Part shown: positions 1 through 64,000 of the stretch, piece after piece
Numbering within the stretch: position 1 is the stretch's first letter
Layout of the letters: every line of letters begins with the position of its first letter
NCBI GenBank assembly: GCA_947169885.1
Contig: CAMVRM010000005.1
Coordinates: 26,327-90,326 of the forward strand
DNA from: an uncultured Ruminococcus sp.
Lineage (GTDB): Bacteria > Bacillota > Clostridia > Oscillospirales > Ruminococcaceae
Length of the DNA: 64,000 nt
Reading direction: 5' to 3'
The notes under the pieces: generated by a model
What the model saw: the letters and a program-made list of their open reading frames with translations, nothing else
Database searches by the model: none
What the model was told of the DNA's origin: nothing
Program-made: the position numbers and the translations under genes

Positions 1-480
1 ATTTTCGCCGAGACTGACGGCGAACCGCACAACACTATAACGCCTATCGCACGCCGCAGAGGGGAACTTTTTGAACTCGATCTTGTGCTGAGGAACAACA
101 TCACCACCGAGGAACACCCTCTCGGAGTTTTCCACCCTCACGCCGAACTGCACCACATCAAAAAAGAGAACATCGGACTTATCGAAGTAATGGGTCTTGC
201 AGTTCTTCCCAGCCGTCTTAAAGCTGAAATGGCAAGGCTCGAAACGGCGATACTTAACGGAGAGAATATCTGTGAAGACGCAGAACTTGCCAAACACGCC
301 GACTGGGTGGAGGATATTCTTTCGAGAAGGACTATCTCGCCCGACAACGCCGAACAGGTGCTTCGTGAAGAGATAGGCGCAGTTTTTGCAAAGGTGCTTG
401 AACACGCAGGCGTTTACAAAAGAACAGACAGCGGCAGACAGGCGTTTTTAAGATTCACAGAATACGTCAACAGCTTATAA
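1..480 (+). CDS. galT: galactose-1-phosphate uridylyltransferase, C-terminal part (5' end outside window)
   Basis: Frame 1 is open from nt 1 (IFAETDGEPHNTITPIARRRGELFELDLVLRNN...). The tail HPLGVFHPHAELHHIKKENIGLIEVMGLAVLPSRLK is colinear with Firmicutes type-2 GalT C-termini. Confidence 0.75.
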   Translation: MFAETDGEPHNTITPIARRRGELFELDLVLRNNITTEEHPLGVFHPHAELHHIKKENIGLIEVMGLAVLPSRLKAEMARLETAILNGENICEDAELAKHADWVEDILSRRTISPDNAEQVLREEIGAVFAKVLEHAGVYKRTDSGRQAFLRFTEYVNSL

Positions 481-499
481 GAAAAAGGAGACAACGGAA

Positions 500-1327
500 A
501 TGGCAGTACTTGACCCTGTATATAAATATTTAAACGAGTCGATAAACGAAAAAGAACGTGTCGCACAGATGCGTGAGGATCGTGAAGCACGTCCGAATTA
601 CGGCGGCAACAACTATCACAAGGAAACAGCCGAGATAAAAGGTGCAGGCGGTGTGTTTGTGCTTATCTCGCTTGCAGTCGGTTTTCTGGGACTGATAATC
701 TTCTCTCAGGTCGAACCGATGATCGCAGTTGCCTGTGTGGGGCAGATGTTCCTGTTTATTGGGCTCTCGGCGCTCTTGTCGCAAAAGCTGACATTTGATA
801 ATTGTGCGCTCCTGCTCTTTCCGATCATCGGGGCAGGAATGGTGTTCTTCCCTCTTGATTCGCTTTACAGAAGAAAACACGATCTGCCGCCGCTGCTCAC
901 CACAAACGGCATCGAAGCAGTCGCAGGAATATGCTGTCTGGCGTTGGGACTTGCGATGATAATAGTACCTTTCATCAGGAAAGCTGTCATGCTGAAAAGA
1001 TGCACGCTCACAGTTGAGGCGACCTGCATAGGGCTTGATTCTCACTTAGGAAGTACCAGCGGTACAGGCACTCACCGCCACCGCACAAGAGTTTATGCTC
1101 CCGACTGGGAATACACAGTTGACGGCAAGATATACAACCACCTCGAAGAAGTCTACACAAATGTAGGCTACCCCGAGATAGGTTCGGTACACGAGATACA
1201 CGTTGACCCCGATGATCCCGTTGTTATCTACCGCAAGAACGGCGGCACGGTGGTAGTGATCATAGTCGGTCTGATATTTGCGCTTCTTGGAGCGCTCATG
1301 ATCTACATGATGCTTATAGGCAAATAA
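500..1327 (+). CDS. polytopic membrane protein with DUF3592-like C-terminal module
   Basis: AGGAG RBS about 10 nt upstream. Several hydrophobic helices, then 'VYAPDWEYTVDGKIYN...GSVHEIHVDPDDPVVIYRKNG' followed by a final TM helix. Confidence 0.55.
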   Translation: MAVLDPVYKYLNESINEKERVAQMREDREARPNYGGNNYHKETAEIKGAGGVFVLISLAVGFLGLIIFSQVEPMIAVACVGQMFLFIGLSALLSQKLTFDNCALLLFPIIGAGMVFFPLDSLYRRKHDLPPLLTTNGIEAVAGICCLALGLAMIIVPFIRKAVMLKRCTLTVEATCIGLDSHLGSTSGTGTHRHRTRVYAPDWEYTVDGKIYNHLEEVYTNVGYPEIGSVHEIHVDPDDPVVIYRKNGGTVVVIIVGLIFALLGALMIYMMLIGK

Positions 1328-1375
1328 GAACCTGTCTTCACAAGACTCTGTACATTTCTTGTGAAGACAGGTTCT
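1327..1375. repeat. palindromic repeat element copy 1 (19-bp stem, 11-nt loop)
   Basis: AGAACCTGTCTTCACAAGA-ctctgtacatt-TCTTGTGAAGACAGGTTCT. Starts at the last base of the TAA stop of ORF 500..1327. Confidence 0.9.
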
Positions 1376-1388
1376 AAATCAGAAAAAT

Positions 1389-1428
1389 AAAGCTCATTCC
1401 TGCCTGAAAACAGGAATGAGCTTTTATT
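1389..1428. terminator. bidirectional intrinsic terminator between convergent genes
   Basis: AAGCTCATTCCTG-cctgaaaa-CAGGAATGAGCTT, flanked by an A-run and a T-run. Confidence 0.75.
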
Positions 1429-1435
1429 GTATTAC

Positions 1436-2560
1436 CTATACGAAACCGTAGTAGCCCCAGTCATCGGAACTGCTGGTGAAGTAATCGCCAAGCGGTGAAA
1501 CATAGACGAAAGATGTCGTCCGCTCATCGTTAAAGGCAGGGTCATGGCAGGCGTAAAGTATACCGCCGTTGTAAAGTTCAAACATCTGCTGAACTTCTGC
1601 ATCTTTGAAGTCGGCTGTGTTTACAACAAGATGAAGATCAATATCCGCTATCAGCGCCGAACCTTTGTTCTCGTAAAGAACGCTCAGCGACTTATTTTCT
1701 AAATTCACAAAAAGCGTTGAGTAGTCATATCCTGCGCAGTAGCACGGAAGTTTTACATTGCCGTATGGTATGACTTCCTCTGCGTTCTGTTCCCTTTCTA
1801 AGATGTCGGCAGTCAGCGCATTCTGAAAACCTAAATACTCATGGTCTATGTCCGCATACCACACGCTTCCGTCAGACATTTTAAGCGAAACGCCGTCAGT
1901 GAACCGAGCGCCTTTGTCGGAGGAATCATCGGGAGTATAATAGGTAGTAAGTTCCGCACGTTCCTGCTTTATGTCAAAGCGGTATTGAAGTTCTTTGCCC
2001 TCGGGAACGTCTTTCTTAGTGTGTTTCAGCCTGTATGAGAGCATCTGATCAGTGCCGCTGTTAAAAATAAACGTCACACGTTCAAGGCTCATGTCAACAA
2101 GGACCGTATTTCTCGAAAGTGACGTACCCATTATCCCCGAGCCGTTTTCATAGCCGTATTCAAGCTGAACATCTGCTTTGTTCACGTAGTTCCTTGCCTG
2201 CGCACGGGCAACTGCCAGCCTTATACTGCCCCTTGCAGACACAAGCACTATCACGCCGACAGCAGGCAGAACGAGCGTAAGTATCGGCTTTCCGAAACGG
2301 TTGAAAAACGAGCCTTTGCCGCCTGTTGCTTTCTCCTTGCCGAGTTTTGACAGCCACAATGCGAATGCGAAATACCCTGCGAGCATCACTATCGAGATAA
2401 TGACCATGAGGAAAACCGCCACAGGGCTTAAATGACTGTTGAGCAGTCCGCCGTCCGACAGCATGAACGCCGCAAACGCCCACAGAACTATCAGCCCTCC
2501 CAACAGCGCCGCCGCCGTTATCAGCTTTGCGGCATAGATAAGTATTCTTTTTTGTTTCAT
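1436..2560 (-). CDS. hypothetical membrane protein (N-terminal TM helices, C-terminal extracytoplasmic domain)
   Basis: 374-aa ORF with AAGGAG RBS. Four hydrophobic N-terminal segments; no family recognised. Confidence 0.6.
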   Translation of the reverse strand: MKQKRILIYAAKLITAAALLGGLIVLWAFAAFMLSDGGLLNSHLSPVAVFLMVIISIVMLAGYFAFALWLSKLGKEKATGGKGSFFNRFGKPILTLVLPAVGVIVLVSARGSIRLAVARAQARNYVNKADVQLEYGYENGSGIMGTSLSRNTVLVDMSLERVTFIFNSGTDQMLSYRLKHTKKDVPEGKELQYRFDIKQERAELTTYYTPDDSSDKGARFTDGVSLKMSDGSVWYADIDHEYLGFQNALTADILEREQNAEEVIPYGNVKLPCYCAGYDYSTLFVNLENKSLSVLYENKGSALIADIDLHLVVNTADFKDAEVQQMFELYNGGILYACHDPAFNDERTTSFVYVSPLGDYFTSSSDDWGYYGFV

Positions 2561-2677
2561 TTCTGTTTCTCCTTAAACAAGATATTTTTATTATACACCA
2601 CGTCACTGAAAAAATCAACCCATACAGCCAAAAAAAGAAATGACACAGCCGCAGCTATGTCATTTCGGTCAAACCTT

Positions 2678-2726
2678 AGAACCTGTCTTCACAAAACACG
2701 TACAGAGTCTTGTGAAGACAGGTTCT
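2678..2726. repeat. palindromic repeat element copy 2 (loop inverted relative to copy 1)
   Basis: AGAACCTGTCTTCACAAAA-cacgtacagag-TCTTGTGAAGACAGGTTCT. On the minus strand it abuts the TAA stop of ORF 2726..4459. Confidence 0.9.
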
Positions 2727-4459
2727 TACTTGCGCTTTTCCCACTTCAAGCCCTTTGACAGAGTGTAAGCACGAGTCTCATCAAGAGGCATCGGCTTTCC
2801 GAAGTAGAAACCCTGCGCACGTTCACAGCCTATCTGTTTTAAGAACTCGAACTGTTCGGCGTTCTCAACGCCCTCGCACAGCGGCGCTATCTTCATATCT
2901 CTTGCACCGTTGACGATATAGGTCATGAGCGTGCCCGTTTTTTGGTTGTGTTCAAGACTTCTCAGGAACACAAGGTCAAGCTTTAACACATCAAAGTCAT
3001 ACTCGGCGATAGTGTTGAGCGAAGAATAACCGCTCCCGAAATCGTCCAGCCAAATATGATAGCCCATTTTTCTCATGCGTTCGCACTCGCTCTTGATGTA
3101 GCCCACGTTGTCATTCAGTGCGCTCTCGGTTATCTCGATGTCAAGCATATCATACGGGATACCTGCATTTTTGCGGATCTCCTCGATTATCCCGAAAATA
3201 TCGCATAGTTCAAAATCCAGCCGTGAGATATTTACGGACACGGGAACAGCATCTTCCCCCTTGTCGATAAGCATTTTCAGGTCATCGCAGACTTTTTTCA
3301 CAACATATTTGTCGACTATATGAATAAGGTGGAACTGTTCCAGCGTTTCGATAAAATCCGCAGGTGACAGAAGTCCGAACTTGTCATCTACCCAGCGCAC
3401 AAGTGCTTCATAACCGCATATCTCGCCGCTCCCTACTCTGATAACAGGCTGATAGTAGACCTTGATATGTTCCTTTTCGATAGCCTCGTCTATGTGGTCG
3501 ACAACATACTGCTGACGGCGCAGTTTGTCTCTCAGCATTTCATCATAGATGCAGTAGATCATATCATGGCGCAGTTTTACACTGTTGCAGGCAAGACGTG
3601 CATGGTCGCAGGCAAGCCCCACTTCGGAATTTCTTCCGCTCATGAAGAAAACACCTGCCTTGATCCGGACTTTTTTGTTCACGTCCTCAGAAAGCAGAAG
3701 CCGCTTATAGACTCTTTCGATAGAAGCGCCGATCTCCTCACGAGTGCCTGTGTCGCAGACGAAAAAGTGGTCATCAGAAAAACGTGCGACTGTCCCCTCG
3801 GGAAACTCCTCACGCAGAAGCCTTGCAAGTCCGCAGAGAAGTTCATCACCCAGTTTGAAACCATGACGCTCGTTATAAAGCTTGAAGTTCGGTATGTCAA
3901 AATGGATTATTGCATAGTCCTTGCGGTGGCTGTCGTGCTTTGAGAGTAGCATCTGCACCTTGTAATAGAAAAAGGACATATTATAAAGCCCCGTCAGCTT
4001 GTCAGTCTCCTGATTGCGTGAAAGTATCTCGGCTTCGGCAAAGGAATTCCTGCTTTGGTTGAAGTATTCGTTCTGATCAACATCAACGATAAAAACGTAG
4101 TAGTACCCAACGCCGCCCATTTTGTGGAGCAGATGTCCGAAATCCTCGATATAGCGCACCTCGCCCTGCTTTGTAACGATGCGGTAGCGGACGTAATCAT
4201 GCCGCTTTTCGCCGAAGATCGTCTGAGCCTGGATCTCGTTCTGGATCTTGTTTATGTCGTCAGGGTGTACCATTCCCTGAAATGAGCCGCCGATATATTC
4301 AAGAAACTCCTCATAAGTATCACAGCCGAACATCTTCACAACATTCGCATCTGCAAAGATAAGCATTTCCTCATCGCTCGCTTCGTAAATAAAAAAACCG
4401 CCGGGCAGTCCCATAGGAATATTTCCGTATACACATCTTTCAGCCATATCATTATCCAT
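2726..4459 (-). CDS. PAS - degenerate GGDEF - EAL c-di-GMP phosphodiesterase-type protein
   Basis: EAL motifs present: 'YEALVRW', 'DIEITES', 'LDDFGSGYSSL', 'EGVE', 'QGFYFGKP'. The GGDEF position reads 'SDDHF'. Start moved to the ATG at 4459, which has a GGGAG RBS; the ORF track started at a TTG at 4480. Confidence 0.85.
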   Translation of the reverse strand: MDNDMAERCVYGNIPMGLPGGFFIYEASDEEMLIFADANVVKMFGCDTYEEFLEYIGGSFQGMVHPDDINKIQNEIQAQTIFGEKRHDYVRYRIVTKQGEVRYIEDFGHLLHKMGGVGYYYVFIVDVDQNEYFNQSRNSFAEAEILSRNQETDKLTGLYNMSFFYYKVQMLLSKHDSHRKDYAIIHFDIPNFKLYNERHGFKLGDELLCGLARLLREEFPEGTVARFSDDHFFVCDTGTREEIGASIERVYKRLLLSEDVNKKVRIKAGVFFMSGRNSEVGLACDHARLACNSVKLRHDMIYCIYDEMLRDKLRRQQYVVDHIDEAIEKEHIKVYYQPVIRVGSGEICGYEALVRWVDDKFGLLSPADFIETLEQFHLIHIVDKYVVKKVCDDLKMLIDKGEDAVPVSVNISRLDFELCDIFGIIEEIRKNAGIPYDMLDIEITESALNDNVGYIKSECERMRKMGYHIWLDDFGSGYSSLNTIAEYDFDVLKLDLVFLRSLEHNQKTGTLMTYIVNGARDMKIAPLCEGVENAEQFEFLKQIGCERAQGFYFGKPMPLDETRAYTLSKGLKWEKRK

Positions 4460-4627
4460 ATTATCAGCTCCCACAAACAAATATGAAATAACTGTTGAAT
4501 TATATCACTTATATTTATAAGTATAGCACATCAGTTCCAAAATTGTGTGAACTTTCTGTTAATTATTGTATACAATACTCAAATGTACCGGCAACAATTA
4601 TTCCAAAATTGTTATGAGTATTTTAAA

Positions 4628-4657
4628 TTGACAAGCAAGCGTTATCTGTGATATAAT
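4628..4657 (+). promoter_or_regulatory. sigma-A-type promoter (TTGACA-18-TATAAT, extended -10 TG)
   Basis: TTGACA at 4628-4633 and TGATATAAT ending at 4657, upstream of ORF 4680. Confidence 0.6.
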
Positions 4658-4679
4658 AGTACCAAAGGGGTGAACGGAC

Positions 4680-5456
4680 ATGAGAGAGAACTTTCGGATA
4701 CTGCCTGAAAGCGTGAGAGAAACTTCACTGCGTTCGGACTATCTGCGCATCGGCAGGGGCAGAGGCGAACTTTACGGCGGTAATCAGTCGGCATTCGGAG
4801 GACTTATCGAAAATACAGGCTGCGGACTTATCGCAATGGGGGATATTTCTCTTTATCTTTCGGGAAAAACAAAACTTACAACTGACGAATATCAAAAGTA
4901 TATCCGAGACTTCAACGCACGTTTCGTTCGGCTGAGAATGCTGGGCGGCTTGCTCGGAAAGCTTTTCGGTATGTGCAGTATCGACGGCAGGAGCGGCATT
5001 CTGCTAAGAGGTTATTTCCGCAAGAACCGCACTCCCCTTTCGGCAAGAGCCGTTCCGCTTCCCGTCAGCCGCCGTGACATGAAAAAGCCTGCTTGCGAGC
5101 GAAAATGCTTTCGGCTGATAGAACGTTCGCTGTCTGCGGACAAGCCCGTTATCATCGGCGTGGGCGTTTCAAAGTCGCACAAACTGCCTATGTACGTAAG
5201 GAACGCCGATGACACTGCGCTTTTCGAGCGGAAGAACGCCACATCAAACCACTATGTCACGGTCACGGGTGCGCTTGTCTGCACCAACGCCGAAACGCAG
5301 GAACAGACCGTACTATTCCGTATATCTTCTTGGGGAAAAATGTACTACATAGACCTTGACGAACTTTACGAACACGTTACCGCCGACAAAGGGCTTTACG
5401 GCTTTGCTGTCGGGCGCATATCGAACAATCTTACTCTTATAAAGGACAAAAAATAA
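4680..5456 (+). CDS. hypothetical protein, possible C39/BtrH-like cysteine peptidase fold
   Basis: ORF with RBS and an upstream consensus promoter. Candidate nucleophile 'NTGCGLIAMGD' and a downstream 'NHYVTVTG' His. The fold assignment is tentative. Confidence 0.35.
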   Translation: MRENFRILPESVRETSLRSDYLRIGRGRGELYGGNQSAFGGLIENTGCGLIAMGDISLYLSGKTKLTTDEYQKYIRDFNARFVRLRMLGGLLGKLFGMCSIDGRSGILLRGYFRKNRTPLSARAVPLPVSRRDMKKPACERKCFRLIERSLSADKPVIIGVGVSKSHKLPMYVRNADDTALFERKNATSNHYVTVTGALVCTNAETQEQTVLFRISSWGKMYYIDLDELYEHVTADKGLYGFAVGRISNNLTLIKDKK

Positions 5457-5491
5457 GCAGCAGTACGTTTTATCGTACTGCTGCTCATTTT

Positions 5492-5654
5492 AGAACCTGT
5501 CTTCACAAGACTCTGTACGTGTCTTTTCAACGATATTCAGTCGCTTTCTGCGTTGAAAAACCTTGCAGTGCGACAGCACAACTGCGGTTTTTCGCCTTGA
5601 AATCGACTAAATCTCGCTGAAAATCCACGCACATTTCTTGTGAAGACAGGTTCT
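5492..5654. repeat. split palindromic repeat element (left arm+loop 5492-5525, ~100-nt insert, loop+right arm 5626-5654)
   Basis: The left half is identical to other copies up to TCTT. The right half is 'cacgcacatt'+TCTTGTGAAGACAGGTTCT and ends 3 nt before the stop of ORF 5658..7556. Confidence 0.8.
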
Positions 5655-5657
5655 TAT

Positions 5658-7556
5658 TTAACAGCCCCAGAATTTATACAATTCATAGAAAACAATAGCA
5701 CCTGCACAAAGCAAATTCGCAGCGATGTTCAGCGCCGCTATAACTTTGTAAAGCGTTGTCTTATCCTTGCCGACAACGAGCGTAACTGCCGAGCCTGCCG
5801 CAGATACGCCGCAGATACCGCCGCATATCATCTGCAATATACCGAAGACTGTCATGCACATTATCGGTATGCCGCCTGTGTATTTGTAATAGACGATAAA
5901 GCTTGTCAGCAGGGTGAGCGCAGATACGAGCCTTGCCCACTGGGATATGCTCATAAGCGCCGAGCCTGCAAGCTTTGTGTCACGGTGGGTGCGGAACAGT
6001 TTTAGCCTTATGCGCAGCATATACGTTCCTGCGACTGCTGAAAGAAGATACGCCGTCAGAAGCAGAAGCTTCGGAAGATAGAACTTATCCCACGTCACGT
6101 CCGCCGATGCACTTTCCAGCAGCACCGAACCGTCAGAAAGTGTTCGTCTGCCGAGTATCAACGCCGAATCTGCGCCCTCGTTCAGCAGACTAATGCCTGT
6201 TAACTGCAAAACATTTCCGTCAAGCTCGTCAAACGGCTCATCAAACTGTATCGCACCGAGTACAGGTATGTATTTGAGCATACCCTTGTACTGCGAACGT
6301 GAGATGAGAAAATACTTTCCCGAATAGTCAGCCTTTCCGACAGGCTCGCCGTAGGTATCAGACGCAAGTTCTCCGAAAACGTAAGTCGGCGCAAAGTTCA
6401 TGAGCCAGCTGCTCCCTAAACCCTCATTGTGCATGATGACAATGCCGAATTTCGACTCGGGGTCAAATTCCATGTCTGCCTGCCCGAAGACCGTTCCGCC
6501 TGTGTGGAACAGCGTGCGGACTTTATGCTCATTGCAGAAGAAGCCGTGACAATTTACGGGTATATCCGAATCGCCGTAAAAGTCGGTGGCTGAGAACAGC
6601 TCCTGCTGTGTTTCCTTGTTTTTGAACAGTGGCGCATCATCGTTCATGAGCGCCTGAGTATAGGTCACAAGGTCGCTGACTGTGCCTGTCGCCGAACCTG
6701 CGGGGTATGCGCCCACATAGAAAAGCCTGCTGCCCATATCCACGTTGTTCACGCCGATCTCGTAGCTGTGCATTTTTTTGCGCTGTTCGCAGACACGGCT
6801 GTTGTCGCTGTGGTCGGGAGAGATAGAGGTATGCTCCATACCCAGCGGCTCAAAGATATTCTTTCTGACATACTCGCCGTAATCCATACCGCTCACGCAT
6901 TCGATAACATAGCCTGCAACAGCTGCTCCGTAATTGGAATAAGCCACACGCTCACCGGGGCGTGTCACCTGTGCAGGTTCGATACTCTGCAAGGCATCTT
7001 TGAGCGGCGGTATCGTGTCACCGTCCTCTATCCATATAGAGCGGGTAGTCTCGCACCAGCCTGCGTTGTGGTTCATGATATTCAGCATGGTTATCGGGTC
7101 ATCATAGGAAAGCTTCTGAAAGAACCCCTCGGGAAGATACTCACGCACATCACGTTCCAGATCAAGCTTGCCCTGTTCGACAAGCTGCATTGCACTTACC
7201 CAGATAAGAGTTTTTGAAATGCTCCCCCACTCGAACACGCTTTCATCATCGGTGGGTATCCCGTTTTCATAATCGGTATAGCCGTAGTGACCCGTGTAGA
7301 TGACCTCATCGCCCCTGAATATCGCAAGCGTTGCACCGCCTAAGTGAGTGTTTTCAAGGCTTTCGGAACATTTCTCCTCCATTTCGTCCTCGATATTTCG
7401 GAGCGCTTCTTTAAGTTCAAGACCCGACGGAAGAATGATGCTCTCTTTCTTGTCCTCAGTCTCCTGCGCTTCTTCCGCAAAGACATTCACCGAACTGCCT
7501 ATAATAAGCATTGCCGAAGCGAGGACGGCTGTTGTTTTCTTTATGATATTTTTCAT
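5658..7556 (-). CDS. beta-lactamase/PBP4-family serine hydrolase with signal peptide and C-terminal polytopic membrane domain
   Basis: SxxK motif 'WGSISKTLIW'. Class-C beta-lactamase-like core and about 4 C-terminal TM helices. ATG at 7556 has an AAGGAG RBS. Confidence 0.8.
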   Translation of the reverse strand: MKNIIKKTTAVLASAMLIIGSSVNVFAEEAQETEDKKESIILPSGLELKEALRNIEDEMEEKCSESLENTHLGGATLAIFRGDEVIYTGHYGYTDYENGIPTDDESVFEWGSISKTLIWVSAMQLVEQGKLDLERDVREYLPEGFFQKLSYDDPITMLNIMNHNAGWCETTRSIWIEDGDTIPPLKDALQSIEPAQVTRPGERVAYSNYGAAVAGYVIECVSGMDYGEYVRKNIFEPLGMEHTSISPDHSDNSRVCEQRKKMHSYEIGVNNVDMGSRLFYVGAYPAGSATGTVSDLVTYTQALMNDDAPLFKNKETQQELFSATDFYGDSDIPVNCHGFFCNEHKVRTLFHTGGTVFGQADMEFDPESKFGIVIMHNEGLGSSWLMNFAPTYVFGELASDTYGEPVGKADYSGKYFLISRSQYKGMLKYIPVLGAIQFDEPFDELDGNVLQLTGISLLNEGADSALILGRRTLSDGSVLLESASADVTWDKFYLPKLLLLTAYLLSAVAGTYMLRIRLKLFRTHRDTKLAGSALMSISQWARLVSALTLLTSFIVYYKYTGGIPIMCMTVFGILQMICGGICGVSAAGSAVTLVVGKDKTTLYKVIAALNIAANLLCAGAIVFYELYKFWGC

Positions 7557-7569
7557 GTCACTCACTCCT

Positions 7570-8352
7570 TTAAAGCTCCTTGTCGGCGTATTCCACACGG
7601 GCGCAGAAATACTGATATGCCGTTTCAAAGCCTGTCAGAAACAGCATGAGCAGGATAAGCAGTTTTCCGTTTGCCGCCTCTGCAAGCTGTGCTATGACCT
7701 GAAACAGCACCACGAACGCCTTGCCGAACGGCAGAAGTCCCACAACGCCGGCAAGCACGAACAGCGCCATAATAACTGTAACAGTCAAGCCGATAACATC
7801 TCTCTTTGCCAGCTTTTTGCCGGTGGTTATTTTTCCCGACAGGAGTGCAGGGTCTTTGAAGTAGTTGCGGAGCATATTCGCACCCATTGAGATATTTATG
7901 ACAGAAACCACCGAATACAGCAGGTCAAAAAGCTGTTTCTTTGTCAAAGAAAGATGAAGCTGCTTTATAAGCCCGTCAAGCACATCAACATTGTCGGAAT
8001 ATTTTGACGGTATATCCAGCTTTATCGCAATGAGCATAAGCAGATAGGTAGCGATCGTCAGCACCGCAATTATAGCTGTTGTCAGCAGAAAACGGGCGTT
8101 CACGATGTCACGGCGCTCAACGGGGGCTATGCAGTACATTTTCTCGCTTTTATATTTCGCTTCATTGGAGAACAAAAGCTGAGGGACAATGAACGAACTG
8201 AACAGCGGTCCGTACACCCCGACAAAAGATGACACGAAAAATCCCATTGCGATAATTACTATGAGAAGTACAGCGTATATCCATATTTTTCCCACGCCCT
8301 TGCCCTTCATGGTTATAAGGTCGGAACGGATCACAAGAAGTATTTTTTCCAT
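7570..8352 (-). CDS. ABC-2 type transporter permease
   Basis: Multi-TM protein in an operon with the ABC ATPase. ATG at 8352 has an AAGGAGG RBS. Confidence 0.7.
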   Translation of the reverse strand: MEKILLVIRSDLITMKGKGVGKIWIYAVLLIVIIAMGFFVSSFVGVYGPLFSSFIVPQLLFSNEAKYKSEKMYCIAPVERRDIVNARFLLTTAIIAVLTIATYLLMLIAIKLDIPSKYSDNVDVLDGLIKQLHLSLTKKQLFDLLYSVVSVINISMGANMLRNYFKDPALLSGKITTGKKLAKRDVIGLTVTVIMALFVLAGVVGLLPFGKAFVVLFQVIAQLAEAANGKLLILLMLFLTGFETAYQYFCARVEYADKEL

Positions 8353-8368
8353 ATTCGCCCACACCTCC

Positions 8369-9097
8369 TTAAAGTTCCTTTGCCGCCTGCTTTGATGAAG
8401 CGATCTCACCGAAAAGCAGTGTCAGACCAAGGACTGAAATATTCATGACTATCCACTTTATGACCTTCTGCGGCTTTAAAAAGGCATCAGGCGATCTTAT
8501 CTGAATAACAGGGATAAGGTCATTTTCGTTAAGTATAATGAACAGGGCGGCGATGATAAGCGGAGTGCCCACTATGCCTGCTATTATTTTTGTGCGGTTC
8601 TCCCTGCCGAAAATGCACAGAAGCATAGAAAACAGCGACATGAAGAAAACACTTACGAACATAACATATACTGAAACGTCAACGCTCATTATCAGCGAAG
8701 CCGGGTCATAAAAGGTGTCACGCATGATGAACTGCTGTTCATTGCTCCATGGCAGAAAACGCCCAAGTTTCAGCAGATAGGACAGACAGCTCAGGAGTAT
8801 ACCGCATATCTCGCCCAAAAACCCCACTGCGAAATAGTAGCAGAACAGTCCTCTTGTGATGTTCCTGCGCTCTATCGGAAGAATGCCGTACTGCTTGTTG
8901 AAGTTCTTTTCCTCTATGCCGCCATAGGTCAGAACAAGTCCCATGAAGATCATGCCGAAAAGCACCGCAAATGCCACAGGGGAGATAAAAAATCCCGATG
9001 CCGCAAATAATATCATCAGTATCGGCAGACCCTGAGCTGAAAGCATGGGAGAGGTAGTGTGAAAGCAGAACTTCATCATCTTAGGTATCTCTTTCAT
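8369..9097 (-). CDS. ABC-2 type transporter permease
   Basis: Multi-TM protein. ATG at 9097 has an AAGGAGG RBS and overlaps the end of the ATPase gene. Confidence 0.7.
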   Translation of the reverse strand: MKEIPKMMKFCFHTTSPMLSAQGLPILMILFAASGFFISPVAFAVLFGMIFMGLVLTYGGIEEKNFNKQYGILPIERRNITRGLFCYYFAVGFLGEICGILLSCLSYLLKLGRFLPWSNEQQFIMRDTFYDPASLIMSVDVSVYVMFVSVFFMSLFSMLLCIFGRENRTKIIAGIVGTPLIIAALFIILNENDLIPVIQIRSPDAFLKPQKVIKWIVMNISVLGLTLLFGEIASSKQAAKEL

Positions 9098-9953
9098 GCT
9101 TCTTGTCCTCCTTTGCGATGTAGACAAGTATCTCGTCGATAGTTGCCTTTTCGTGTTCAAGGCTGTCGGGAATGTTTTTCAGTTCCGTCCCGGGGATAAG
9201 AGCGTCAAAACCGTTGCGGTACTTGTGATAGCCGATAAGCTTTTCACTGATGCCTGCGGGAATGTCATCGGGGTCGCCTTTCAGTATCGCGTACATCTCG
9301 GTGAGGTCGTCCTTTGTGCCTGTGAACCAGACCTTTCCGTTGTGCAGTATCGTCACATAATCGGCGATGCGCTCAACGTCAGCGGTTATGTGAGTCGAGA
9401 ACAGCACTCCCCTGTTTTCGTCCTCGATGAACTCTCCGAGAATATCCAGCAGTTCATCACGGGCAACAGGGTCAAGACCGCTTGTCGGTTCGTCAAGAAT
9501 GATAAGTTCGGGGTGGTGAGCGAGTGCCGCCGCTATCATTATCTTCATCTTCATGCCCTTTGAGAAATCGCCAACGGGCTTGTTGTCGGGCAAGCCGAAA
9601 TCTTTCAGCATTTTTGCGAAGTAATCGCTGTCCCAGTTCTCGTAGAACGGTTTAAGCTGACGTTCGACCTGTTTTGCGTTCAGGTGTTCGCCCATGTAAA
9701 GGCTGTCGAACACAACACCCAGCCGCTGTTTTATCGCAACGGTATCAGTAACGCTGTCAAGCCCGAAAACGCTGATGCTTCCGCTGTCAAGCTTTGCCAT
9801 GTTGAGTATCGAGCGGATAGTGGTGGTCTTTCCCGAACCGTTTTCGCCCACAAACCCCATGATATAGCCTTTCGGCAGAGAGAAGCTTATGTCTTTAAGG
9901 GAAAAGCCCTCATATTTTTTGCACAGTCCGTTTATCTCTAAAATATTTTCCAT
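9081..9953 (-). CDS. ABC transporter ATP-binding protein
   Basis: Walker A 'GENGSGKTT', signature 'FSKGMKMK', Walker B 'LIILDEPTSGLD'. ATG at 9953 has a GGAGGG RBS. Confidence 0.9.
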   Translation of the reverse strand: MENILEINGLCKKYEGFSLKDISFSLPKGYIMGFVGENGSGKTTTIRSILNMAKLDSGSISVFGLDSVTDTVAIKQRLGVVFDSLYMGEHLNAKQVERQLKPFYENWDSDYFAKMLKDFGLPDNKPVGDFSKGMKMKIMIAAALAHHPELIILDEPTSGLDPVARDELLDILGEFIEDENRGVLFSTHITADVERIADYVTILHNGKVWFTGTKDDLTEMYAILKGDPDDIPAGISEKLIGYHKYRNGFDALIPGTELKNIPDSLEHEKATIDEILVYIAKEDKKHERDT

Positions 9954-9954
9954 A

Positions 9955-10329
9955 TCATTGACCCTCCAAATAATTTCTGAGCGCACCGATTATCTCCTCA
10001 TCGGAAAGCCCTGCATTTCTGCCGTTAGTGACTGCTTTTTCAAAGCCCTCCTCCATTTCAAAGAGCATACGTTCTTTCAGCAGTTCGTTATTTCGTGGTG
10101 CGACAAAATAACCCTTGCCTGCTACGGAGACAATAAAACCCTCCTCCGCAAGATCGTTATAGACACGAGTTGTTGTGATGACGCTTATCTTTAAATCCTT
10201 TGCAAGCTGCCGTATCGAGGGGAGCTGTTCTTCCTCATCGAGAGAGCCGTCAAGTATCTGAGCCTTGATCTGTTCTTCGATCTGTTCGTAGATCGGCTGT
10301 TCCGACCTGTTTTTAATGATTATCTTCAT
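9955..10329 (-). CDS. GntR-family (YtrA-subfamily) transcriptional regulator
   Basis: About 125 aa. The wHTH 'PIYEQIEEQIKAQILDGSL...LPSIRQLAKDLKISVITTTRVYNDL' is typical of short YtrA-type GntR regulators placed ahead of ABC genes. Confidence 0.85.
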   Translation of the reverse strand: MKIIIKNRSEQPIYEQIEEQIKAQILDGSLDEEEQLPSIRQLAKDLKISVITTTRVYNDLAEEGFIVSVAGKGYFVAPRNNELLKERMLFEMEEGFEKAVTNGRNAGLSDEEIIGALRNYLEGQ

Positions 10330-10350
10330 GAAGCACTTCCTGTTCAAAAA

Positions 10351-10428
10351 TGTATATACTGTCTAACTTGTATATATCTGTACTTATCAGTCTATATACA
10401 GTATAACACACATAATGTCTCTTGTCAA
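10351..10428 (-). promoter_or_regulatory. promoter (TTGACA-16-TATACT) plus TATATAC-type repeated operator candidates for the GntR/ABC operon
   Basis: On the minus strand, -35 is at 10428-10423 and -10 at 10406-10401. Three TATATAC/TATATAT motifs and the inverted pair TATACTGT/ACAGTATA lie between the promoter and the start codon. Confidence 0.5.
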
Positions 10429-10688
10429 TAGGTTTTTGAATTTTTTTGCCGCAAAACACGAATTTTTTTACCTGCTCCTGCAATATCATTTTTCGGAGTA
10501 AAAAAATATAAGAAGGTCAGACTGTTTCAGCCTGACCCTCTTACGATTTATGGAAGTATCATTAGACGTTTGCAAAATTTAAGGGGAAAGTTTCACTTTC
10601 TATAACTATTGTAACATAATTATATTTTTTCGCTATCCATATTTTGCTCTTTAGCAATCATAAATTGCTATAAATGATAAACAGGCAC

Positions 10689-10725
10689 AAAAAAAACAGC
10701 CGAGACCGTTTCCGTATCTCAGCTG
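10689..10725 (-). terminator. intrinsic terminator of the solute-binding protein gene
   Basis: Minus-strand CAGCTGAGA-tacggaaacgg-TCTCGGCTG followed by T8. Confidence 0.7.
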
Positions 10726-10777
10726 CTTTTTCGGTTAGAAAGGTTAGAGGTTTATATATGAACCATAAGTAGAGATC

Positions 10778-12211
10778 TTATTCAGCAGTAAGGTCGCCGT
10801 TCTGAGCGTTTGCATCATCGAGTATCGACTGGATAACGCCCTTGTTCTCCTCAACAACAGTCGACCATTCCTTAGCATCGCCGAAGTTCATGGTAGCTGT
10901 CTTGAAATCGAGCTGATTCGAGAGTGCATCATTAACGCCGCCCGAGAAGTCATAAACAGCGTTCGTCTTGCAAAGTTCAAGAATATTCTGACGCATATTT
11001 ATCATGTCCTCAGTCCACTTATACTCGTTTCTCAGCTGGTCAAGGCTTATGTTCTGAGCCTCCTTGGTGCAAAGCTGCGTACAATTAAGGAATGCAACAA
11101 CGCCCTCGGGGTTCTTAGCGCCTTTTATCAGGTGATAGCCGTCATTTCGGCTGGATACATAGTAGCTGTCGGAGTCGTCCATTCTCGGCATCGGAACGAA
11201 CATGATCTCACCTGCCGCAACATCACCGAATATCTTGGTAGTGTCAGGCTTGTTCTCGATAGCCCAGAATCCGCAGGGATAGAACAGGGTCTTGTGGTCG
11301 CCCATGCCGTCACCCGTCTTGCCGTCGCCGCGGATAGAACCGCCGTGGTCGGGCTTGGGATAGCAAACGCCGCTCTTATTGAGTTCATACATAAAGTTCT
11401 GAACTGCATCAACTGTCGGGTCATCGATATTGCTCACAAGCTTGCCGTTTTCCATGGTGATTATCGGTACACCGCCTGCATCGTTGAGTGCATAGCTGTA
11501 CCACCATCCGTCAAGACCGTACTTGTCATTCTCGGGGTCGGTGAAATCCTTGCACATTTCTTCAAATTTCGAGAAAGTCCACTCGTCATTCAGATAAAGT
11601 TCAGCAGGGTCTTCAAAACCGTTCTCTTTTATCGTCACAGGGTTGTAGATGCAGACATACTGCGGATAAGCAGAAGTTGCCGCAACATAGTGACCGCCAT
11701 TAAACATGAACGCATCGTTTACTTCCTTTGAGTCTTTCCACAGGTCGGAATTAAAATCAAGGTAATCATCGAAGGGCTGGAACATACCTTTCATTGCGCC
11801 TTTCGGGAAGCCGTCCATATCCATTGCGGGGAAAAAGTCCGGGGAATTCTTTGCGAGCACGTATTTAGCAATGTCGTTGTATCTTTCTTCCCACGTTGTC
11901 TGCACCCATTCGATAGTGCCGTTATACTTGTCACGAAACATCTGGATATTCGGCGGAACTACCTGACCGTCACCCGGGTTAAGATCCCAGTGTGAGATGA
12001 ACTTGATAGTTGTGTTTTCCAGCTGGTCGTCGCCTAACTTGTCAGAAAGGCTGTTAACTTGTTCCTGAGCTTCGGAATTGAGCTTGATCTCATCGGGTGC
12101 TTTTGAAGAACTGCTGCTGCTGTTCTTATCGTCACTCGATCCGCAGGCTGCCATTCCGAGTACCGCTGCAAATGCACAGACGGTAGCTGCGATCCTTTTA
12201 ATTCTTTTCAT
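10778..12211 (-). CDS. ABC-type extracellular solute-binding lipoprotein (sugar-type), orphan
   Basis: Lipobox 'LGMAAC|GSS' after the ATG at 12211 (GGAGGT RBS). SBP family-1-like sequence. No cognate permeases adjacent. Confidence 0.75.
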   Translation of the reverse strand: MKRIKRIAATVCAFAAVLGMAACGSSDDKNSSSSSSKAPDEIKLNSEAQEQVNSLSDKLGDDQLENTTIKFISHWDLNPGDGQVVPPNIQMFRDKYNGTIEWVQTTWEERYNDIAKYVLAKNSPDFFPAMDMDGFPKGAMKGMFQPFDDYLDFNSDLWKDSKEVNDAFMFNGGHYVAATSAYPQYVCIYNPVTIKENGFEDPAELYLNDEWTFSKFEEMCKDFTDPENDKYGLDGWWYSYALNDAGGVPIITMENGKLVSNIDDPTVDAVQNFMYELNKSGVCYPKPDHGGSIRGDGKTGDGMGDHKTLFYPCGFWAIENKPDTTKIFGDVAAGEIMFVPMPRMDDSDSYYVSSRNDGYHLIKGAKNPEGVVAFLNCTQLCTKEAQNISLDQLRNEYKWTEDMINMRQNILELCKTNAVYDFSGGVNDALSNQLDFKTATMNFGDAKEWSTVVEENKGVIQSILDDANAQNGDLTAE

Positions 12212-12544
12212 TTTTTTACCTCCACATAAAAAAACAAATAGCCTTACACGAACTGTGATCGTTATTCGACCGCCTGAAAAAAAGTCCGTGTTTACGCTCA
12301 TACTAATTCTACAATATTTATCCACATTAATCTAGTCGAATATTGTTAAGTTTTCACCATATATTGTGAATTTGTGCGATTCGCTTCAAAATATATTATC
12401 ATTTAGGAAAAATTTGTTATTGTAGCACTATTAGTTAAACAAGGCGGTTGAATATAATGATATGATTGCAATATAATTATAAATGATACTTGTATTCCTA
12501 GTTTAAAAAATATATGTACAAAAGGTTAAAAATAGATTTTCTTC

Positions 12545-12573
12545 TTGAATATCAATTTTTTATGTGGTATAAT
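12545..12573 (+). promoter_or_regulatory. sigma-A-type promoter (TTGAAT-17-TATAAT, TGg extended -10) for the BY-kinase cluster
   Basis: TTGAAT at 12545-12550 and TATAAT at 12568-12573. Confidence 0.6.
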
Positions 12574-12671
12574 ATCATTTGAATGCTGGACAAAGCATTC
12601 TTTTTGTGATGAAAAAAATTGCAGCATCAGGCTCACAAAGACCTTATAATGATGCGTGAAAGGGAGATATT

Positions 12672-14225
12672 ATGGCGGAATCGAGTTCGTCGAATGCAGT
12701 AAATCAGCCTATAAATCAGCAGCAGGGCGATGAAATAAACCTTGTGATGCTGCTCCACGACTGTGTGAGGGGTGCTAAGAAATATTTCTGGCTGCTCATC
12801 ATTCTCTGCATTGTGACAGTTGTTGGGTTTGTTGCGTTCACATATTACACATATGTTCCTATGTATTCCAGCAAGGCATCATTCACTGTTTCTGCAACTG
12901 ACGGCGGCTACAACACAAACTTCAACTACAACCAGCAGTATGCAACACAAATGGCGGCTACCTTTCCTTATATAATAGAAAGCGAGCTGCTTACCGACCT
13001 TGTAAAAAAAGAACTCAATATAACAAGGATAAACGGCACTATCAGTGCAAGCGCTATCGAAAATTCAAACCTCTTTACCATGATGGTGGTGAGCGATGAC
13101 CCCGATGACGCTTACAATATCCTTATCGCTGTCATCAACAACTATCCCGAAGTCATGGATTATGTTATGGGTGACACCGAACTTGCGATAATCGAAAATG
13201 CTGTTCACACCGATGTGCCCTACAATCCTTACAGCTTCAAGAAAAACGGATTCTACGGCTTTGCGATAGGTTTCCTTATCTGGGCTTTCATCGTTGTTAT
13301 CTATGCTGTACGCAGAAGGACAATAAGAACTGAGGAGGAAGTAAAACAGGTGCTGGGCGTTCAGAGCCTTGGTGCTGTTCCTCTTACTATCCACAAAAAG
13401 CGTGCCAGCAAAAAGAACCACAAGCTTTCTATCACCAGTACTAAGGACGATAAGTTCAGTGAGTCTATACGAAGCATCGCCATGAGACTTGCTAAGGAAA
13501 TGCAGGAAAAAGATATGAAGATACTCACCTGCACCTCCTGTCAGACGGGCGAGGGTGTCAGCATCGTTGCATCGAACATCGCCTCCGCACTCGCTGAGAT
13601 GAACAAGAAGGTTCTGCTCATCGAGACTGAGCCTGAAACCGAATACGCAAAGTTCGACCTCGAAAAACTGCTTTCGGGCAAATGCTCATTTGAAGAAGCA
13701 GTCGGCTATGACAAGAACAGCAGACTTTATATCACGTCTACACCCAACGGTCTTTCCAACGCAAAATACAACGCTACGGCACTTTCGCTGGGCAAGTTCC
13801 TCAACAGCATGGCTGAAAGAGTCGACTACATCATCATCGATGCTCCTGCCTGCTCGTTCATGAGCGAAACTGCCGTTGCTATCCAGTACTCCGAACTTGC
13901 AATGCTCGTTGTAAAGCAGGACAGCACCGATGTCAGAACGATCATGGAATCTATCGAGAGCATCTGCGGCTTTGAGATCGACTTCGCAGGTGTTGTGCTA
14001 AACGGAACTCAGAGCGGTATCGGCGGCTACGGCTACGGCAAATACGGCGGATACTACTACGGTTCGAGATACTCTTATTACAGAAAGGGTTACGGTTACG
14101 GCGGTTATGGCTATGGTTACGGTTATGGTTACGGCTATGGTTATGGCTACGGCTACGGCGCAAGATCCGATGAGGAACACGAAAAGGTAAGGCGCAGCAG
14201 AACGGAGCGTCCCACCGATGACTGA
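12672..14225 (+). CDS. Wzz (chain-length determinant) domain fused to a BY-kinase-like domain with degenerate P-loop and Tyr/Gly-rich tail
   Basis: Two TM helices flank a Wzz-like loop. The P-loop position reads 'SCQTGEGVS' (no Lys) and the A' position reads 'LLIETEPE'. Walker B is 'DYIIIDAPA'. The C-terminal tail 'GGYGYGKYGGYYYGSRYSYYRKGYGYGGYGYGYGYGYGYGYGYGYG' is very Tyr-rich. Confidence 0.8.
   Translation: MAESSSSNAVNQPINQQQGDEINLVMLLHDCVRGAKKYFWLLIILCIVTVVGFVAFTYYTYVPMYSSKASFTVSATDGGYNTNFNYNQQYATQMAATFPYIIESELLTDLVKKELNITRINGTISASAIENSNLFTMMVVSDDPDDAYNILIAVINNYPEVMDYVMGDTELAIIENAVHTDVPYNPYSFKKNGFYGFAIGFLIWAFIVVIYAVRRRTIRTEEEVKQVLGVQSLGAVPLTIHKKRASKKNHKLSITSTKDDKFSESIRSIAMRLAKEMQEKDMKILTCTSCQTGEGVSIVASNIASALAEMNKKVLLIETEPETEYAKFDLEKLLSGKCSFEEAVGYDKNSRLYITSTPNGLSNAKYNATALSLGKFLNSMAERVDYIIIDAPACSFMSETAVAIQYSELAMLVVKQDSTDVRTIMESIESICGFEIDFAGVVLNGTQSGIGGYGYGKYGGYYYGSRYSYYRKGYGYGGYGYGYGYGYGYGYGYGYGARSDEEHEKVRRSRTERPTDD
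14017..14160 (+). repeat. coding Gly-Tyr repeat tract (BY-kinase-like tail)
   Basis: GGY/TAY codon alternation with mixed synonymous codons (ggt/ggc, tac/tat). Confidence 0.9.
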
Positions 14226-14964
14226 TATTCATGCACATTTTCTCCCGGGGATAGATGATGGCTGCCGTGATATGCGTGACACGCTCGCATTTCTCAGAGA
14301 TTCTGAAGAAAGCGGCGTTAAACGCATCGTGGCAACCTCACATTTCAATCCCTATTACGGCTGGTATAATTACAGAACGCCCGAGCTTTTTGAGCTTTAC
14401 GAAAGAGTAAAGCAGGAAGCCCGTGAGGACGGTCTGGAAATAGACATCATTCTCGGCACTGAGATAAATGTTGACGATGACACCGTGTCGCTGCTCGATC
14501 AGGGCAAACTTATGACCTACGGCGATTCACGCTATATGCTCGCAGAGTTTGACGATCTTGACACTCCACGCTGGGTCACGGCACGTCTCAGCGATCTTAT
14601 CTCCGCAGGATATATCCCGATAGTCGCTCACCCGGAACGATATTATTTCGTGACTGACGAGCCGTGGCTCGCCTATGACTGGCTTGACATGGGCTGTCTT
14701 ATACAAATAACAAAAGGCAGTGTGCTGGGCAGTTTCGGACCCGATGCACAAAAAAACAGCGACTATCTTCTTGACGAAGGCTGGGTCAGCTGCATCGCAA
14801 GCGACGGACACCGAAGCGGGACTATCCGAAACAGCAAAATGAAAAAGATCAAGGAATACATAACAGATGCCTATTCCGCACGAACGGCAAGGCTTCTGCT
14901 TGACGAAAATCCCGACGCTATTGCGCTCGGCAAAAAAATCGAAGAAAGAGGGATAAGAGCTTGA
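14218..14964 (+). CDS. cpsB: CpsB/CapC-family PHP-type protein-tyrosine phosphatase
   Basis: N-terminus 'MTDIHAHFLPGIDDG', then 'ATSHF' and 'VAHPERY', all characteristic of CpsB/YwqE. Confidence 0.9.
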   Translation: MTDIHAHFLPGIDDGCRDMRDTLAFLRDSEESGVKRIVATSHFNPYYGWYNYRTPELFELYERVKQEAREDGLEIDIILGTEINVDDDTVSLLDQGKLMTYGDSRYMLAEFDDLDTPRWVTARLSDLISAGYIPIVAHPERYYFVTDEPWLAYDWLDMGCLIQITKGSVLGSFGPDAQKNSDYLLDEGWVSCIASDGHRSGTIRNSKMKKIKEYITDAYSARTARLLLDENPDAIALGKKIEERGIRA

Positions 14965-15788
14965 GATACCTAAGAATTGGAATTGTTCTGCTCTTTATTG
15001 CGGCTCTTGCTTTGTATGTTCTCACGCTCGTGAAGGATCTGCACAGCGATCACACTCCGCCTGTGATAAATTGCAGCAATGATCTGCTTGAACTCAGCGT
15101 TACGGAGGACGAAACAAAGCTGCTTGAAGGGCTTACCGCATCTGACGACCGTGACGGAGATGTTTCACAAAACATCATGGTCTCGAGCCTTTCTCATTTT
15201 ACCGAGAAGGGCGTTTGCAAGGCGAACTACGTAGTCTTTGACAAGGCTCACAACGCCGCTTTCTACACAAGAACTGTTCACTACATCGACTACCGTTCTC
15301 CCCGTTTTGTTATCAATGAGCCGCTTTCCTATCGTTTGGGAAGCAACGTAAGGTTCTCTGACAGCGTAGGCGTTGAGGATTCGATCGACGGCGACATCTC
15401 GCAGAACATCAAGATTGCATCGGGCAGCATCTCCAACTATGCTGAGGGCGTTTACCCCATAAGACTTGAAGTTACCAACCGTTTTGGCGACAAGTCGAGC
15501 GTTGATGTTATGGTAGTGGTTTCTGCAAGAGATTACTCCCCTACTATCGAGCTTAAACATTATATTGTTTATCTCAAAAAGGACGCAGAATTTGATCCTT
15601 TCGCTGAGATCTCAGGAACAGGCGTTTCCCGTACAAACGGTGCTAAGGCTGAAGTGAGCGATGTTCAGATAAACGGTCTTGTCGATACATCTGAGGCAGG
15701 GTGCTACTCGCTTGTTTATTCCTATAAGCAAAAAGAACTGTTCGGTTCTGAGGAAGTTTACCTTACCGTTGTTGTTGAGGAGGACTGA
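14961..15788 (+). CDS. membrane-anchored protein with two Ig-like (DUF5011-type) repeats
   Basis: N-terminal TM helix. Repeated 'DDRDGDVSQNI' / 'DSIDGDISQNIK' motifs are typical of bacterial Ig-like DUF5011 domains. TTG start overlaps the cpsB stop. Confidence 0.55.
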   Translation: MRYLRIGIVLLFIAALALYVLTLVKDLHSDHTPPVINCSNDLLELSVTEDETKLLEGLTASDDRDGDVSQNIMVSSLSHFTEKGVCKANYVVFDKAHNAAFYTRTVHYIDYRSPRFVINEPLSYRLGSNVRFSDSVGVEDSIDGDISQNIKIASGSISNYAEGVYPIRLEVTNRFGDKSSVDVMVVVSARDYSPTIELKHYIVYLKKDAEFDPFAEISGTGVSRTNGAKAEVSDVQINGLVDTSEAGCYSLVYSYKQKELFGSEEVYLTVVVEED

Positions 15789-15791
15789 TGA

Positions 15792-17183
15792 ATGCAACAG
15801 GATAACATTTTCAACCTAGACTATATCAACCCGAAGATAATGCTCAGAGTTGTTATCAAGAACTTCTGGGTCATTATTCTGGCGGCTGTAAGCGTTTTTA
15901 TGATAAGCACCGCCGTGGGCGAAATGCTTTATAAACCGCAGTATGTTTCGTCTGCAACATTTGCTATCAACGCTAAGAACACCGCTTCGACCAACTCTCT
16001 GCAAGTCACAAAACAGCTTGCCCAGGTCTTTGGTGACATCTTCCAGAGCGACGTTCTGAAAAATCTTATCAAGAACGATCTTGAGATCGACAAACTAAGT
16101 GACACTATCTCGACCGAGGTTATCCCCGAGACTAACCTCATGAAAGTCAACGTCACCAGTTCAAGCCCCGAGAGCGCATACCGCACCATGAATTCGGCTG
16201 TTGCAAACTACCGCAATGTTTCCGACTATGTTTACCGTGATGCGATATTTGAGATGCTGAAAGCACCAAACGTTCCCGTTGAACCTGACTCATCAGGTAT
16301 CTCACTCAAAACCCGGCTGCTGCTCACACTGCTCGTTGCTGTTGCAGCTGCTGCCGCTATCGTGATAATCTATATCTTCGGAGATACGATCCAGACTATC
16401 GCTGCCGCAAGAGACAAGATCGACGGCGAAATGTTCAGCGTTATACCTCATGAGGAAAAATACGCTTCTTCCAAGAATCAGAAAACTTCTATCCTTATCG
16501 GAAATCCGCTCACAAGCTTCCAGTTCACTGAAAGTTATCACAGCCTTTCCGCTAAGCTCGATTACAGGCTGAAAAAGAATGCCTACAAGGTAATACTTGT
16601 CAGCTCCGCAGCCGAGAACGAGGGTAAATCCACCGTTTCCGCAAACCTTGCACTTGCACTTGCTGACAGACAGAGAAAAGTTCTGCTGGTCGGCTGCGAC
16701 TTCAAGAAACCTGCGGTAAGAAAGATATTCGACTTGCCCAAGGAAGAGATCGAAGACCTTTGTTCCTATATCGAGGACGGCGACCTTACCGAAGAATACC
16801 ACTTCTCTCAGGCAAAGAACATCTACATCGCCGACAGCCAGACGGGTATCCACTCAACACAGAAGATCATCTACTCCGATGCACTTGTTAAGTTCATCGA
16901 AATACAAAAGTCCAAATTCGACTACATCATTCTTGATACGCCTCCTATGCTTCTGACCTCAGATGCTGAGGCGCTCTCGAAAGTTGCAGATGCTTCCCTG
17001 CTTGTTGTTAAACAGGACTACATCACCGCAGGCGGCATCAATGACTGTATCGACAGACTTAATGTTAACAGCAACTCTTTCATGGGTTACGTTATCAACA
17101 ACTTTGAGCAGTTCGGTAAACAGGAGAACATCTCTGTTACTCACGGTCACAGCAACCACAGTTCACACAGACACAGAAGCTAA
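15792..17183 (+). CDS. Wzz domain fused to BY-kinase (intact Walker A/A'/B, no C-terminal Tyr cluster)
   Basis: Walker A 'AAENEGKST', A' 'LLVGCDFKKP', Walker B 'DYIILDTPP'. The tail 'THGHSNHSSHRHRS' has no Tyr. Confidence 0.85.
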   Translation: MQQDNIFNLDYINPKIMLRVVIKNFWVIILAAVSVFMISTAVGEMLYKPQYVSSATFAINAKNTASTNSLQVTKQLAQVFGDIFQSDVLKNLIKNDLEIDKLSDTISTEVIPETNLMKVNVTSSSPESAYRTMNSAVANYRNVSDYVYRDAIFEMLKAPNVPVEPDSSGISLKTRLLLTLLVAVAAAAAIVIIYIFGDTIQTIAAARDKIDGEMFSVIPHEEKYASSKNQKTSILIGNPLTSFQFTESYHSLSAKLDYRLKKNAYKVILVSSAAENEGKSTVSANLALALADRQRKVLLVGCDFKKPAVRKIFDLPKEEIEDLCSYIEDGDLTEEYHFSQAKNIYIADSQTGIHSTQKIIYSDALVKFIEIQKSKFDYIILDTPPMLLTSDAEALSKVADASLLVVKQDYITAGGINDCIDRLNVNSNSFMGYVINNFEQFGKQENISVTHGHSNHSSHRHRS

Positions 17184-17192
17184 AACAAAAAG

Positions 17193-17228
17193 TCGGGCTT
17201 TCAGGCAAAGTCCGGCTTTTTTATTTTC
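17193..17228 (+). terminator. intrinsic terminator after the second BY-kinase gene
   Basis: GTCGGGCTTT-caggc-AAAGTCCGGC (2 G-U pairs) followed by TTTTTTATTTT. Confidence 0.65.
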
Positions 17229-17309
17229 ACATAGAAAATGTTTTCCGAATGTTATTTCTTGAAAATATAAAAAAAATCGAAAATTTGGCAAAAACAATCA
17301 AAAAAAGTG

Positions 17310-17338
17310 TTGAAATCTGAAAAGAATTGTGTTATAAT
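17310..17338 (+). promoter_or_regulatory. sigma-A-type promoter (TTGAAA-17-TATAAT) for the REC protein gene
   Basis: TTGAAA at 17310-17315 and TATAAT at 17333-17338. Confidence 0.6.
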
Positions 17339-17415
17339 ATATTTAAGAGAATGTATACACATAAACATTTCGCTATGAAATATGTGAATAAAGTACCTTC
17401 CGAGGAGGAACGACT

Positions 17416-18648
17416 ATGATAAAAATTTTGATAGTTGACAGTGATAACACGATACTCTCACTTGCAAAGCGTGTTCTTTCAGATAAATATGAGGTAGTTT
17501 CAGCATCTGACGATGATGAAGCGATAGATGTTTTTGACAGAGAAGACCCTGATATGCTGCTCGCCGACTTTATGATGTCAGGAATGAACGGCATTGAACT
17601 CAGAGCCGAACTCCAACGCCGCAGCGGACGGGCTATCCCGACACTGTTCATGACCTCTGACACAACGGCTGAACCTTCAAATGACGAGTTCATAAACAAG
17701 CCTTTTGAGCCGCAGGAACTTCTTGAAAAAGTTGAGACTGTATTCAATAACGGCGATGTTGCCGAAAAATTCAGCAAAGCTTGCGCTTCGGGCAACGGCG
17801 CTCTTATGCTTGTTAAGCTTGTAAGCCGTGAAGCCCCTGAAAAATCAGTTGTCGACGGTTTTGAAAATGCACTCAAAAAAGCACTGATGCCTGACGATAT
17901 GATGTTAAAGACCGACACTATCTACAAACTTTTTGTTTACGATATGGTTTCCGACAGTTCTGCCGAAGAGTTTATAGAAAAACTTGACGATCAGGTGAGC
18001 GAAATTTCCGATGGCAAAGTCGGCTGCTGTGCAGGTGTTGTTTTTGCCCCTGAGCATGGAACTGATCTTGCTGAACTTTCTGAGTTCGCCGATAAGTGCC
18101 TTAAAGACATTGAAGCACAGAAGCACACAGGCTGTCTTGTGTTCTCGCCTTTCGATCATCAGCCTGTCAGCAACGCAGGAACTACTGACCTGCAAATGCT
18201 CAGTCAGATGTTTGAGGAACACTCAATGGTCGACAGCGCTTTCGTTATCGAGACAGAAGCGTTCAGCTATGTTTATCGTTTCCTGCTCAGATATATCCAA
18301 AGTTACAGCTCGTCAGCGTATAAACTGCTAGTCACCCTCTCGCCCCTGAGTGACGGCTTTGACGAAGAACCTATCACCGAAGTGACCGATGCTTTCGGAG
18401 ATATGGTCGCACACTCACTGAGAAAGAGCGACATCATGGTGCGCACCAACGACAATCAGTATCTTATTATCCTGCCCGAGATCACCGAGACTGACACCGA
18501 ACGGCTTGTTAAGCGCCTGCTGAGAAAGTGGAATACGCTTGAAAAGTCCCGTTTTGCAGAAGTGACTTACGAAGCAGAGGCGATCATCGCAGAAAAACAC
18601 CAGCGTGAACATCGCAGAAATGTCCGTGCCACTGACGAAGACGCATAA
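17416..18648 (+). CDS. response-regulator receiver domain protein with degenerate GGDEF-like output domain(s)
   Basis: REC domain: 'ILIVDSDN...DMLLADFMMSGMNGIEL...KPF'. The C-terminal 'SDIMVRTNDNQYLIILPE' occupies the GGDEF position (NDNQY), and a similar degenerate segment 'MMLKTDTIYKLFVYD' lies upstream. Confidence 0.7.
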   Translation: MIKILIVDSDNTILSLAKRVLSDKYEVVSASDDDEAIDVFDREDPDMLLADFMMSGMNGIELRAELQRRSGRAIPTLFMTSDTTAEPSNDEFINKPFEPQELLEKVETVFNNGDVAEKFSKACASGNGALMLVKLVSREAPEKSVVDGFENALKKALMPDDMMLKTDTIYKLFVYDMVSDSSAEEFIEKLDDQVSEISDGKVGCCAGVVFAPEHGTDLAELSEFADKCLKDIEAQKHTGCLVFSPFDHQPVSNAGTTDLQMLSQMFEEHSMVDSAFVIETEAFSYVYRFLLRYIQSYSSSAYKLLVTLSPLSDGFDEEPITEVTDAFGDMVAHSLRKSDIMVRTNDNQYLIILPEITETDTERLVKRLLRKWNTLEKSRFAEVTYEAEAIIAEKHQREHRRNVRATDEDA

Positions 18649-18654
18649 CACAAA

Positions 18655-18693
18655 AGCCGATCGAAGAAAACTTATCCTCGGTCGGCTGTTTTT
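18655..18693 (+). terminator. intrinsic terminator after the REC protein gene
   Basis: AGCCGATCGA ... TCGGTCGGCT followed by a T-run. Confidence 0.65.
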
Positions 18694-18731
18694 ATGTATT
18701 GTTGCGGCTTTTTTTATGTATTGTTGCGGCT
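18689..18731. repeat. perfect 21-nt tandem duplication (period 22) spanning the stop codon of the GTPase-NYN gene
   Basis: TTTTTATGTATTGTTGCGGCT occurs at 18689-18709 and 18711-18731. Confidence 0.9.
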
Positions 18732-21272
18732 GATAATGTCGGAGATAGACGCTTCGGCAGATTCGACTTCGGCTTTCAGCTCGCTTGCGGACATTCTGAG
18801 CGCACCTGTCCGCATTATCGACATCTGCACAAGCCCGTCACTGCTTGCGACTTTTATGCGCTTTTTTGTGCGGTTCTCACTGCAATAGCTTTCGATAAAC
18901 GCATCGCTCGTCTGCCCGGAAGCCGTGTAGATGACTTCTATCGCTTCGGCACGTATCTTTTGCGGCGTGACAGCAGGAGTTTTGTAAGCATCGAAAACCA
19001 GCATCAGGTCAAGCCCCTTGAAACCTGCGTAATTGCTGAGAATATCCGCAAGCTTTCCGCAGGCAGAGTCGATGTTCACGCTTGCAAGACTGCGCAGTTC
19101 TTCCCACGCAAATACGATGTTATAACCGTCCACAAGCAGAAGTCGCGGACGTGTATCGGGCTTTGACTTTGCCGCCTGACGCTTTTTTATCTCGGCGGCT
19201 TCACGGTTGCGCTCCTCGTCATTGTTCGTGATAACACGCTTTGGAGCAATTTTCTGCATGATACGTTCCAGTTCGTCCTCGCCCAAAGAATAAGCACGCC
19301 GCTCGTGCGGTTCAGCTGCCCTGCCCTTGACAAGCGTTGAGGACAGGTGCATTTTTTCGTCCGCCTCTGCCCAGTTCACAACATCTCCCGAACCGTGCGA
19401 ACAGAACACCGAATCGGCAGTGTTCGCAAGGTCAGCTTCTGCATCATAGCCGCACTCTGCAATGACCTCATCAGCGTTCCGACATGGCGCATAGCCTGCA
19501 TTTTCAAGCGAAAGACTGCCGTGTCCCTTTGTGAAAGCCGCTACTTCCGAGGAATAACTGCGGAGCTTTGCGGCAGGCGCTTTTCCACTGATAACGCTCA
19601 TTCCGCTCTCCTCTTCGGGCTGTGACATCTCCGCACCCATGAAGTCAAGATCGCTCATCGCACGTCCAAGCTGTTCGGTCGGAACGGTCAGCCGAAAACT
19701 GAAATACGGCTCGAGCAGAACTGACTTCCCTTTCATCAGCCCCTGCCTGACCGCCCTCCACGCCGCTTCACGAAAATCGCCGCCCTCGGTGTGCTTCGGG
19801 TGGGCACGTCCTGCCGAGAGTGTTATCTTCATGTCGGTTATCGGACTGCCCGTCAGCACGCCGATATGCTCTTTCGACTTCAAAGACGAGATTATCAGGT
19901 TCTGCCAGTTTCGGTCGAGAAGATCTTCGCTCACCGCCGTGTCAAAAACGATACCGCTTCCCTGCGGCAAAGGCGACAGGATCAGATGAACTTCTGCGTA
20001 ATGGCGGAGCGGCTCAAAGTGTCCGCAGCCCTCCACAGGCTCGGCGATCGTTTCCTTGTACATGATGCGCCCCTCGCCGACAGTTATTTCCAGCCCGAAA
20101 CGGCGCTTCATCTCAGACTTGATGATCTCCGTCTGCATCTCGCCCATAAGCCCGAGAGTTATCTCGCCCAGCCGTTCGTTAAAGCCGACCTCGAGCGCAG
20201 GGTCTTCCTCACGCAGTTCATACAGCTTTGACAGAAGCGTGAAATTATCCGTACCTGACGGCGGATAAACGGCACAGCTTATGACAGGGCGAAGTTTTCC
20301 GCTCAGACTGTCGGTGCGGCTGCCCAAGCCCTGCCCTGCGTAAGTCGAAGTCAGCCCCAGCAGCGACACCACATCGCCTTGTTCCGCCTTATCGACCTCG
20401 GTGAACTTTCCGCCGCTGTAAATGCGGATGCGTGCAAGCTTTTCCTCAATGGGTACGCCCGAAGCCCCACGGTATTTCAGCGTCTGGCGCACTTTCAGCG
20501 AACCGCCCGTCAGCTTGACACAGGTCATGCGCTTGCCGTCAGCGTCACGCTCGATCTTGAACACCCGTGCGGAAAATTCCTCCTGCGGCGGCTGAGGCTT
20601 GATGTAGCAGTCAAGCGCCGAAAGCAGTTCGGAAACGCCCTGATCTTTGAGCGCCGCTCCGAAATACATCGGAAAAAGTTCACGCCCCATGACAGCCCTG
20701 CTGAGTTCTGCGGCGGTGAGTGTGCCGTTTTTGTCATAGCTTTCGATAAGGCTGTCAGAACAGAACGCAGCCGCTTCTATACGCTCGTCATCGGGAAGTG
20801 TAAAGTCGCACAGCTTGTCAGACAGGCGGCGGTGAAGCTGTTTTATAAGCGTCTGCTTGTCAAAGCCCGCAAGATCGGTCTTATTTACGAAAACGAGAGT
20901 AGGGACTTTTTTCGCTTTGAGCAGTTTCCACAGCAGTTCAGTGTGAGCCGCAGCGCCGTCAGCTGCACTCACCAGCAGTACTGCCGCATCGAGTATCGAG
21001 ACTGCCCTTTCCGCTTCGGCGGCAAAGTCAGCGTGTCCCGGGGTGTCGACAAGATAAAAATGGGTATTTCCGAAATCAAAGACCGCCTGTTTCGAGAATA
21101 TCGTGATACCACGCTGTTTTTCAAGCTCGTGAGTGTCGAGGAACGCATCGCCGGTGTCCACACGTCCACGCTTTCTCACAGCACCCGACAGATACAAAAT
21201 GCTCTCGGACAAGGTAGTTTTTCCTGCGTCAACATCGGCGAAAATGCCGATCGTCAGCTTTTTATTATCCAT
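18714..21272 (-). CDS. EF-G/TetM-like translational GTPase fused to C-terminal YacP/Rae1-type NYN domain
   Basis: G1 'ADVDAGKTT', 'RGITI', G3 'DTPGHADF', G4 'NKTD'. About 650 aa are colinear with 5-domain trGTPases. The C-terminal 143 aa 'LLVDGYN...VFDAYK...TSDAFIE...ASSDG...GALRMSASEL' match YacP/Rae1. Confidence 0.8.
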   Translation of the reverse strand: MDNKKLTIGIFADVDAGKTTLSESILYLSGAVRKRGRVDTGDAFLDTHELEKQRGITIFSKQAVFDFGNTHFYLVDTPGHADFAAEAERAVSILDAAVLLVSAADGAAAHTELLWKLLKAKKVPTLVFVNKTDLAGFDKQTLIKQLHRRLSDKLCDFTLPDDERIEAAAFCSDSLIESYDKNGTLTAAELSRAVMGRELFPMYFGAALKDQGVSELLSALDCYIKPQPPQEEFSARVFKIERDADGKRMTCVKLTGGSLKVRQTLKYRGASGVPIEEKLARIRIYSGGKFTEVDKAEQGDVVSLLGLTSTYAGQGLGSRTDSLSGKLRPVISCAVYPPSGTDNFTLLSKLYELREEDPALEVGFNERLGEITLGLMGEMQTEIIKSEMKRRFGLEITVGEGRIMYKETIAEPVEGCGHFEPLRHYAEVHLILSPLPQGSGIVFDTAVSEDLLDRNWQNLIISSLKSKEHIGVLTGSPITDMKITLSAGRAHPKHTEGGDFREAAWRAVRQGLMKGKSVLLEPYFSFRLTVPTEQLGRAMSDLDFMGAEMSQPEEESGMSVISGKAPAAKLRSYSSEVAAFTKGHGSLSLENAGYAPCRNADEVIAECGYDAEADLANTADSVFCSHGSGDVVNWAEADEKMHLSSTLVKGRAAEPHERRAYSLGEDELERIMQKIAPKRVITNNDEERNREAAEIKKRQAAKSKPDTRPRLLLVDGYNIVFAWEELRSLASVNIDSACGKLADILSNYAGFKGLDLMLVFDAYKTPAVTPQKIRAEAIEVIYTASGQTSDAFIESYCSENRTKKRIKVASSDGLVQMSIMRTGALRMSASELKAEVESAEASISDIISRNNT
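18717..19145 (-). other. segment encoding the NYN (YacP/Rae1-like) domain of the GTPase fusion
   Basis: Codons for RLLLVDGYN (from 19145) through the stop. There is no stop or frameshift between it and the GTPase part. Confidence 0.7.
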
Positions 21273-21479
21273 AAACGTTCATCACACTCCAACAGGTAAG
21301 ATTTGCGAAAATTTGTACGAAACAAGCATCTCATACGAAATACCATTGTCATTTACGCTAATGTGCGAAATGTTTCGTTAAAAATATGAAGGAATTGTAT
21401 ATTGCGTACATTGTAAAATTATAGAAATTGTGCAGTTATACAAATATTTTGTTAAATACACAATATATCTCCGTCAGAC

Positions 21480-21508
21480 TTGACAAATAAAGATAATTGT
21501 AGTATAAT
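21480..21508 (+). promoter_or_regulatory. consensus sigma-A promoter (TTGACA-17-TATAAT) for the pilin-like gene
   Basis: TTGACA at 21480-21485 and TATAAT at 21503-21508. Confidence 0.65.
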
Positions 21509-21596
21509 AAATACATAAGATGAAGAAAATATTAGGAAAGTCAAAGGCTGGTTACGAAATTTAAGGAAAATAATTGAATAGAAAGAAGGATTGGTT

Positions 21597-22319
21597 ATGA
21601 AAAAAATTAACAAGAACCTTAAAGGTTTTACTCTTATAGAACTGGTCGTTGTTATCTCAATAATAGGAGTGTTGGCGGCGATCATCGTTCCGTCTATATT
21701 GAATTACGTTCACAAAGCTTGCCGTGCTTCCGACAAGGTGACTGCAAGGCTCATCGGAACAACAGTCATGAATCTTATGGCTGAAAGCCCTGATTTTGAG
21801 GACAACTTCTACAACGCTGACACGATGCTCTGGACTGTCACCATTGACGGCGAGACTTATAAATTCAGAAACGTTGCCCGTGCGGACGGCTCGAAAAACT
21901 GCTACGGCAGCGACCACAACGAAAACAGAAACAATCACAAGCAGTCGGGGCGTGGCTGGGAATTCACTTCCGCTAAGGATGCTAATGTTAAAGTCACTGA
22001 CACGCTCAACACCCGTCTTTATGATGTTATCGGCGGCGATGTTGACAACATGAGTTTTATACCCATGAGGAGTTCGGGATATAAGCACCCGTACAAAGAC
22101 TGCAACCACGATAAGGGCTATACCAACTCCAACAAAAGGGGCAATGAACGAAATAGCTCTCCCACATACAGCTATACCGACAAGTGGATCGTCGGCTACA
22201 ACGCAGGCAAAGACGGCAAGGAAAAAGGTCAGGTCGAAGTCTGGGCAGGCGATTCCTACGGCAAGGGAACTAACGGTCCGAGAGTTCGTCTGTGGCCTGC
22301 TCCCCCCTCTTATTACTAA
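21597..22319 (+). CDS. prepilin-type N-terminal cleavage/methylation domain protein (type IV pilin/pseudopilin-like), orphan
   Basis: 'KG|FTLIELVVVISIIGVLAAIIVPS' class-III signal. ATG at 21597 has a GAAGGA RBS. No pilus assembly genes nearby. Confidence 0.8.
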   Translation: MKKINKNLKGFTLIELVVVISIIGVLAAIIVPSILNYVHKACRASDKVTARLIGTTVMNLMAESPDFEDNFYNADTMLWTVTIDGETYKFRNVARADGSKNCYGSDHNENRNNHKQSGRGWEFTSAKDANVKVTDTLNTRLYDVIGGDVDNMSFIPMRSSGYKHPYKDCNHDKGYTNSNKRGNERNSSPTYSYTDKWIVGYNAGKDGKEKGQVEVWAGDSYGKGTNGPRVRLWPAPPSYY

Positions 22320-22420
22320 GCTTCCACATTATAAAAGACTTCCACGTTCTACATGATGTTCTCCATTAAAAAGCCTGCATCCTCACGGGTGCAGGTTTTT
22401 TATGTGCGTTTGTTTCTATT

Positions 22421-23242
22421 TCAGGCAAGTTCGGGGCGCTTTATCATATAATACTGTGCCGAGCCGTCAGTGATATTCACTTGAACTTCAAAGCCGTCAA
22501 GATTATATCTTATGACATCGCCGCCGTTGTCAAGCCCGTCATTTCCGAGCGAATTCACCACATCTTCTGAGGATGCACCAAGTCCCACGCCGATCACCAG
22601 TTTCACATCAGATGATTCATGTTTTTCACTTTCGATAGTCACCTGATAGATAACGCCGTTAAACACTGAAATATCCATTCCGTCATAGTGATAGATAGTT
22701 GCGGTGTGGTCGTCAACACCGTTTGAAACTTCCTCGTTATCGGTTTTTTTGTCGCCCAGTCTGCCCTCAACATCGCCCATATTGTCCCCCACCGAGAACT
22801 CCTGACCGTTATAGCTTATGCGAACTTTTTCGGCAAAACTTTTCTGAGGTTCTTCCGGCTCTTGCGGCTGGTCAGGCTCAGAGGGCTGCGGTTCTTCGGG
22901 CTGAGGTTCTTCCACAACAGGCACTTCAACGATAATGGTCTGTGTCACGGGCTTCTGTGTTGTTGTGGCAGTAGTGGTCTCAGTCTTTTTTGTGGTGGTA
23001 GTTTCTTTTTTGGTTTTCTTCGTTGTTTCAGTTTCAGAAGTTTCAGGCTGTGCGGCAGTTGTTCCCGACATTGTAAGCTCGGGACCTGTCGTGACCTTTA
23101 CCTGTGCAGTCGTAGTCGAAGTTCTGAGAGTCGCCAGAGTAACGCTTCCCTTTTTTTCGTTGTCATCTATCTTACCGCATGATGCAAAGCAAAGTATAGC
23201 CGCTGCTGCCGCCGCAAATTTGATCACTTTCTGTCTGTTCAT
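22421..23242 (-). CDS. lipoprotein with Thr/Lys- and Pro/Glu-rich linkers
   Basis: ATG at 23242 (GGAGGA RBS) gives 'MNRQKVIKFAAAAAAILCFAS|CGK', which contains a lipobox. Low-complexity linkers 'TTKKTKKETTTTKKTETTT' and 'EEPQPEEPQPSEPDQPQEPEEPQ'. Confidence 0.7.
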   Translation of the reverse strand: MNRQKVIKFAAAAAAILCFASCGKIDDNEKKGSVTLATLRTSTTTAQVKVTTGPELTMSGTTAAQPETSETETTKKTKKETTTTKKTETTTATTTQKPVTQTIIVEVPVVEEPQPEEPQPSEPDQPQEPEEPQKSFAEKVRISYNGQEFSVGDNMGDVEGRLGDKKTDNEEVSNGVDDHTATIYHYDGMDISVFNGVIYQVTIESEKHESSDVKLVIGVGLGASSEDVVNSLGNDGLDNGGDVIRYNLDGFEVQVNITDGSAQYYMIKRPELA

Positions 23243-23474
23243 TATCGCTATCCTCCTGAGTCTTATAAGGAACTGTGCATTTATAATAAAAAGTATCTTT
23301 TTCAAGATCAAGCATTCGGAAACATCGAAATGCCGTTATTTTTTTATAAATGAACCACACTTTTATTTTACTACAATATCGCTTTTTTGTCAATACAGTA
23401 CAAGCTAAAATCATGATATTGCCGAAATTTGCATAGTGTTTGAATGAAAATTTACACCTTTTTCATCTAGGATA

Positions 23475-23523
23475 TTGCATTTTACAAATTAATGTGCTAT
23501 AATATAAGTTATCGTACAATAAC
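23475..23523 (+). promoter_or_regulatory. promoter (TTGCAT-17-TGcTATAAT) followed by palindrome GTTATcgtacaATAAC (possible metalloregulator operator) upstream of the CobW genes
   Basis: -35 at 23475-23480, -10 at 23498-23503, palindrome at 23508-23523. Confidence 0.45.
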
Positions 23524-23558
23524 CAGACTTATTTTTAAAAGGAAAGAAGTGCATCAAT

Positions 23559-24704
23559 ATGACAAAGATCACAATTTTTTCGGGCTTTCTTGGCGCAGGC
23601 AAGACCACACTTATCAAGAAACTCATTGCTGACGGCTACAACGGTGAAAAGCTTGTCCTCATCGAAAATGAGTTCGGACAGATAGGCATTGACGGCGGTT
23701 TCTTGCAGGACGCAGGCGTTGAGATAACCGAAATGAACTCAGGCTGCATCTGCTGCTCGCTGGTAGGCGATTTTGGCAAGGCACTCGTTAAGGTTCTTGA
23801 CGAATACGCTCCCGACCGCATACTTATCGAACCTTCGGGCGTTGGCAAGCTGTCGGACGTTATCCGTGCAGTTCAGGACATCGGTACTGACAAGGCTGTT
23901 CTTGACGGCTTCACGACCGTTGTCGATGCTAAAAAGTGCAAGATGTATCAGAAAAACTTCGGTGAGTTCTTCAACAACCAGATAACCTATGCAAGCTGCC
24001 TTATCCTCAGCCACACCGCAGGACTTTCTCAGGCAAAGCTTGATGACTGCGTTGAGAGACTTCGTGCGCTCAACCCTGCCGCTCCTATCGTTACTACCGA
24101 TTGGGATCAGCTGACAGGCAAGCAGCTCACCGATGCTATGACACAGAAAAATACTCTTGATGATGAACTCAAAGAGCTTCTCGCCGAGGCTGAGCATGAG
24201 CATGAGCATCATCACCACCACGACCACGATGATGACGAGCATGAGCATGAGCATCATCATCACCATGACGATGACGAGCATGAACATGAGCATCACCACC
24301 ATGACCATGACGATGACGAGCATGAGCATGAACATCATCACCACCACGATCACGACCATGACCACGGTGAAGGCTGCACCTGCGGCTGCCACGATCATGA
24401 CCACGATCATCACCACCACCACGCAGACGAAGTATTCACAAGCTGGGGCATCGAGACTGCTCGCAAGTACACCAAAGAAGAGATCGAGACTATCCTCGGT
24501 GAGCTGGAATCGGAATCGACTTACGGCTATGTTCTCCGTGCAAAGGGCATCGTTGAGGGCAAGAACGGCGAGTGGATACACTTTGACTATGTTCCCGGTG
24601 TGCCCGATGTCCGCACAGGCTCGGCTTCGACTATCGGCAGACTGTGCGTTATCGGCTCGCAGCTGAAAGAGGACGCTGTTGCCGCACTTTTCGCAAAGGA
24701 ATGA
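23559..24704 (+). CDS. COG0523/CobW-family metallochaperone GTPase with internal His/Asp-rich repeat
   Basis: 'GFLGAGKTTLI', CxCC motif 'SGCICCSL', and a His-rich stretch of about 80 aa made of (DDDEHEHEHHHH)n. Confidence 0.85.
   Translation: MTKITIFSGFLGAGKTTLIKKLIADGYNGEKLVLIENEFGQIGIDGGFLQDAGVEITEMNSGCICCSLVGDFGKALVKVLDEYAPDRILIEPSGVGKLSDVIRAVQDIGTDKAVLDGFTTVVDAKKCKMYQKNFGEFFNNQITYASCLILSHTAGLSQAKLDDCVERLRALNPAAPIVTTDWDQLTGKQLTDAMTQKNTLDDELKELLAEAEHEHEHHHHHDHDDDEHEHEHHHHHDDDEHEHEHHHHDHDDDEHEHEHHHHHDHDHDHGEGCTCGCHDHDHDHHHHHADEVFTSWGIETARKYTKEEIETILGELESESTYGYVLRAKGIVEGKNGEWIHFDYVPGVPDVRTGSASTIGRLCVIGSQLKEDAVAALFAKE
24190..24430 (+). repeat. in-frame coding tandem repeat (GAGCATGAGCATGAGCATCATCAC... 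units of ~39-45 nt) encoding the His/Asp-rich tract
   Basis: Four successive DDDEHEHEHHHH-type units lie inside the CobW-family gene. Confidence 0.85.
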
Positions 24705-24722
24705 GACTATTTCTTCCTGTGC

Positions 24723-24983
24723 ATGACATTTGGAAGGCAGAAGCATAGGATAAGCTACGGCAAATTCATGAAGCTTGCATTTGCGCACTGCCAAAGCACA
24801 GGCTGGAACGATCCAAGGATAATAAGGGGCAGCGATCTTGCGTGGTATCAGGTGTGGGAGTTCACTCACCCTGACGGCGTTAAGCTGACCGCCTGCCCGT
24901 TTTATCTTTGGCAGCTTTATCTCAGAGGTGAGCCGCTTGACAGCATTTTCCTGCTGGACAAAGGCATAAATATGAACCATTAG
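24723..24983 (+). CDS. possible small protein between the two CobW paralogues (uncertain)
   Basis: 86-codon ORF in the same frame phase as both neighbours. Its TAG overlaps the RBS of the next gene. There is no clear SD of its own and no family recognised. Confidence 0.3.
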   Translation: MTFGRQKHRISYGKFMKLAFAHCQSTGWNDPRIIRGSDLAWYQVWEFTHPDGVKLTACPFYLWQLYLRGEPLDSIFLLDKGINMNH

Positions 24984-24995
24984 GAGTGGTATATT

Positions 24996-25946
24996 TTGGA
25001 AGAAAACAATATCGCAGTCTACCTGTTTCTGGGATTTCTTGAAGCAGGAAAAACTCAGTTCATACAAAAGACTATCTGCGAGGGCAGTTTCAACAACGGT
25101 CAGCGGACGGTGCTGATCGTCTGTGAAGAAGGTATCGAGGAATACGATGAAGAAGCGCTCGCAAAGGCTAACTGCGTTGTCCGCACTATCGAGGATAAGT
25201 CGGAGATGACTTCCGATAATCTTGAAAAATTCCTTGTTGAGACAGGCGCAGACAGAGTTGTTATCGAGTATAACGGTATGTGGCTGGTAAACGAGCTGTT
25301 TGAAGCGCTTCCCGATGACTGGATGATCTATCAGATACTGAATTTTGTCGATGCGACAACTTTCCTCAACTACAATCAGAATATGCGCAGTCTTGTTGTC
25401 GACAAGCTTAATATGTGCGAACTGGTAGTTTTCAACCGTGTGGACAAGAACACTATGGACACAATGGAGTTCCACAAGATAGTCCGTGGTGTGAGCAGGC
25501 GCACTCAGATAGCATATGAATACACTGACGGAACGGGCGGATATGACGACATCGAAGACCCTCTGCCGTTTGATGTTGAAGCTGACCATATCTATGTTGA
25601 GGATCGTGACTATGCGCTCTGGTACAGGGACATCGGCGAAGAACCGAAGAAGTATGACGGCAAACTCATAACCCTTAAAGCGGCGGCGCTGGGCAATCCA
25701 AAGTTCCCGAAAGGCGTTATCGCTCTCGGACGGCAGATAATGACCTGCTGTGTTGAGGATATTCAGTTCTGCTGGTACGTGACACTTTGCGACCAGCCCA
25801 TGACCGATCAGCCCCAGTGGTTCAACGCAACTTTCGAGGTGGCGTACAAGTGGCACAAGATGTACCGCAAGAAAGGTCCTGTGCTGACCGTCAAGAGCCT
25901 TGAACCCTGTGAACCGCCCGAACAGCAAGTCGCAACATTCTACTAA
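24996..25946 (+). CDS. CobW-like GTP-binding protein paralogue lacking the CxCC motif
   Basis: TTG start 7 nt after AGGAGTGG. P-loop 'GFLEAGKTQFI'. No CxCC motif at the equivalent position. Confidence 0.7.
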   Translation: MEENNIAVYLFLGFLEAGKTQFIQKTICEGSFNNGQRTVLIVCEEGIEEYDEEALAKANCVVRTIEDKSEMTSDNLEKFLVETGADRVVIEYNGMWLVNELFEALPDDWMIYQILNFVDATTFLNYNQNMRSLVVDKLNMCELVVFNRVDKNTMDTMEFHKIVRGVSRRTQIAYEYTDGTGGYDDIEDPLPFDVEADHIYVEDRDYALWYRDIGEEPKKYDGKLITLKAAALGNPKFPKGVIALGRQIMTCCVEDIQFCWYVTLCDQPMTDQPQWFNATFEVAYKWHKMYRKKGPVLTVKSLEPCEPPEQQVATFY

Positions 25947-25952
25947 AAAACA

Positions 25953-25990
25953 AAGAGTAAGAAAACATTTGTTCTCTTACTCTTTTTTAA
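25953..25990. terminator. bidirectional terminator between convergent genes
   Basis: AAGAGTAAGAAAAC-attt-GTTCTCTTACTCTT, flanked by A6 and T4. Confidence 0.7.
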
Positions 25991-25993
25991 TTC

Positions 25994-26869
25994 TCATTTT
26001 CCTGCGGATTTGGCGGATTTGAAAGCGGTTGCGGCGTTGGGATAATCAAGCGCATCGACCACATCAGCCGTGACTTTTATCCCGAAGCCCTCGCCCACAA
26101 GCTCCATATTGTTTATCTCGATGTTGCATTCCTGCATATCGCCCTCATCATTCATCATAAATCCCTCGTAAATAGTGTTCGCAAAATTCCAGTCATACGG
26201 CAGGATTATATGATCGTAGATCGGGCAAACATCACCCTCGGAAAGTTTTTTGCTGAATATTACCGTTCGTGTGAAAGGATGTTCCTCGTTTTTCAGCACC
26301 ACAAGGTCATCTGTATCGAAGCCGACTTCCAGTTCGCCCGAATCTGTCAGCTTTGAGATGTTATCCTCGGAACATGGCGTTGTAAACTCAACATCATCAC
26401 CAAATGAACGGCAGAAGCTGTTCAGCACAAGTTCGCCCTTTGCGGCAAGCTGGTTGTAATCATTCGTTGCCCAGCAGATGCCCTCATGAAACGCACGGTA
26501 GCTTGAAATTTCGGGGTCAGCCATATCTTCGAGCGCCTTTTTCTCGTCAAGCTTTTCCTGAAGCTTATCGTCAAGAGGTGTGCCGTCACTGTCGAGAAGC
26601 TGGATATTATAGCGCAGATAGCCCTCGCCCTGAGTGATCTTTACTGCACGTTCGCACTTGACAGGCGTTCCTGCGACCACCGAATCGAGCGAGTCCTGTT
26701 CTCCGCTGACATACTCCGCCTTAACGGGAACGGGAGCGGCGGCAGGCTCGGCATCAGTGTTCTTGTTGAGGTAGACCTTTGCACCGTAAGCGCCTGCCGA
26801 CAGCAGAAGAAGCCCGACTGTCAGGCACGTCCTCACGATACTGCTCGTACCTGTTTTATCTTTACTCAT
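25994..26869 (-). CDS. hypothetical secreted/membrane-anchored protein
   Basis: 291-aa ORF with N-terminal signal anchor 'CLTVGLLLLSAGAYGA'. No family recognised. Confidence 0.6.
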   Translation of the reverse strand: MSKDKTGTSSIVRTCLTVGLLLLSAGAYGAKVYLNKNTDAEPAAAPVPVKAEYVSGEQDSLDSVVAGTPVKCERAVKITQGEGYLRYNIQLLDSDGTPLDDKLQEKLDEKKALEDMADPEISSYRAFHEGICWATNDYNQLAAKGELVLNSFCRSFGDDVEFTTPCSEDNISKLTDSGELEVGFDTDDLVVLKNEEHPFTRTVIFSKKLSEGDVCPIYDHIILPYDWNFANTIYEGFMMNDEGDMQECNIEINNMELVGEGFGIKVTADVVDALDYPNAATAFKSAKSAGK

Positions 26870-26987
26870 TTATACACGTCCTTTTTTGAACTGTTTATCT
26901 CTTTCGACTTATATATTATAGCAAATTTTCACAAGTTTGTCAATGAAATCTTGGTGAAAATCGCATACATATAACAAAAGCGCCAAA

Positions 26988-27037
26988 TTAAGCCTTTTTT
27001 AAGCTTTTTTTAAGACTGCATTTAAGTGTTTTTTAAG
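26988..27037 (+). promoter_or_regulatory. five helically phased T-tract/TTAAG repeats upstream of the ABC-permease-HK operon
   Basis: TTAAG at 26988, 26999, 27010, 27022 and 27033 (spacing 11, 11, 12, 11), each preceded by a T-run. Confidence 0.6.
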
Positions 27038-27086
27038 ACTTCCCTGCTATACTTATATCAGACAAAACAACAAGGAGGATCAACAA

Positions 27087-27995
27087 ATGAACGAGATAAT
27101 TCTTTCCACCAAACAGCTCACTAAACAGTACGGCAGTTTCACCGCACTAAACGAAGCTGATTTTTCTGTCTGCCGTGGTGACATCTGCGGACTTATCGGA
27201 CGAAACGGCGCAGGCAAGACAACTCTCATGAAGCTGGTAACGGGGCTTACCGAACCTACTTCGGGAAGCTATCAGCTTTTCGGCAAGGACAGTACCAACA
27301 GCTTTCTGAAACGGCGCATCGGCTGTCTTATCGAGAATCCTGCTTTTTTCGGCAGTATGACGGCGTTCCAGAACCTTAAATTCTACTGCCTGCAAAAAGG
27401 CATTACCGACATGAAAAAGATAGACGAAGTTCTTGAACTGGTCAGCCTGACAGACGCACGGAACAAAAAATTTAAGACTTTCTCTCTCGGCATGAAACAG
27501 CGGCTTGGCATCGCCTTTGCAATGCTCGATGACCCCGACATCGTTATTCTTGACGAACCGATAAACGGTCTTGACCCGATAGGCATCGCAGAATTGCGTG
27601 ACACGTTCCGGACGCTAAACCGTGAGCGTGGCATGACATTTATCATTTCAAGCCATATCCTCTCGGAGCTTTACGCCGTTGCCGATCATTTCGTGTTCAT
27701 CGAGAAAGGCAGGCTTATAAAGAGCGTTACAAAGCAGGAACTTGACCTTGAATGCAGCCGCTGTATCGTTGTCAAGTGCGGTGATGTTAAGCACGCTTCA
27801 ACAGTTATCGACAGCCTCGGCATCACGAATTACAAAGTCATCGACAAGTCGGAACTGCGCATCTATGAGGAAGGCGTGAGCGCCAAAGAACTGAACAAAC
27901 AGCTTGTGACAAACGGCGTTGAAGTCGAAGGGCTGACAGAATCGGGCGTTTCGCTCGAAGATTACTTCAAACAGCTTGTGAGCGAGAACAACTGA
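27087..27995 (+). CDS. ABC transporter ATP-binding protein (lantibiotic/bacitracin-immunity type)
   Basis: Walker A 'GRNGAGKTT', signature 'LSLGMKQR', Walker B 'IVILDEPINGLD'. AAGGAGG RBS. Confidence 0.9.
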   Translation: MNEIILSTKQLTKQYGSFTALNEADFSVCRGDICGLIGRNGAGKTTLMKLVTGLTEPTSGSYQLFGKDSTNSFLKRRIGCLIENPAFFGSMTAFQNLKFYCLQKGITDMKKIDEVLELVSLTDARNKKFKTFSLGMKQRLGIAFAMLDDPDIVILDEPINGLDPIGIAELRDTFRTLNRERGMTFIISSHILSELYAVADHFVFIEKGRLIKSVTKQELDLECSRCIVVKCGDVKHASTVIDSLGITNYKVIDKSELRIYEEGVSAKELNKQLVTNGVEVEGLTESGVSLEDYFKQLVSENN

Positions 27996-28008
27996 AAGGA
28001 GCATCGGC

Positions 28009-28770
28009 ATGATAAATATGATAAAAGCGGAACTTTACCGCATGACTAAAACAAAAGGTTTTTATCTCTTTTGGGGAGTTATGCTTATTTCCTATCTGAT
28101 AACTATAATTTACAAACAGGAAGGCGGCATATCACTGGGCGCACCCATAGTAACAGATAATTCGTTAAAAATGGACGTTCGCATGGTAAGCTGGAATTTC
28201 ACCTACTATTACCTGTTCATAATCCCCGTGTTCACCACCGTATGCTCGGAGTTCTCGAACCACACCTACAAAAACACCATAAGTTCGGCAATAAGCCGCA
28301 AAACATATTACTTCTCGAAATATTTCTTTATCCTTGTTTACACGCTTTTAAGCTTTTCATTGCTGAACTTTGCTTTTTATGCCGCAAACAGACTTGTCAA
28401 CGGCTCTGAGTATTCATCATCGCTCGGACGTTTTGCAAAATCGGTCGCAGTCCAGCTTCCTGTTATGGCGGCGATCATTTCGCTGTTCATCTTCATAGCA
28501 TTTGCGGTGAAAAAGGGCGCAGTGTTCAACTCCGTAACGATAATCTCACCGATACTTTACACCACGCTTGGACTCGTACTGTATGGCATAAAGGATACAA
28601 AAGCCTTCGCCGAAAAAATGCTCACCTGTGAGATCAGCACCATTATCATGAGAGTTGCAAAAGAAACATCAGGCAGTTTTACGGCAAAGTGCATGGCAGG
28701 AAGTGCGCTGGTGATCATTCTGAGTGCGCTGTTCGGATATGTGATATTCACCAAAAGAGAGATAGATTAA
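28009..28770 (+). CDS. ABC-2 family permease
   Basis: Six-TM-type hydrophobic protein immediately after the ATPase gene. Confidence 0.7.
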   Translation: MINMIKAELYRMTKTKGFYLFWGVMLISYLITIIYKQEGGISLGAPIVTDNSLKMDVRMVSWNFTYYYLFIIPVFTTVCSEFSNHTYKNTISSAISRKTYYFSKYFFILVYTLLSFSLLNFAFYAANRLVNGSEYSSSLGRFAKSVAVQLPVMAAIISLFIFIAFAVKKGAVFNSVTIISPILYTTLGLVLYGIKDTKAFAEKMLTCEISTIIMRVAKETSGSFTAKCMAGSALVIILSALFGYVIFTKREID

Positions 28771-28831
28771 CAAACCGTAAGGGCGATGACAGGTTCGCCC
28801 TTTTTGGCGTTATCGGAAAGGATTTGAAACT

Positions 28832-29707
28832 ATGGCAGCAGCCTTGACAATAATGACCGTTTCAGCGCTTGTTCTGCTTGCGATCTGCATCGTGCAGAGA
28901 AAAGAGATAAACAGCATCGCCCGTCAGCTGAAACAGCTAAAAAGCATCGAAACGAACGCTCTTGTGCGTTCTTCGAGCGGCACTGCGGACAGGCTTATAA
29001 ACGAGATAAACGCTCTGCTTATCGAGATAAGGCAGTCTCAGGTCGATTACAACCGCCGAAATCACGAGCTTGAACAGATGATGACGAACATCTCCCACGA
29101 TCTGCGCACTCCCCTCACTTCAGCCATGGGCTACATCGGCATGGTGCGTACTTCCGACATACCGGAGCAGGAAAAACAGCGTGAACTGGAAATAATCGAG
29201 CGGCGGCTGGTGCGGCTGGAAGAACTGATAAACTCATTCTTCGAGTTCTCAAAGATGATCTCACGGGGCGAACCGCCCGAGTTGGAAGAACTTGACCCGA
29301 CTGCCGTTCTGGAAGAAGCCTCCGTGCATTACTTCGATGATTACTGCGCACGAAACAGAAGCATATCGCTCGACACTCCACGCAAGCGAATCAAATATCG
29401 TTCAAACCGAACTATGCTTATGCGAATATTCGACAACCTCATCGGCAATGCTCTCAAACACGGCAAAGGTGATCTGCACATAACGCTCACCGAGGGCGAA
29501 CGTCTGACGTTCATATTCGAGAACAGCACCGATGAACACATCGACACCGAACGCATATTTGAGGAGTTCTACACCACCGACATCTCACGAACCAAAGGCA
29601 ATTCGGGACTTGGACTTGCTATCGCAAAGCAGTTTACGGAACTTCTGGGCGGAAGTATCTCCGCTGAATTTGAGGACGAAGTTTTCAGGATAATACTTGT
29701 TCTGTAA
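28832..29707 (+). CDS. sensor histidine kinase (single N-terminal TM, no adjacent response regulator)
   Basis: H-box 'ISHDLRTPLTS', N-box 'DNLIGNALKHG', G-box 'GLGLAIAK'. Only one TM helix precedes the DHp domain. Confidence 0.85.
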   Translation: MAAALTIMTVSALVLLAICIVQRKEINSIARQLKQLKSIETNALVRSSSGTADRLINEINALLIEIRQSQVDYNRRNHELEQMMTNISHDLRTPLTSAMGYIGMVRTSDIPEQEKQRELEIIERRLVRLEELINSFFEFSKMISRGEPPELEELDPTAVLEEASVHYFDDYCARNRSISLDTPRKRIKYRSNRTMLMRIFDNLIGNALKHGKGDLHITLTEGERLTFIFENSTDEHIDTERIFEEFYTTDISRTKGNSGLGLAIAKQFTELLGGSISAEFEDEVFRIILVL

Positions 29708-29727
29708 TAACTTAATAGCACAAAAAA

Positions 29728-29770
29728 ATGGACAGACGTTCTCACGCAAAGAACATCTGTCCATATTTTT
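29728..29770 (+). terminator. intrinsic terminator after the histidine kinase gene
   Basis: ATGGACAGACGTTC ... GAACATCTGTCCAT followed by ATTTTT. Confidence 0.7.
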
Positions 29771-29772
29771 AC

Positions 29773-30360
29773 TCAGTTAAGTGAAGCATCCTCGATTATC
29801 TCACGAAGCTGTTCCACGCCCTCACCCGTCACAGACGAGAACGGCACAACGGTTATGTCATCAAAGCAGGGTATCTCCTTTGTGAACGCCGCCATGCGTT
29901 CCTCACGCTCACGCTTGTTCAGCTTGTCAGCTTTTGTCAGCACGATTATGAACGGAAGTTCGTTGTCGATAAGGTAGTTTATCATTTGCAGGTCGTCACG
30001 GCTGGGTGCGTGTCGCATATCAACCAGCTGCACCACCAGTTCAAGCTGACGGCTGCCGTCCGCAAGATAACCGCCGATAAGGTCGCTCCAGCCGCTTTTC
30101 TCGCCCTTTGAGACTTTGGCATAACCGTAACCCGGGAGGTCGGCAAGGTGGATCTCCCCTACCGAGAAGAAATTTATCGTCACCGTTTTTCCGGGGACGG
30201 AACTCACTCTTGCGAGCGCCTTGCGGTTGAGGAGCTTGTTTATTAGCGTTGATTTTCCAACGTTTGAGCGTCCTGAAAAACAGACCTCGGGTCGGTCGGA
30301 CTCGGGCATCTGGGACAGCTTTCCGAATGATGTTACGAATTTTGCGTTGTTCCAGTTCAT
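29773..30360 (-). CDS. engB: ribosome-biogenesis GTPase YsxC/EngB
   Basis: 'GRSNVGKSTLINKL', 'DLPGYGYA', 'TKADK'. Located directly downstream of lon, as in B. subtilis. Confidence 0.9.
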   Translation of the reverse strand: MNWNNAKFVTSFGKLSQMPESDRPEVCFSGRSNVGKSTLINKLLNRKALARVSSVPGKTVTINFFSVGEIHLADLPGYGYAKVSKGEKSGWSDLIGGYLADGSRQLELVVQLVDMRHAPSRDDLQMINYLIDNELPFIIVLTKADKLNKREREERMAAFTKEIPCFDDITVVPFSSVTGEGVEQLREIIEDASLN

Positions 30361-30373
30361 CGCTTCACCGCCT

Positions 30374-32878
30374 TTAACCTACGGTAACTTCGGGCGGCTG
30401 CTCCTGTTCTGCGGGCGCAGACTTGGGCTTTCTGCCACGCTTTTTCGGCGCAGGCTTGGGCGCAGCGGAGGTCTTTTTCTTCTTGTCGGTGATAAGAGTG
30501 GTTTTCAGCACTTCTTCGATGTCCGAAACAGGGATTATTTCAAGGGCATTCTTCACCACTTCGTCTATCTCGTCAAGGTCGGGAATGTTGCCCTTGGGGA
30601 TTATGAGCGTTTTCATGCCTGCCTTATAAGCCGCCATGGATTTTTCCTTCAAGCCGCCTATCGGGAGAACATTTCCCATGAGTGAGATCTCGCCCGTCAT
30701 CGCAACGTCAGAACGTGCGGCATAGCCCGACAGCGCCGAGATGAGCGCCGTTGTCATGGTAACGCCTGCGGACGGACCGTCCTTTGGAACAGCACCCTCG
30801 GGAGCATGGATATGCAGGTCGACTTTATCATAGAAATCCGCAGCAATATCGTACTTCTTCGCAAGTCCTCTCGCAAGAGTTATGGCTATTTTAAGGCTCT
30901 CTTTCATAACATCGCCCAGCGAACCTGTGAATACAGTCCTGCTCTTTCCCGGGAGAACTGCGCACTCGATAGGCATGATAACGCCGCCCACCGATGTCCA
31001 CGCAAGACCGTTCACACAGCCGACAGTCGGCTTCTTGATATAAAGTTCCTCACCGTTCTTGCGGCTGCCTAAAAATTCAGTTATGTTCGAGGACTTGATG
31101 CTGACTTTTTTCTCGCCCGAAACGAGCTTCTTTGCGCTCTTTCTGCAAAGAGAAGCGATAGCACGTTCAAGCTTTCTCACGCCTGCCTCACGGGTGTAAT
31201 CGTCAATGAGCGAATAGATCGCCGAGTCGTTTATTTTCAGCTGTGATGCCTTTATGCCGTATTTTTTCAGCTGCTTCGGAACAAGGTGTTCCTTTGCGAT
31301 GTGGAATTTTTCCTCACGGGTGTAGCTGTTGAGTTCAATGACCTCCATTCTGTCGAGCAGAGGGGGCTGAACTGTGTTGAGAGAGTTCGCAGTCGTGATG
31401 AACAGAACGTCCGACAGGTCAAACGGCACTTCGGTGTAGTGATCTCTGAACTTGAAGTGCTGTTCCGAATCAAGCACTTCGAGCATTGCGGAGGACGGGT
31501 CGCCACGGTAATCGTTGGACATCTTGTCTATCTCGTCCAGCAGCATAACGGGGTTCTTCACGCCGACTTCCCTGAGTGCCTGAACGATGCGTCCCGGCAT
31601 TGCGCCCACATAAGTTTTCCTGTGACCTCTTATGTCGCTTTCGTCACGAACGCCGCCCAGCGACACACGAACATACTTTCTGCCGAGTGCCCTTGCAACA
31701 GACTTTGCGATGCTGGTCTTGCCCACTCCCGGAGGACCGTAAAGGCAGATTATCTGTCCCTTGACCTCGGGCGTAAGCTGTCTTACTGCGATATTTTCGA
31801 GTATACGCTCCTTGACCTTTTGCAGACCGTAGTGATCTTCGTTAAGTATCTTCTCGGCAAGTTCTGTGTCGGCAGTTTCTTCCGTCTTTTCGTCCCAAGG
31901 CAGAGAAAGGACCGTTTCGAGATAGCTTCTGATCGTTGCCGCTTCCTGAGAATAAGCAGGAGTTTTTTCGTAGCGCTCGATCTCCTCGTCTATCTTCTTG
32001 AACGCTTCCTCGGGGATATTCTTGAAGCTTTCGAGCTTCTCCCTGAACGAGTTTGCTTCGGAGATGTCGCCGCCGCTGCCGTTTTCGCCCAGCTCGTCCT
32101 GCAATGCGGCTATCTGTTCTCTTATGTAAAAATCACGCTGATTGCGTGTGATAGCCTCCTGCACCTGAACGTGGATATGATCTTCCAGTTCGTTTATGGT
32201 TATCTCATACATAAGAAACTCAGCGATGAGCGACAAACGCTTAGTGACTGTATCGGCGCAGAGCAGCTGCTGTTCCTTTTCGACTGTGAACGGCGATGAT
32301 TCAAGGATAGTATCTATCATCATGTTCGGGTCACTCATAGCTCCGATAGCAGGCAGACTGTCGGGATTTCTGTTAGAAGCAACAAAGTTATCATAAAGCT
32401 CTCTTACCTCTCTCATGAGGGCTTCGAGTTCGTTTTTGTCCTCATTTTCGGACAGAACAGGCTGCATACGCTTTATCTCTGCGGTAAAACCTCTGCCGCT
32501 TGCCGAAAAACCGACCATTTCAGCCCTTGCGATGCCCCTGACCGAGCAGCGGTAAACTCCGCCTGCTGCGCTCACTATCTGGTCAACGAAAGCAATAGTT
32601 CCAACGTTATAAACGCTGTCCATCGAGGGGTCGTCCTCAAAGCTGTCCTTTTGTGCAGTGATGAAAATGATATTATCGGCAGTAAGTGCTTTTTTTGCGG
32701 AGAAGATGCTCTTTTTGCGTATCATCTCAAATGTGCGTGACATATTCGGGAACAGCACAAAGCCCCTTGCAGGCACGCATGGCAGCTTTATGGTTTCGAG
32801 TTCGGCAGGCTCTCCGCCTGCTTCGTCAACGCCGCTGAACAGCACATCGAGAATATCAGGATCTTTTCTTTTTTTCAT
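30374..32878 (-). CDS. lon: ATP-dependent Lon protease (LonA type) with basic C-terminal tail
   Basis: LON N-domain, AAA+ 'GPPGVGKTS', protease 'PKDGPSAGVTM'. ATG at 32878 has an AAAGGAG RBS. Confidence 0.95.
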   Translation of the reverse strand: MKKRKDPDILDVLFSGVDEAGGEPAELETIKLPCVPARGFVLFPNMSRTFEMIRKKSIFSAKKALTADNIIFITAQKDSFEDDPSMDSVYNVGTIAFVDQIVSAAGGVYRCSVRGIARAEMVGFSASGRGFTAEIKRMQPVLSENEDKNELEALMREVRELYDNFVASNRNPDSLPAIGAMSDPNMMIDTILESSPFTVEKEQQLLCADTVTKRLSLIAEFLMYEITINELEDHIHVQVQEAITRNQRDFYIREQIAALQDELGENGSGGDISEANSFREKLESFKNIPEEAFKKIDEEIERYEKTPAYSQEAATIRSYLETVLSLPWDEKTEETADTELAEKILNEDHYGLQKVKERILENIAVRQLTPEVKGQIICLYGPPGVGKTSIAKSVARALGRKYVRVSLGGVRDESDIRGHRKTYVGAMPGRIVQALREVGVKNPVMLLDEIDKMSNDYRGDPSSAMLEVLDSEQHFKFRDHYTEVPFDLSDVLFITTANSLNTVQPPLLDRMEVIELNSYTREEKFHIAKEHLVPKQLKKYGIKASQLKINDSAIYSLIDDYTREAGVRKLERAIASLCRKSAKKLVSGEKKVSIKSSNITEFLGSRKNGEELYIKKPTVGCVNGLAWTSVGGVIMPIECAVLPGKSRTVFTGSLGDVMKESLKIAITLARGLAKKYDIAADFYDKVDLHIHAPEGAVPKDGPSAGVTMTTALISALSGYAARSDVAMTGEISLMGNVLPIGGLKEKSMAAYKAGMKTLIIPKGNIPDLDEIDEVVKNALEIIPVSDIEEVLKTTLITDKKKKTSAAPKPAPKKRGRKPKSAPAEQEQPPEVTVG

Positions 32879-33088
32879 ATGAGCTCCTTTTTGCATTAAG
32901 TATTTTGCCGCCATACATTTGACGGCATATGAAAATCTCTGTCAACTGTTATACTATATATCATACCACATTATGACGAAAAAATCAAGTGCCTTTTTTA
33001 ACCTATGCGCATTTTGGGAGTATTTTTTAAAAAAAGTGTTCTTCCGCACTCATGGCACAGAAGAACACCCTTTAGAACCTGTAAAAGC

Positions 33089-34903
33089 TTATTCAATGGT
33101 GCAGTACATGAAGTACTTGTATCCGAGAGGATTGCTGAAGAAGCCCTTAACGTTGGAGTCGATCATGTAAAGATCGGTGTAGTAGTAAAGCGGAGTAAGG
33201 CAGCCTGTCTCCATGAGCATATCCTCAGCCTTGTGCATCAGCTTGTAGCGTGTGTCATTGTCAGCGCAGGTCTTGATCTGTGTTATCAGTGCGTCATAAG
33301 TCTCAGCCCATGTGCCGTCAGTAACTTTAAGGTCGATGCCGCAGTCGGTGCAGTCAATGCTGTAAGCCGCAACAGAAGCGTTTGCGCCCTTGCCGAACTG
33401 AACATCGTTGTTGCCCGAAGAGGTAGTCCACATATCAAGGAAGCTGATAGGATCGTTGTAGTCAGCGAGCCAGCCGTTTCTTGCAACGGTGAAGTCGCCC
33501 GACTTTCTGGTTTCGAGGAATGTTGCCCACTCCTGATTTTCAAGGCTCATGTCGATACCGATGCTTGCGAAAACGCCCTGAATGTTTTCAGCGATAGCCT
33601 TGTGAGCATCACTTGTGTTGTAGAGATAGGTCATAGAGGGAGCATCTGTGAACTTGCCCGAAGCCTCGTCATAGGTGTAGTATTTCTTTAATGTCTCGAT
33701 AGCGCTGTTCCAGTTCTTCTGGTAGGAATCAGCCGAAACATCATAGTAACCGGGGTAGCTGTTGTCGCCTGCGTTCTCATAGAACTGTGAGCCGTCAGCA
33801 TCAGTCAGACCCATTGCAACGAAGGAAGAAGCAGGGATCTGTCCGCCCTGTGCGATGTTGTCAACGATGTAGTTTCTGTCGATGATGAGTGCGAGTGCAT
33901 TTCTGATCTCGTTCTCAGCCTTGATCTTGTCAGCACCTGTAAGGCTGCTGGAAGCAGGGAGAAGCGAATAGTTGTTGTTCCAGCTGATATAATAAGTACC
34001 CAGCTGACCTGCTACTACAAAGTTATCGGGATAGCTTGCTTTAAGGCTTGCGATCTCGTTGGTGGGAACATCGTCGATAAGCTGCCAGCTGCCGTTCTTG
34101 TAGTTAGTGAGCATATTGTTCGCATCGTCAGAAAGATAGAAGTTGATAGCGTCCATTGTCACGTTTTCAGCATCAACATAGCTGTCGTTCTTGACAAGTG
34201 TGATAACGCTGTTATGCTCCCACGAATCCATGGTGTAAGCGCCGTTGCAGATGAATGTTGACGGGTCGGTAGCCCACGAATCGTTAGAAACAACGTCTTC
34301 ACGAACAGGGAAATAGCTCGGGAATGCAAGCAGTTCGTTCCAGTAGCTCACCTTGTTGTAAAGAGTTACTTCAAGAGTCTTGTCGTCCTTTGCTGTAACA
34401 GAAAGCTTTGCATCTGAGGGAGCGTTCTCAGCCCACATTTCGTTATAGCCCTGAACTACCTCGAACATATAGCCGTAATCAGCAGCAAGTTCAGGCGAGC
34501 AGGCTCTGTTCCATGCGAACTCAAAGTCCTTAGCGGTAACGTCCTTTCCGTCAGACCACTTTGCGCCGTCACGCAGAGTATAGGTGTAAGTAACAGTTCC
34601 GTCATCATTCTCAACGCCCTCGGGCAGTTCGGTAGCAAGGTCGGGGACGATTTCAAGAGCGCCCGACTCGCTCTGCTCCCACTTAGCAAGACCTGCGAAC
34701 ATATGTGCGCACAGTGTTGCACCGTCAACAGACGAGTTGAGTGCAGGGTCAAGAGTTCCCGGCTCGGAAGCAAGGCAAACACTTATCTCCTGACCGTCAC
34801 CGGAAGCCGAGCCGCCTTTCTTCTTTGCACTTGCGGGTCCGCAGCCTGTTGTTCCTGCGAGCATGATGCCTGCGAGCATTGCAGCAAATACTTTTCTTTT
34901 CAT
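33089..34903 (-). CDS. peptide/nickel ABC transporter substrate-binding lipoprotein (OppA/DppA family)
   Basis: ATG at 34903 (GGAGGA RBS) gives 'MKRKVFAAMLAGIMLAGTTG|CGP'. SBP family-5-like sequence. Confidence 0.85.
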   Translation of the reverse strand: MKRKVFAAMLAGIMLAGTTGCGPASAKKKGGSASGDGQEISVCLASEPGTLDPALNSSVDGATLCAHMFAGLAKWEQSESGALEIVPDLATELPEGVENDDGTVTYTYTLRDGAKWSDGKDVTAKDFEFAWNRACSPELAADYGYMFEVVQGYNEMWAENAPSDAKLSVTAKDDKTLEVTLYNKVSYWNELLAFPSYFPVREDVVSNDSWATDPSTFICNGAYTMDSWEHNSVITLVKNDSYVDAENVTMDAINFYLSDDANNMLTNYKNGSWQLIDDVPTNEIASLKASYPDNFVVAGQLGTYYISWNNNYSLLPASSSLTGADKIKAENEIRNALALIIDRNYIVDNIAQGGQIPASSFVAMGLTDADGSQFYENAGDNSYPGYYDVSADSYQKNWNSAIETLKKYYTYDEASGKFTDAPSMTYLYNTSDAHKAIAENIQGVFASIGIDMSLENQEWATFLETRKSGDFTVARNGWLADYNDPISFLDMWTTSSGNNDVQFGKGANASVAAYSIDCTDCGIDLKVTDGTWAETYDALITQIKTCADNDTRYKLMHKAEDMLMETGCLTPLYYYTDLYMIDSNVKGFFSNPLGYKYFMYCTIE

Positions 34904-34950
34904 AAGATCCTCCATAAAACTATAATATTTCCAGCCGAACCTTTCGGCAG

Positions 34951-35922
34951 TTAAAGCATATGACACGCACAGTAATGTCCGCTCGAAATTTCTTTGAGCT
35001 GAGGCATGAATTCTGCGCATTTTTCGGTTGCGTACTGACAGCGTGTTCTGAACGGACAGCCCGAGGGTGCGTTGAGCGGGCTGGGTATATCGCCGGAAAG
35101 CACGATACGTTTGTTTTCCCTTGCGGTCTTGGGGTCGGGAACGGGCACCGCCGAGAGCAGCGACTTGCTGTAAGGGTGCTGAGGGTGATCGTATATCTCC
35201 TTAGCGTCGGCAAGTTCCACCATTCTTCCGAGGTACATAACGGCAATGCGGTCACTGATGTGGCGCACTACCAGCAGATCATGTGCAATGAACAGATATG
35301 TCAGTCCCAGTTTTTCCTGAAGTTCATCGAACATATTTATTACCTGCGCCTGTATCGACACGTCAAGAGCCGAAACAGGCTCGTCACAGACGATGAATTC
35401 GGGCTTTATCGCAAGCGAACGTGCAATGCCGATACGCTGTCTCTGTCCGCCCGAGAACTCGTGAGCATATCTTGAAGCGTGCTCGGAGTTGAGTCCTACA
35501 TAGCTCATAAGTTCCAGCACTCTGTCACGGCGCTCCTGCTTCGACTGATACATCTTGTGTATGTCGAGCGGTTCTGCGATTATGTCAGAAACGGTCATTC
35601 TCGGGTCGAGCGAGGAATAAGGGTCCTGGAACACCATGGTCGCTTTCTTACGGAACTCCTTGATGTCAGCCTTTGTCTTGATAGGCTTTCCGTTGTAGAT
35701 GATTTCGCCGTCAGTCGGCTTATAGAGGTTCAGGATAGTGCGTCCGACAGTTGTTTTTCCGCAGCCGCTCTCGCCGACAAGACCCAGCGTTTCGCCCCTC
35801 TTTATGTCGAACGAAACATTGTCAACGGCTTTAAGGGGCTTTGACTTGAACAGTCCCACGTTTATGTTGAAATATTCTTTCAGATGACGTATCTCGATGA
35901 GATTTTCGTTACTAGCGCTCAA
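34951..35922 (-). CDS. oligopeptide ABC transporter ATP-binding protein (OppF-like)
   Basis: 'GESGCGKTT', 'FSGGQRQR', 'FIVCDEPVSALD', and the C-terminal oligopeptide-ABC extension. Confidence 0.9.
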   Translation of the reverse strand: MSASNENLIEIRHLKEYFNINVGLFKSKPLKAVDNVSFDIKRGETLGLVGESGCGKTTVGRTILNLYKPTDGEIIYNGKPIKTKADIKEFRKKATMVFQDPYSSLDPRMTVSDIIAEPLDIHKMYQSKQERRDRVLELMSYVGLNSEHASRYAHEFSGGQRQRIGIARSLAIKPEFIVCDEPVSALDVSIQAQVINMFDELQEKLGLTYLFIAHDLLVVRHISDRIAVMYLGRMVELADAKEIYDHPQHPYSKSLLSAVPVPDPKTARENKRIVLSGDIPSPLNAPSGCPFRTRCQYATEKCAEFMPQLKEISSGHYCACHML

Positions 35923-36911
35923 GCCTTGTCACCCTCCTTTTCCATAAGTTTCTTGACATTCATCCAGCATTCAGCCTGATGATCTTCGTTTATCTGCATA
36001 CGCTCCGCTCTTTCACGAAGGCATATCTTCATAGCGTTATCGCACCTCGGTGCAAAGGGACATCCCTTGGGCATATTCAGCAGGTCGATAGGCGTACCCG
36101 TTATGGGGCGCAGCTGCTCATCATCATTTGAAGTTGTGGGTATCGAGCGCAGCAGACCCTTTGTGTATTCGTGGCAGGGGTTATAGAAAATCTCGTCAGC
36201 AGTTCCCTGCTCGCATATCGAGCCTGCATACATAACGATGACCTCATCGCACATCTGCGCCACAACACCTAAGTCATGGGTTATCATGATTATCGCCATG
36301 CCGAGTTCTTCCTGCAAGTTCTTCATAAGTTCAAGTATCTGCGCCTGAATGGTAACGTCAAGCGCTGTGGTAGGCTCGTCCGCAATAAGTATGTCAGGCT
36401 CGCAGGCAAGCGCCATTGCGATCATGACACGCTGTCTCATACCGCCCGAAAGCTCGAACGGGTGCTGTTTCATGCGCTTTTCGGGTTCGTTGACGTTAAC
36501 GAGTTTGAGCATCTCTATCGCACGTTCATGAGCCTGCTGTTTGTTGCGGTCAGTGTGGAGGAGTATAGCTTCCATAAGCTGTTTTCCGATAGTATAAGTT
36601 GGATTAAGGCTTGTCATAGGGTCTTGGAATATAATGGATATGCGGTTTCCACGGATAGTTTTCATGACCTTTTCGCCTGCGCCCACAAGTTCCTGACCGT
36701 TGAATTTTATCGAACCGCCGACTATCTTGCCTGCGCTTGCAAGTATCTGCATCACCGAGTAAGCCGTTACCGACTTGCCCGAGCCGCTCTCGCCGACTAT
36801 GCCCAGCACTTTTCCTTTGTCAAGGTTGAACGACACGCCGTTTACTGCCTTGACCTCGCCTGCATCTGTAAAGAAAGATGTGTGCAGATCGTTTACTTCG
36901 AGTAATCTCAT
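35919..36911 (-). CDS. oligopeptide ABC transporter ATP-binding protein (OppD-like)
   Basis: 'GESGSGKSV', 'LSGGMRQR', 'ILIADEPTTALD'. 4-nt overlap with the downstream ATPase gene. Confidence 0.9.
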   Translation of the reverse strand: MRLLEVNDLHTSFFTDAGEVKAVNGVSFNLDKGKVLGIVGESGSGKSVTAYSVMQILASAGKIVGGSIKFNGQELVGAGEKVMKTIRGNRISIIFQDPMTSLNPTYTIGKQLMEAILLHTDRNKQQAHERAIEMLKLVNVNEPEKRMKQHPFELSGGMRQRVMIAMALACEPDILIADEPTTALDVTIQAQILELMKNLQEELGMAIIMITHDLGVVAQMCDEVIVMYAGSICEQGTADEIFYNPCHEYTKGLLRSIPTTSNDDEQLRPITGTPIDLLNMPKGCPFAPRCDNAMKICLRERAERMQINEDHQAECWMNVKKLMEKEGDKA

Positions 36912-36929
36912 TTTTGCGCACTTCCTTTC

Positions 36930-37988
36930 TTAAACGTTGAGTTTCGGGTCGAATGCGTCACGCAGACCGTCGCCGAACAGGTTCAGCGAAAGAACGATGA
37001 GCGAGATAACGACAGCAGGGATAGCAAGTCTGTACGGATAAGACGACAGACCGTTGAGCGCTTCCGATGCGAGCGAACCCAGTGACGGCATCGGCGCATT
37101 AACGCCAAGTCCGAGGAACGAAAGATAGCTTTCGGTAAAGATAGCGCTGGGTATCTGGAGCGCTGTCGAAATGATTATTACCGAGAAGCAGTTGGGGATA
37201 AGGTGCTTTAAGATTATCCAGCTTCCCTTTGCGCCTGCCGCCTGAGCTGCAAGCACGTATTCCTGCTCTTTGAGCGAAAGGATCTGACCACGGATAAGTC
37301 TTGCCATCGACACCCAGTAAAGCACGCCGAACACGATGAACAGGCTTATAATGTTAGAGCCTATCTTTGCGAGCATCGTGCCGTCAAGCTTGCCTTCAAG
37401 CGACTGTTTCAGCACCGATGCCAGAAGTATTACCATGAGCATATCGGGCAGTGAGTAGATCATGTCGACTATTCTCATTATCACCATGTCCACCTTGCCG
37501 CCTGCGTAGCCCGAGACTGAGCCGACTGTCAGACCGATTATCAGCACGATTATGCTTGCAAAAAATCCGACTGCCAGCGAGATGCGTGTTCCGTATACCA
37601 CACGGATAAAGTAGTCACGTCCCTGTGAATCCGTGCCGAAGATGTGCGGCACAACGCTTTCGCCTGCGTCTATCTTTGCCTGCTCCGACTTGCCGTACTC
37701 AAAGGGAGCTAAGTTCACGAAGCTGTTGTCGATAGGCTGTCCGGGGGTAATGCCCAGCTGCTGTTCGTAGGAATAGGGCCAGAACATCGGCACGATTATC
37801 GCCGATAAGGTTATCAACACGATCACCACAAAGCTCACAAGTGCTACCTTGTTCTTTACGAGCCGCTTAACGCCGTCCTTGAAGAATGTCGAGGCCGGGC
37901 GCATACGCACCATATATTCTTTTTCCTTGTCGGTAGCCGGGATAAAGTCGTCCACGTTCAACTGAACGCTGAAAGGTTTGTTACTCAT
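36930..37988 (-). CDS. oligopeptide ABC transporter permease (OppC-like)
   Basis: BPD_transp_1-type permease. ATG at 37988 has a GGGAGAG RBS. Confidence 0.85.
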   Translation of the reverse strand: MSNKPFSVQLNVDDFIPATDKEKEYMVRMRPASTFFKDGVKRLVKNKVALVSFVVIVLITLSAIIVPMFWPYSYEQQLGITPGQPIDNSFVNLAPFEYGKSEQAKIDAGESVVPHIFGTDSQGRDYFIRVVYGTRISLAVGFFASIIVLIIGLTVGSVSGYAGGKVDMVIMRIVDMIYSLPDMLMVILLASVLKQSLEGKLDGTMLAKIGSNIISLFIVFGVLYWVSMARLIRGQILSLKEQEYVLAAQAAGAKGSWIILKHLIPNCFSVIIISTALQIPSAIFTESYLSFLGLGVNAPMPSLGSLASEALNGLSSYPYRLAIPAVVISLIVLSLNLFGDGLRDAFDPKLNV

Positions 37989-38001
37989 TTTCTGCTCTCC
38001 C

Positions 38002-38931
38002 TTATTCAAGTGTGATCCTGGGGTCAACGATCTTATACATAATATCGCTGAGAAGGTTCATGACGATTATCAGCACGGCAAGAATGATAGTCGTGCCCAT
38101 AAGCAGCGTGTAGTCACGTCCCGTGATGCTGTTTACGAATGCTCTGCCGATGCCGGGGACTGCGAATATCTGCTCTACTACCAGCGAACCCGTTACGATA
38201 TACGCAAGCATAGGTCCGAAGTAAGTGATAACAGGGATAAGCGAGTTTTTCATGGCATGACCGAAGATTATCTTCCACTTTGAAACGCCCTTAGCCTTTG
38301 CTGTCCTGATGTAATCCTGACCCAGAACGTCAAGCATCGAGGAACGTGTCAGACGTGTGATGTAAGCCATTGGGTAGAGCGAAAGGGTGATGATAGGCAG
38401 GATAAGTCCGTTTTCGGCATCACCGTTTGCGGGGAACCATTCCAGTTTCACTGCGAAGATAGTCAGCAGCAGCGAACCCATGATGAACGAGGGCATCGAA
38501 ACGAATGCTGTTGTCACGACCATGATGCAGCGGTCAGCAAACTTGTTTCTGTTGAGTGCTGCCGCAGCACCCAGCACAACGCCGATGATAAGCGCTAAGA
38601 ACGCTGCGATAACACCAATGTATGCGGAGGTCTGCAAACCGTCGCTGATGATGTCCATGACCTGTCTGCCACGCTGTTTGAGTGACGGGCCGAAGTCAAA
38701 CCTTGTCACAATATCTGACAGATAAGTGACATACTGCTCGAACAGCGGCTTGTCAAGCCCGTACTTGGCTTCCATTGCTTTTCTTACCGATTCAGAAACA
38801 GCTTTTTCGCCGACGAACGGTCCGCCGGGAACTGCGTGCATGACGAAGAACGTCACAGTGATGACCAGCCACACCGTAATAACTGCGAGCAAAAGCCTTT
38901 TCAGAATGTAAACCAGGGTTTTTGTGCTCAT
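38002..38931 (-). CDS. oligopeptide ABC transporter permease (OppB-like)
   Basis: 'RTAKAKG' EAA-loop-type motif, six TM helices, first gene of the operon. Confidence 0.85.
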   Translation of the reverse strand: MSTKTLVYILKRLLLAVITVWLVITVTFFVMHAVPGGPFVGEKAVSESVRKAMEAKYGLDKPLFEQYVTYLSDIVTRFDFGPSLKQRGRQVMDIISDGLQTSAYIGVIAAFLALIIGVVLGAAAALNRNKFADRCIMVVTTAFVSMPSFIMGSLLLTIFAVKLEWFPANGDAENGLILPIITLSLYPMAYITRLTRSSMLDVLGQDYIRTAKAKGVSKWKIIFGHAMKNSLIPVITYFGPMLAYIVTGSLVVEQIFAVPGIGRAFVNSITGRDYTLLMGTTIILAVLIIVMNLLSDIMYKIVDPRITLE

Positions 38932-39557
38932 TTTCTATCCCGATCCTTTACTATTTTTCTCCTTTGCTCCATTTGCGGTATACCTTTATAATATAATAAC
39001 GCTGTACCGCATTAAAGCAAAAGAGTAATTATTAACAAAGCTAAGAATTGTCAAAAAATATCTGTATCATATATTTTCTGATTTGACTATAATTCGACCA
39101 TAAAGCCTATTATATCACCCTCGTTTTAATAAGTCAAGGGGTAAATAAAAATGTTGTCAAATTCAAACAAATATTATCTCCTATTTTAGTGCTTTTTAAT
39201 TAGAGAGAGTTAAAAGTAATACGATAATGCTTTAAAGTGCTTTTAGTTTAGCACGATAAATGATTCATTTTCCGTTAATATTTAACTATAACCAAGAGTA
39301 TATGTCAGCTCTGTAAGTTTAGTAATACTTTTTTTCGCCCAATTACCATTTATCAAATCATAAGCAAACTGCTGATTGATCGTCAAGAGTTTTATGTTAT
39401 TTTTTGTTAAATTGCATAAATACCATTGTATATAATGACGAAAATATTATTTCTCTATTGTAATTGTTTGAAGATTATGTTATAATATATTAATAAATAC
39501 CATTGTTGCAAAAACAACGTAAAAACGTTGATAATTGCAGAAAGGAGGCTCGCCGTT

Positions 39558-41996
39558 ATGGGAACGAAAGCCACTGACACAATAAAAAAAGTGTTCTGCG
39601 GAACTTACAAAACGAATTTAGATCAAAACGGCAGGATCATAAGCTGCGATGAGGGTTTCCTCAAAATGACAGGCTATAAGCGCTCGCAGATCGAAAGCGG
39701 CGATGTCACTTTCTTTTCACTTGTGCCGCCTGAGATACTTGACGAATACATATCGGTCATCGATATGTTCAAAAACAGTGACGGCGGAACGCTGGAACAC
39801 AATATAGTCACGGCTGACGGAGGAAGACTGGGCGTTATCTGCATCGGCAGGAACTACCGCAATAACGAGGGTGAACTCTGCGTTGACGTTATCCTCTCAG
39901 ACATAAACAGCTATCGTGCGGTCTCGAAGGAATTTGAGCGCACCTCCGCTGAGATAGATTTCATTGCCGACAACTTTCCCGGTGGACTTGCTGTCTATCG
40001 TATCAAGGACAGCGAGATAAGCCTTGTCAAAGGCAGCAGTGAATATTTCCGACTGACGGGACTTAGCATCAGTTCGCCTAAGAACGAACACTGCGCACTT
40101 GTTTCCGAAAAGCACGCCGAACGCTTCAAAAAAGCATTTGCAAAATGCGTCAGCGATCATGAGCCTTTCACTCTTGACCTTAAATTTCGCCACGGCAGCA
40201 AGTGGATGCGCATCTCGGGCAGATACTTCGACACAGAGGAGGACGGCAGCACACTTATCCACTGCTCACTCGCAGACATAACCGACAAGGTGGAACGTGA
40301 AAAACTGCTCGTCAAACAAAACCTCTGCTTCAAGATGATAAGCGAGAACACCGATGAAACTTTCTTCGACTATGACGCTGTGAACGACAGGATCATGACG
40401 ACTTCGAGAAAGCTTCGCATGATAAATGACAGCGGTGACTTTGACAACGTTCTGTCAGACCGCATTGCCGAAAAATATATCCACCCCGAGGACGTGGGAC
40501 TTTACTACTCCACATGGGAAAAAGCTCTTGTCAACACAGGCAAAGGCTCTATGGAATACCGCACCCGAATGTACGATGACGAATACCGCTGGTACAGAAT
40601 GGTCTACATAAGCATCGCCGACAAAGATGACAATATCTCCAACATCTATGGCATGATCTATTCTATCGACCATTTAAAGACCATGAAAACACGCATCGCA
40701 AGCGACCGCCGTGAGATCGAGCGGCTGACCAACCGTGACCGTGTTACCGATCTTTACAACAGGAACGCTTTCAAAACTGTTGCTGCGGAAATACTCAGAG
40801 AAAGCTTCAACCCCAACGAATGCTTTGCGCTTGTTTATTCCGACATCAACGATTTCTCATACGTCAACGAGAATTTCGGCTACGAAGCAGGCGACAGGAT
40901 GCTCAGAAGCTTTGCGATGATCGTCTGCGAATGCAGCGCAAGTCTTGCAGGCTGCCGCATCTATTCCGACTACTTCGTGTCGCTGTTCAAAGCCCCCGAC
41001 CGTGAAAAACTCATCGAAGAAGTCAACACACGCAACTCCGAGTTTTCCTCGGCACAGAAGCTGAGATACCCTCACAGCGATTTTCAGATCTCAACGGGCG
41101 TTTATTTCTTCCGCTCGGCTGACGAGGACATAACCGTTGCGATAGACAACGCTAACCTTGCACGCCGCAACATCAAGGGCGCAGCCGATCTGCCCTGCGG
41201 CGTCTATACCGACAGAATGCGCAAGAAGCGCAGCCACGATCAGACTATTGCAAGCGAGGTGTGGACGGCTATCAAGACGGGCGCTATCGAACTTTTCCTT
41301 CAGCCCAAGTTCGACCTTGTGACAAGAAAAATGATCGGCGCAGAAGCTCTCACACGCTGGAAGAACCCCGACGGCAGCTACAAACTTCCCTACGAATTCA
41401 TCGAGGTGCTTGAAGATGTGGGCTACATAACCCACGTTGATATGTACATCTACGAACAGGTGCTGAAATGCCTGAAACGCTGGAAGGAAGAGGGCAAGGA
41501 ACTTATCCCTATCTCGGTCAACTTCTCACGCCGCCACAACACCGACCCATCGTTCGTCACAAAGGTGACTGAACTTGCGGAGATCTACGGAGTTGAAAAG
41601 CGTCTTATCGAGCTGGAAATAACCGAGAGCTGCTTCACGCAGGACGTAAAGAACCTGTTCACCAATATGCGCAAGCTGAGAGAACAGGGTTTCCGCATCG
41701 ACATCGATGATTTCGGAACGGGCTACTCCTCGCTGAGCGTACTGATAGATGCCCCTGTCGACATCGTAAAGGTGGACAAGGTGTTCATCGACAACATCGG
41801 TTCAAGCGAACTTTCAAGGGACTACGTTACCCATATCTGCCGCCTTATCCAGTCAACACGCAAGGACATCATCTTCGAGGGCGTTGAGACGGAAGAACAG
41901 GCTCAGATACTTGCATCGGGCGGTCACACAATGGCTCAGGGCTGGCTTTTCGACAAGGCGATACCCGTTGACGAGTTCGACAGAAAATATATGTAG
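39558..41996 (+). CDS. PAS-PAS - degenerate GGDEF - EAL signalling protein
   Basis: ATG at 39558 follows GAAAGGAGG. The GGDEF position reads 'YSDYF'. EAL motifs are intact: 'AEALTRW', 'ELEITES', 'DDFGTGYSSL', 'EGVE'. Confidence 0.85.
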   Translation: MGTKATDTIKKVFCGTYKTNLDQNGRIISCDEGFLKMTGYKRSQIESGDVTFFSLVPPEILDEYISVIDMFKNSDGGTLEHNIVTADGGRLGVICIGRNYRNNEGELCVDVILSDINSYRAVSKEFERTSAEIDFIADNFPGGLAVYRIKDSEISLVKGSSEYFRLTGLSISSPKNEHCALVSEKHAERFKKAFAKCVSDHEPFTLDLKFRHGSKWMRISGRYFDTEEDGSTLIHCSLADITDKVEREKLLVKQNLCFKMISENTDETFFDYDAVNDRIMTTSRKLRMINDSGDFDNVLSDRIAEKYIHPEDVGLYYSTWEKALVNTGKGSMEYRTRMYDDEYRWYRMVYISIADKDDNISNIYGMIYSIDHLKTMKTRIASDRREIERLTNRDRVTDLYNRNAFKTVAAEILRESFNPNECFALVYSDINDFSYVNENFGYEAGDRMLRSFAMIVCECSASLAGCRIYSDYFVSLFKAPDREKLIEEVNTRNSEFSSAQKLRYPHSDFQISTGVYFFRSADEDITVAIDNANLARRNIKGAADLPCGVYTDRMRKKRSHDQTIASEVWTAIKTGAIELFLQPKFDLVTRKMIGAEALTRWKNPDGSYKLPYEFIEVLEDVGYITHVDMYIYEQVLKCLKRWKEEGKELIPISVNFSRRHNTDPSFVTKVTELAEIYGVEKRLIELEITESCFTQDVKNLFTNMRKLREQGFRIDIDDFGTGYSSLSVLIDAPVDIVKVDKVFIDNIGSSELSRDYVTHICRLIQSTRKDIIFEGVETEEQAQILASGGHTMAQGWLFDKAIPVDEFDRKYM

Positions 41997-42030
41997 CTGA
42001 TACACTTGCGAATATACCGTTTCACAAAAA

Positions 42031-42070
42031 GAAAGCGGAGAAATTTTTGAACGTTTCTCCGCTTTCTCTT
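42031..42070. terminator. bidirectional terminator between convergent genes
   Basis: GAAAGCGGAGAAA-tttttgaacg-TTTCTCCGCTTTC followed by a T-rich run. Confidence 0.75.
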
Positions 42071-44773
42071 TTATTTAACTTCTTTTTTCCAGAACAGGAT
42101 ATTTATTATCAAAGGAAGTATATAGACCGCTATAAACACAAGTATCGCCGCTCCCGCAACAAGATACCTGCTGACCATTGCCGCAGACGTGGGCTGTTCG
42201 GGTTCTTTTCGCCTGCTCAGATATACCGCATACGCCGCTATGACTGCCGCTCCGATGATGCTCAGCACTGCGCCTGCCTTGAAGCCCGTTGGCACAAAGC
42301 TTATCTCAATGTCGCTGTGACCTGCGTCAAGTTCAAAACTCATGAAGCAGGACATCGACTTGTTTATCGGCTGTTCCCTGCCGTTGACTTTAAGGGTGAA
42401 TCCGCTGTCATAAGGCACTGACAGCAGGATAGTTGACGGCTTGTCAAGGTCGCACGAACCTTTCAGTCCATTCTTCATCTCGGTAAGCCCAAGTGTTTTG
42501 ACCCCCGACACCGCCTGTGAGAGTTTTTCCCTGTCGATACCGAAAACGCCGTAACTGGGGACTGAAACATCTTTGAGGGCGTGTATCTCGATTATGGCGA
42601 TCTCGTTCTCGAACGTGCCAAGTTTGAGTACGCCGTTTTCCTTGCTGAACGGATAGCTTCGGCAGATGCTCTTGCCGTTTACCGCAACCGAAAAGCTGTC
42701 ATAGTCAGGCTCGCTCAGTTCGTTGGAGAGCCTGTCAAAGCAGTCAAAATACAGCGACTGCTTTTTGCCTACACGCACACGATAGATAAGGGTCTCGCCG
42801 TCAGCAACGGTGAAATTTCCGTCCTTTATGTGCAGTTCACCCTCATCGGGAGCATAAATGCTTATCATGTCGCTGTTTCCGAAAAGCGCCTCGGCGGTGT
42901 ATCTCTGCACTTCCGTCCTTGTCAGCTGCGCAGGTATCTCCTCCTCATCGGGGAGCGTTTCGGTAACGATACCCAGCGGAAGCTTGTCCGAGAGCGGATA
43001 GATGTTATACGCATCAAAGTTATAGACAGTGTTCTCGGGGCGGTCGTGACCTATCTCATAGCCGACAGACAGCAGTGAATCTGTCAGCGCAGTTCCGCCG
43101 CAAGTGCCTATCTCCATCCACACGGAAGTATAGCCCAGCCGCTTCATGGTGAACATATAGTCCTCTTTGGTGAGTGATGTGTAATGACCTATGGAATTAT
43201 AGCCCATAGCGCCTATCATGTTGTAGTCGAAAATCTTTGCACTTGTTTTTACACGGTAAAAACTGTCATCGTCTATATGGTCGGAAAGGTCGAGGACTTT
43301 GCGCTGTAATGCGTATGTGTCCTCGCTTTTTTCGCCCGAACTTGTCATATAGATACGGCTCATGCCTGCCGCCTGAATGACTGTTATGACCGACAGGAAC
43401 ACCAGCGAAACGCTCTTTATGACCCAGCCTTTGCGGTAGAAGAAACGTATCACCAGCGCAAATATCAGCGAAACGATAACAACTCTCAGCAGAGCCTTGA
43501 ATGACGCTTCACTGCCGCCGAGCGAACGTGTATATTCGCTGAGAACGTCAGCCTGCTGTTCGATAAATGCACTCAGCGTCTTGCCGAACACAAACACCGC
43601 AAAAGCGCATATCACGCCGCCGATGCCGTATTTTTTCAGACTGCCGCAGAACTTCACATCTATGCTCATGGTGTGCGCCGACATGATGAGCAGCATGAAA
43701 ACGGTCATAAAAGCATATCTCGCAGGGAATGCCATGTAACTTCCCGTGTGCCACATCTTGTTGACAGGCTCTAAAAAGAGCGGAACTGTCAGCAGAAGTG
43801 CCATTATCTTCCAAAGCTTGTGCGAGGGGGTGCAGTCTTTTCGTGACTCGTAAATATCCGCAGCCGCTAATATGAGCATTGCCGCTGCGCCGAATATTAC
43901 CGTCAGAACTGTGTCATAGTCGGTCACAAGGTCGCCTGTGCGGAGATTGTCGAGCAGTGATGTCCTGCGTCCCGATGTCATATACTGCATGAAACTCGGC
44001 AGCCATACGCAGGCAGAAAGCAGTGCCGCCGCCGCAGAACCAACAAGAAATTGCAGACAAGTCTCGGCAGATGCGCCGTTGTCTGCCTTGATGCCCATTA
44101 CCGAATAGATGCCTGCCGTCAGCAGAACGAACAGCACCACCATGTAACCGATATAATAGTTTATCACCATGACCAGTGCCATCAGCAGGATGTACATGAG
44201 CGGCTTGTGTTTTTTGTGCAGTCTTTCCAGAGAGATCATGAGCAGCGGAAAAACATACATCACGTCAAGCCATATGACATTCTGATAAAAGAGCATCACA
44301 TATCCGCTCGAAGCGTACATGAATCCAAGCAGGCTGACCGACAGCGGGTCAAGTGACCTGTGTTCCTCACTGCGCACAAAATAGAGCGATGCCGTGACTG
44401 CCGAAGTCATCATTTTGAGCATGACTAAAATGTTAGCAAACAGAAGCATATCATGCTTTTCGACAAACTTCACAAGGAACGAGAACGGACTTGACAGAAA
44501 GAAGAAGAACACGCCGACAAAGTTCATTCCCGATGCGTTCTTGAAGCTTAAAAACCAGCCCGACTTCCCGTCTAAGATGTCTTTGAGCTGACATAACAGC
44601 GGCACGACCTGCTGGTTCATATCGCACCATGCGACAGTCCTTTCGCCGAAAGGATAGAACTGACGTGTCCGGAAAACATACATCAGCATGAGCGCCGTTA
44701 TGAGCGGCGACAGCAGAAGCGGACTAAAACGAAGAAGTTTTTCTTTTGTTGTTTCAGGATTTTTCTTTTCCAT
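42071..44773 (-). CDS. YfhO-family polytopic membrane protein (glycosyltransferase-like)
   Basis: 900 aa with more than 12 TM helices and a large extracytoplasmic C-terminal region. The N-terminus 'YPFGERTVAWCDMNQQVVP' is typical of YfhO. Confidence 0.75.
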   Translation of the reverse strand: MEKKNPETTKEKLLRFSPLLLSPLITALMLMYVFRTRQFYPFGERTVAWCDMNQQVVPLLCQLKDILDGKSGWFLSFKNASGMNFVGVFFFFLSSPFSFLVKFVEKHDMLLFANILVMLKMMTSAVTASLYFVRSEEHRSLDPLSVSLLGFMYASSGYVMLFYQNVIWLDVMYVFPLLMISLERLHKKHKPLMYILLMALVMVINYYIGYMVVLFVLLTAGIYSVMGIKADNGASAETCLQFLVGSAAAALLSACVWLPSFMQYMTSGRRTSLLDNLRTGDLVTDYDTVLTVIFGAAAMLILAAADIYESRKDCTPSHKLWKIMALLLTVPLFLEPVNKMWHTGSYMAFPARYAFMTVFMLLIMSAHTMSIDVKFCGSLKKYGIGGVICAFAVFVFGKTLSAFIEQQADVLSEYTRSLGGSEASFKALLRVVIVSLIFALVIRFFYRKGWVIKSVSLVFLSVITVIQAAGMSRIYMTSSGEKSEDTYALQRKVLDLSDHIDDDSFYRVKTSAKIFDYNMIGAMGYNSIGHYTSLTKEDYMFTMKRLGYTSVWMEIGTCGGTALTDSLLSVGYEIGHDRPENTVYNFDAYNIYPLSDKLPLGIVTETLPDEEEIPAQLTRTEVQRYTAEALFGNSDMISIYAPDEGELHIKDGNFTVADGETLIYRVRVGKKQSLYFDCFDRLSNELSEPDYDSFSVAVNGKSICRSYPFSKENGVLKLGTFENEIAIIEIHALKDVSVPSYGVFGIDREKLSQAVSGVKTLGLTEMKNGLKGSCDLDKPSTILLSVPYDSGFTLKVNGREQPINKSMSCFMSFELDAGHSDIEISFVPTGFKAGAVLSIIGAAVIAAYAVYLSRRKEPEQPTSAAMVSRYLVAGAAILVFIAVYILPLIINILFWKKEVK

Positions 44774-44789
44774 TTATACTACCTTTTCT

Positions 44790-45068
44790 TTAACATTTAT
44801 CTACTTTCCATTTATTGTCAAACGGTTCGGGACAGACCGAATTCGGTTTGAGCGCCCTGAGTTCAACATAACAGCCGCAAAGTGAGCATATCCCGTCCGC
44901 AAGTCTTTCGCAGTCGGTGCAGATGCCGAGCCTGCGGCGGTATTCCTCCTCACAGACACGCTTGTCCTCGGGGTAGCCTGCGATATACTCTTTGAGCGAG
45001 CGGACATATTCGTCCTCTGAAAGTTCGGCGAGCAGACATCTGCGGCAGATCTTTTTTGTCTCCTGCAT
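44790..45068 (-). CDS. small Cys-rich (putative Zn-binding) protein, DUF6171-like
   Basis: The pattern CxxC...C...CxxC...CxxCxC...C lies in 92 aa. Located 16 nt upstream of yfhO on the same strand. Confidence 0.5.
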   Translation of the reverse strand: MQETKKICRRCLLAELSEDEYVRSLKEYIAGYPEDKRVCEEEYRRRLGICTDCERLADGICSLCGCYVELRALKPNSVCPEPFDNKWKVDKC

Positions 45069-45187
45069 AATTTTTTCCTCTTATTACTAAAACATCATTA
45101 CATATTATATCACAGCAGAAAATTAAATGCAACAGTCAAAATTGCATAAATTATGGCAAAAAAATAAAGTTATCATTTTAAACGCTC

Positions 45188-45236
45188 AGAACCTGTCTTC
45201 ACAAGGCTCTGTACGTGTCTTGTGAAGACAGGTTCT
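45188..45236. repeat. palindromic repeat element copy 4 (between divergent genes)
   Basis: AGAACCTGTCTTCACAAG-gctctgtacgtg-TCTTGTGAAGACAGGTTCT. Confidence 0.9.
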
Positions 45237-45307
45237 TACTATTTGTATAGATAGTATATAAATGATACTATGTTTTTGTACAAATAGCAGAAAATCTGCG
45301 CAAGCTA

Positions 45308-45336
45308 TTGACATAAGGGCAAGTTAGTAGTATAAT
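45308..45336 (+). promoter_or_regulatory. perfect consensus sigma-A promoter (TTGACA-17-TATAAT) for the SPFH/NAD-kinase-like operon
   Basis: TTGACA at 45308-45313 and TATAAT at 45331-45336. Confidence 0.7.
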
Positions 45337-45408
45337 GTTATTAACAAAGAGATAAAAACACAAAGATAATAACAACACAACAATAACATCTTACAGGAGG
45401 TAATCACT

Positions 45409-46440
45409 ATGTATGTTAAGTTTTCTCCCAATCTTTACGTTCTGAGATACACAAAAGGCAAGCTGACAGCTGAGGGCAAGGGACTTTCCTTCTTCTATCT
45501 TGACAGAATGACTTCGGCGGCGGCTGTCCCCGTATCGAACATAGATGCTGACCTTATTTTTGAAGAAATGACCGCCGACTTCCAGAAGATAAGCGTTCAG
45601 GGTCAGCTGACCTACCGCCTCAGCGACTACAAAAAGGCGGCTTCGGCGATAGACTTCACCATTAACCTTAAAACAAAAGCTTACAGCGGAAACCCGATCG
45701 CAAAGCTCTCCAAAAGGATAATCAACATCTCGGAAGTCGCCGTCAGAAGCCTTATCGGTGACATGGAACTGACTGATGCGCTTGCGGCAGGCGAGGGGCT
45801 TGCGGCTGACGTTCTCGAAAGGCTCAAAAACGAACCTGAACTTGCAGGGCTTGGCGCAGAAGTGACGGGATTCTCGATAATCAAGATAACTGCCAACCCC
45901 GAAACTGCCCGTGCGCTCGAAGCGGCTACCCGTGAGGACATACTGAAACAGTCGGACGATGCGCTCTATGCACGCCGCAACGCTTCGATCGAACAGGAAC
46001 GCATTGTCAAGGAAAACGAACTTTCGACCGAAATTTCCGTTCAGGAAAAGAAAAAGAAGATCAAGGAAACAGAGATACAGACCCGCCGAATGGTCCTTGA
46101 ACGTGAAGCGGAAATGGAACGCATTCGCATTGAGAGCGAAGCTGAACGTGAACGCATAAAGCTCGAAAGTGAGATAGAGCTGGAGAAAAAGCGCCGTGAA
46201 CTTGCCGACCTCAAACTCGAAAACGCCAAAAAGGAAGCCGATGCCGAAAGCTATCGTATCGGTGCGATAATGGAAGCTTACGGCAGACTCGGAAGCGATG
46301 TGCTTGTCGCAATGGCACAGCTGAACATGGAGCCTGAAAAGATGATCGCTCAGGCGTTTGAAAAGCTTGCGGCTAACAGCGGAAAAATCGGCACGCTCAA
46401 TATAACTCCCGATCTGCTCGACAGCCTTATAGACAGATGA
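45409..46440 (+). CDS. SPFH/band-7 (flotillin-like) protein without TM anchor, E/K/R coiled-coil C-terminus
   Basis: The N-terminal SPFH-like beta/alpha region is followed by 'EQERIVKENELSTEISVQEKKKKIKETEIQTRRMVLEREAEMERIRIESEAERERIKLESEIELEKKRRELADLKLENAKKEADAE'. Perfect sigma-A promoter and AGGAGG RBS. Confidence 0.7.
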   Translation: MYVKFSPNLYVLRYTKGKLTAEGKGLSFFYLDRMTSAAAVPVSNIDADLIFEEMTADFQKISVQGQLTYRLSDYKKAASAIDFTINLKTKAYSGNPIAKLSKRIINISEVAVRSLIGDMELTDALAAGEGLAADVLERLKNEPELAGLGAEVTGFSIIKITANPETARALEAATREDILKQSDDALYARRNASIEQERIVKENELSTEISVQEKKKKIKETEIQTRRMVLEREAEMERIRIESEAERERIKLESEIELEKKRRELADLKLENAKKEADAESYRIGAIMEAYGRLGSDVLVAMAQLNMEPEKMIAQAFEKLAANSGKIGTLNITPDLLDSLIDR

Positions 46441-46462
46441 CCCCACGAAAGGAGCAGTAAAA

Positions 46463-47398
46463 ATGGACAGAGCAAGTGAAAAAAAGATAGTCCTCGTGAC
46501 CCAGAAAACACGGCTCGAAATGCTCATTCGCCGCTACAACACCGCAGGACAGGCAAAGTTCTTCATCGAACACAGCGGCGGCGATTTTACCGACTACGAA
46601 CAGGAACACGAACGCTACATGGCGGCACTTGCTTCTGCGGAGCAAACACTCTCGCAGTTCGGACGTGTCCAGCGGCTCGACCGTGACTACCTCACAGGCT
46701 TCATTTTCGGGGCTGATGACATCGTGGCGGCGCTCGGGCGTGACGGGCTTGTTGCGAACACCATGAAATACCTTGACGGTCAGCCGATAGTCGGCATAAA
46801 TCCCGACCCTGCACGCTGGGACGGCGTTCTTCTTCCCTTTCAGGTAGGCGACCTGAGAAAGCTCATGCCCGAAGTGATCGTGGGCAGGCGGCAGAAAAAG
46901 AGCGTCACTCTTGCAGAAGCGGCGCTCTCGGACGGTCAGACGCTGTGTGCTGTAAATGACCTTTTTATTGGACAGAAAAGCCACACTTCCGCCCGATATG
47001 TCATAACTGTCGGCGAAATGAGCGAACAGCAGTCTTCCAGCGGAATGCTCGTTTCGACAGGGCTTGGCTCGACAGGGTGGCTCAAAAGTGTTATCGCAGG
47101 AGCGGCAGGCATTGCGGCAGCCTGCGGACTGACGGGAAAAGCGGCGCTCCCCTGCGAATTCGGATGGAGCAGTGAATATCTCTACTACTCGGTGCGTGAA
47201 CCGTTCCCCAGCCGCACGACAGGCACGAACATGGTCTTTGGCAAGGTCGACAGCAAAACACCGCTTAAAGTCACCTCGCTCATGCCCGAAAATGGTGTGA
47301 TATTCTCCGACGGCATAGAAGCCGACTGCATCGAGTTCAACTCAGGCTCGACCGTCACCGTAACGCCTGCAAAACGTCACGGACAAATGATAATTTGA
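46463..47398 (+). CDS. NAD-kinase-fold protein (atypical, COG3199-like)
   Basis: 'ALGRDGLV' at the GGDGT position, 'VNDLFIG' at the NE-box, and 'SSGMLVSTGLGSTGW' at the 'DGxxVSTPTGSTAY' position. Lies 22 nt after the SPFH gene, with a GAAAGGAG RBS. Confidence 0.65.
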   Translation: MDRASEKKIVLVTQKTRLEMLIRRYNTAGQAKFFIEHSGGDFTDYEQEHERYMAALASAEQTLSQFGRVQRLDRDYLTGFIFGADDIVAALGRDGLVANTMKYLDGQPIVGINPDPARWDGVLLPFQVGDLRKLMPEVIVGRRQKKSVTLAEAALSDGQTLCAVNDLFIGQKSHTSARYVITVGEMSEQQSSSGMLVSTGLGSTGWLKSVIAGAAGIAAACGLTGKAALPCEFGWSSEYLYYSVREPFPSRTTGTNMVFGKVDSKTPLKVTSLMPENGVIFSDGIEADCIEFNSGSTVTVTPAKRHGQMII

Positions 47399-47439
47399 CA
47401 TAAAAAAGTCCCGCTGTTCTCCCAAAAGGAACAACGGGA

Positions 47440-48123
47440 CTAATCTTCTTCAGCTTCTTCAGTCTCGATACCCAGCTTACTCAGCCGCTTGTTCAGCAGA
47501 ACGCTGAAAGTGCAGGTCGCAGCGATAAGCCCCAGCATCACCAGCACCGATCTCCACGTCAGGTCACGCAGCTGTCCGCCGATGTAGGTTATAACGAGCA
47601 TCTCGGGCATCATTCCCAGCAGCGAACCTAAAATATAGGTAAGCAGCGGCATACCCAGCGCACCGTGCAGCATACTCACAAGATCGCACGGCACAACGGT
47701 TATCGCCCGTGATATATAAACGGTCAGGAAGTTGTTCGTGTGTCCGTAGTCGATGAACTTCTGCGCTTTCGGGTATTTTTCAACGATCAACTTTACTGCG
47801 TCCGAACCCGATATTTTACCGATGTAATAAGGTAAAGTAAAGCAGACCACAAGCCCTGCAGCGTTTACAGCAACAGCAGCAGGATAGGGAAAAATATTTC
47901 CTGCCGCAATAAACAGCACCGTCAGCGGAAAAACGATCGAGAGGGATTTGAGCGCATACATGAGCCACAGCACACCCAGCGCCATAAGCGGCTCAGCGGA
48001 GGTGAACTCGAGCAGTTCCTCAACGTCGGTGGTCTGTAAAAGACAAACACAGACAACGATCATCAGAATGCAAATGACCGCAGGAATATATTTGATTATT
48101 TTCTTGCTTTGCACGCCTGTCAC
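47440..48123 (-). CDS. TVP38/TMEM64 (DedA-related, VTT domain) membrane protein
   Basis: 227 aa, 5-6 TM helices, acidic C-terminal tail. Resemblance to the VTT family. Confidence 0.6.
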   Translation of the reverse strand: MTGVQSKKIIKYIPAVICILMIVVCVCLLQTTDVEELLEFTSAEPLMALGVLWLMYALKSLSIVFPLTVLFIAAGNIFPYPAAVAVNAAGLVVCFTLPYYIGKISGSDAVKLIVEKYPKAQKFIDYGHTNNFLTVYISRAITVVPCDLVSMLHGALGMPLLTYILGSLLGMMPEMLVITYIGGQLRDLTWRSVLVMLGLIAATCTFSVLLNKRLSKLGIETEEAEED

Positions 48124-48218
48124 CTTCTGTGTCTGAAATATTACTATTATTATAACAGAATCAAACGTTTATGTCAATAATTATCATTTATATTTCACAA
48201 AATATGCCAAAGAATTTC

Positions 48219-48797
48219 TCAGCCCTTAATTTTCCGCTTTTTTCTGACCGAATAACCAAAGCTTCCCAGCACCTGTCCCAGCGAAAAATACTGACCGTGC
48301 GCATAAGCGATAAGCCCTGCCTTTTCAAGTGCGAGCCTGCCCTTGCTGTCAAGCAGAGACTTTGACGCATTGACCGCCGCAACGTCAGCAATAAACATAT
48401 CGTGCGAACCCAGCGGCATGACCTCACGCACTTTGCACTCGATGTTGACGGGGCATTCCGCAACTATCGGCGCTGAGACCTGCGAAGCCTCCGCAGCCGT
48501 CAGCCCTGTGAGTGCGAACTTGTCGCAGTCTCTGCCGCTTTTCACGCCGCACAGGTCGACTGCCCTGACGAGCTTTTGTGTCGGCAGATTTATCACGAAA
48601 TCCCCCGACTGCCTGATAATTTCGTAAGAAAAGCGTTCGGGACGCACGGAAATGTACACCACCGGCGGACGTGTACAGAGTATCCCCGTCCATGCAACCG
48701 TCAAAACATTTGGCTTGTAAATCGTTCCGCAGCTGACGAGCGTTGGCGGCAGCGGCGCAGTTATGACGCTGCCTTTCCAGACCTCTTTTTCGTTCAT
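48219..48797 (-). CDS. flavin reductase-like FMN-binding (split-barrel) protein
   Basis: 'PPTLVSCGT...NVLTVAWTG' and 'GDFVINL' are typical of the flavin reductase family. AAGGAGG RBS and an ATGA overlap with the upstream ORF. Confidence 0.75.
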   Translation of the reverse strand: MNEKEVWKGSVITAPLPPTLVSCGTIYKPNVLTVAWTGILCTRPPVVYISVRPERFSYEIIRQSGDFVINLPTQKLVRAVDLCGVKSGRDCDKFALTGLTAAEASQVSAPIVAECPVNIECKVREVMPLGSHDMFIADVAAVNASKSLLDSKGRLALEKAGLIAYAHGQYFSLGQVLGSFGYSVRKKRKIKG

Positions 48798-49138
48798 AGA
48801 TCCTCCTTTGGCAGCTTTTCGGCGATCCTGTCGTAATATTTGTACAGCCGCTGCACGTTATTTTCAAGGAAATAATAGTGTGCGATATAGGGTATCAGCA
48901 GTACTAAAAACAGGACTGTAAGTGGTATGAGCAACACCAGTTCTGTAACGGCAATAACAAGAAAACAAGCAACAGTGCAAAGCGCAAATAGTATCATCAC
49001 GAACAGATGTACGAACCGTTCGTGCTGAAAATAGCGTGTTTTTTCTTTGTGTATGCGCATGAGCCGTGCAAGGTCGGTGTCGGGGTCGGCAAGCGCTGCA
49101 TCGAGAAACGCTATATATTCAAGAAAATATTTTTTCAT
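48794..49138 (-). CDS. small two-TM membrane protein, function unknown
   Basis: 114 aa with two adjacent hydrophobic helices. Translationally coupled to the flavin reductase gene. Confidence 0.55.
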   Translation of the reverse strand: MKKYFLEYIAFLDAALADPDTDLARLMRIHKEKTRYFQHERFVHLFVMILFALCTVACFLVIAVTELVLLIPLTVLFLVLLIPYIAHYYFLENNVQRLYKYYDRIAEKLPKEDL

Positions 49139-49148
49139 GAATGACCCC

Positions 49149-49499
49149 TCAAAGCTCGAATTTCAAGGCATTTTCGATTTCAAGAGCGTTGAGTTTCGCA
49201 TCACGGAACACCTGCTCCCGATCTATTTTCAGCTGCTGACCGACAGTCGAATCAAGCAGACCGCCTATCCTGCCGTACCATTTTTTTGCACGGGACAAAA
49301 AAGGCTTTTTCTTCTTGTTCGGCATAAGTATCGCCAATGCGAGCGCCAGCCCCATTCCGATGAGTGACCGCTCACGGTCACTGCCCACCTGATAGGGGAA
49401 AGTCGCTTTTTTTGGCTCACGCTTTTTACGTTCGCTCTCGTCACGCATTTTTTTCAGCTGTTTAACGGCAGAGTTGACCTTTGCCTTGTTTATGTTCAT
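49149..49499 (-). CDS. small basic single-TM protein, function unknown
   Basis: 116 aa, K/R-rich N-terminus, TM 'LIGMGLALALAIL'. CGGAGTG RBS. Confidence 0.55.
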   Translation of the reverse strand: MNINKAKVNSAVKQLKKMRDESERKKREPKKATFPYQVGSDRERSLIGMGLALALAILMPNKKKKPFLSRAKKWYGRIGGLLDSTVGQQLKIDREQVFRDAKLNALEIENALKFEL

Positions 49500-49514
49500 A
49501 TTATTACACTCCGA

Positions 49515-49958
49515 TCAATGGCTCTTTTTAGCTCTGCCGCCGTAATAAGATCTTGAAGCTGCGGCAGACTGTGCAGGCTCGGCATTCCCACGCTGCAAAG
49601 CCGCCTTTTCCTCTGCGATCTTTTTCCGCTCGTTTTCGATCTTCATACGCTCTAACTCGGCACGCTCTGCCGCAAGTTTCTGCTTTTCCTTTTCAAGCTT
49701 TTCTTTTTCCTTTGCAAGCTTGGCAGACTGTTTTGCAGCTTCCTTTTTCTTCTTCTCGGCAGCAGCCTTTTTCGTACCCGTAGTATGAGTATATGAAACA
49801 CCTGTACCGGGGATACTCAAAGTTGTAGTCTGTCTGCCTGTTGTGCTTATCGAATGGCGCACGCCTTTCTTCCCGACAGAAATAGAAGCACTCTTTTTCC
49901 CAAGATTTAGCCGTAACCCCTTGCCGAGATTTATACTTTTCCTAAAATTAAAACCCAT
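49515..49958 (-). CDS. DUF4236-domain protein with K/E-rich coiled-coil tail
   Basis: 'MGFNFRKSINLGKGLRLNLGKKSASISVGKKGVRHSISTTG...IPGTGVSYT' matches the DUF4236 N-terminal signature. Start placed at the ATG at 49958. Confidence 0.7.
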   Translation of the reverse strand: MGFNFRKSINLGKGLRLNLGKKSASISVGKKGVRHSISTTGRQTTTLSIPGTGVSYTHTTGTKKAAAEKKKKEAAKQSAKLAKEKEKLEKEKQKLAAERAELERMKIENERKKIAEEKAALQRGNAEPAQSAAASRSYYGGRAKKSH

Positions 49959-50133
49959 ACTCAACACCAACTTTATTTATAAGATGCGCCTTCGACGATA
50001 TTTGTATACTCCACCGCATCTCATCATCTTTATTTTAACCGCATATTACATAAACATATGAAAGCCCCGAGCCGTACAAACTTTCGTCTTTATCAAACTT
50101 ATGTGCGAGGGATATGAGCCGTCCGCCCGAGGA

Positions 50134-51900
50134 CTATTTTACGCAGGTGCAGTTTCTGCCGTTGTTCTTTGCGGAATAGAGCGCATCGTCTACCCTTGTG
50201 CAGACCGAATCGCAGTCCTCGCCGCTGTCACGCATGGTTATTCCGCAGCTGACCGTGTGTGTGCCCGAACGCTCAAAGTTCATTTGACTGTACTCAATAC
50301 GAATTTTCTCGGCAAGCGCAAGAGTTCTGCCCTTGTTCACAGTTGGGACAAGCACCATGAATTCCTCGCCGCCCCAGCGCCCTGCAAATGCGCCCTCCTC
50401 ACGAACCAGCCTGTCAAGCAGTTCCGAAAAGCCTTTAAGTACAAGGTCGCCTTCATCATGACCGTAAGTATCGTTGACCTGCTTGAAGTTGTCAAGGTCT
50501 AACATTATCAGCGAATATTCGTCAGCAGCTTCGATGCGGCTCTTTATCTCACGGCGGTTGTAAAGCCCCGTCAGTTCGTCGGTCGAAGCCATGTTCGTAA
50601 GCTTTCTGTTAGCGTCCGCAAGTTCCTCGGTCGCAACATCTATAAAGTTCGCAAGCCGCCTTACCATTGAGATATGCTCGCCGTGATACGCAAGCTTATC
50701 CTCATAATAGCCTGCAAGCCGCTTTTTCGCAGCTTCGGCGGCATTCGGGTCAGGCTCGCCCTCACGTATCGCCGCTATTACCAGCGTTACATTGTGCTGG
50801 TTGAGCGACCAGTCCATGCGGTGGAACTCGCCGCCCGTATAGAACCCTGCCGTGTCCGCAAGCAGGCTGAACGGGAGCGTTTCACGGTCGATGTCCTCGC
50901 TTCCCCAGAAACTTCTTCTCGAACCGCAGTTGAATATCATTATAGCGTCTGCACCGAAATCCGCAAGAGTTTTCGCTCTGTCGAAAATGCTCGTCAGTAT
51001 CGTCTGCGGATCGCCGTAAGTTATGCGTGCAGATGCGCCCTCGGCGATGTCTGAGGACATGAGTATCGAGCCGTCAGGAAGCGCCTGCGACGGAACACGC
51101 AGAATGCTTATGCCGTTTCGTTCGTAGGAGATCGGAAATTCCAGTGCGTTGTGGTAGAAATGCTTGTCGTTGCTGATGCTCAGATAGCGGTTATACGCTT
51201 CGTAGGCAGGCTCGCCGTTCAGCTCGTAAAGTCTGTTTCGTTCGGAACGTGAAACGGTCATCTTAGCGCCCAGCGGTTTCCAACCCGAAATAAATGTGGT
51301 CTTGAAATGCAGTGTGTCGCCGCCGATGAGCAGGAAAACTGCGCCCTCGTGCATAACTCCGCCGTCTTTCGAGAAAACTTCTATCTTCTCTCGGTCAGCG
51401 TCCTTGTCGAAAGCCGCACCGCCAAAAATTGCGATATTCTGCGGCATTTTCGAGAGTCTGTCGCAGATGTAGGTAGTCGAAAGGTCACGTATCGTCACAA
51501 GCATCTCGATACCCTTGACCCAGCCCAGCGCCTCAACTTCGGCGAGCAGACTGTCGCACATTTCCTGCTGAGTGTCCTCGTTGAGCGTGAAACTCAGGGT
51601 CTTTAACTGCGTGTTCTCACCCTCGAACACCATTACCACCGCTTCGATAGAGCGTTCGTCAAGCTTGCCGTTCAGGATATTCGCATTTGATGTACAGCCG
51701 AAGCATTCCGCATCGCTCCACACGTATTCAACGATCTTCACAGCCGCTTTAAGCTCGGCTTTTTTGTCGGTATCATAAAAGAGCTGTATCGCCGTCTTAT
51801 TTTTTTGGAACCGTTTTTTCAGCTCCGAAAGTTCTTCCTTAAACTTTTTCGGAGACTCAAAAATTATCTGAAACTGTTTCAATGTATTCACCTGCCGCAA
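50134..51900 (-). CDS. FIST_N/FIST_C sensor - GGDEF diguanylate cyclase (active-site GGEEF)
   Basis: C-terminal 'DELTGLYNRREI...LDLDNFKQVNDTYGHDEGD...RWGGEEFMVL'. The N-terminal ~400 aa is FIST-like. Start is uncertain: there is no ATG, and the candidates are TTG 51900, GTG 51891 and TTG 51882. Confidence 0.8.
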   Translation of the reverse strand: MRQVNTLKQFQIIFESPKKFKEELSELKKRFQKNKTAIQLFYDTDKKAELKAAVKIVEYVWSDAECFGCTSNANILNGKLDERSIEAVVMVFEGENTQLKTLSFTLNEDTQQEMCDSLLAEVEALGWVKGIEMLVTIRDLSTTYICDRLSKMPQNIAIFGGAAFDKDADREKIEVFSKDGGVMHEGAVFLLIGGDTLHFKTTFISGWKPLGAKMTVSRSERNRLYELNGEPAYEAYNRYLSISNDKHFYHNALEFPISYERNGISILRVPSQALPDGSILMSSDIAEGASARITYGDPQTILTSIFDRAKTLADFGADAIMIFNCGSRRSFWGSEDIDRETLPFSLLADTAGFYTGGEFHRMDWSLNQHNVTLVIAAIREGEPDPNAAEAAKKRLAGYYEDKLAYHGEHISMVRRLANFIDVATEELADANRKLTNMASTDELTGLYNRREIKSRIEAADEYSLIMLDLDNFKQVNDTYGHDEGDLVLKGFSELLDRLVREEGAFAGRWGGEEFMVLVPTVNKGRTLALAEKIRIEYSQMNFERSGTHTVSCGITMRDSGEDCDSVCTRVDDALYSAKNNGRNCTCVK

Positions 51901-52179
51901 TTATTGGGTTCTTTTTCGCTTTAAAATAAGAATAGTCGTTATTTGCCGATCTAATATATTATACCAAGTTATATTATATCACAAATTGCTCATAATTTCA
52001 AGTGATTTTTTTTATTATTCACAATATTTACATTTCGCATAAAAATAGCCCCGAATATCTGTATGAAAAGACAATAAAAAAACCGCAGTACTCCCCTGCC
52101 CTGCGGCAAAAAAAGCACTGCGGTCTGTTATGTTTCAGATATGGCACTATACTATTAATAATATAGCTTATGTGCCGCT

Positions 52180-52944
52180 TTAAGCCATTGGAAGTTCACG
52201 CTTGATAAACAGGTCATAGGCGTTGTCGCCGATAGCCTTTGTCGAAGCCACGTCCATTGCGCCCCCGAAAACGCCGCCGGCGATCGGAACTGTGTCCAGT
52301 ACCTTGACGGTGTGTTTCAGGATAAACTTAGCGATAAAACGAAAATCCATTTTCCAGCCCATAGAACCGAAAACTTTGTTCGGTATCACGTCAGCCGCCT
52401 GAGTTGTGAAATTTCTTGCAGTTTCGGTGTGTATCTTCGCAAGGATTTTCGGAGCGTCCCTGCCCGTCAGACAAACGTAAACAAGCGCTTTCGTTTCCTC
52501 CGAGTTCAGATCAAAACCGCCAAGCCGTGCGACTGCCGCCGCCATGCGTATCTGCATATAGAGCAGGCTGGAAATATTCGCAGGGATAGTCACGGGCATG
52601 GTGATAAAACCGCCCAGCCCCGTCAGAAAGCCCGATGCGCCGCATTTGGTGATCTGCGCATTGATGAGCGCCTTTGCCGCTTTCGGGGCGGTCGGATAGC
52701 GCCGTGTGTAGACCGCCGCCAACTCCTCAACGCTTCCGCTGTGAGCCTTTGGTATGCCCGACATTGCCTTTTTGTAGAGGTCGTCAAGCATCATGAGCAG
52801 GATATTCTCGTCGATTATCTCGCTTGTGCGGAACCTTGTCTGCTCGTTTATCTTCTCTTTGACAGCCTTGCCCTTTTCAAACGCCGTCTTTCCGACTTTT
52901 TTCACTCCGTCAGCAGCCATTCCTGCCGTGCGTTTTATGTCCAT
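52180..52944 (-). CDS. EcsC-family protein
   Basis: 'GASGFLTGLGGFITMPVTIPANISSLLYMQIRMAAAVARLGGFDL' resembles the EcsC core. ATG at 52944 has a GAAAGG RBS. Confidence 0.55.
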   Translation of the reverse strand: MDIKRTAGMAADGVKKVGKTAFEKGKAVKEKINEQTRFRTSEIIDENILLMMLDDLYKKAMSGIPKAHSGSVEELAAVYTRRYPTAPKAAKALINAQITKCGASGFLTGLGGFITMPVTIPANISSLLYMQIRMAAAVARLGGFDLNSEETKALVYVCLTGRDAPKILAKIHTETARNFTTQAADVIPNKVFGSMGWKMDFRFIAKFILKHTVKVLDTVPIAGGVFGGAMDVASTKAIGDNAYDLFIKRELPMA

Positions 52945-53063
52945 TACGATACCTTTCTTTTTATAGATAACAGATGCGGTGTTAGTTTCGTTCACAGATA
53001 TTTATAAATATTCGGCGAAGCCGCACCTTATCTTTTATCTGTTATCTTTCACCTATTATCTGT

Positions 53064-54233
53064 TTAGTTGTTCGGCTTGTCGATAGTTGCGTAGCGCTTT
53101 CTGAAATCGTCCTTGATAGCTTCAAGACGCTGTTTGTCCTCTATGCGCTGTTTGCGTGCGTCCTGCTCGATCTGCTTTGTTTCCTCGATGCCGTCCATGA
53201 TAGTTTTCCATGTGGTTTCAAGAGTGTCTACCGAGATAGAGCTTCCCGAAGCGAGCCTTGCGGTCATCTTCGACTGTTCAACAGTATTCTGAGCATTTTT
53301 GATGAGCAGTTCGTTGGTCTTTGCATCAAGTGCCGCCATTGATTCTGCCTGTATCTTCTGACGTTTCAGGAGTATTGCCTGAGCGAGCGCCTGCTTGAAC
53401 ACAGGAAGTGTGATGATGAATGCCGAACTTATCTTTCTTACCAGATTGTAGTTCGAGAACTCCATGGTTTTCAGCATGGGAACAGACTGCATTGCGATGC
53501 TCTCTGCGGTGCGAAGATCCTGAGTGCGCTGTTCCATCATCATGAGTGCCTGATTCAGATTCTGTAACTCAAAGTGTATCGAGTTGTCGCCCGTTGCCGC
53601 AAGGTCAGCCTCACGCTTCTTGATGTATTCTTCCAGTTCCCTGCAAGCCTGCTCACCTGCAAGGATATATTTTACAAGCTCCTGATAGTAGCCCACGTTC
53701 GCATCGAACAGCATTGCAAGCTTTCTGTTCGACTGCTTGATCTCTTCTTCGTACTGTTTCAGCTGAACATATATCTCGTCAACTGCGCCGCCCATAGAGT
53801 GATACTTCATCAGCACCTTATCCAGCGGATCCTTGGGCTTGCCGAACAGTCTTCTCAGCTTTGAAGGTTCTTCACGTATCTCGTCAATGTCGAACTGCTG
53901 CATGATGCCTGCGAGTATCTCCATCAGCTTTGCGCTTTCGTCTATCTGCTTCATGTTGGTGCTTTTGAGAACTGTGTCGGCAACTTTTGAGATCTCCTCC
54001 GCTGCCCCTGCTCCGAAGCCCACGATCGTACTCATATCGTTTATATCAACAGTGCTGACCAGTGCGTCTACCTCGGGAGAGTTGACAAGCTGGTTGTTCA
54101 TTTCCTGCCTTGCCTCAACGATGTCGAAAGTCTCCTGAGGTGCTTCCTCAGTAACTGCCGCCTTTGTTTCTGCTGCCTTTGCTGCCTGCTGTGCCGCTGC
54201 TGCGGACTTTGAAAAATCCAATCCCATGTTCAT
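53064..54233 (-). CDS. telA: TelA/YaaN-family toxic-anion-resistance protein
   Basis: 389-aa all-helical protein. 'MKYHSMGGAVDEIYVQLKQYEEEIKQSNRKLAMLFDAN' is typical of TelA. ATGA overlap with the upstream gene. Confidence 0.75.
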   Translation of the reverse strand: MNMGLDFSKSAAAAQQAAKAAETKAAVTEEAPQETFDIVEARQEMNNQLVNSPEVDALVSTVDINDMSTIVGFGAGAAEEISKVADTVLKSTNMKQIDESAKLMEILAGIMQQFDIDEIREEPSKLRRLFGKPKDPLDKVLMKYHSMGGAVDEIYVQLKQYEEEIKQSNRKLAMLFDANVGYYQELVKYILAGEQACRELEEYIKKREADLAATGDNSIHFELQNLNQALMMMEQRTQDLRTAESIAMQSVPMLKTMEFSNYNLVRKISSAFIITLPVFKQALAQAILLKRQKIQAESMAALDAKTNELLIKNAQNTVEQSKMTARLASGSSISVDTLETTWKTIMDGIEETKQIEQDARKQRIEDKQRLEAIKDDFRKRYATIDKPNN

Positions 54234-56794
54234 TTTCCTTTCTTAAAAAACTTAAAGAATGATCCCGATCTTTTTGCTGCCTGCTTTCTCAGGTCGGGTA
54301 CCCTAAGATCGTAAAGATACGTACCGATCTGATGTTCCTCCATTATATCGCCGTTAAAATGTTTTTCCATGCTCTGATAGCCTGTCGGAACGAACAACGC
54401 AACATCGCACCCCAGAACGCTGAGATACGCTGCGATTATCGCATCTTCAACGGGTATGCTCTGTTTGCCGGTGTGTATATAGATAAGCTTCGGGTTTGTT
54501 TTTGTGAAGTCGAAGCTTTGCAGCTTTCTTATGATATATTCATCAAGGTTCAGGCAGACTGCTATTATTATCTGCTCTGCTCCCTGAGTGAAAGTCCCCT
54601 TTATCATGCGGCTGTCGATAAGCAGCTGGAGTTTGTCGAGCATATGTTCCAGCATTTCCTCACGGATAAAGCCGTATTTGAACTGCGGATGCGAGGTTAT
54701 AACATCACGGCGCAGTTTTCCGTTTCTGAAAAACTCTGGGTCGTTAGCCCAGCCGAACCTGCCTTTCAGGTCGCCGCTGTGAACAAGGGGCGGCATGGTG
54801 ACGAGCATCGTGTCATCGTTGATGAGTTCAGCGATGCTGTCCCAGTAGGCGCTTTCATCGCCGTCCTTAACGCCCGAAATTTTCGCAAAAACGGTCGGTA
54901 TATTCACCGTGTCACCGACTGTACTGAAATTCGGACGGTATTTCAGCTCGTTGCACCATATAAGACGTATCTCCTCATACATCGTTTTGAGTATGAGCGC
55001 ATTTGCTTTTTCGTACTGCTTGTTGCGGTAGAAGCCTGTTCCCTCATAGAGCGTTTTGTCAAGGTCACGTTCGGCATAGAATGCCGCCGTTCCGAGGTTC
55101 ACCTGTGAAGCGTCCTCGGGATATTTCTCAACGTGAAAGCTTTCCGAGTTGTTCTGCTCATAGAGAAGCTTGTCCTCCATACAGCAGGTGTCACGCTCAC
55201 GGTCGGGACAAAGCACCACAACATCTATCGGCAGACGTGACAGAAATCTCACGAACATTTCTTCCGCAAGAGTTTTACAGCCGCCCAGCAGCATGAAACA
55301 GCCGCACTCGCCCCAGCTCCACGGTTCTAAAAGCTGTTCCTGCCAGCGCCTGAACCAACAGAGCATATAAACTGCCGTGTCGGTAAGCTTTCTCAGGTCT
55401 GACTGCTGTGCCGATGCTTCGTACATAAGTTCCATGAACGCCGAGACCATGAGTTTCTGAAGCCCCGGGTCGTCCCTGTATCTCAACTTTGAACACATAT
55501 CCATGTAAAGGCTGTTTGGGTCGGGATAGCTTTTTGGGTCAAGTTCGCTTATCTCGCTGTTATCGGGGAGCGGTATGCCGTATTCGCATATGACGGGGGT
55601 TATGTCACGGCTTATGAGGTCGAGCCTTGTCAGGTAAAGCTCGTTCATATAGCCTGCCCTGTCCCACACGCCTTTGACACGCATAAAAATATTATAGAAC
55701 AGCTGTTCGTCATTGCCCCTCTGCGCCGCAGGTTTTAGCATATCGTCAAGTTCATATCCTACTATCCACGCATTGGTGCAAGCCATAGGTTCACGGTCGA
55801 TATCCGCACGCTTCCGGCGGTTTCGCTTTTTCTCTGCAACACGTTCGTCCTCGGGGGGCTGGCGCATATCCTCCATGCCGTAGCCCCTGGGGAACTTGAC
55901 CGATCCCGGGAAAAACAGCAGTTCCGAAAACTCCGACTGAGGGTCGGCATTCAGGTAAATATCATCGCCGCCGTACTCCACCAGCAGAACATCACAGCCT
56001 GCCTTTGACATGGTAGACAGCATGAGCAGGTCATGTATAGTTATACTGCCGTCATAGAGTATCTTCGGTACGTCCATGCTTCCGAGCCGTGTGCTGACTT
56101 CGGAAAAACTCTGTTTCAGGGTACACATATAGCGCACGTAGCAGTTTTTCACGCCGCCCTCAGTCATGCCCTGCGAGAGCAGATAGTTCAGCGTGTCCAT
56201 GAGCGCCCCCGAAAGTGCGCTTCTCTGCCGAGGGTCGAGCAAGGGCAGCCACTTCGAGAGCGACTGCGAGATAAAGCGAGCCTCTCTAACAAAGCCGTAG
56301 CCCAGTTTCAGTTCAAATTCTCTGCGTGTCTCGGCGCTGACGGGGGGAAGTCTGCCCTCGATAAGCGTGCCGCATTTCTGAGCGGCGGCGCAGTATCTGC
56401 GGAGAAAGCCGTCTACCTCATCGCTGTAACCTGCCGCACGGCAAAAATACACCGTGTCGCCCATTCTGACGTTCATCGTCCTGAAAAAATCATCGGGCGA
56501 AGTAACATTTCGTCTGACATAAGTTTCCGATGAAAAAGCGTAGCCGTTGCGCTGTGAGGTCTGCGTTGTGCTTCGCCTGTTATACTGCGAAGTACCCTGT
56601 GCCGCATGAGCGTTCGCCATAGTCGGGTCGGGAGCAGAGCGTCCGTAAGCGCCCTGAGCGTTATTGCCGCTGTAATTATTATAATTGGTATCGTTATTGT
56701 AATTATTGTTTGTATCAAGTCTCAGCGAATATCCGTGGCGCATAAGAAAACTGTTGAGCCTGAATATCAGCCGTTCGATAAAAGGGTTTCTCAT
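54230..56794 (-). CDS. yceG: YceG-like protein (large, TelA-associated) with N/Y/Q-rich disordered N-terminus
   Basis: 854 aa, translationally coupled to telA as in the B. subtilis yceG-yceH pair. The family call rests partly on synteny. N-terminus is 'NNNYNNDTNYNNYSGNNAQGAYG...'. Confidence 0.5.
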   Translation of the reverse strand: MRNPFIERLIFRLNSFLMRHGYSLRLDTNNNYNNDTNYNNYSGNNAQGAYGRSAPDPTMANAHAAQGTSQYNRRSTTQTSQRNGYAFSSETYVRRNVTSPDDFFRTMNVRMGDTVYFCRAAGYSDEVDGFLRRYCAAAQKCGTLIEGRLPPVSAETRREFELKLGYGFVREARFISQSLSKWLPLLDPRQRSALSGALMDTLNYLLSQGMTEGGVKNCYVRYMCTLKQSFSEVSTRLGSMDVPKILYDGSITIHDLLMLSTMSKAGCDVLLVEYGGDDIYLNADPQSEFSELLFFPGSVKFPRGYGMEDMRQPPEDERVAEKKRNRRKRADIDREPMACTNAWIVGYELDDMLKPAAQRGNDEQLFYNIFMRVKGVWDRAGYMNELYLTRLDLISRDITPVICEYGIPLPDNSEISELDPKSYPDPNSLYMDMCSKLRYRDDPGLQKLMVSAFMELMYEASAQQSDLRKLTDTAVYMLCWFRRWQEQLLEPWSWGECGCFMLLGGCKTLAEEMFVRFLSRLPIDVVVLCPDRERDTCCMEDKLLYEQNNSESFHVEKYPEDASQVNLGTAAFYAERDLDKTLYEGTGFYRNKQYEKANALILKTMYEEIRLIWCNELKYRPNFSTVGDTVNIPTVFAKISGVKDGDESAYWDSIAELINDDTMLVTMPPLVHSGDLKGRFGWANDPEFFRNGKLRRDVITSHPQFKYGFIREEMLEHMLDKLQLLIDSRMIKGTFTQGAEQIIIAVCLNLDEYIIRKLQSFDFTKTNPKLIYIHTGKQSIPVEDAIIAAYLSVLGCDVALFVPTGYQSMEKHFNGDIMEEHQIGTYLYDLRVPDLRKQAAKRSGSFFKFFKKGK

Positions 56795-57069
56795 TTGTTT
56801 AAGCCGTTCCTGTCTTTCTTCTGATCGTCCGAGTTTATAAATTCCCTAAATATCATACCATAAAACCGCCCAAATTTCAATATACATTTTTGATAAATCC
56901 GCACAAACAACTTTGTATATTTTATAAACGCTATGTCACAAACCGCTTGTTTTGCCGAATATTTTTATATATTTTCACAAAACATACATATTAATATGGT
57001 AAACTTAAACAGATAATTATTATTGCTGATAATATATAAGACAAACATTTTTCCACGGAGGTTGATTTT

Positions 57070-57744
57070 ATGCCAAAAATACTTATAGTTGACGATGAGG
57101 AACGCATACGCTCGCTCATCAGGGAATACGCCGAGTTTTCGGAGTTTGAAGTGACAGAAGCCGCTGACGGCATGGAGGCAGTTGAAGCGGTCAGAAAAGA
57201 CAGCTTCGACATCATCGTTATGGACGTTATGATGCCCAGACTTGACGGTTATTCCGCCTGCAAGGAGATAAAGAAGATAAAGGACATTCCCGTTATAATG
57301 CTGTCGGCAAGGGGCGAAGAATATGACAAGCTGTTCGGCTTTGAGATAGGCGTTGACGATTATGTAACAAAGCCGTTCTCTCCGAAAGAACTTATGGCAC
57401 GCATCCGTGCGGTCATGAACCGTGCGGCAGGCTCGAAAAAGACCGAAGATGTTATAACATATCAGGGGCTGGTCATCAATTTCACCGCCCGTGAAGTGAC
57501 GATAGACGGCAAAAAGGCTCAGATGACCCCGAAGGAATATGACCTGCTGTTCTATCTCGTCCGCAATATGAACATAGCGCTTTCAAGAGAAAAACTGCTC
57601 GAAGAAGTATGGGGATTCGATTTCTACGGCGATGACCGCACAGTCGACACACATATCAAGATGCTCCGCAACAGCTTAGGACCCTACCGCAATCTTATCG
57701 TGACGCTAAGAGGTATGGGCTATAAGTTTGAAAAGATCAACTGA
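57070..57744 (+). CDS. OmpR/PhoB-family response regulator
   Basis: REC 'ILIVDDEERIR...DIIVMDVMMPRLDG' plus a winged-helix 'TPKEYDLLFYL...RTVDTHIKMLR...LRGMGYKF'. Confidence 0.9.
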   Translation: MPKILIVDDEERIRSLIREYAEFSEFEVTEAADGMEAVEAVRKDSFDIIVMDVMMPRLDGYSACKEIKKIKDIPVIMLSARGEEYDKLFGFEIGVDDYVTKPFSPKELMARIRAVMNRAAGSKKTEDVITYQGLVINFTAREVTIDGKKAQMTPKEYDLLFYLVRNMNIALSREKLLEEVWGFDFYGDDRTVDTHIKMLRNSLGPYRNLIVTLRGMGYKFEKIN

Positions 57745-59206
57745 CCCCATGAACATAAAAGTGCCCGCACCCCGCAGGCAAAAGAAAAAAAAGCCGCTGA
57801 AAATATATGTCTGGATATACTTCATGGTGCTTGTCATCTGCATACTTCTTCTGCTGTGGGTGTTCCAGTATTTCTTTCTTCCGAAATATTACCGTGCCGC
57901 AAAGATACGTGAAGTGACTGCATCTGCAAACAGCCTTATCGAACACTTTGGTAATGATGACATTCAGAGCTATGCACGAAAAGTGACTTTCAACCAGAAT
58001 ATGTTTATACTCATAACCGATTCGGCAGGCGGCGACATCGTGCTTGAAAACAACATGGGAAACTACTCGTTTTTCAGCAACGATAAAAACGGCAACTTCG
58101 GCAAGACCCTCTATCAGCTTCGTCAGCAGGTGGAGGAAGAACAGGTCAACATAACAAAGATAGTCCGCTCGGACGAATTTGACTTAGACGAGATATTCTA
58201 TTGTTCAAGCTTTCAGTCGGGCGGCGAGACTTACTACATCTATGCGGAAGCGCCTATCGAGCCGATAGATTCAACTGTCAGCATAATACGTGAACAGCTG
58301 ATATATATATCGGTCATTCTGTTTGAACTTGCGTTCATTGCAACTGTGCTGATCTCACGTCAGATTTCACGCCCGATCGAGGACATAACCGAAACAGCGA
58401 AAAAGTTCGGCGAGGGTGACTATGACGTTGAGTTCAAGGCTGAGGGCTACCGTGAGATAGAGGAGCTTGCAGGCGTGCTGGACAAGGCGAGAGGCGAGGT
58501 CAAGAAAGTCACCGACCTGAAAAAAGAACTTATCGCCAACATTTCTCATGACCTGAGAACGCCGCTCACAATGGTCAAGGCTTATGCCGAAATGATACGT
58601 GACCTTTCCGGCAACAATCCCGAAAAGCGTGAAAAGCACTGTCAGATAATCATTGACGAAGCGGACAGACTGTCAAACCTTGTCAACTCGATACTGGAAC
58701 TTTCAAAGCTGGAAAGCGGCACAATGGAACTTACCCTTTCAAGCTATTCGGTGAACGAGCAGATAGAGAGCGTCCTGACACGCTACACGCTGATGATAGA
58801 GCAGGACGGCTATGATATAAGCTACATTCCCGATGAAGAACGATTCATAAGAGCCGATCATGACAAGCTGGGTCAGGTGCTGTACAACTTCATCAACAAC
58901 GCCATAAATTACAGCGGCGACGAAAAGCACATCAAGATACGTCAGATAAACAAGCCGAACGTTGTGCGCATCGAAGTTGAGGACAACGGTCAGGGCATTC
59001 CGAAAGACAAGCTGTCCGAGGTGTTCGACCGCTATTACCGCGGCGGAAAAGTCAAGCGTGAAACTGTCGGCACGGGTCTTGGACTGTCGATCTGTCAGGA
59101 GATACTCAAAAAGCACAACTTTGCGTTCGGCGTTCAGAGCGAAGAAGGCAAAGGCTCGACTTTCTGGTTTGAAGCCGACATCGACACAAAAGAAGATAAA
59201 AGATGA
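57728..59206 (+). CDS. sensor histidine kinase (2 TM, HAMP, HisKA, HATPase_c)
   Basis: H-box 'ISHDLRTPLTM', 'NFINNAINYSG', 'GTGLGLSI'. Start is ambiguous: TTG at 57728 overlaps the RR gene, or ATG at 57749. Confidence 0.85.
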   Translation: MKRSTDPMNIKVPAPRRQKKKKPLKIYVWIYFMVLVICILLLLWVFQYFFLPKYYRAAKIREVTASANSLIEHFGNDDIQSYARKVTFNQNMFILITDSAGGDIVLENNMGNYSFFSNDKNGNFGKTLYQLRQQVEEEQVNITKIVRSDEFDLDEIFYCSSFQSGGETYYIYAEAPIEPIDSTVSIIREQLIYISVILFELAFIATVLISRQISRPIEDITETAKKFGEGDYDVEFKAEGYREIEELAGVLDKARGEVKKVTDLKKELIANISHDLRTPLTMVKAYAEMIRDLSGNNPEKREKHCQIIIDEADRLSNLVNSILELSKLESGTMELTLSSYSVNEQIESVLTRYTLMIEQDGYDISYIPDEERFIRADHDKLGQVLYNFINNAINYSGDEKHIKIRQINKPNVVRIEVEDNGQGIPKDKLSEVFDRYYRGGKVKRETVGTGLGLSICQEILKKHNFAFGVQSEEGKGSTFWFEADIDTKEDKR

Positions 59207-59313
59207 TAGATAAAAGATAAGGTATCGCTTTCAGCGATGTATTTGAATTGGCTGAACAAACCATTCAGATACGTCCGCATTTGCGGACACCTTATCTTTT
59301 ATTCATCTGTTAT

Positions 59314-59345
59314 AAAAAAAGGCTGTCCCTGTTACGGAACAGCCC
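59314..59345 (-). terminator. intrinsic terminator of the HPr gene
   Basis: Minus-strand GGCTGTTCC-gtaaca-GGGACAGCC followed by T7. Confidence 0.7.
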
Positions 59346-59384
59346 TTTATCTATCCTGTTGAAAAATACCCAACGCCCGAAAGC

Positions 59385-59657
59385 TTATCTTGCTTCCTCA
59401 GAGAAACCGCTGTCGATCAGCTCGATGAGACCGTCAACTGCTGCTTCCTCGTCAGCGCCGTCAGCAATGATCCTTACCTTGGTGCCGCCAACGATACCGA
59501 GGGAAAGAATACCGAGCAGGCTCTTTGCGTTTACTCTTCTGTCATCTTTCTCGATCCAAATGGACGACTTGAATTCGTTAGCCTTCTGGATGAAGAAAGT
59601 CGCAGGGCGAGCGTGAAGACCTACCTGATTCTGAACTACTACTTCTTTAACGTGCAT
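59385..59657 (-). CDS. ptsH: HPr-family phosphocarrier protein
   Basis: 'MHVKEVVVQNQVGLHARPATFF...VNAKSLLGILSLG' carries the His15 and Ser46 contexts. ATG at 59657 has a GAGAGG RBS. Confidence 0.85.
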   Translation of the reverse strand: MHVKEVVVQNQVGLHARPATFFIQKANEFKSSIWIEKDDRRVNAKSLLGILSLGIVGGTKVRIIADGADEEAAVDGLIELIDSGFSEEAR

Positions 59658-59949
59658 AATAAAACCTCTCCATTCATAAATTCTTTGAAGTGGGCTCCGC
59701 TTTGATCCACGCAGCGGAGAGCTGTCGTACATCTATTTGTACCGTTTGCCTATAATATATTATAGCGCAGTATTTTCGTTTCGTCAACACGAAAATTGAC
59801 CAAAGCAGTAAATTTTCAAAAAATTCTGTTGTTTTGACAAATCCGAAAGTAAAAGGGGGGATTTAGATTGTGCAAACTCTATAATGACTTTTAGCGTTTT
59901 AGTTAATTTGTACAATCATTTTTCATATTTATACCAAGTTAAATATCAA

Positions 59950-60705
59950 TTATACATTTTCTTTCAAAGATTTTTCATATTCATTGTGCAGAATTTCCAA
60001 ATCTTTGTCAGAAAGCTTTGCTCTGACCTCGGGACGTTCAAGCAATTCCGGGCGCTTGTGCAAAGTTGTCAGAAGTGCCTGTTCATGCCGCCATTTTGCA
60101 ATATTCGCATGGTGTCCCGAAAGCAGTATCGGCGGCACAGCTTCGCCCTCCCACACTTCGGGACGGGTATACTGCGGATATTCCAGCAAGCCGTTGAAGT
60201 GGCTCTCGTCCTCGTAGCAGTCGGGACGATCCAGCACGCCCTCGAGCATTCTCGCCACGCAGTCGATAAGCACCAGCGCAGGCAGTTCGCCGCCCGTCAG
60301 GACATAATCGCCGATCGACACTTCCTCGTCAACGATGCGGTCAAGCACTCGCTGGTCAACGCCCTCATAATGCCCGCACAGGATAAAAATATCGCTCATC
60401 TGTGCAAGTTCGATCGCACGTTTCTGCGTGAGCGTTTTTCCCTGCGGCGACATATATATAACGTGCGGCTTGCGGTCGCCTGCGACAGCCTTGTAGCAAT
60501 CGTAGATAGGCTGAGCCTGCATGAGCATACCCTTGCACTCGCTGTACGGAGTATCGTCAACACGGCGGTGCTTATCCTTTGTGTAGTCACGGATATTGTG
60601 GCAGTGCGCCTCGAACAGACCGCTCCGCCTTGCCCTGCCGATAACGCTTTCGTTGAGAGCCGTTTCGATAAAGTCGGGGAAAAGTGTTGCAATATCAAAT
60701 CTCAT
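59950..60705 (-). CDS. trmD: tRNA (guanine37-N1)-methyltransferase
   Basis: 'MRFDIATLFPDF...GRA...VDDTPYSECKGMLM...YEGVDQRV...SIGDYVLTGGELPALV' is the canonical TrmD sequence. Confidence 0.95.
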   Translation of the reverse strand: MRFDIATLFPDFIETALNESVIGRARRSGLFEAHCHNIRDYTKDKHRRVDDTPYSECKGMLMQAQPIYDCYKAVAGDRKPHVIYMSPQGKTLTQKRAIELAQMSDIFILCGHYEGVDQRVLDRIVDEEVSIGDYVLTGGELPALVLIDCVARMLEGVLDRPDCYEDESHFNGLLEYPQYTRPEVWEGEAVPPILLSGHHANIAKWRHEQALLTTLHKRPELLERPEVRAKLSDKDLEILHNEYEKSLKENV

Positions 60706-60714
60706 ATACGCACC

Positions 60715-61227
60715 TCAAATGTCGAACAAGCCGTTCAGAGGGGTTATGAGCATAACGCCGCCGTCAATATCCACGCTGTCGACAACATCGGGTATAGCAG
60801 GAACGAGCAGAACTTTACCCTCAGCAGTTTTCACATGATAAACGTCATTAGCGCCCGTTTCGGTAACATCGGTAAGTGTTCCGTACACCTCGCCTGTTTT
60901 TGTGTCCCTGACTTCAAGCCCGATAAGATCGGCGATGAACCAGCTCCCCTCCTCCAGTTCAACATCATTCCTGTCCATGTAAAGCACATGATTGCGGAGT
61001 TTCTGTGCGTCCTCTGGGGTGTCGCAGCCTGCAAGTTTCAGCACCGCCATATTTTTCTGCACACGGGCGTGTTCGACTGCAACAGGCGTTCCGCTTTTCC
61101 AGTAAAGCGTATCAAATTCGCAGAGCAGTTCGGGCGAATCGCACATCGGGTAAACCTTGACTTCGCCTTTAAGCCCCACTATCGAGGTTATCTTGCCTAT
61201 TTCGAGATACTGTTTTCTTTCAGCCAT
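60715..61227 (-). CDS. rimM: 16S rRNA processing protein RimM
   Basis: ATG at 61227 (AAGGAGA RBS) gives 'MAERKQYLEIGKITSIVGLKGEVKV'. PRC-barrel C-terminus. Located upstream of trmD. Confidence 0.9.
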   Translation of the reverse strand: MAERKQYLEIGKITSIVGLKGEVKVYPMCDSPELLCEFDTLYWKSGTPVAVEHARVQKNMAVLKLAGCDTPEDAQKLRNHVLYMDRNDVELEEGSWFIADLIGLEVRDTKTGEVYGTLTDVTETGANDVYHVKTAEGKVLLVPAIPDVVDSVDIDGGVMLITPLNGLFDI

Positions 61228-61291
61228 ATTTTTTCTCCTTGATATGAATTTACTATAAATGAGCAGATTTGACAATTTGCACAAAAGTGAA

Positions 61292-61437
61292 CCTTTGGAC
61301 TGCTTTTGATATGCCGCTTCATTTGTTAGCTGTTCATAAGAATTTCCTTGGACTATTTTGGATATGCCGCTTCATATGTTAGCTGTCCATAAGTATTTCC
61401 TTGGACTATTTTTGATATGCCGCTTCATTTGTCGCTC
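61292..61437. repeat. tandem direct repeat, 53-54-nt unit x ~2.7
   Basis: Units at 61292-61345, 61346-61398 and 61399-~61437, consensus CCTTGGACT(A/G)(T/C)TTTTGATATGCCGCTTCAT(T/A)TGTTAGCTGT(T/C)CATAAG(A/T)ATTT. Confidence 0.9.
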
Positions 61438-61471
61438 GTTCGCCGCTGGGCTCACATTGCACAAAGGTAGG

Positions 61472-61524
61472 CAAGCCGCTCGTAAGGGATAGCTATAGTC
61501 GGTTTATTTGTTGCGAGCGGCTTG
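61472..61524. repeat. GC-rich hairpin (11-bp perfect stem, 31-nt loop)
   Basis: CAAGCCGCTCG ... CGAGCGGCTTG. Further small hairpins follow (GGAGCtctGCTCC; GCGCTAAGtcgCTTAcGCGC). Confidence 0.8.
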
Positions 61525-61694
61525 ATCTTGAATGGAGCTCTGCTCCAAACCTCGCCGGTCTAGCGCAACCGGAGTGCGCTAAGTCGCTTACGCGCGATTC
61601 CACTTCATTTGCTTCATTTGTATATTTTAACAAAACCGCTCATTTATAGGAATTTAGTTACATTATAACACGTATTTCCGAAAAAGTCAAACTG

Positions 61695-62855
61695 TTATCG
61701 GGATAATTTTGACAGTTTATCCCTGCACAGCGTTACTGTATCTATAACATACTCAATATCTTCTTCCGTGCAGTCATCGCCAAGCGAAAATCGAATGCTC
61801 GAACGTGCCTGTTCTGCGCCTGCTCCCATTGCCGTCAGGACGTGGGACGGCGCATCAGAACCCGTTGTACACGCCGAACCGCCCGATGCACTTACTCCAT
61901 ACATATCAAGCATAACAAGCATACTTTCCGCTTCAATGCCCCTGAACGCAACATTCAGCACAGACGGCAGGCGCAGGCTCTTGTGACCGTTCAGGACAGT
62001 ATCGGGCAGAGACAGCACCGCTTCTTCCAGCCTGTCACGAAGCGTTCTCAGCCGCCCGGCACGCTCGTCCATACCCTCAGCCGACTCCGCAAGCGCCTGT
62101 GCAAGCCCGACTATCCCTGCCGTGTTCTCAGTACCTGCACGCCGTCCGTACTCCTGCTGACCGCCGTCAATAAAGTTAGGCAGGCGCACTTCTTTTCGTA
62201 CAAACAGCGCACCGACACCCTTTGGAGCGTGGAACTTATGTCCCGAGAGTGACAGCATATCACAGTTAAGCGACCGCACGTCAACGGGGATATGTCCGAC
62301 CGCCTGCACCGCATCGGTATGGAACAGCACTCCCCTTTCACGGCAAAGCTTTCCCACCTCTGCAACGGGCATGAGCGTTCCGACTTCGTTATTCGCAAGC
62401 ATGACCGAGACAAGCGCAGTATCAGCCCTCAGCGCCGCCGCCACCTTTTCAGCCGAAACTATACCGAAACGGTCAGGCATAAGATATGTCACTTCAAAGC
62501 CCTGACGTTCAAGATATTTACAGCTGTTAAGTACGGCGTGATGTTCAACAGCTGTCGTGACGATATGGCGTTTGCCCGACTGAGCGCCGAGTTCAGCGGC
62601 GGATTTGACCGCCCAGTTATCAGCCTCAGAGCCGCCCGAAGTGAAGAACAGTTCCGAGGCTTCAGCGCCGAGTATATCAGCCGCCTGTCTGCGTGCGGAG
62701 AGTACAGCCCTTGCCGAGTGATGAGCGAGTTTGTAACTGCCGGAGGGGTTTCCGAAATCCTCAGTAAAAAACGGCATCATAGCTTGCAGGACAGTTGGCG
62801 AAAGACGAGTAGTTGCGGCGTTATCGCAATAGACGAAACGTTTTTGCATATCCAA
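61695..62855 (-). CDS. cysteine desulfurase (NifS/IscS-like, class V aminotransferase)
   Basis: 'YCDNAATT', 'SGGSEADN', PLP-Lys 'SLSGHKFHAPKGVGAL', active-site loop 'SGGSACTTG'. Confidence 0.9.
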   Translation of the reverse strand: MDMQKRFVYCDNAATTRLSPTVLQAMMPFFTEDFGNPSGSYKLAHHSARAVLSARRQAADILGAEASELFFTSGGSEADNWAVKSAAELGAQSGKRHIVTTAVEHHAVLNSCKYLERQGFEVTYLMPDRFGIVSAEKVAAALRADTALVSVMLANNEVGTLMPVAEVGKLCRERGVLFHTDAVQAVGHIPVDVRSLNCDMLSLSGHKFHAPKGVGALFVRKEVRLPNFIDGGQQEYGRRAGTENTAGIVGLAQALAESAEGMDERAGRLRTLRDRLEEAVLSLPDTVLNGHKSLRLPSVLNVAFRGIEAESMLVMLDMYGVSASGGSACTTGSDAPSHVLTAMGAGAEQARSSIRFSLGDDCTEEDIEYVIDTVTLCRDKLSKLSR

Positions 62856-63028
62856 AGTTCACACTCCTTTTATATCATTATACAAATACAACAGCGAAAA
62901 GTCAATATAAATAAGAAATTAGAAATAAGAATTAAGAAAGTTCTAAAAATCAGCACAAATGAAATGTGAGCGCCAGAGATTCAAAAGTTTTAGGAAAGAG
63001 AGTCCAGAGGGGATAACCCTTTTTCCTG

Positions 63029-63091
63029 CCGTGCGAAGCTAAGGCGAAGGGTATTCCCCTTTGGTGGGAGTTTCGCCTTAGCTGCGCACGG
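63029..63091. repeat. long GC-rich hairpin (20-bp stem, 1 mismatch, 23-nt loop)
   Basis: CCGTGCGAAGCTAAGGCGAA ... TTCGCCTTAGCTGCGCACGG. Confidence 0.85.
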
Positions 63092-63316
63092 CAAGGCAAA
63101 GTCCTCATTCGCCCCTATGGGGCGATAGAAAGAAAAGTCAAAACAAAAGCAGTCCAAAGCGCTCAAACTCAAAGCCACATCTAAAAATCGGCATTCCAAA
63201 TACACACTAACAAAATCAATCAAAATTAAAGACTATATCCATATCGGTTAGAAGCACCAAAAATGCCGATTTTTATTTTTCGGAACAGCGTAAGCGCATT
63301 CCGAAAAAAATCCCTA

Positions 63317-63352
63317 AGAACCTGTCTTCACAAGAAATGTGCGTGTCTTGTG
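63317..63352. repeat. truncated palindromic repeat element copy 5
   Basis: AGAACCTGTCTTCACAAGA-aatgtgcgtg-TCTTGTG, after which similarity ends; AAGACAGGTTCT is missing. Confidence 0.8.
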
Positions 63353-63382
63353 GCATTAAAGTTTAAGTCGAGTGGTTATTAA

Positions 63383-63472
63383 GGCGTGTAAACTACACGC
63401 CATACAAGCCGATACACGCCATAGGTACACGCCCAAAACAACGTATTTACGTTGTTTACACGCCTACACGCC
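63383..63472. repeat. left arm of long imperfect inverted repeat carrying five TACACGCC 8-mers (+1 inverted copy)
   Basis: TACACGCC at 63394, 63413, 63426, 63457 and 63465. GGCGTGTA at 63383. Confidence 0.85.
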
Positions 63473-63915
63473 ATTTTAGTAAGTTGTCCCTATATTATGT
63501 ATGTGCAAAATCAACCGGGGAATATAGTCACCTTACTTCAAAATTCGATAGCAAATTAAACGTTGAAAATTCTCTTTTCAGGAAGTTCTCTTTAAATTGT
63601 ATATTCTTGATTTCAAGTAGGGCGACTATATCCCTTTTCAGTGTCATGATTTCAGTATTACGATTGCGAAGCATCTCCAAAGCTGAATGTCAGGGAAACA
63701 ATGCAGGATAGCTGTAATATCCCAGATTTTCTGGAAGATGATGACAGGGTGATGTATGGGGAGAAGCTGTTTTGAAACATGATACTTTCATTTCATGGGT
63801 AAAGCAGAATGAGTATAAACTGAAAGTGCATTATTCCACAAATATTGCAAGCAACGGCAGTCATGTCTGAGGATTCAAGAGTATCACTGTAAAATATAAG
63901 GCAAGTTGCTTTTAA

Positions 63916-64000
63916 GGCGTGTAGGCGTGTAAAGCACGTAATTGCAAGCTTTTTGCCGTGTAGGTCAGGCGTGTGACCGCAGAAATGGCGTGTAGGATAC
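63916..64000. repeat. right arm of the inverted repeat (GGCGTGTA 8-mers), continues beyond window
   Basis: GGCGTGTA at 63916, 63924 and 63987, with 1-mismatch variants at 63955 and 63968. Offsets 0/8/39/52/71 mirror the left arm exactly. The last 3 nt, 'tac', fit the predicted next copy. Confidence 0.85.

Follow-up and report, generated by a model that had tools for sequence, protein, structure and literature searches.

A translational GTPase fused to a Rae1-type NYN_YacP nuclease in Clostridia, a candidate translation-surveillance factor

Described relatives of the fusion

Rae1 (YacP), the sole characterised enzyme of the YacP family, cleaves mRNA in a way that depends on translation (PMC12407103, PMC13622287, PMC10351889). 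It acts on stalled and collided ribosomes, to which it binds only transiently (PMC12407103; PMC13622287), and its cut has been mapped to the stalled ribosome's exit side (PMC12407103). In a 2026 preprint, Rae1 is connected with ribosome collisions and with rescue by tmRNA, and the lack of a ribosome-bound Rae1 structure is attributed to the transient binding (PMC13622287).

Proteins in which a Tet-like GTPase is fused to a NYN_YacP domain were described in Clostridiales by Atkinson in 2015 (BMC Genomics 16:78; PMC4342817) and by Matelska et al. in 2017 (NAR 45:6995; PMC5499597). Both papers give them one or two sentences, covering about ten species and no experiments, and the roles proposed were tetracycline resistance or that of an rRNA-RNase (PMC4342817, PMC5499597). 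An experimental characterisation of a Tet-NYN fusion was not found in a literature search. The original prediction, which knew of no experimentally characterised protein with this architecture, agrees with that search, but the novelty it implied was overstated in view of these two papers.

The gene examined here has the same architecture and comes from the same taxon as the fusions of Atkinson and Matelska, as it encodes a single polypeptide with GTP_EFTU, domains II–V and a C-terminal NYN_YacP domain in a member of the Clostridia. It is one more member of the Tet-like GTPase/NYN_YacP family, and what is added is the scale of the family (at least 575 species), conservation at the level of single residues, signatures in and beyond the conserved GTPase domains (domain IV and a module after domain V), unfused relatives, and the finding that cut-offs for resistance proteins are not reached.

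The fusion gene and its product

The gene was found on the minus strand of the 64-kb window (the whole stretch of DNA that was analysed), where the ORF listing gave a single unbroken ORF of 852 codons (18714..21272) with an ATG start and a stop codon at 18714-16. As an in-frame TGA lies three codons upstream, the ATG at 21272 is the sole possible start. A GGAG at 21287..21290 (minus strand), 14 nt upstream of the ATG, is a possible ribosome-binding site, weak and with long spacing, and a weak promoter-like site, TTAACA-17-CACAAT (21427..21455, minus strand), matches the consensus at only 9 of 12 positions within an AT-rich intergenic region. The 5' leader had no match in an Rfam search and, compared with shuffled sequence, showed no gain in folding (z = -0.24).

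An assembly or frameshift artefact was ruled out. The GC content is smooth over the GTPase/NYN junction, indicating that the junction is not chimeric, PF05991 is present in all 120 of the closest database homologues, which have the same architecture, and of 83 related loci taken from independent assemblies, some of them of cultured isolates, 77 have the fusion ORF uninterrupted. The fusion gene is thus confirmed as a real gene. Every domain of the 852-aa protein matched its Pfam family above the gathering cut-off (GTP_EFTU, EFG_III, EFG_IV, EFG_C and NYN_YacP among them), and the motifs ADVDAGKTT, RGITI, DTPGHADF, NKTD, LLLVDGYN, VFDAY, TSDAFIE, SSDG and GALRMS, on which the original prediction of a translational GTPase and a NYN nuclease in one ORF had been built, are all present. 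The predicted structure is confident (mean pLDDT 87), with low values in the linker only.

The closest solved relatives of the GTPase part are EF-G and TetM, both by sequence and by fold (Foldseek E about 1e-54), and the part belongs to the translational GTPase superfamily, as it has G1–G4, with the catalytic His of DxxGH, together with domains II–V. The G domain (residues 1-228; 20589..21272, minus strand) matches GTP_EFTU over residues 6-225 (E = 5.7e-47) and includes G1 (AxVDAGKT[TS]), G2 (RGIT), G3 (DTPGH, with the catalytic His80) and G4 ([NTS]KxD). Among 88 diverse family representatives, GK[TS], K131 and D133 were found in all and DTPGH in 87. The domain II beta-barrel (residues 229-325; 20298..20588, minus strand) matches EF-G_D2 over residues 232-314 and is all-beta in the model with a pLDDT of about 90; domain III (residues 326-400; 20073..20297, minus strand) matches EFG_III over 329-399, and domain V (residues 517-598; 19479..19724, minus strand) matches EFG_C over 518-599.

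Domain IV (residues 401-516; 19725..20072, minus strand; EFG_IV 401-515) is the most conserved domain of the protein, with a mean top-residue frequency of 0.68 and 21% of its columns at least 95% identical, compared with 15% in the G domain. Its loop I carries the signature GHFEPLRHYAE (residues 417-427; 19992..20024, minus strand), in which H418, E420, P421, L422, H424 and E427 are each found in 88/88 representatives. Loop III, GRAHPKHTEGGDFR (residues 488-501; 19770..19811, minus strand), stands in place of the YSPVS tip of TetM; H494 and D499 are likewise present in 88/88, and H491 is aligned to the EF-G loop histidine.

Domain V is followed by a module (residues 599-645; 19338..19478, minus strand) that is modelled as a helix, a beta-hairpin with SVFCxHGxG and a second helix (pLDDT 82-93). 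The module matches no Pfam family and is conserved, with S621 and F623 in all 88 representatives, and C597, C624, H626 and H642 could form a putative metal site. The GTPase part had been predicted to extend to residue ~650; five EF-G-type domains are indeed present, but they end at ~598 and are followed by this module and by a linker (~646-709). The near-invariant domain IV tip (GH[FY]EPLRHYAE, HxKHTEGGDFR) and the post-domain-V module set the GTPase half apart as a distinct clade, which is newly recognised here.

The linker (residues 646-709; 19146..19337, minus strand) is flexible, charged and K/E/R-rich, with a pLDDT of 47-63. Over the family it is 58-190 aa long (median 84), rich in E, K and R, has no conserved column and is the least conserved part of the protein. 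As domain IV is the most conserved domain and the linker is the least conserved and varies in length, the pattern is the one expected of two functional modules on a leash.

The remainder of the protein (residues 710-852; 18717..19145, minus strand) is a Rae1-type NYN_YacP endoribonuclease domain, which matches the family over residues 712-850 (E = 1.6e-38) and scores 132.7 bits, the cut-off being 24.6. The match covers positions 1-141 of the 166 in the Pfam model, roughly the last 25 being absent. This part was aligned to the crystal structure of B. subtilis YacP/Rae1 (5MQ8/5MQ9) over Rae1 residues 3-136 (E = 4.6e-18), and in the alignment D715, D761, D790 and D812 are the equivalents of Rae1 D7, D53, D81 and D104. 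Each of the four aspartates was found in 88/88 diverse representatives, in agreement with the expectation that the acidic residues of the NYN domain would be conserved in homologues, and in Rae1 the double mutation D7N D81N abolishes activity (PMC10351889). Both halves of the fusion therefore look catalytically intact, as far as their residues can tell. No second, stand-alone NYN gene was found in the window.

Distribution, inheritance and unfused relatives

The fusion is encoded in at least 575 species-representative genomes, nearly every one of them from Clostridia, and the best 80 loci are almost all from that class. The closest named homologues are from Oscillospiraceae, and the carriers include gut Faecalibacterium, Roseburia, Agathobacter, Ruminococcus, Flavonifractor and Intestinimonas. 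About 219 clusters (50% identity) match a query consisting of the linker and NYN domain (residues 596-852) at E <= 1e-30. The tree follows taxonomy: in 48 of 52 cases the nearest neighbour came from the same order, a value reached in 0 of 2000 permutations. The fusion gene lies on the chromosome and is inherited vertically.

In a search of 72,556 plasmid records, the fusion was found on two only, both large (250-520 kb) and non-mobilizable, and a plasmid-borne resistance gene was ruled out on this ground. Two records named 'Bacteriophage sp.' also contain the fusion, and both are UNVERIFIED virome scaffolds. The scaffold that was examined carries genes for NAD(P)H-hydrate dehydratase and a citrate transporter, indicating that it is bacterial DNA, and a phage-borne fusion was therefore rejected.

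The flanking genes in the window and in related loci are variable and of ordinary or housekeeping function, which together with the wide distribution and the vertical inheritance gives the fusion gene itself a housekeeping character. When all ORFs of the 83 loci were clustered, no general neighbour that could represent a conserved operon partner was found, and genes for tmRNA, RQC or other rescue factors were not generally linked to it in an operon. The one neighbour that recurs is a downstream YlmH_RBD gene, which the fusion gene overlaps by 13 nt in 8 of 79 loci, all from one Oscillospiraceae lineage. YlmH is an RQC factor (PMC13622287), and a YlmH-like neighbour is absent from the window.

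The same GTPase clade was found without the NYN domain in Lactobacillaceae and in Subdoligranulum (Oscillospiraceae). Each of the 11 loop I signature positions is kept in at least 116 of 117 of these unfused relatives, and the post-domain-V module forms the C-terminus in 117/117. The 33 Ligilactobacillus matches among the plasmid records proved to be the post-domain-V module of the unfused GTPase and not stand-alone NYN genes, and a search in Lactobacillaceae for a NYN gene sharing an operon with the unfused GTPase found none. In metagenomes, 82 of 106 assessable loci with the domain IV motif encode the fusion in one ORF, and 5 more encode a fusion with a frameshift. As the clade exists without the NYN domain, the GTPase has a job of its own that need not concern stalled ribosomes. 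A search of the literature for the clade under other names returned TET-dioxygenase noise only.

Possible functions and comparison with known systems

We put at roughly one half the probability that the fusion is a GTP-gated, tethered Rae1-type translation-surveillance factor of Clostridia, which cuts mRNA at stalled or collided ribosomes. Domain IV of both EF-G and TetM reaches the decoding centre. From the domain content and conservation we infer that the fusion binds ribosomes, that its substrate is mRNA, that stalled or collided ribosomes are the trigger and that the nuclease is gated by GTP. The GTPase in its GTP form would dock, on a ribosome that has stalled or collided, at the factor-binding site, and domain IV would probe the A site and decoding centre and thereby select the ribosomal state. 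Docking would keep the tethered NYN domain at a high local concentration near the mRNA, either on the 30S entry side or, in a collision, in the gap between ribosomes, and the domain would then cut the mRNA in the manner of Rae1. GTP hydrolysis would release the factor, and the truncated mRNA could pass to tmRNA-type rescue. As Rae1 itself binds ribosomes only transiently, a built-in ribosome-docking module would supply the recognition.

The broad notion, as originally proposed, that the nuclease is attached to a GTPase which docks on the ribosome fits the evidence, but the A-site geometry that went with it is outdated. The laboratory that had placed Rae1 cleavage in the A site has itself withdrawn this premise. 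Rae1 is now placed at the trailing edge of ribosomes that have stalled or collided, and it no longer follows that a GTPase reaching the A site would bring the nuclease to its point of cleavage. As the factor site is on the A-site or entry side and the Rae1 cut on the exit side, the surveillance model needs either binding to the trailing ribosome of a collided pair or a cut site other than that of Rae1. The existence of the GTPase clade without NYN and the lack of a general operon link to rescue genes also count against the model, while the YlmH overlap, confined to one lineage, is in its favour.

The name 'TetM/TetW/TetO/TetS family' would make the fusion a ribosomal protection protein against tetracycline (or another antibiotic) with an accessory nuclease. 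This role was raised by both earlier papers (PMC5499597, PMC4342817), and among solved structures TetM/TetO score best across the whole GTPase part (281 bits, with 252 for EF-G), the five-domain body being colinear with them over residues 5-597; the best NCBIfam model is tet_protect. However, the score for tet_protect was 425.7 bits, well short of the curated cut-off (775), and further models were missed in the same way (313 against 1100 for the TetM/W/O/S model; 278 against 1420 for another), as they were by homologues that NCBI names as TetM family. In TetM the loop III tip YSPVS (Pro509) reportedly dislodges tetracycline, and in the fusion this tip is replaced by HPKHT (AGRAHPKHTEGGDF aligned to TetM YGLYYSPVSTPADF). 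Domain IV taken alone is closer to EF-G than to TetM (46.9 against 34.5 bits), the short C-terminal helix of TetM gives way to the post-domain-V module, linker and NYN domain, and the vertical, chromosomal distribution over hundreds of Clostridia species is not the patchy, horizontal spread of TetM-type genes on mobile elements, making a resistance role improbable. As fused and unfused members are often annotated as TetM/TetW/TetO/TetS resistance proteins despite their low scores, resistome counts may be inflated. More improbable still is a toxin-like or abortive-infection factor, in which phage infection or stress would let the nuclease loose on ribosomes, with a global halt of translation. 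The 2026 preprint does speculate that Rae1 or SmrB could act on ribosome-stalling mRNAs of invaders (PMC13622287), and the fusion occurs on the two 'phage' records, but these are UNVERIFIED and one carries cellular metabolic genes. No PADLOC-DB model of a known defence system was matched, no immunity, antitoxin or sensor gene is a conserved neighbour, and the flanks are housekeeping genes and not defence islands. Abortive infection and an antibiotic response had both been suggested for the fusion, and neither was supported in this vertically inherited chromosomal gene, which has no defence-model match, no conserved partner gene and scores below the tetracycline cut-offs.

Cleavage of rRNA or tRNA on the docked ribosome, either for inactivation or turnover under stress or for maturation or quality control of new subunits, is unlikely but deserves more weight. 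The PIN nuclease Nob1, whose cleavage of pre-18S rRNA is stimulated by the GTPase eIF5B, offers a comparison for the subunit-maturation form of this proposal. Gene neighbourhood first connected NYN_YacP with the rRNA/tRNA processing genes mrnC, yacO and cysS (PMC5499597), rRNA elements near the factor site would be within reach of the tether, and the existence of the unfused GTPase permits a role unrelated to mRNA. However, Rae1, the one YacP-family enzyme whose activity has been characterised, makes translation-dependent cuts in mRNA, the fused NYN domain retains its active-site residues and close sequence similarity, and no neighbourhood link to rRNA processing genes was seen in the window or the 83 loci. 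It is also rather unlikely that the GTPase has an autonomous function on the ribosome, for instance in rescue, in splitting or in responding to a shortage of metal or nutrients, with the NYN domain an optional add-on uncoupled from the GTPase cycle and fused for co-expression or co-localisation only. The unfused orthologues, which keep the loop I signature and the post-domain-V module, and the unconserved linker would suit such an arrangement, but most of the metagenome loci with the domain IV motif are fused, and at least 575 species have retained the fusion and kept its active site intact, which points to selection on the physical linkage itself.

A broader and more tentative possibility is that the fusion points to a hitherto unrecognised bacterial pathway, in which the whole GTPase clade senses ribosomes that have stalled or collided and recruits or gates Rae1-type nucleases, covalently in Clostridia and possibly in trans where the genes are separate, as in Lactobacillaceae, in a bacterial GTPase-gated no-go decay like that of Hbs1-Dom34 with Cue2. 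This would explain how Rae1-type enzymes find ribosomes, and the labels 'tetracycline resistance protein' or 'elongation factor G' carried by members of the clade would then be wrong. The unfused clade leads to the testable prediction of a functional partnership between the GTPase and Rae1, and a fusion with a GTPase that can be trapped (by GDPNP or a catalytic-His mutant) offers a route to the structure of a ribosome-bound Rae1-type enzyme and to its cut-site geometry. With carriers among hundreds of abundant gut Clostridia, the fusion family probably represents a major translation factor in the gut microbiota that has yet to be characterised.

The NYN part of the fusion resembles Rae1 in fold, in sequence and in all four active-site aspartates, but Rae1 is a free protein of 170 aa, typically encoded in the operon cysS-mrnC-yacO-yacP (PMC5499597), whereas in the fusion it is a C-terminal domain covalently tethered to a GTPase, and the neighbouring genes are unrelated. 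The GTPase part resembles EF-G in fold, G motifs and the loop III histidine, but the EF-G cut-offs are not reached (TIGR00484 / NF009381: 280 against 659.4; 320 against 583), the G' insertion is reduced in length, loop I has 4 residues fewer and a different invariant sequence, and the context of the str operon is missing. The logic proposed for the fusion is like that of Hbs1-Dom34, which are GTPase-guided no-go decay factors. It is also like that of SmrB in E. coli and Cue2 in yeast, nucleases that are brought to stalled or collided ribosomes and cut the mRNA ahead of rescue (PMC13622287), though their SMR fold is unrelated to NYN. The fusion differs from SmrB, Cue2 and Hbs1-Dom34 alike in joining a translational GTPase and a nuclease in one polypeptide.

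The fusion gene and its product

The fusion gene (window coordinates 18714–21272, minus strand) is one uninterrupted ORF of 852 aa. The ATG at 21272 is the sole possible start, as an in-frame TGA lies three codons upstream, and GGAG is read in the sequence 14 nt ahead of it on the same strand. Six Pfam domains, each above its gathering score, were found in the product, namely GTP_EFTU (residues 6–225; 5.7e-47), EF-G_D2 (232–314), EFG_III (329–399), EFG_IV (401–515), EFG_C (518–599) and NYN_YacP (712–850; 1.6e-38, 132.7 bits against a cut-off of 24.6), and the C-terminal domain aligned with residues 3–136 of Rae1 in the crystal structure of B. subtilis YacP/Rae1 (5MQ8/5MQ9; E = 4.6e-18). The original prediction of a GTPase joined to a Rae1-type NYN domain in a single 852-codon ORF is therefore correct; both the finding and its domain assignment stand.

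An assembly or frameshift artefact, or a chimeric junction, was ruled out. GC content is smooth across the junction, all 120 of the best database homologues (47–100% identity, 842–944 aa) have the EF-G domains together with PF05991, and in 77 of 83 loci from independent assemblies, including those of cultured isolates, a single ORF extends from the first 20 residues of the query to past residue 830, the ORF being interrupted or cut by contig ends in the rest. In the metagenome or MAG fusion copies at loci L101, L107, L115, L138, L147 and L068, the NYN part is out of frame with the GTPase part, which could be due to sequencing or assembly frameshifts, or to real pseudogenisation or splitting.

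A confident AlphaFold2 model built from 120 homologues (mean pLDDT 87, pTM 0.65) predicts an EF-G-type body of five domains, a small added helix/beta-hairpin/helix module after domain V (residues 599–645; pLDDT 82–93), a low-confidence linker (residues 646–709; pLDDT 47–63) and a confident NYN domain. Foldseek matched EF-G and TetM, both on and off the ribosome (E ~1e-54), and returned no solved structure with an added nuclease. Conservation was assessed using 87 full-length representatives 36–63% identical to the query, with counts given out of 88. The GTPase motifs are intact (GK[TS] 88/88, RGIT 87–88/88, DTPGH 87/88, xKxD 88/88), and the acidic residues of the NYN domain are conserved, with D715, D761, D790 and D812 each present in 88/88. 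In the alignment to the Rae1 structure these correspond to D7, D53, D81 and D104, and Rae1 D7N D81N is a published catalytic mutant (PMC10351889). Domain IV is conserved best (mean top-residue frequency 0.68, with at least 95% identity in 21% of columns), with its tip under strong constraint, followed by the G domain (0.58) and NYN (0.57), while the E/K/R-rich linker has a mean of 0.26, zero conserved columns and a length of 58–190 residues across the family. Conserved domains beside an unconserved linker of variable length are the signature of two functional modules joined by a flexible leash, here a ribosome-factor-type GTPase and a Rae1-type nuclease with the catalytic residues of both intact.

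The post-V module (window coordinates 19338–19478, minus strand), which is also present in homologous loci L168, L211 and L212, matched no Pfam family. A Cys/His set in or near it, C597(H598), C624, H626 and H642, is largely conserved; C597, C624 and H626 are invariant across the 120 close homologues; in the broad set, C624 occurs in 79/88 and H626 in 76/88. These residues could be a metal-binding site.

Distribution, genetic context and unfused relatives

Large and uncharacterised, the family is abundant among gut bacteria. A query of linker plus NYN (residues 596–852) recovered ~219 clusters at 50% identity (E <= 1e-30), and the best 150 of these all match at the C-terminus of long proteins or fragments thereof. 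A scan of one genome per species gave at least 600 matches, of which at least 575 were confirmed, and the best 80 are almost all from Clostridia (Oscillospiraceae, Ruminococcaceae, Lachnospiraceae, Acutalibacteraceae and Peptostreptococcaceae), with Intestinimonas butyriciproducens, Flavonifractor hominis and [Clostridium] polysaccharolyticum among the carriers. Agathobacter rectalis is another carrier available in culture. The protein tree tracks taxonomy, the nearest neighbour having the same order label in 48 of 52 cases (reached in 0 of 2000 permutations), and the distribution is vertically inherited and housekeeping-like. Among 'plasmid' records, the fusion was found in just two, both large and non-mobilizable. 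The gene is also on two human faecal scaffolds that GenBank lists as 'UNVERIFIED: Bacteriophage sp.' (L087, MT835563.1; L088, MT835514.1). The one examined has further genes for NAD(P)H-hydrate dehydratase, for a citrate transporter and for a peptidoglycan-binding protein, and resembles a piece of bacterial chromosome present in a virome sample.

In the window, the fusion gene is alone on its strand; one flank is a capsule-synthesis cluster that includes a response-regulator/GGDEF gene, the other a pilin-like gene. No Rfam element and no structured leader were found at the fusion gene. A perfect 12/12 sigma-70 consensus promoter (TTGACA-17-TATAAT; 21480–21508, plus strand) precedes the pilin-like N_methyl gene (21591–22319), within the AT-rich region common to this gene and the divergent fusion gene. 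The neighbourhoods of homologues differ and have ordinary gene content, and ORF clustering across the 83 loci identified a single recurrent neighbour. This is a YlmH_RBD gene of ~247 aa (10609–11352 in L001), which immediately follows the fusion gene in 8 of 79 loci (L001, L010, L019, L021, L038, L061, L081 and L084), apparently from one Oscillospiraceae lineage, its start overlapping the fusion stop by ~13 nt. YlmH is an RQC factor (PMC13622287).

Zinc-type neighbours were seen twice. The window includes two CobW/COG0523-type GTPases (23559–24704 and 24996–25946; 2.3–3.7 kb from the fusion gene), one with a long His/Asp/Glu-rich insert (HEHEHHHHHDHDDDEH...), and in L. salivarius pMP118 (L211; 4241–4637) an unfused GTPase gene is divergent from rpsN (S14 paralogue) and a 'putative metal homeostasis protein'; among the 83 loci, such an association is not a general feature. 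The window also encodes a capsule-type chain-length/tyrosine-kinase-like protein (12672–14225; AAA_31/ParA-type ATPase) with an unusually long C-terminal Gly-Tyr repeat (GYGYGGYGYGYGYGYGYGYGYGYG), an expanded version of the BY-kinase C-terminal tyrosine cluster.

When metagenome contigs were scanned with the back-translated HFEPLRHYAE motif alone, independently of NYN, 120 loci were recovered; the ORF includes NYN in 82 of them, is cut by the contig end in 14 and stops without NYN in 24. Five of these 24 are frameshifted fusions, and at least 12 have no NYN anywhere in the 1.2–7 kb of downstream sequence. The unfused proteins are ~640–660 aa from likely start codons, align to query residues 3–643 with 39–47% identity and end just past the post-V module, which forms their C-terminus. 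A homology search found the unfused form in Lactobacillaceae (Limosilactobacillus reuteri and oris, Secundilactobacillus, Pediococcus, Companilactobacillus and Furfurilactobacillus), where loop I of the domain IV tip and the post-V module are kept at 116–117/117, only part of tip loop III differs, and the gene is not adjacent to an NYN gene. It is also found on Ligilactobacillus salivarius megaplasmids. Subdoligranulum variabile (Oscillospiraceae; OY725836.1; L212, 2768–4744) has a 658-aa version with fused-type domain IV loops and no NYN, ending ...MHIQLK just past the post-V module, suggesting that the nuclease was lost or never acquired inside a clade dominated by the fusion. The GTPase with its post-V module thus constitutes a separate clade, with linker plus NYN as an added module that is predominant in Clostridia. 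These relatives lead to a testable prediction, a GTPase–Rae1 partnership.

Proposed role and alternatives

The Tet-NYN architecture is not new, being already present in the literature and databases under inconsistent names. No experimental work on the fusion was found in the literature, in agreement with the original prediction, which knew of no experimentally characterised protein of this kind. The A-site rationale it offered for Rae1 cleavage is outdated, as the Rae1 field has moved. The collision-induced rise in tmRNA tagging depends on Rae1, and there is no ribosome-bound Rae1 structure because the association is transient (September 2026 preprint, PMC13622287); the GTPase fusion is mentioned neither there nor in the other recent paper on Rae1.

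The general reading, in which the protein is a tethered Rae1-type factor that cleaves mRNA at stalled ribosomes, is about as likely as not. In its GTP form the protein would dock at the factor-binding site of a ribosome that has stalled or collided, where domain IV would read the A site or decoding centre and the tether would hold NYN beside the mRNA. NYN would then make the cut, GTP hydrolysis would release the factor, and tmRNA-type rescue would take the truncated mRNA. By rough polymer scaling, a disordered tether of 58–190 residues has a typical reach of ~50–100 Å, and more when stretched, which would suffice to get to the mRNA entry side of the 30S on the ribosome it is bound to. When two ribosomes collide, the trailing one abuts with its entry side the exit side of the stalled one; a factor on the trailing ribosome would therefore have NYN at the reported Rae1 cut site, though this reconciliation is speculative.

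The NYN domain may instead target rRNA or tRNA, and rRNA-RNase activity of the fusion proteins has been listed as a point for testing (PMC4342817), but this is a minor possibility. It is unlikely that the GTPase serves a function of its own and that NYN is an add-on not coupled to it. The antibiotic-resistance and defence roles suggested in the original prediction are not supported. Tetracycline protection is quite improbable; tet_protect is the best NCBIfam model, yet the window protein scores 425.7 against its curated cut-off of 775, 313 against 1100 for the TetM/W/O/S model and 280 against 659 for EF-G, missing all curated cut-offs widely. A toxin or defence role is the least probable, the fusion having no PADLOC match. 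The family also offers direct experimental access to the way in which Rae1-type nucleases engage ribosomes.

Relationship of the GTPase part to TetM and EF-G

Records of the fused and unfused clade (P0040, P0017, P0096, P0274 and P0357; LSL_RS10690 on NC_007930.1) are variously named 'TetM/TetW/TetO/TetS family tetracycline resistance ribosomal protection protein', 'elongation factor G', 'GTP-binding protein', 'translation factor GTPase family protein' and 'NYN domain-containing protein'. Every member scored (the window protein, P0014, P0017, P0040 and P0096) is far under the cut-offs curated for Tet proteins and EF-G, so that naming members after Tet or EF-G looks like over-annotation. The family has near-invariant signatures of its own, GH[FY]EPLRHYAE (residues 417–427; H418, E420, P421, L422, H424 and E427 in 88/88), HxKHTEGGDFR (residues 491–501; H494 and D499 in 88/88) and SVFCxHGxG in the post-V module. 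Among solved structures, the full-length GTPase part is nearest to TetM/TetO (281 bits, against 252 for EF-G), whereas domain IV alone scores higher against EF-G. At the domain IV tip, AGRAHPKHTEGGDF of the window protein stands in place of TetM loop III, YGLYYSPVSTPADF; the residue matching the loop histidine of EF-G is H491.

Follow-up and report, generated by a model that had tools for sequence, protein, structure and literature searches.

At the end of the window, as the whole 64,000-nucleotide stretch of uncultured Ruminococcus DNA analysed here is called, two arrays of the same octamer, TACACGCC, face each other across an AT-rich core, which raises the question of what protein these arrays would bind and from what kind of element they come. 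The arrangement itself is real and non-random. The octamer is found on the plus strand at 63394, 63413, 63426, 63457 and 63465, and its exact complement at 63383, 63916, 63924 and 63987, while two complement copies with one mismatch each lie on the minus strand at 63955 (GCCGTGTA) and 63968 (GGCGTGTG). A sixth, degenerate octamer (TACAAGCC) is present in the left arm at 63403. Every octamer that the initial annotation had reported was found in its place. Across both strands of the whole window, 11 exact copies of TACACGCC are observed versus 1.16 expected, a number that was reached in none of 100 dinucleotide-preserving shuffles (the largest count being 5), and 9 of these 11 copies are concentrated in the last 618 nt of the window (63383-63994).

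Counted from the inner ends, the octamers occupy offsets 0, 8, 39, 52 and 71 in either arm, and the mirrored spacing that had been described is therefore the same on both sides. The segments 63388-63486 and 63902-64000 are 71% complementary across 99 nt, and the matches between the arms are unevenly distributed, with 38/40 at octamer positions versus 20/39 in the spacers (Fisher p = 8e-6). Conserved sites combined with diverged spacers had been taken as a sign of selection on a multi-site protein-binding architecture, and both this contrast and the inference at its core are supported. The divergence of the spacers is not full: they differ largely when taken overall, but the 23-nt spacer still keeps 14/23 identical positions. 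Similarly, an identical innermost run does exist (TTTACACGCCTACACGCC), but it comprises 18 nt and not the 19 nt originally counted. The 443-bp core shows 32-41% GC vs ~55% in the flanking genes, resembling other intergenic DNA of this region, and its longest ORF encodes 75 aa, in agreement with its description as an AT-rich segment with only short ORFs.

In order to find relatives of this locus, one genome per species was scanned for the 16-mer tandem pair TACACGCCTACACGCC, and the following refers to the matches listed. Many of them are isolated pairs that occur by chance in unrelated phyla, so that the raw number of matches carries no meaning; multi-copy loci, on the other hand, are in clear excess in Ruminococcus, Oscillospiraceae and other Clostridia among the matches listed. 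A BLAST search with the end of the window revealed that in R. albus 8 (L080) and in loci L016, L044, L097 and L103 a right arm is followed directly by a left arm, with identities of 81-86% for the right arm (63857-63995) and 83-87% for the left arm (63413-63487). Locus L110, which is cut by the end of its block, exhibits the same origin, together with the HTH_17 gene and the integrase that accompany it in these relatives.

The intact origin in these loci is a single palindrome of ~165 bp with 5+5 octamers, which starts at the stop codon of the helicase gene rep. In L080 the stop codon is followed by five GGCGTGTA-like octamers, 3 nt, five TACACGCC-like octamers and 'ATTTTATCAAGTTGT', after which come a ribosome-binding site and the start of the next gene, and both halves of the palindrome show the same offsets as the arms of the window. 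In the L080 group this palindrome is flanked by the rep stop codon on one side and by an HTH_17/excisionase gene on the other. More generally, the TACACGCC cluster starts 0 to ~25 nt from the rep stop codon in at least 13 loci whose Rep proteins are 48-100% identical, while the internal layout and the downstream gene (HTH_17, ParM-like or MobV-like relaxase) vary across these loci. In many of them ~45 nt separate the tandem pair of the left arm from the start codon of the gene downstream. In the intact relatives the innermost iterons are just 3 nt apart and the AT-rich region between the iteron sets is absent; the exception is L135, in which tandem pairs flank an AT-rich centre of ~110 bp. A small CGTAWYTRCG-like palindrome has also been observed in the 23-nt spacer beside the tandem pairs in several lineages, and it may correspond to an additional site, a hairpin structure or a terminator of low strength.

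Comparison with these loci allows the end of the window to be divided into the following parts, assigned to two copies, A and B:

63353-63382, plus strand: 3' end of the copy A rep (P4-family SF3 helicase), ~30 nt, with its TAA at 63380-63382 (blastn to L044 and L016)
63383-63390, minus strand: sole right-arm iteron of copy A, GGCGTGTA (alignment and sequence)
63394-63472, plus strand: full left arm of copy A, five perfect TACACGCC iterons (motif scan, alignment)
63473-63681, plus strand: post-origin region of copy A, collinear with the DNA 3' of the origin of R. albus 7 pRUMAL02 (blastn)
63526-63627, no strand: 102-bp insertion in the post-origin DNA of copy A, not in the R. albus 7 homologue
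63678-63915, plus strand: rep pseudogene of copy B, matching R. albus 8 Rep at residues ~364-391 and 413-461 (tblastn, translation, blastn)
63916-63994, minus strand: full right arm of copy B, with iterons at 63916, 63924, 63955 (GCCGTGTA), 63968 (GGCGTGTG) and 63987 (motif scan, alignment)
63995-64000, plus strand: palindrome centre GGA of copy B and the first 3 nt, TAC, of its expected left arm (alignment)

Copy A begins with what is left of its rep. In L044 and L016 the end of rep together with the first iteron aligns with 63353-63390 at 94.7% identity across 38 nt, and no rep sequence was found upstream of this remnant (63353). The GGCGTGTA at 63383 adjoins the stop codon, as the first right-arm iteron (R1) does in relatives, and also the centre of the palindrome (63383-63401), as the fifth one (R5) does. 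Since R1 and R5 are 71 nt apart in relatives, a single iteron touching both the stop codon and the centre points to a 71-nt deletion between the first and the fifth direct iterons. The 23-nt spacer of the left arm contains the palindrome AAACAACGTA/TACGTTGTTT. Beyond this arm, blastn aligns the window with R. albus 7 pRUMAL02 (L139) at 63447-63498 (L139 6438-6489, 75%), 63496-63525 (6646-6675, 30/30), 63628-63646 (6672-6690, 19/19) and 63650-63681 (6680-6711, 81%). The 102-bp insertion that interrupts this homology has 17-nt imperfect terminal inverted repeats, with ATAT at either flank and ends (63519-63542 and 63611-63634) that are 83% complementary, and L139 reads without a gap across the insertion site (GGGGAATATCCCTTTTCAG). 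By its sequence, this insertion looks MITE-like.

Copy B starts inside the core. A tblastn search of the window with L080 Rep yielded two matches in different frames, 63686-63769 (71% identity, residues 364-391) and 63769-63915 (51% identity, residues 413-461), and the same segment is matched by blastn to the rep genes of L139, L080, L044 and L016. The damage consists of a frameshift near 63769, an internal deletion of ~21 aa and an in-frame TGA: the first translation ends in RETMQDSCNIPDFLEDDDRVMYGEKL, and the second reads LKHDTFISWVKQNEYKLKVHYSTNIASNGSHV, a stop, GFKSITVKYKASCF and a further stop. This broken Rep C-terminus indicates that the 'AT-rich core' consists, over its right 230 bp, of a rep pseudogene. 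Therefore, the earlier statement that no cognate protein gene is visible holds for an intact gene, but it overlooked a frameshifted helicase remnant inside the core. The original TAA of copy B (63913-63915) abuts the right arm, which matches L044 at all 40 iteron positions, while the adjacent rep pseudogene is 82-86% identical. The mismatches of GCCGTGTA and GGCGTGTG are also the same, and at the same positions, in L044, L016 and L097. In relatives the innermost left iteron starts 3 nt past the innermost right iteron, and the 'tac' at 63998 stands, as had been proposed, exactly where a mirror arm starts in the alignment. Copy B is consequently predicted to continue from its right arm into its own left arm beyond 64000.

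As read from these alignments, two diverged copies, arranged head to tail, survive in the window as relics, A being the second, older one, and it follows from this layout that the 'mirror symmetry' arises where the left half of one origin (A) is opposed to the right half of the other (B). The initial annotation had treated the two arms as one unit around a 443-bp core, a view contradicted by the relatives, in which the arm halves abut 3 nt apart. The junction between both copies, where the post-origin DNA of A is joined to the copy B rep (~residue 360) at 63678-63681 with a CAAA microhomology, would fit a simple tandem duplication, an origin that was considered. Against it, the copy A rep end is only a 79% direct repeat of 63890-63923, and rep ends of such low identity mean that the copies are either old or derived from different elements.

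The protein expected to act on these sites can be recognised in the relatives. The gene upstream of the palindrome in R. albus 8 (L080 4000-5382) is rep, and its product carries DUF5906. This protein scores 110.3 bits against TIGR01613 (phage/plasmid primase, P4 family; cut-off 108.7), and the Rep of L058 scores 110.5 bits against the same model and cut-off (108.7); the R. albus 7 homologue is annotated in RefSeq as 'phage/plasmid primase, P4 family', and L080 Rep matches PHROG DNA-primase families. The sole PDB match of L080 Rep is PriRep5 from SaPI5 (7OLA), with E = 2.5e-5, or 5e-8 when a profile is used, and the homology enters the C-terminal domain (query 365-421 vs chain ~682-740). The winged helix of P4 alpha (1KA8) was not picked up in the PDB profile search with Rep.

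The genetic context of rep is that of a pri-rep module within an integrative mobilizable element. Upstream of rep there is a gene for a CHC2 zinc-finger primase-like protein and, farther upstream, one for a MobA/VirD2-type relaxase; downstream of the L080 origin lie the HTH_17/excisionase gene and a convergent gene for a tyrosine integrase with an arm-binding domain (PF14657). The order of an intact element is then relaxase, cargo, CHC2 primase, Rep, origin, and xis plus tyrosine integrase, although an alternative 3' module with small ORFs and serine recombinases also exists. In relatives the cargo can be, for example, a STAND NTPase, and the relaxases are MobA/VirD2-type or MobV-like. The homology between genomes stops ~245 bp beyond the integrase start. 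Rep, the HTH_17 protein and the integrase share 84-99% identity across up to six species-representative genomes among the matches listed (the 84% corresponding to the Rep of L103), and such near-identical proteins in different species indicate that the element is mobile. Protein identities of 94-98% mark the same element in at least six species-representative genomes. No terS, capsid, packaging or phage-interference genes were found in the stretches of the relatives that were seen. With a relaxase present and no packaging or interference genes, these look like integrative mobilizable elements rather than phage satellites, and, as judged by gene content, the hosts of this origin would be better classed as integrative mobilizable elements or mobilizable plasmids than as phage-inducible chromosomal islands (PICIs). 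A check for att sites detected no tRNA in the vicinity of the locus, nor in the related elements.

Whether Rep is the protein that reads the octamers can be approached through homologues collected independently of the motif. A protein-based search of IMG/VR retrieved 16 Rep relatives, 14 of which were examined (38-49% identity). Inverted short repeats directly follow the rep stop codon in 11 of those 14, and in 10 of the 11 the repeats are other than TACACGCC, namely GAACGCA, GGTACAC, CCGTACA, GCGTAC, GGGATG or AACACGCAT. The C-terminal ~60 residues of these proteins differ in step with the type of repeat, while all the Reps associated with TACACGCC have in common the motif 'NALT.LKRETF..WL..N'. 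The two R. albus strains offer the closest comparison: the Rep of R. albus 7 pRUMAL02 is 88% identical to that of R. albus 8 and near-identical at residues 181-385, the differences being clustered in the last ~45 residues, and the R. albus 7 origin retains the 5+5 layout, with offsets 0/8/39/51-52/71, but uses the iteron GGTGTCTT instead of GGCGTGTA. The proposal that the 'LKRETF' helix is the sole determinant of specificity is weakened by this same pair, as R. albus 7 Rep keeps 'LKRETF..W' with different iterons. In copy A, TACACGCC iterons are joined to R. albus 7-type downstream DNA, a combination indicating that the iterons go with the C-terminus of Rep rather than with the module downstream.

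According to these data, we consider it probable (roughly 0.8) that the arms are Rep iterons from the pri-rep-ori origins of a family of mobilizable elements, preserved in the window as relics. Their presumed function as an origin is deduced from their position, from the covariation and from the analogy with SaPIs, PICIs and SGI1. The iterons would be recognised by Rep, a self-loading SF3 helicase, which, by analogy with SaPIs and PICIs, would bind both opposed iteron sets with its C-terminal DNA-binding domain. The bound protein would then melt the DNA and load two hexamers, and the excised element would become able to replicate. As no intact rep is in view, any activity of the sites in the window would have to be exerted in trans, if they are active at all. 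The suggestion that iterons surround an AT-rich origin was right in kind, but the arms turn out to be halves of two separate copies.

Several known systems support this analogy to different extents. The SaPI origin lies directly 3' of rep and contains 6-12 iterons in two opposed sets, which are bound by the winged helix of the Rep C-terminal domain, and origin binding is lost in PriRep5 without that domain (PMC9371898). PICIs have the same layout, and their rep-ori fragments replicate (PMC6092414). The family described here resembles SaPIs and PICIs in its primase gene, its self-loading SF3 helicase-initiator, the location of the origin immediately 3' of rep and, in the L080 group and L139, the two opposed sets of short iterons, whereas the window holds one arm from each of two copies, both after a rep 3' end. 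In SaPIs the C-terminal domain of Rep recognises the iterons, and here the C-terminus co-varies with the iteron type, which may reflect a comparable role. Contrary to the penta- or hexamers of SaPIs and PICIs, the iterons are octamers in a 5+5 arrangement with fixed offsets (0/8/39/52/71), and the sets abut 3 nt apart in place of the AT-rich region that separates them in those systems. Other differences are the relaxase carried by the elements and the order of origin, xis and convergent int. PICIs as a class are recognised by int, a repressor, xis, pri-rep-ori, packaging or interference genes and helper induction, and the elements seen here fall outside that description.

A second point of comparison is the satellite phage P4, in which the 'type I' iterons (TGTTCACC) of ori and crr are octamers bound by the alpha protein. 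P4 alpha comprises an SF3 helicase followed by a C-terminal winged helix, 1KA8 (PMC2777425). Rep passes TIGR01613 and would share this layout of SF3 helicase plus C-terminal DNA-binding domain; however, the primase (CHC2 zinc-finger) is the product of a gene of its own instead of being part of the helicase polypeptide, rep is followed directly by the origin, and the iteron sequence is unrelated. Finally, the oriV of SGI1 is located directly downstream of rep, in the rep-xis intergenic region (PMC7433901). By this analogy, the elements would be comparable to SGI1 as integrative mobilizable elements with an iteron origin between rep and xis that serves replication after excision. In contrast, SGI1 Rep is a RepA-type initiator and not an SF3 helicase, and its iterons are four 17-bp direct repeats accompanied by a DnaA box and AT-rich regions.

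Other readings of the same arms have to be weighed against relic origins. The one closest to it accepts Rep as the binding protein and regards the two arms, to the left and right of the AT-rich 443 bp, as forming together with it an orphan SaPI-like origin or Rep sink that is used in trans. The same order of left arm, AT-rich spacer and right arm, with the tandem pairs innermost, is also found in L088 (spacer of ~430 bp), L107 and L114 (~240 bp) and L101 (~95 bp), and L135 has its tandem pairs around an AT-rich stretch of ~110 bp. The state of the iterons points in the same direction: the left arm of copy A is perfect at 5/5 iterons, as opposed to no more than 1/5 in the left arms of intact elements, and the right arm of copy B is identical to L044 at 40/40 positions next to a rep pseudogene of 82-86% identity. 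Nevertheless, perfect iterons may just reflect another parent lineage, the spacer is a junction of unrelated fragments (post-origin DNA, the 102-bp insertion and the rep pseudogene), the right arm of copy B is predicted to run past 64000 into a left arm of its own, and no Rep is known in this genome. An orphan origin is for these reasons deemed unlikely, if conceivable. Rep is replaced by another protein of the element in a further proposal, which takes the octamers for arm sites of the integrase, operators of HTH_17/Xis, a ParR-type centromere or the repeats of an invertible switch. The L080 integrase does possess an arm-DNA-binding domain (PF14657), L118 and L123 have a ParM-like gene downstream, and the left tandem pair, at ~45 nt from the start codon that follows, might plausibly serve in addition as an operator. 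However, downstream genes and recombinase types vary among the TACACGCC loci and Rep is their only constant neighbour; moreover, it is the stop codon of rep that marks the beginning of the repeat, in copy A TACACGCC is combined with downstream DNA of the R. albus 7 type, and no sigma-70-like promoter was detected in the arms of the window, all of which makes a protein other than Rep very improbable.

Two further explanations had been put forward in the initial annotation. Some transposons have sub-terminal repeats that look like inverted arms with multiple sites, and on these grounds the arms could be terminal inverted repeats with transposase sites (Tn7-/Mu-like, or a MITE) bounding a 618-bp non-autonomous transposon. 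None of the tool results speaks in favour of such an element. The tandem pairs face inward, the symmetry passes both 'ends' (the centre at 63383-63401 and the restart of the arm at 63998), no second copy of the unit is present in the window, in the relative loci or in the plasmid and phage collections, and in at least 13 loci the same arms, abutting each other, directly follow the stop codon of a helicase gene. Furthermore, the scanned neighbours of the arms encode Rep, CHC2 primase, relaxase, HTH_17, tyrosine or serine recombinases and a STAND NTPase, with no transposase among them, and transposon ends are consequently scarcely credible. Looping operators, also suggested, found no support. 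In the scan for sigma-70-like promoters and terminators, the nifS promoter was the only feature detected, and the arms of the window gave none. An RNA gene in the core was discarded, since Rfam returned only sub-threshold matches to two microRNA families and to Clostridiales-2 at E = 0.5. Neither the search of the phage collection nor a scan of metagenomes for a copy B-specific 34-mer gave any match, and a scan with an iteron-spacer-iteron 21-mer retrieved only an unrelated high-GC tandem repeat (L140).

Relic origins thus remain the preferred explanation, and within it the fate of arms that have lost their rep deserves attention. TACACGCC arms without a nearby rep occur in L088, L032, L086, L111, L026, L107 and L114. 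It could be imagined that such arms are kept as trans-acting sites, either as Rep sinks conferring an incompatibility-type immunity or as orphan origins fired by an incoming Rep, but this idea is speculative and considered improbable. Hints of trans-acting sites are the 5/5 perfect iterons of copy A beside a badly decayed rep pseudogene, and the at least five 'solo' arms located between housekeeping genes in Lapin-032 bin115, a Ruminococcus from rabbit gut. Another hint comes from L088, whose adjacent paralogous arms carry the same G-to-A change in 6/6 iterons (GTGTA to GTATA), a uniform change that is the pattern expected from sites tracking the specificity of a binding protein.

For the window, the outcome is mainly a correction: the arms are neither a new mobile element nor a regulatory device, and the feature itself is, on sequence grounds, a relic of a known type of origin. 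The origin family to which it belongs, with octamer iterons and P4/SaPI-like self-loading helicases in Ruminococcus and other rumen and gut Oscillospiraceae, is so far undescribed. Relic iteron arrays in the chromosome could matter for incompatibility with incoming elements. In addition, R. albus 7 and R. albus 8, with 88% identical Reps that differ in the last ~45 residues and with the same origin layout but different iterons (GGTGTCTT vs GGCGTGTA), constitute a ready system for learning how the C-terminal domain of the helicase reads its iterons.

The Rep helicases of Ruminococcus albus 7 and R. albus 8, encoded by plasmid pRUMAL02 (L139, NC_014825.1 262951-275043) and by an integrative mobilizable element (L080), respectively, share 88% identity and diverge only in their last ~45 residues. 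The layout of the origin is common to both, while the iterons differ (GGTGTCTT in pRUMAL02 vs GGCGTGTA in the R. albus 8 element), and the downstream module has been exchanged, consisting of three serine recombinases in the former and of xis plus a tyrosine integrase in the latter. The combination of a divergence restricted to the C terminus, a shared layout, different iterons, and a swapped downstream module is suggestive of a recombination event whose breakpoint lies within the C-terminal domain of Rep. The extreme right end of the R. albus 8 element holds a 22-codon ORF (MGNNPMVGATVACAVAVEEAMK, L080 7250-7316), which is preceded by a TTGACA-like box and conserved in two other loci (L103 and L110). 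Homology between genomes ends directly past the stop codon of this ORF.

The window contains the following additional features:

63526-63627, insertion of 102 bp that the R. albus 7 homologue lacks
63636-63663, 14-nt tandem duplication (TTTCAGTGTCATGA / TTTCAGTATTACGA), 3' of the insertion
63019-63101, long hairpin with imperfect pairing (cctgccgtgcgaagctaaggcgaag...cttcgccttagctgcgcacggcaagg), located between nifS and the arms
63315-63352, 1325-1375, 2674-2728, 5492-5525, 5626-5656, and 45185-45238, ~38-nt repeat (taagaacctgtcttcacaagaaatgtgcgtgtcttgtggc)

Judged by its sequence, the 102-bp insertion looks MITE-like, because it is bounded by imperfect terminal inverted repeats of 17 nt and flanked on each side by ATAT; no second copy was found in the window. 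The ~38-nt repeat, with at least nine copies in the window, frequently as inverted pairs, contains a CACAAGA/TCTTGTG hairpin and resembles a family of REP-like intergenic repeats. For the long hairpin, Rfam gave just two matches, both far under threshold: mir-1267 (E = 0.046) on the hairpin itself and Clostridiales-2 (E = 0.5) at 62990-63054, which overlaps the left arm of the hairpin.

The octamer was also found at loci of other kinds:

L120 3-90, L119 4606-4653, L075 4224-4340, and L023 1504-1551, head-to-tail (TACACGCC)n arrays
L107 3389-3757 and L114 2813-3180, TACACGCC arms around a 64-codon ORF
L026, L032, L086, L088, and L111 (a single rabbit-gut Ruminococcus genome), and L049, solo arms
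L088 5883-5960 and 6081-6160 (Ruminococcus sp. Lapin-032 bin115), a pair of neighbouring paralogous arms

The pure arrays, of up to 11 copies and originating from viral and MAG contigs, are probably microsatellites with an octamer unit rather than origin arms. The arms of L107 and L114 have a CHC2 primase-like gene (frameshifted in L114) on one side and a gene for a serine recombinase on the other, with no rep helicase at either locus, and may represent a rep-less derivative of the pri-rep-origin module.

The solo arms (at least five, in a set biased by the use of a perfect 16-mer as the search query) are intergenic and located immediately beyond gene ends. They consist of a tandem TACACGCC pair, two to three further iterons, and the sequence 'ATTTTTccgAGTTGyATTATATTAT', are closely alike among themselves, and constitute a family of dispersed repeats that either descends from the origin arm or is related to it. 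At L088, the neighbours of the arms are housekeeping genes (prfA, an S1-domain gene, and pfk), and no rep was found nearby. Alignment of its two paralogous arms revealed an overall identity of 86%, with one and the same substitution in all six iterons (GGCGTGTA vs GGCGTATA), which amounts to a concerted switch in iteron sequence.
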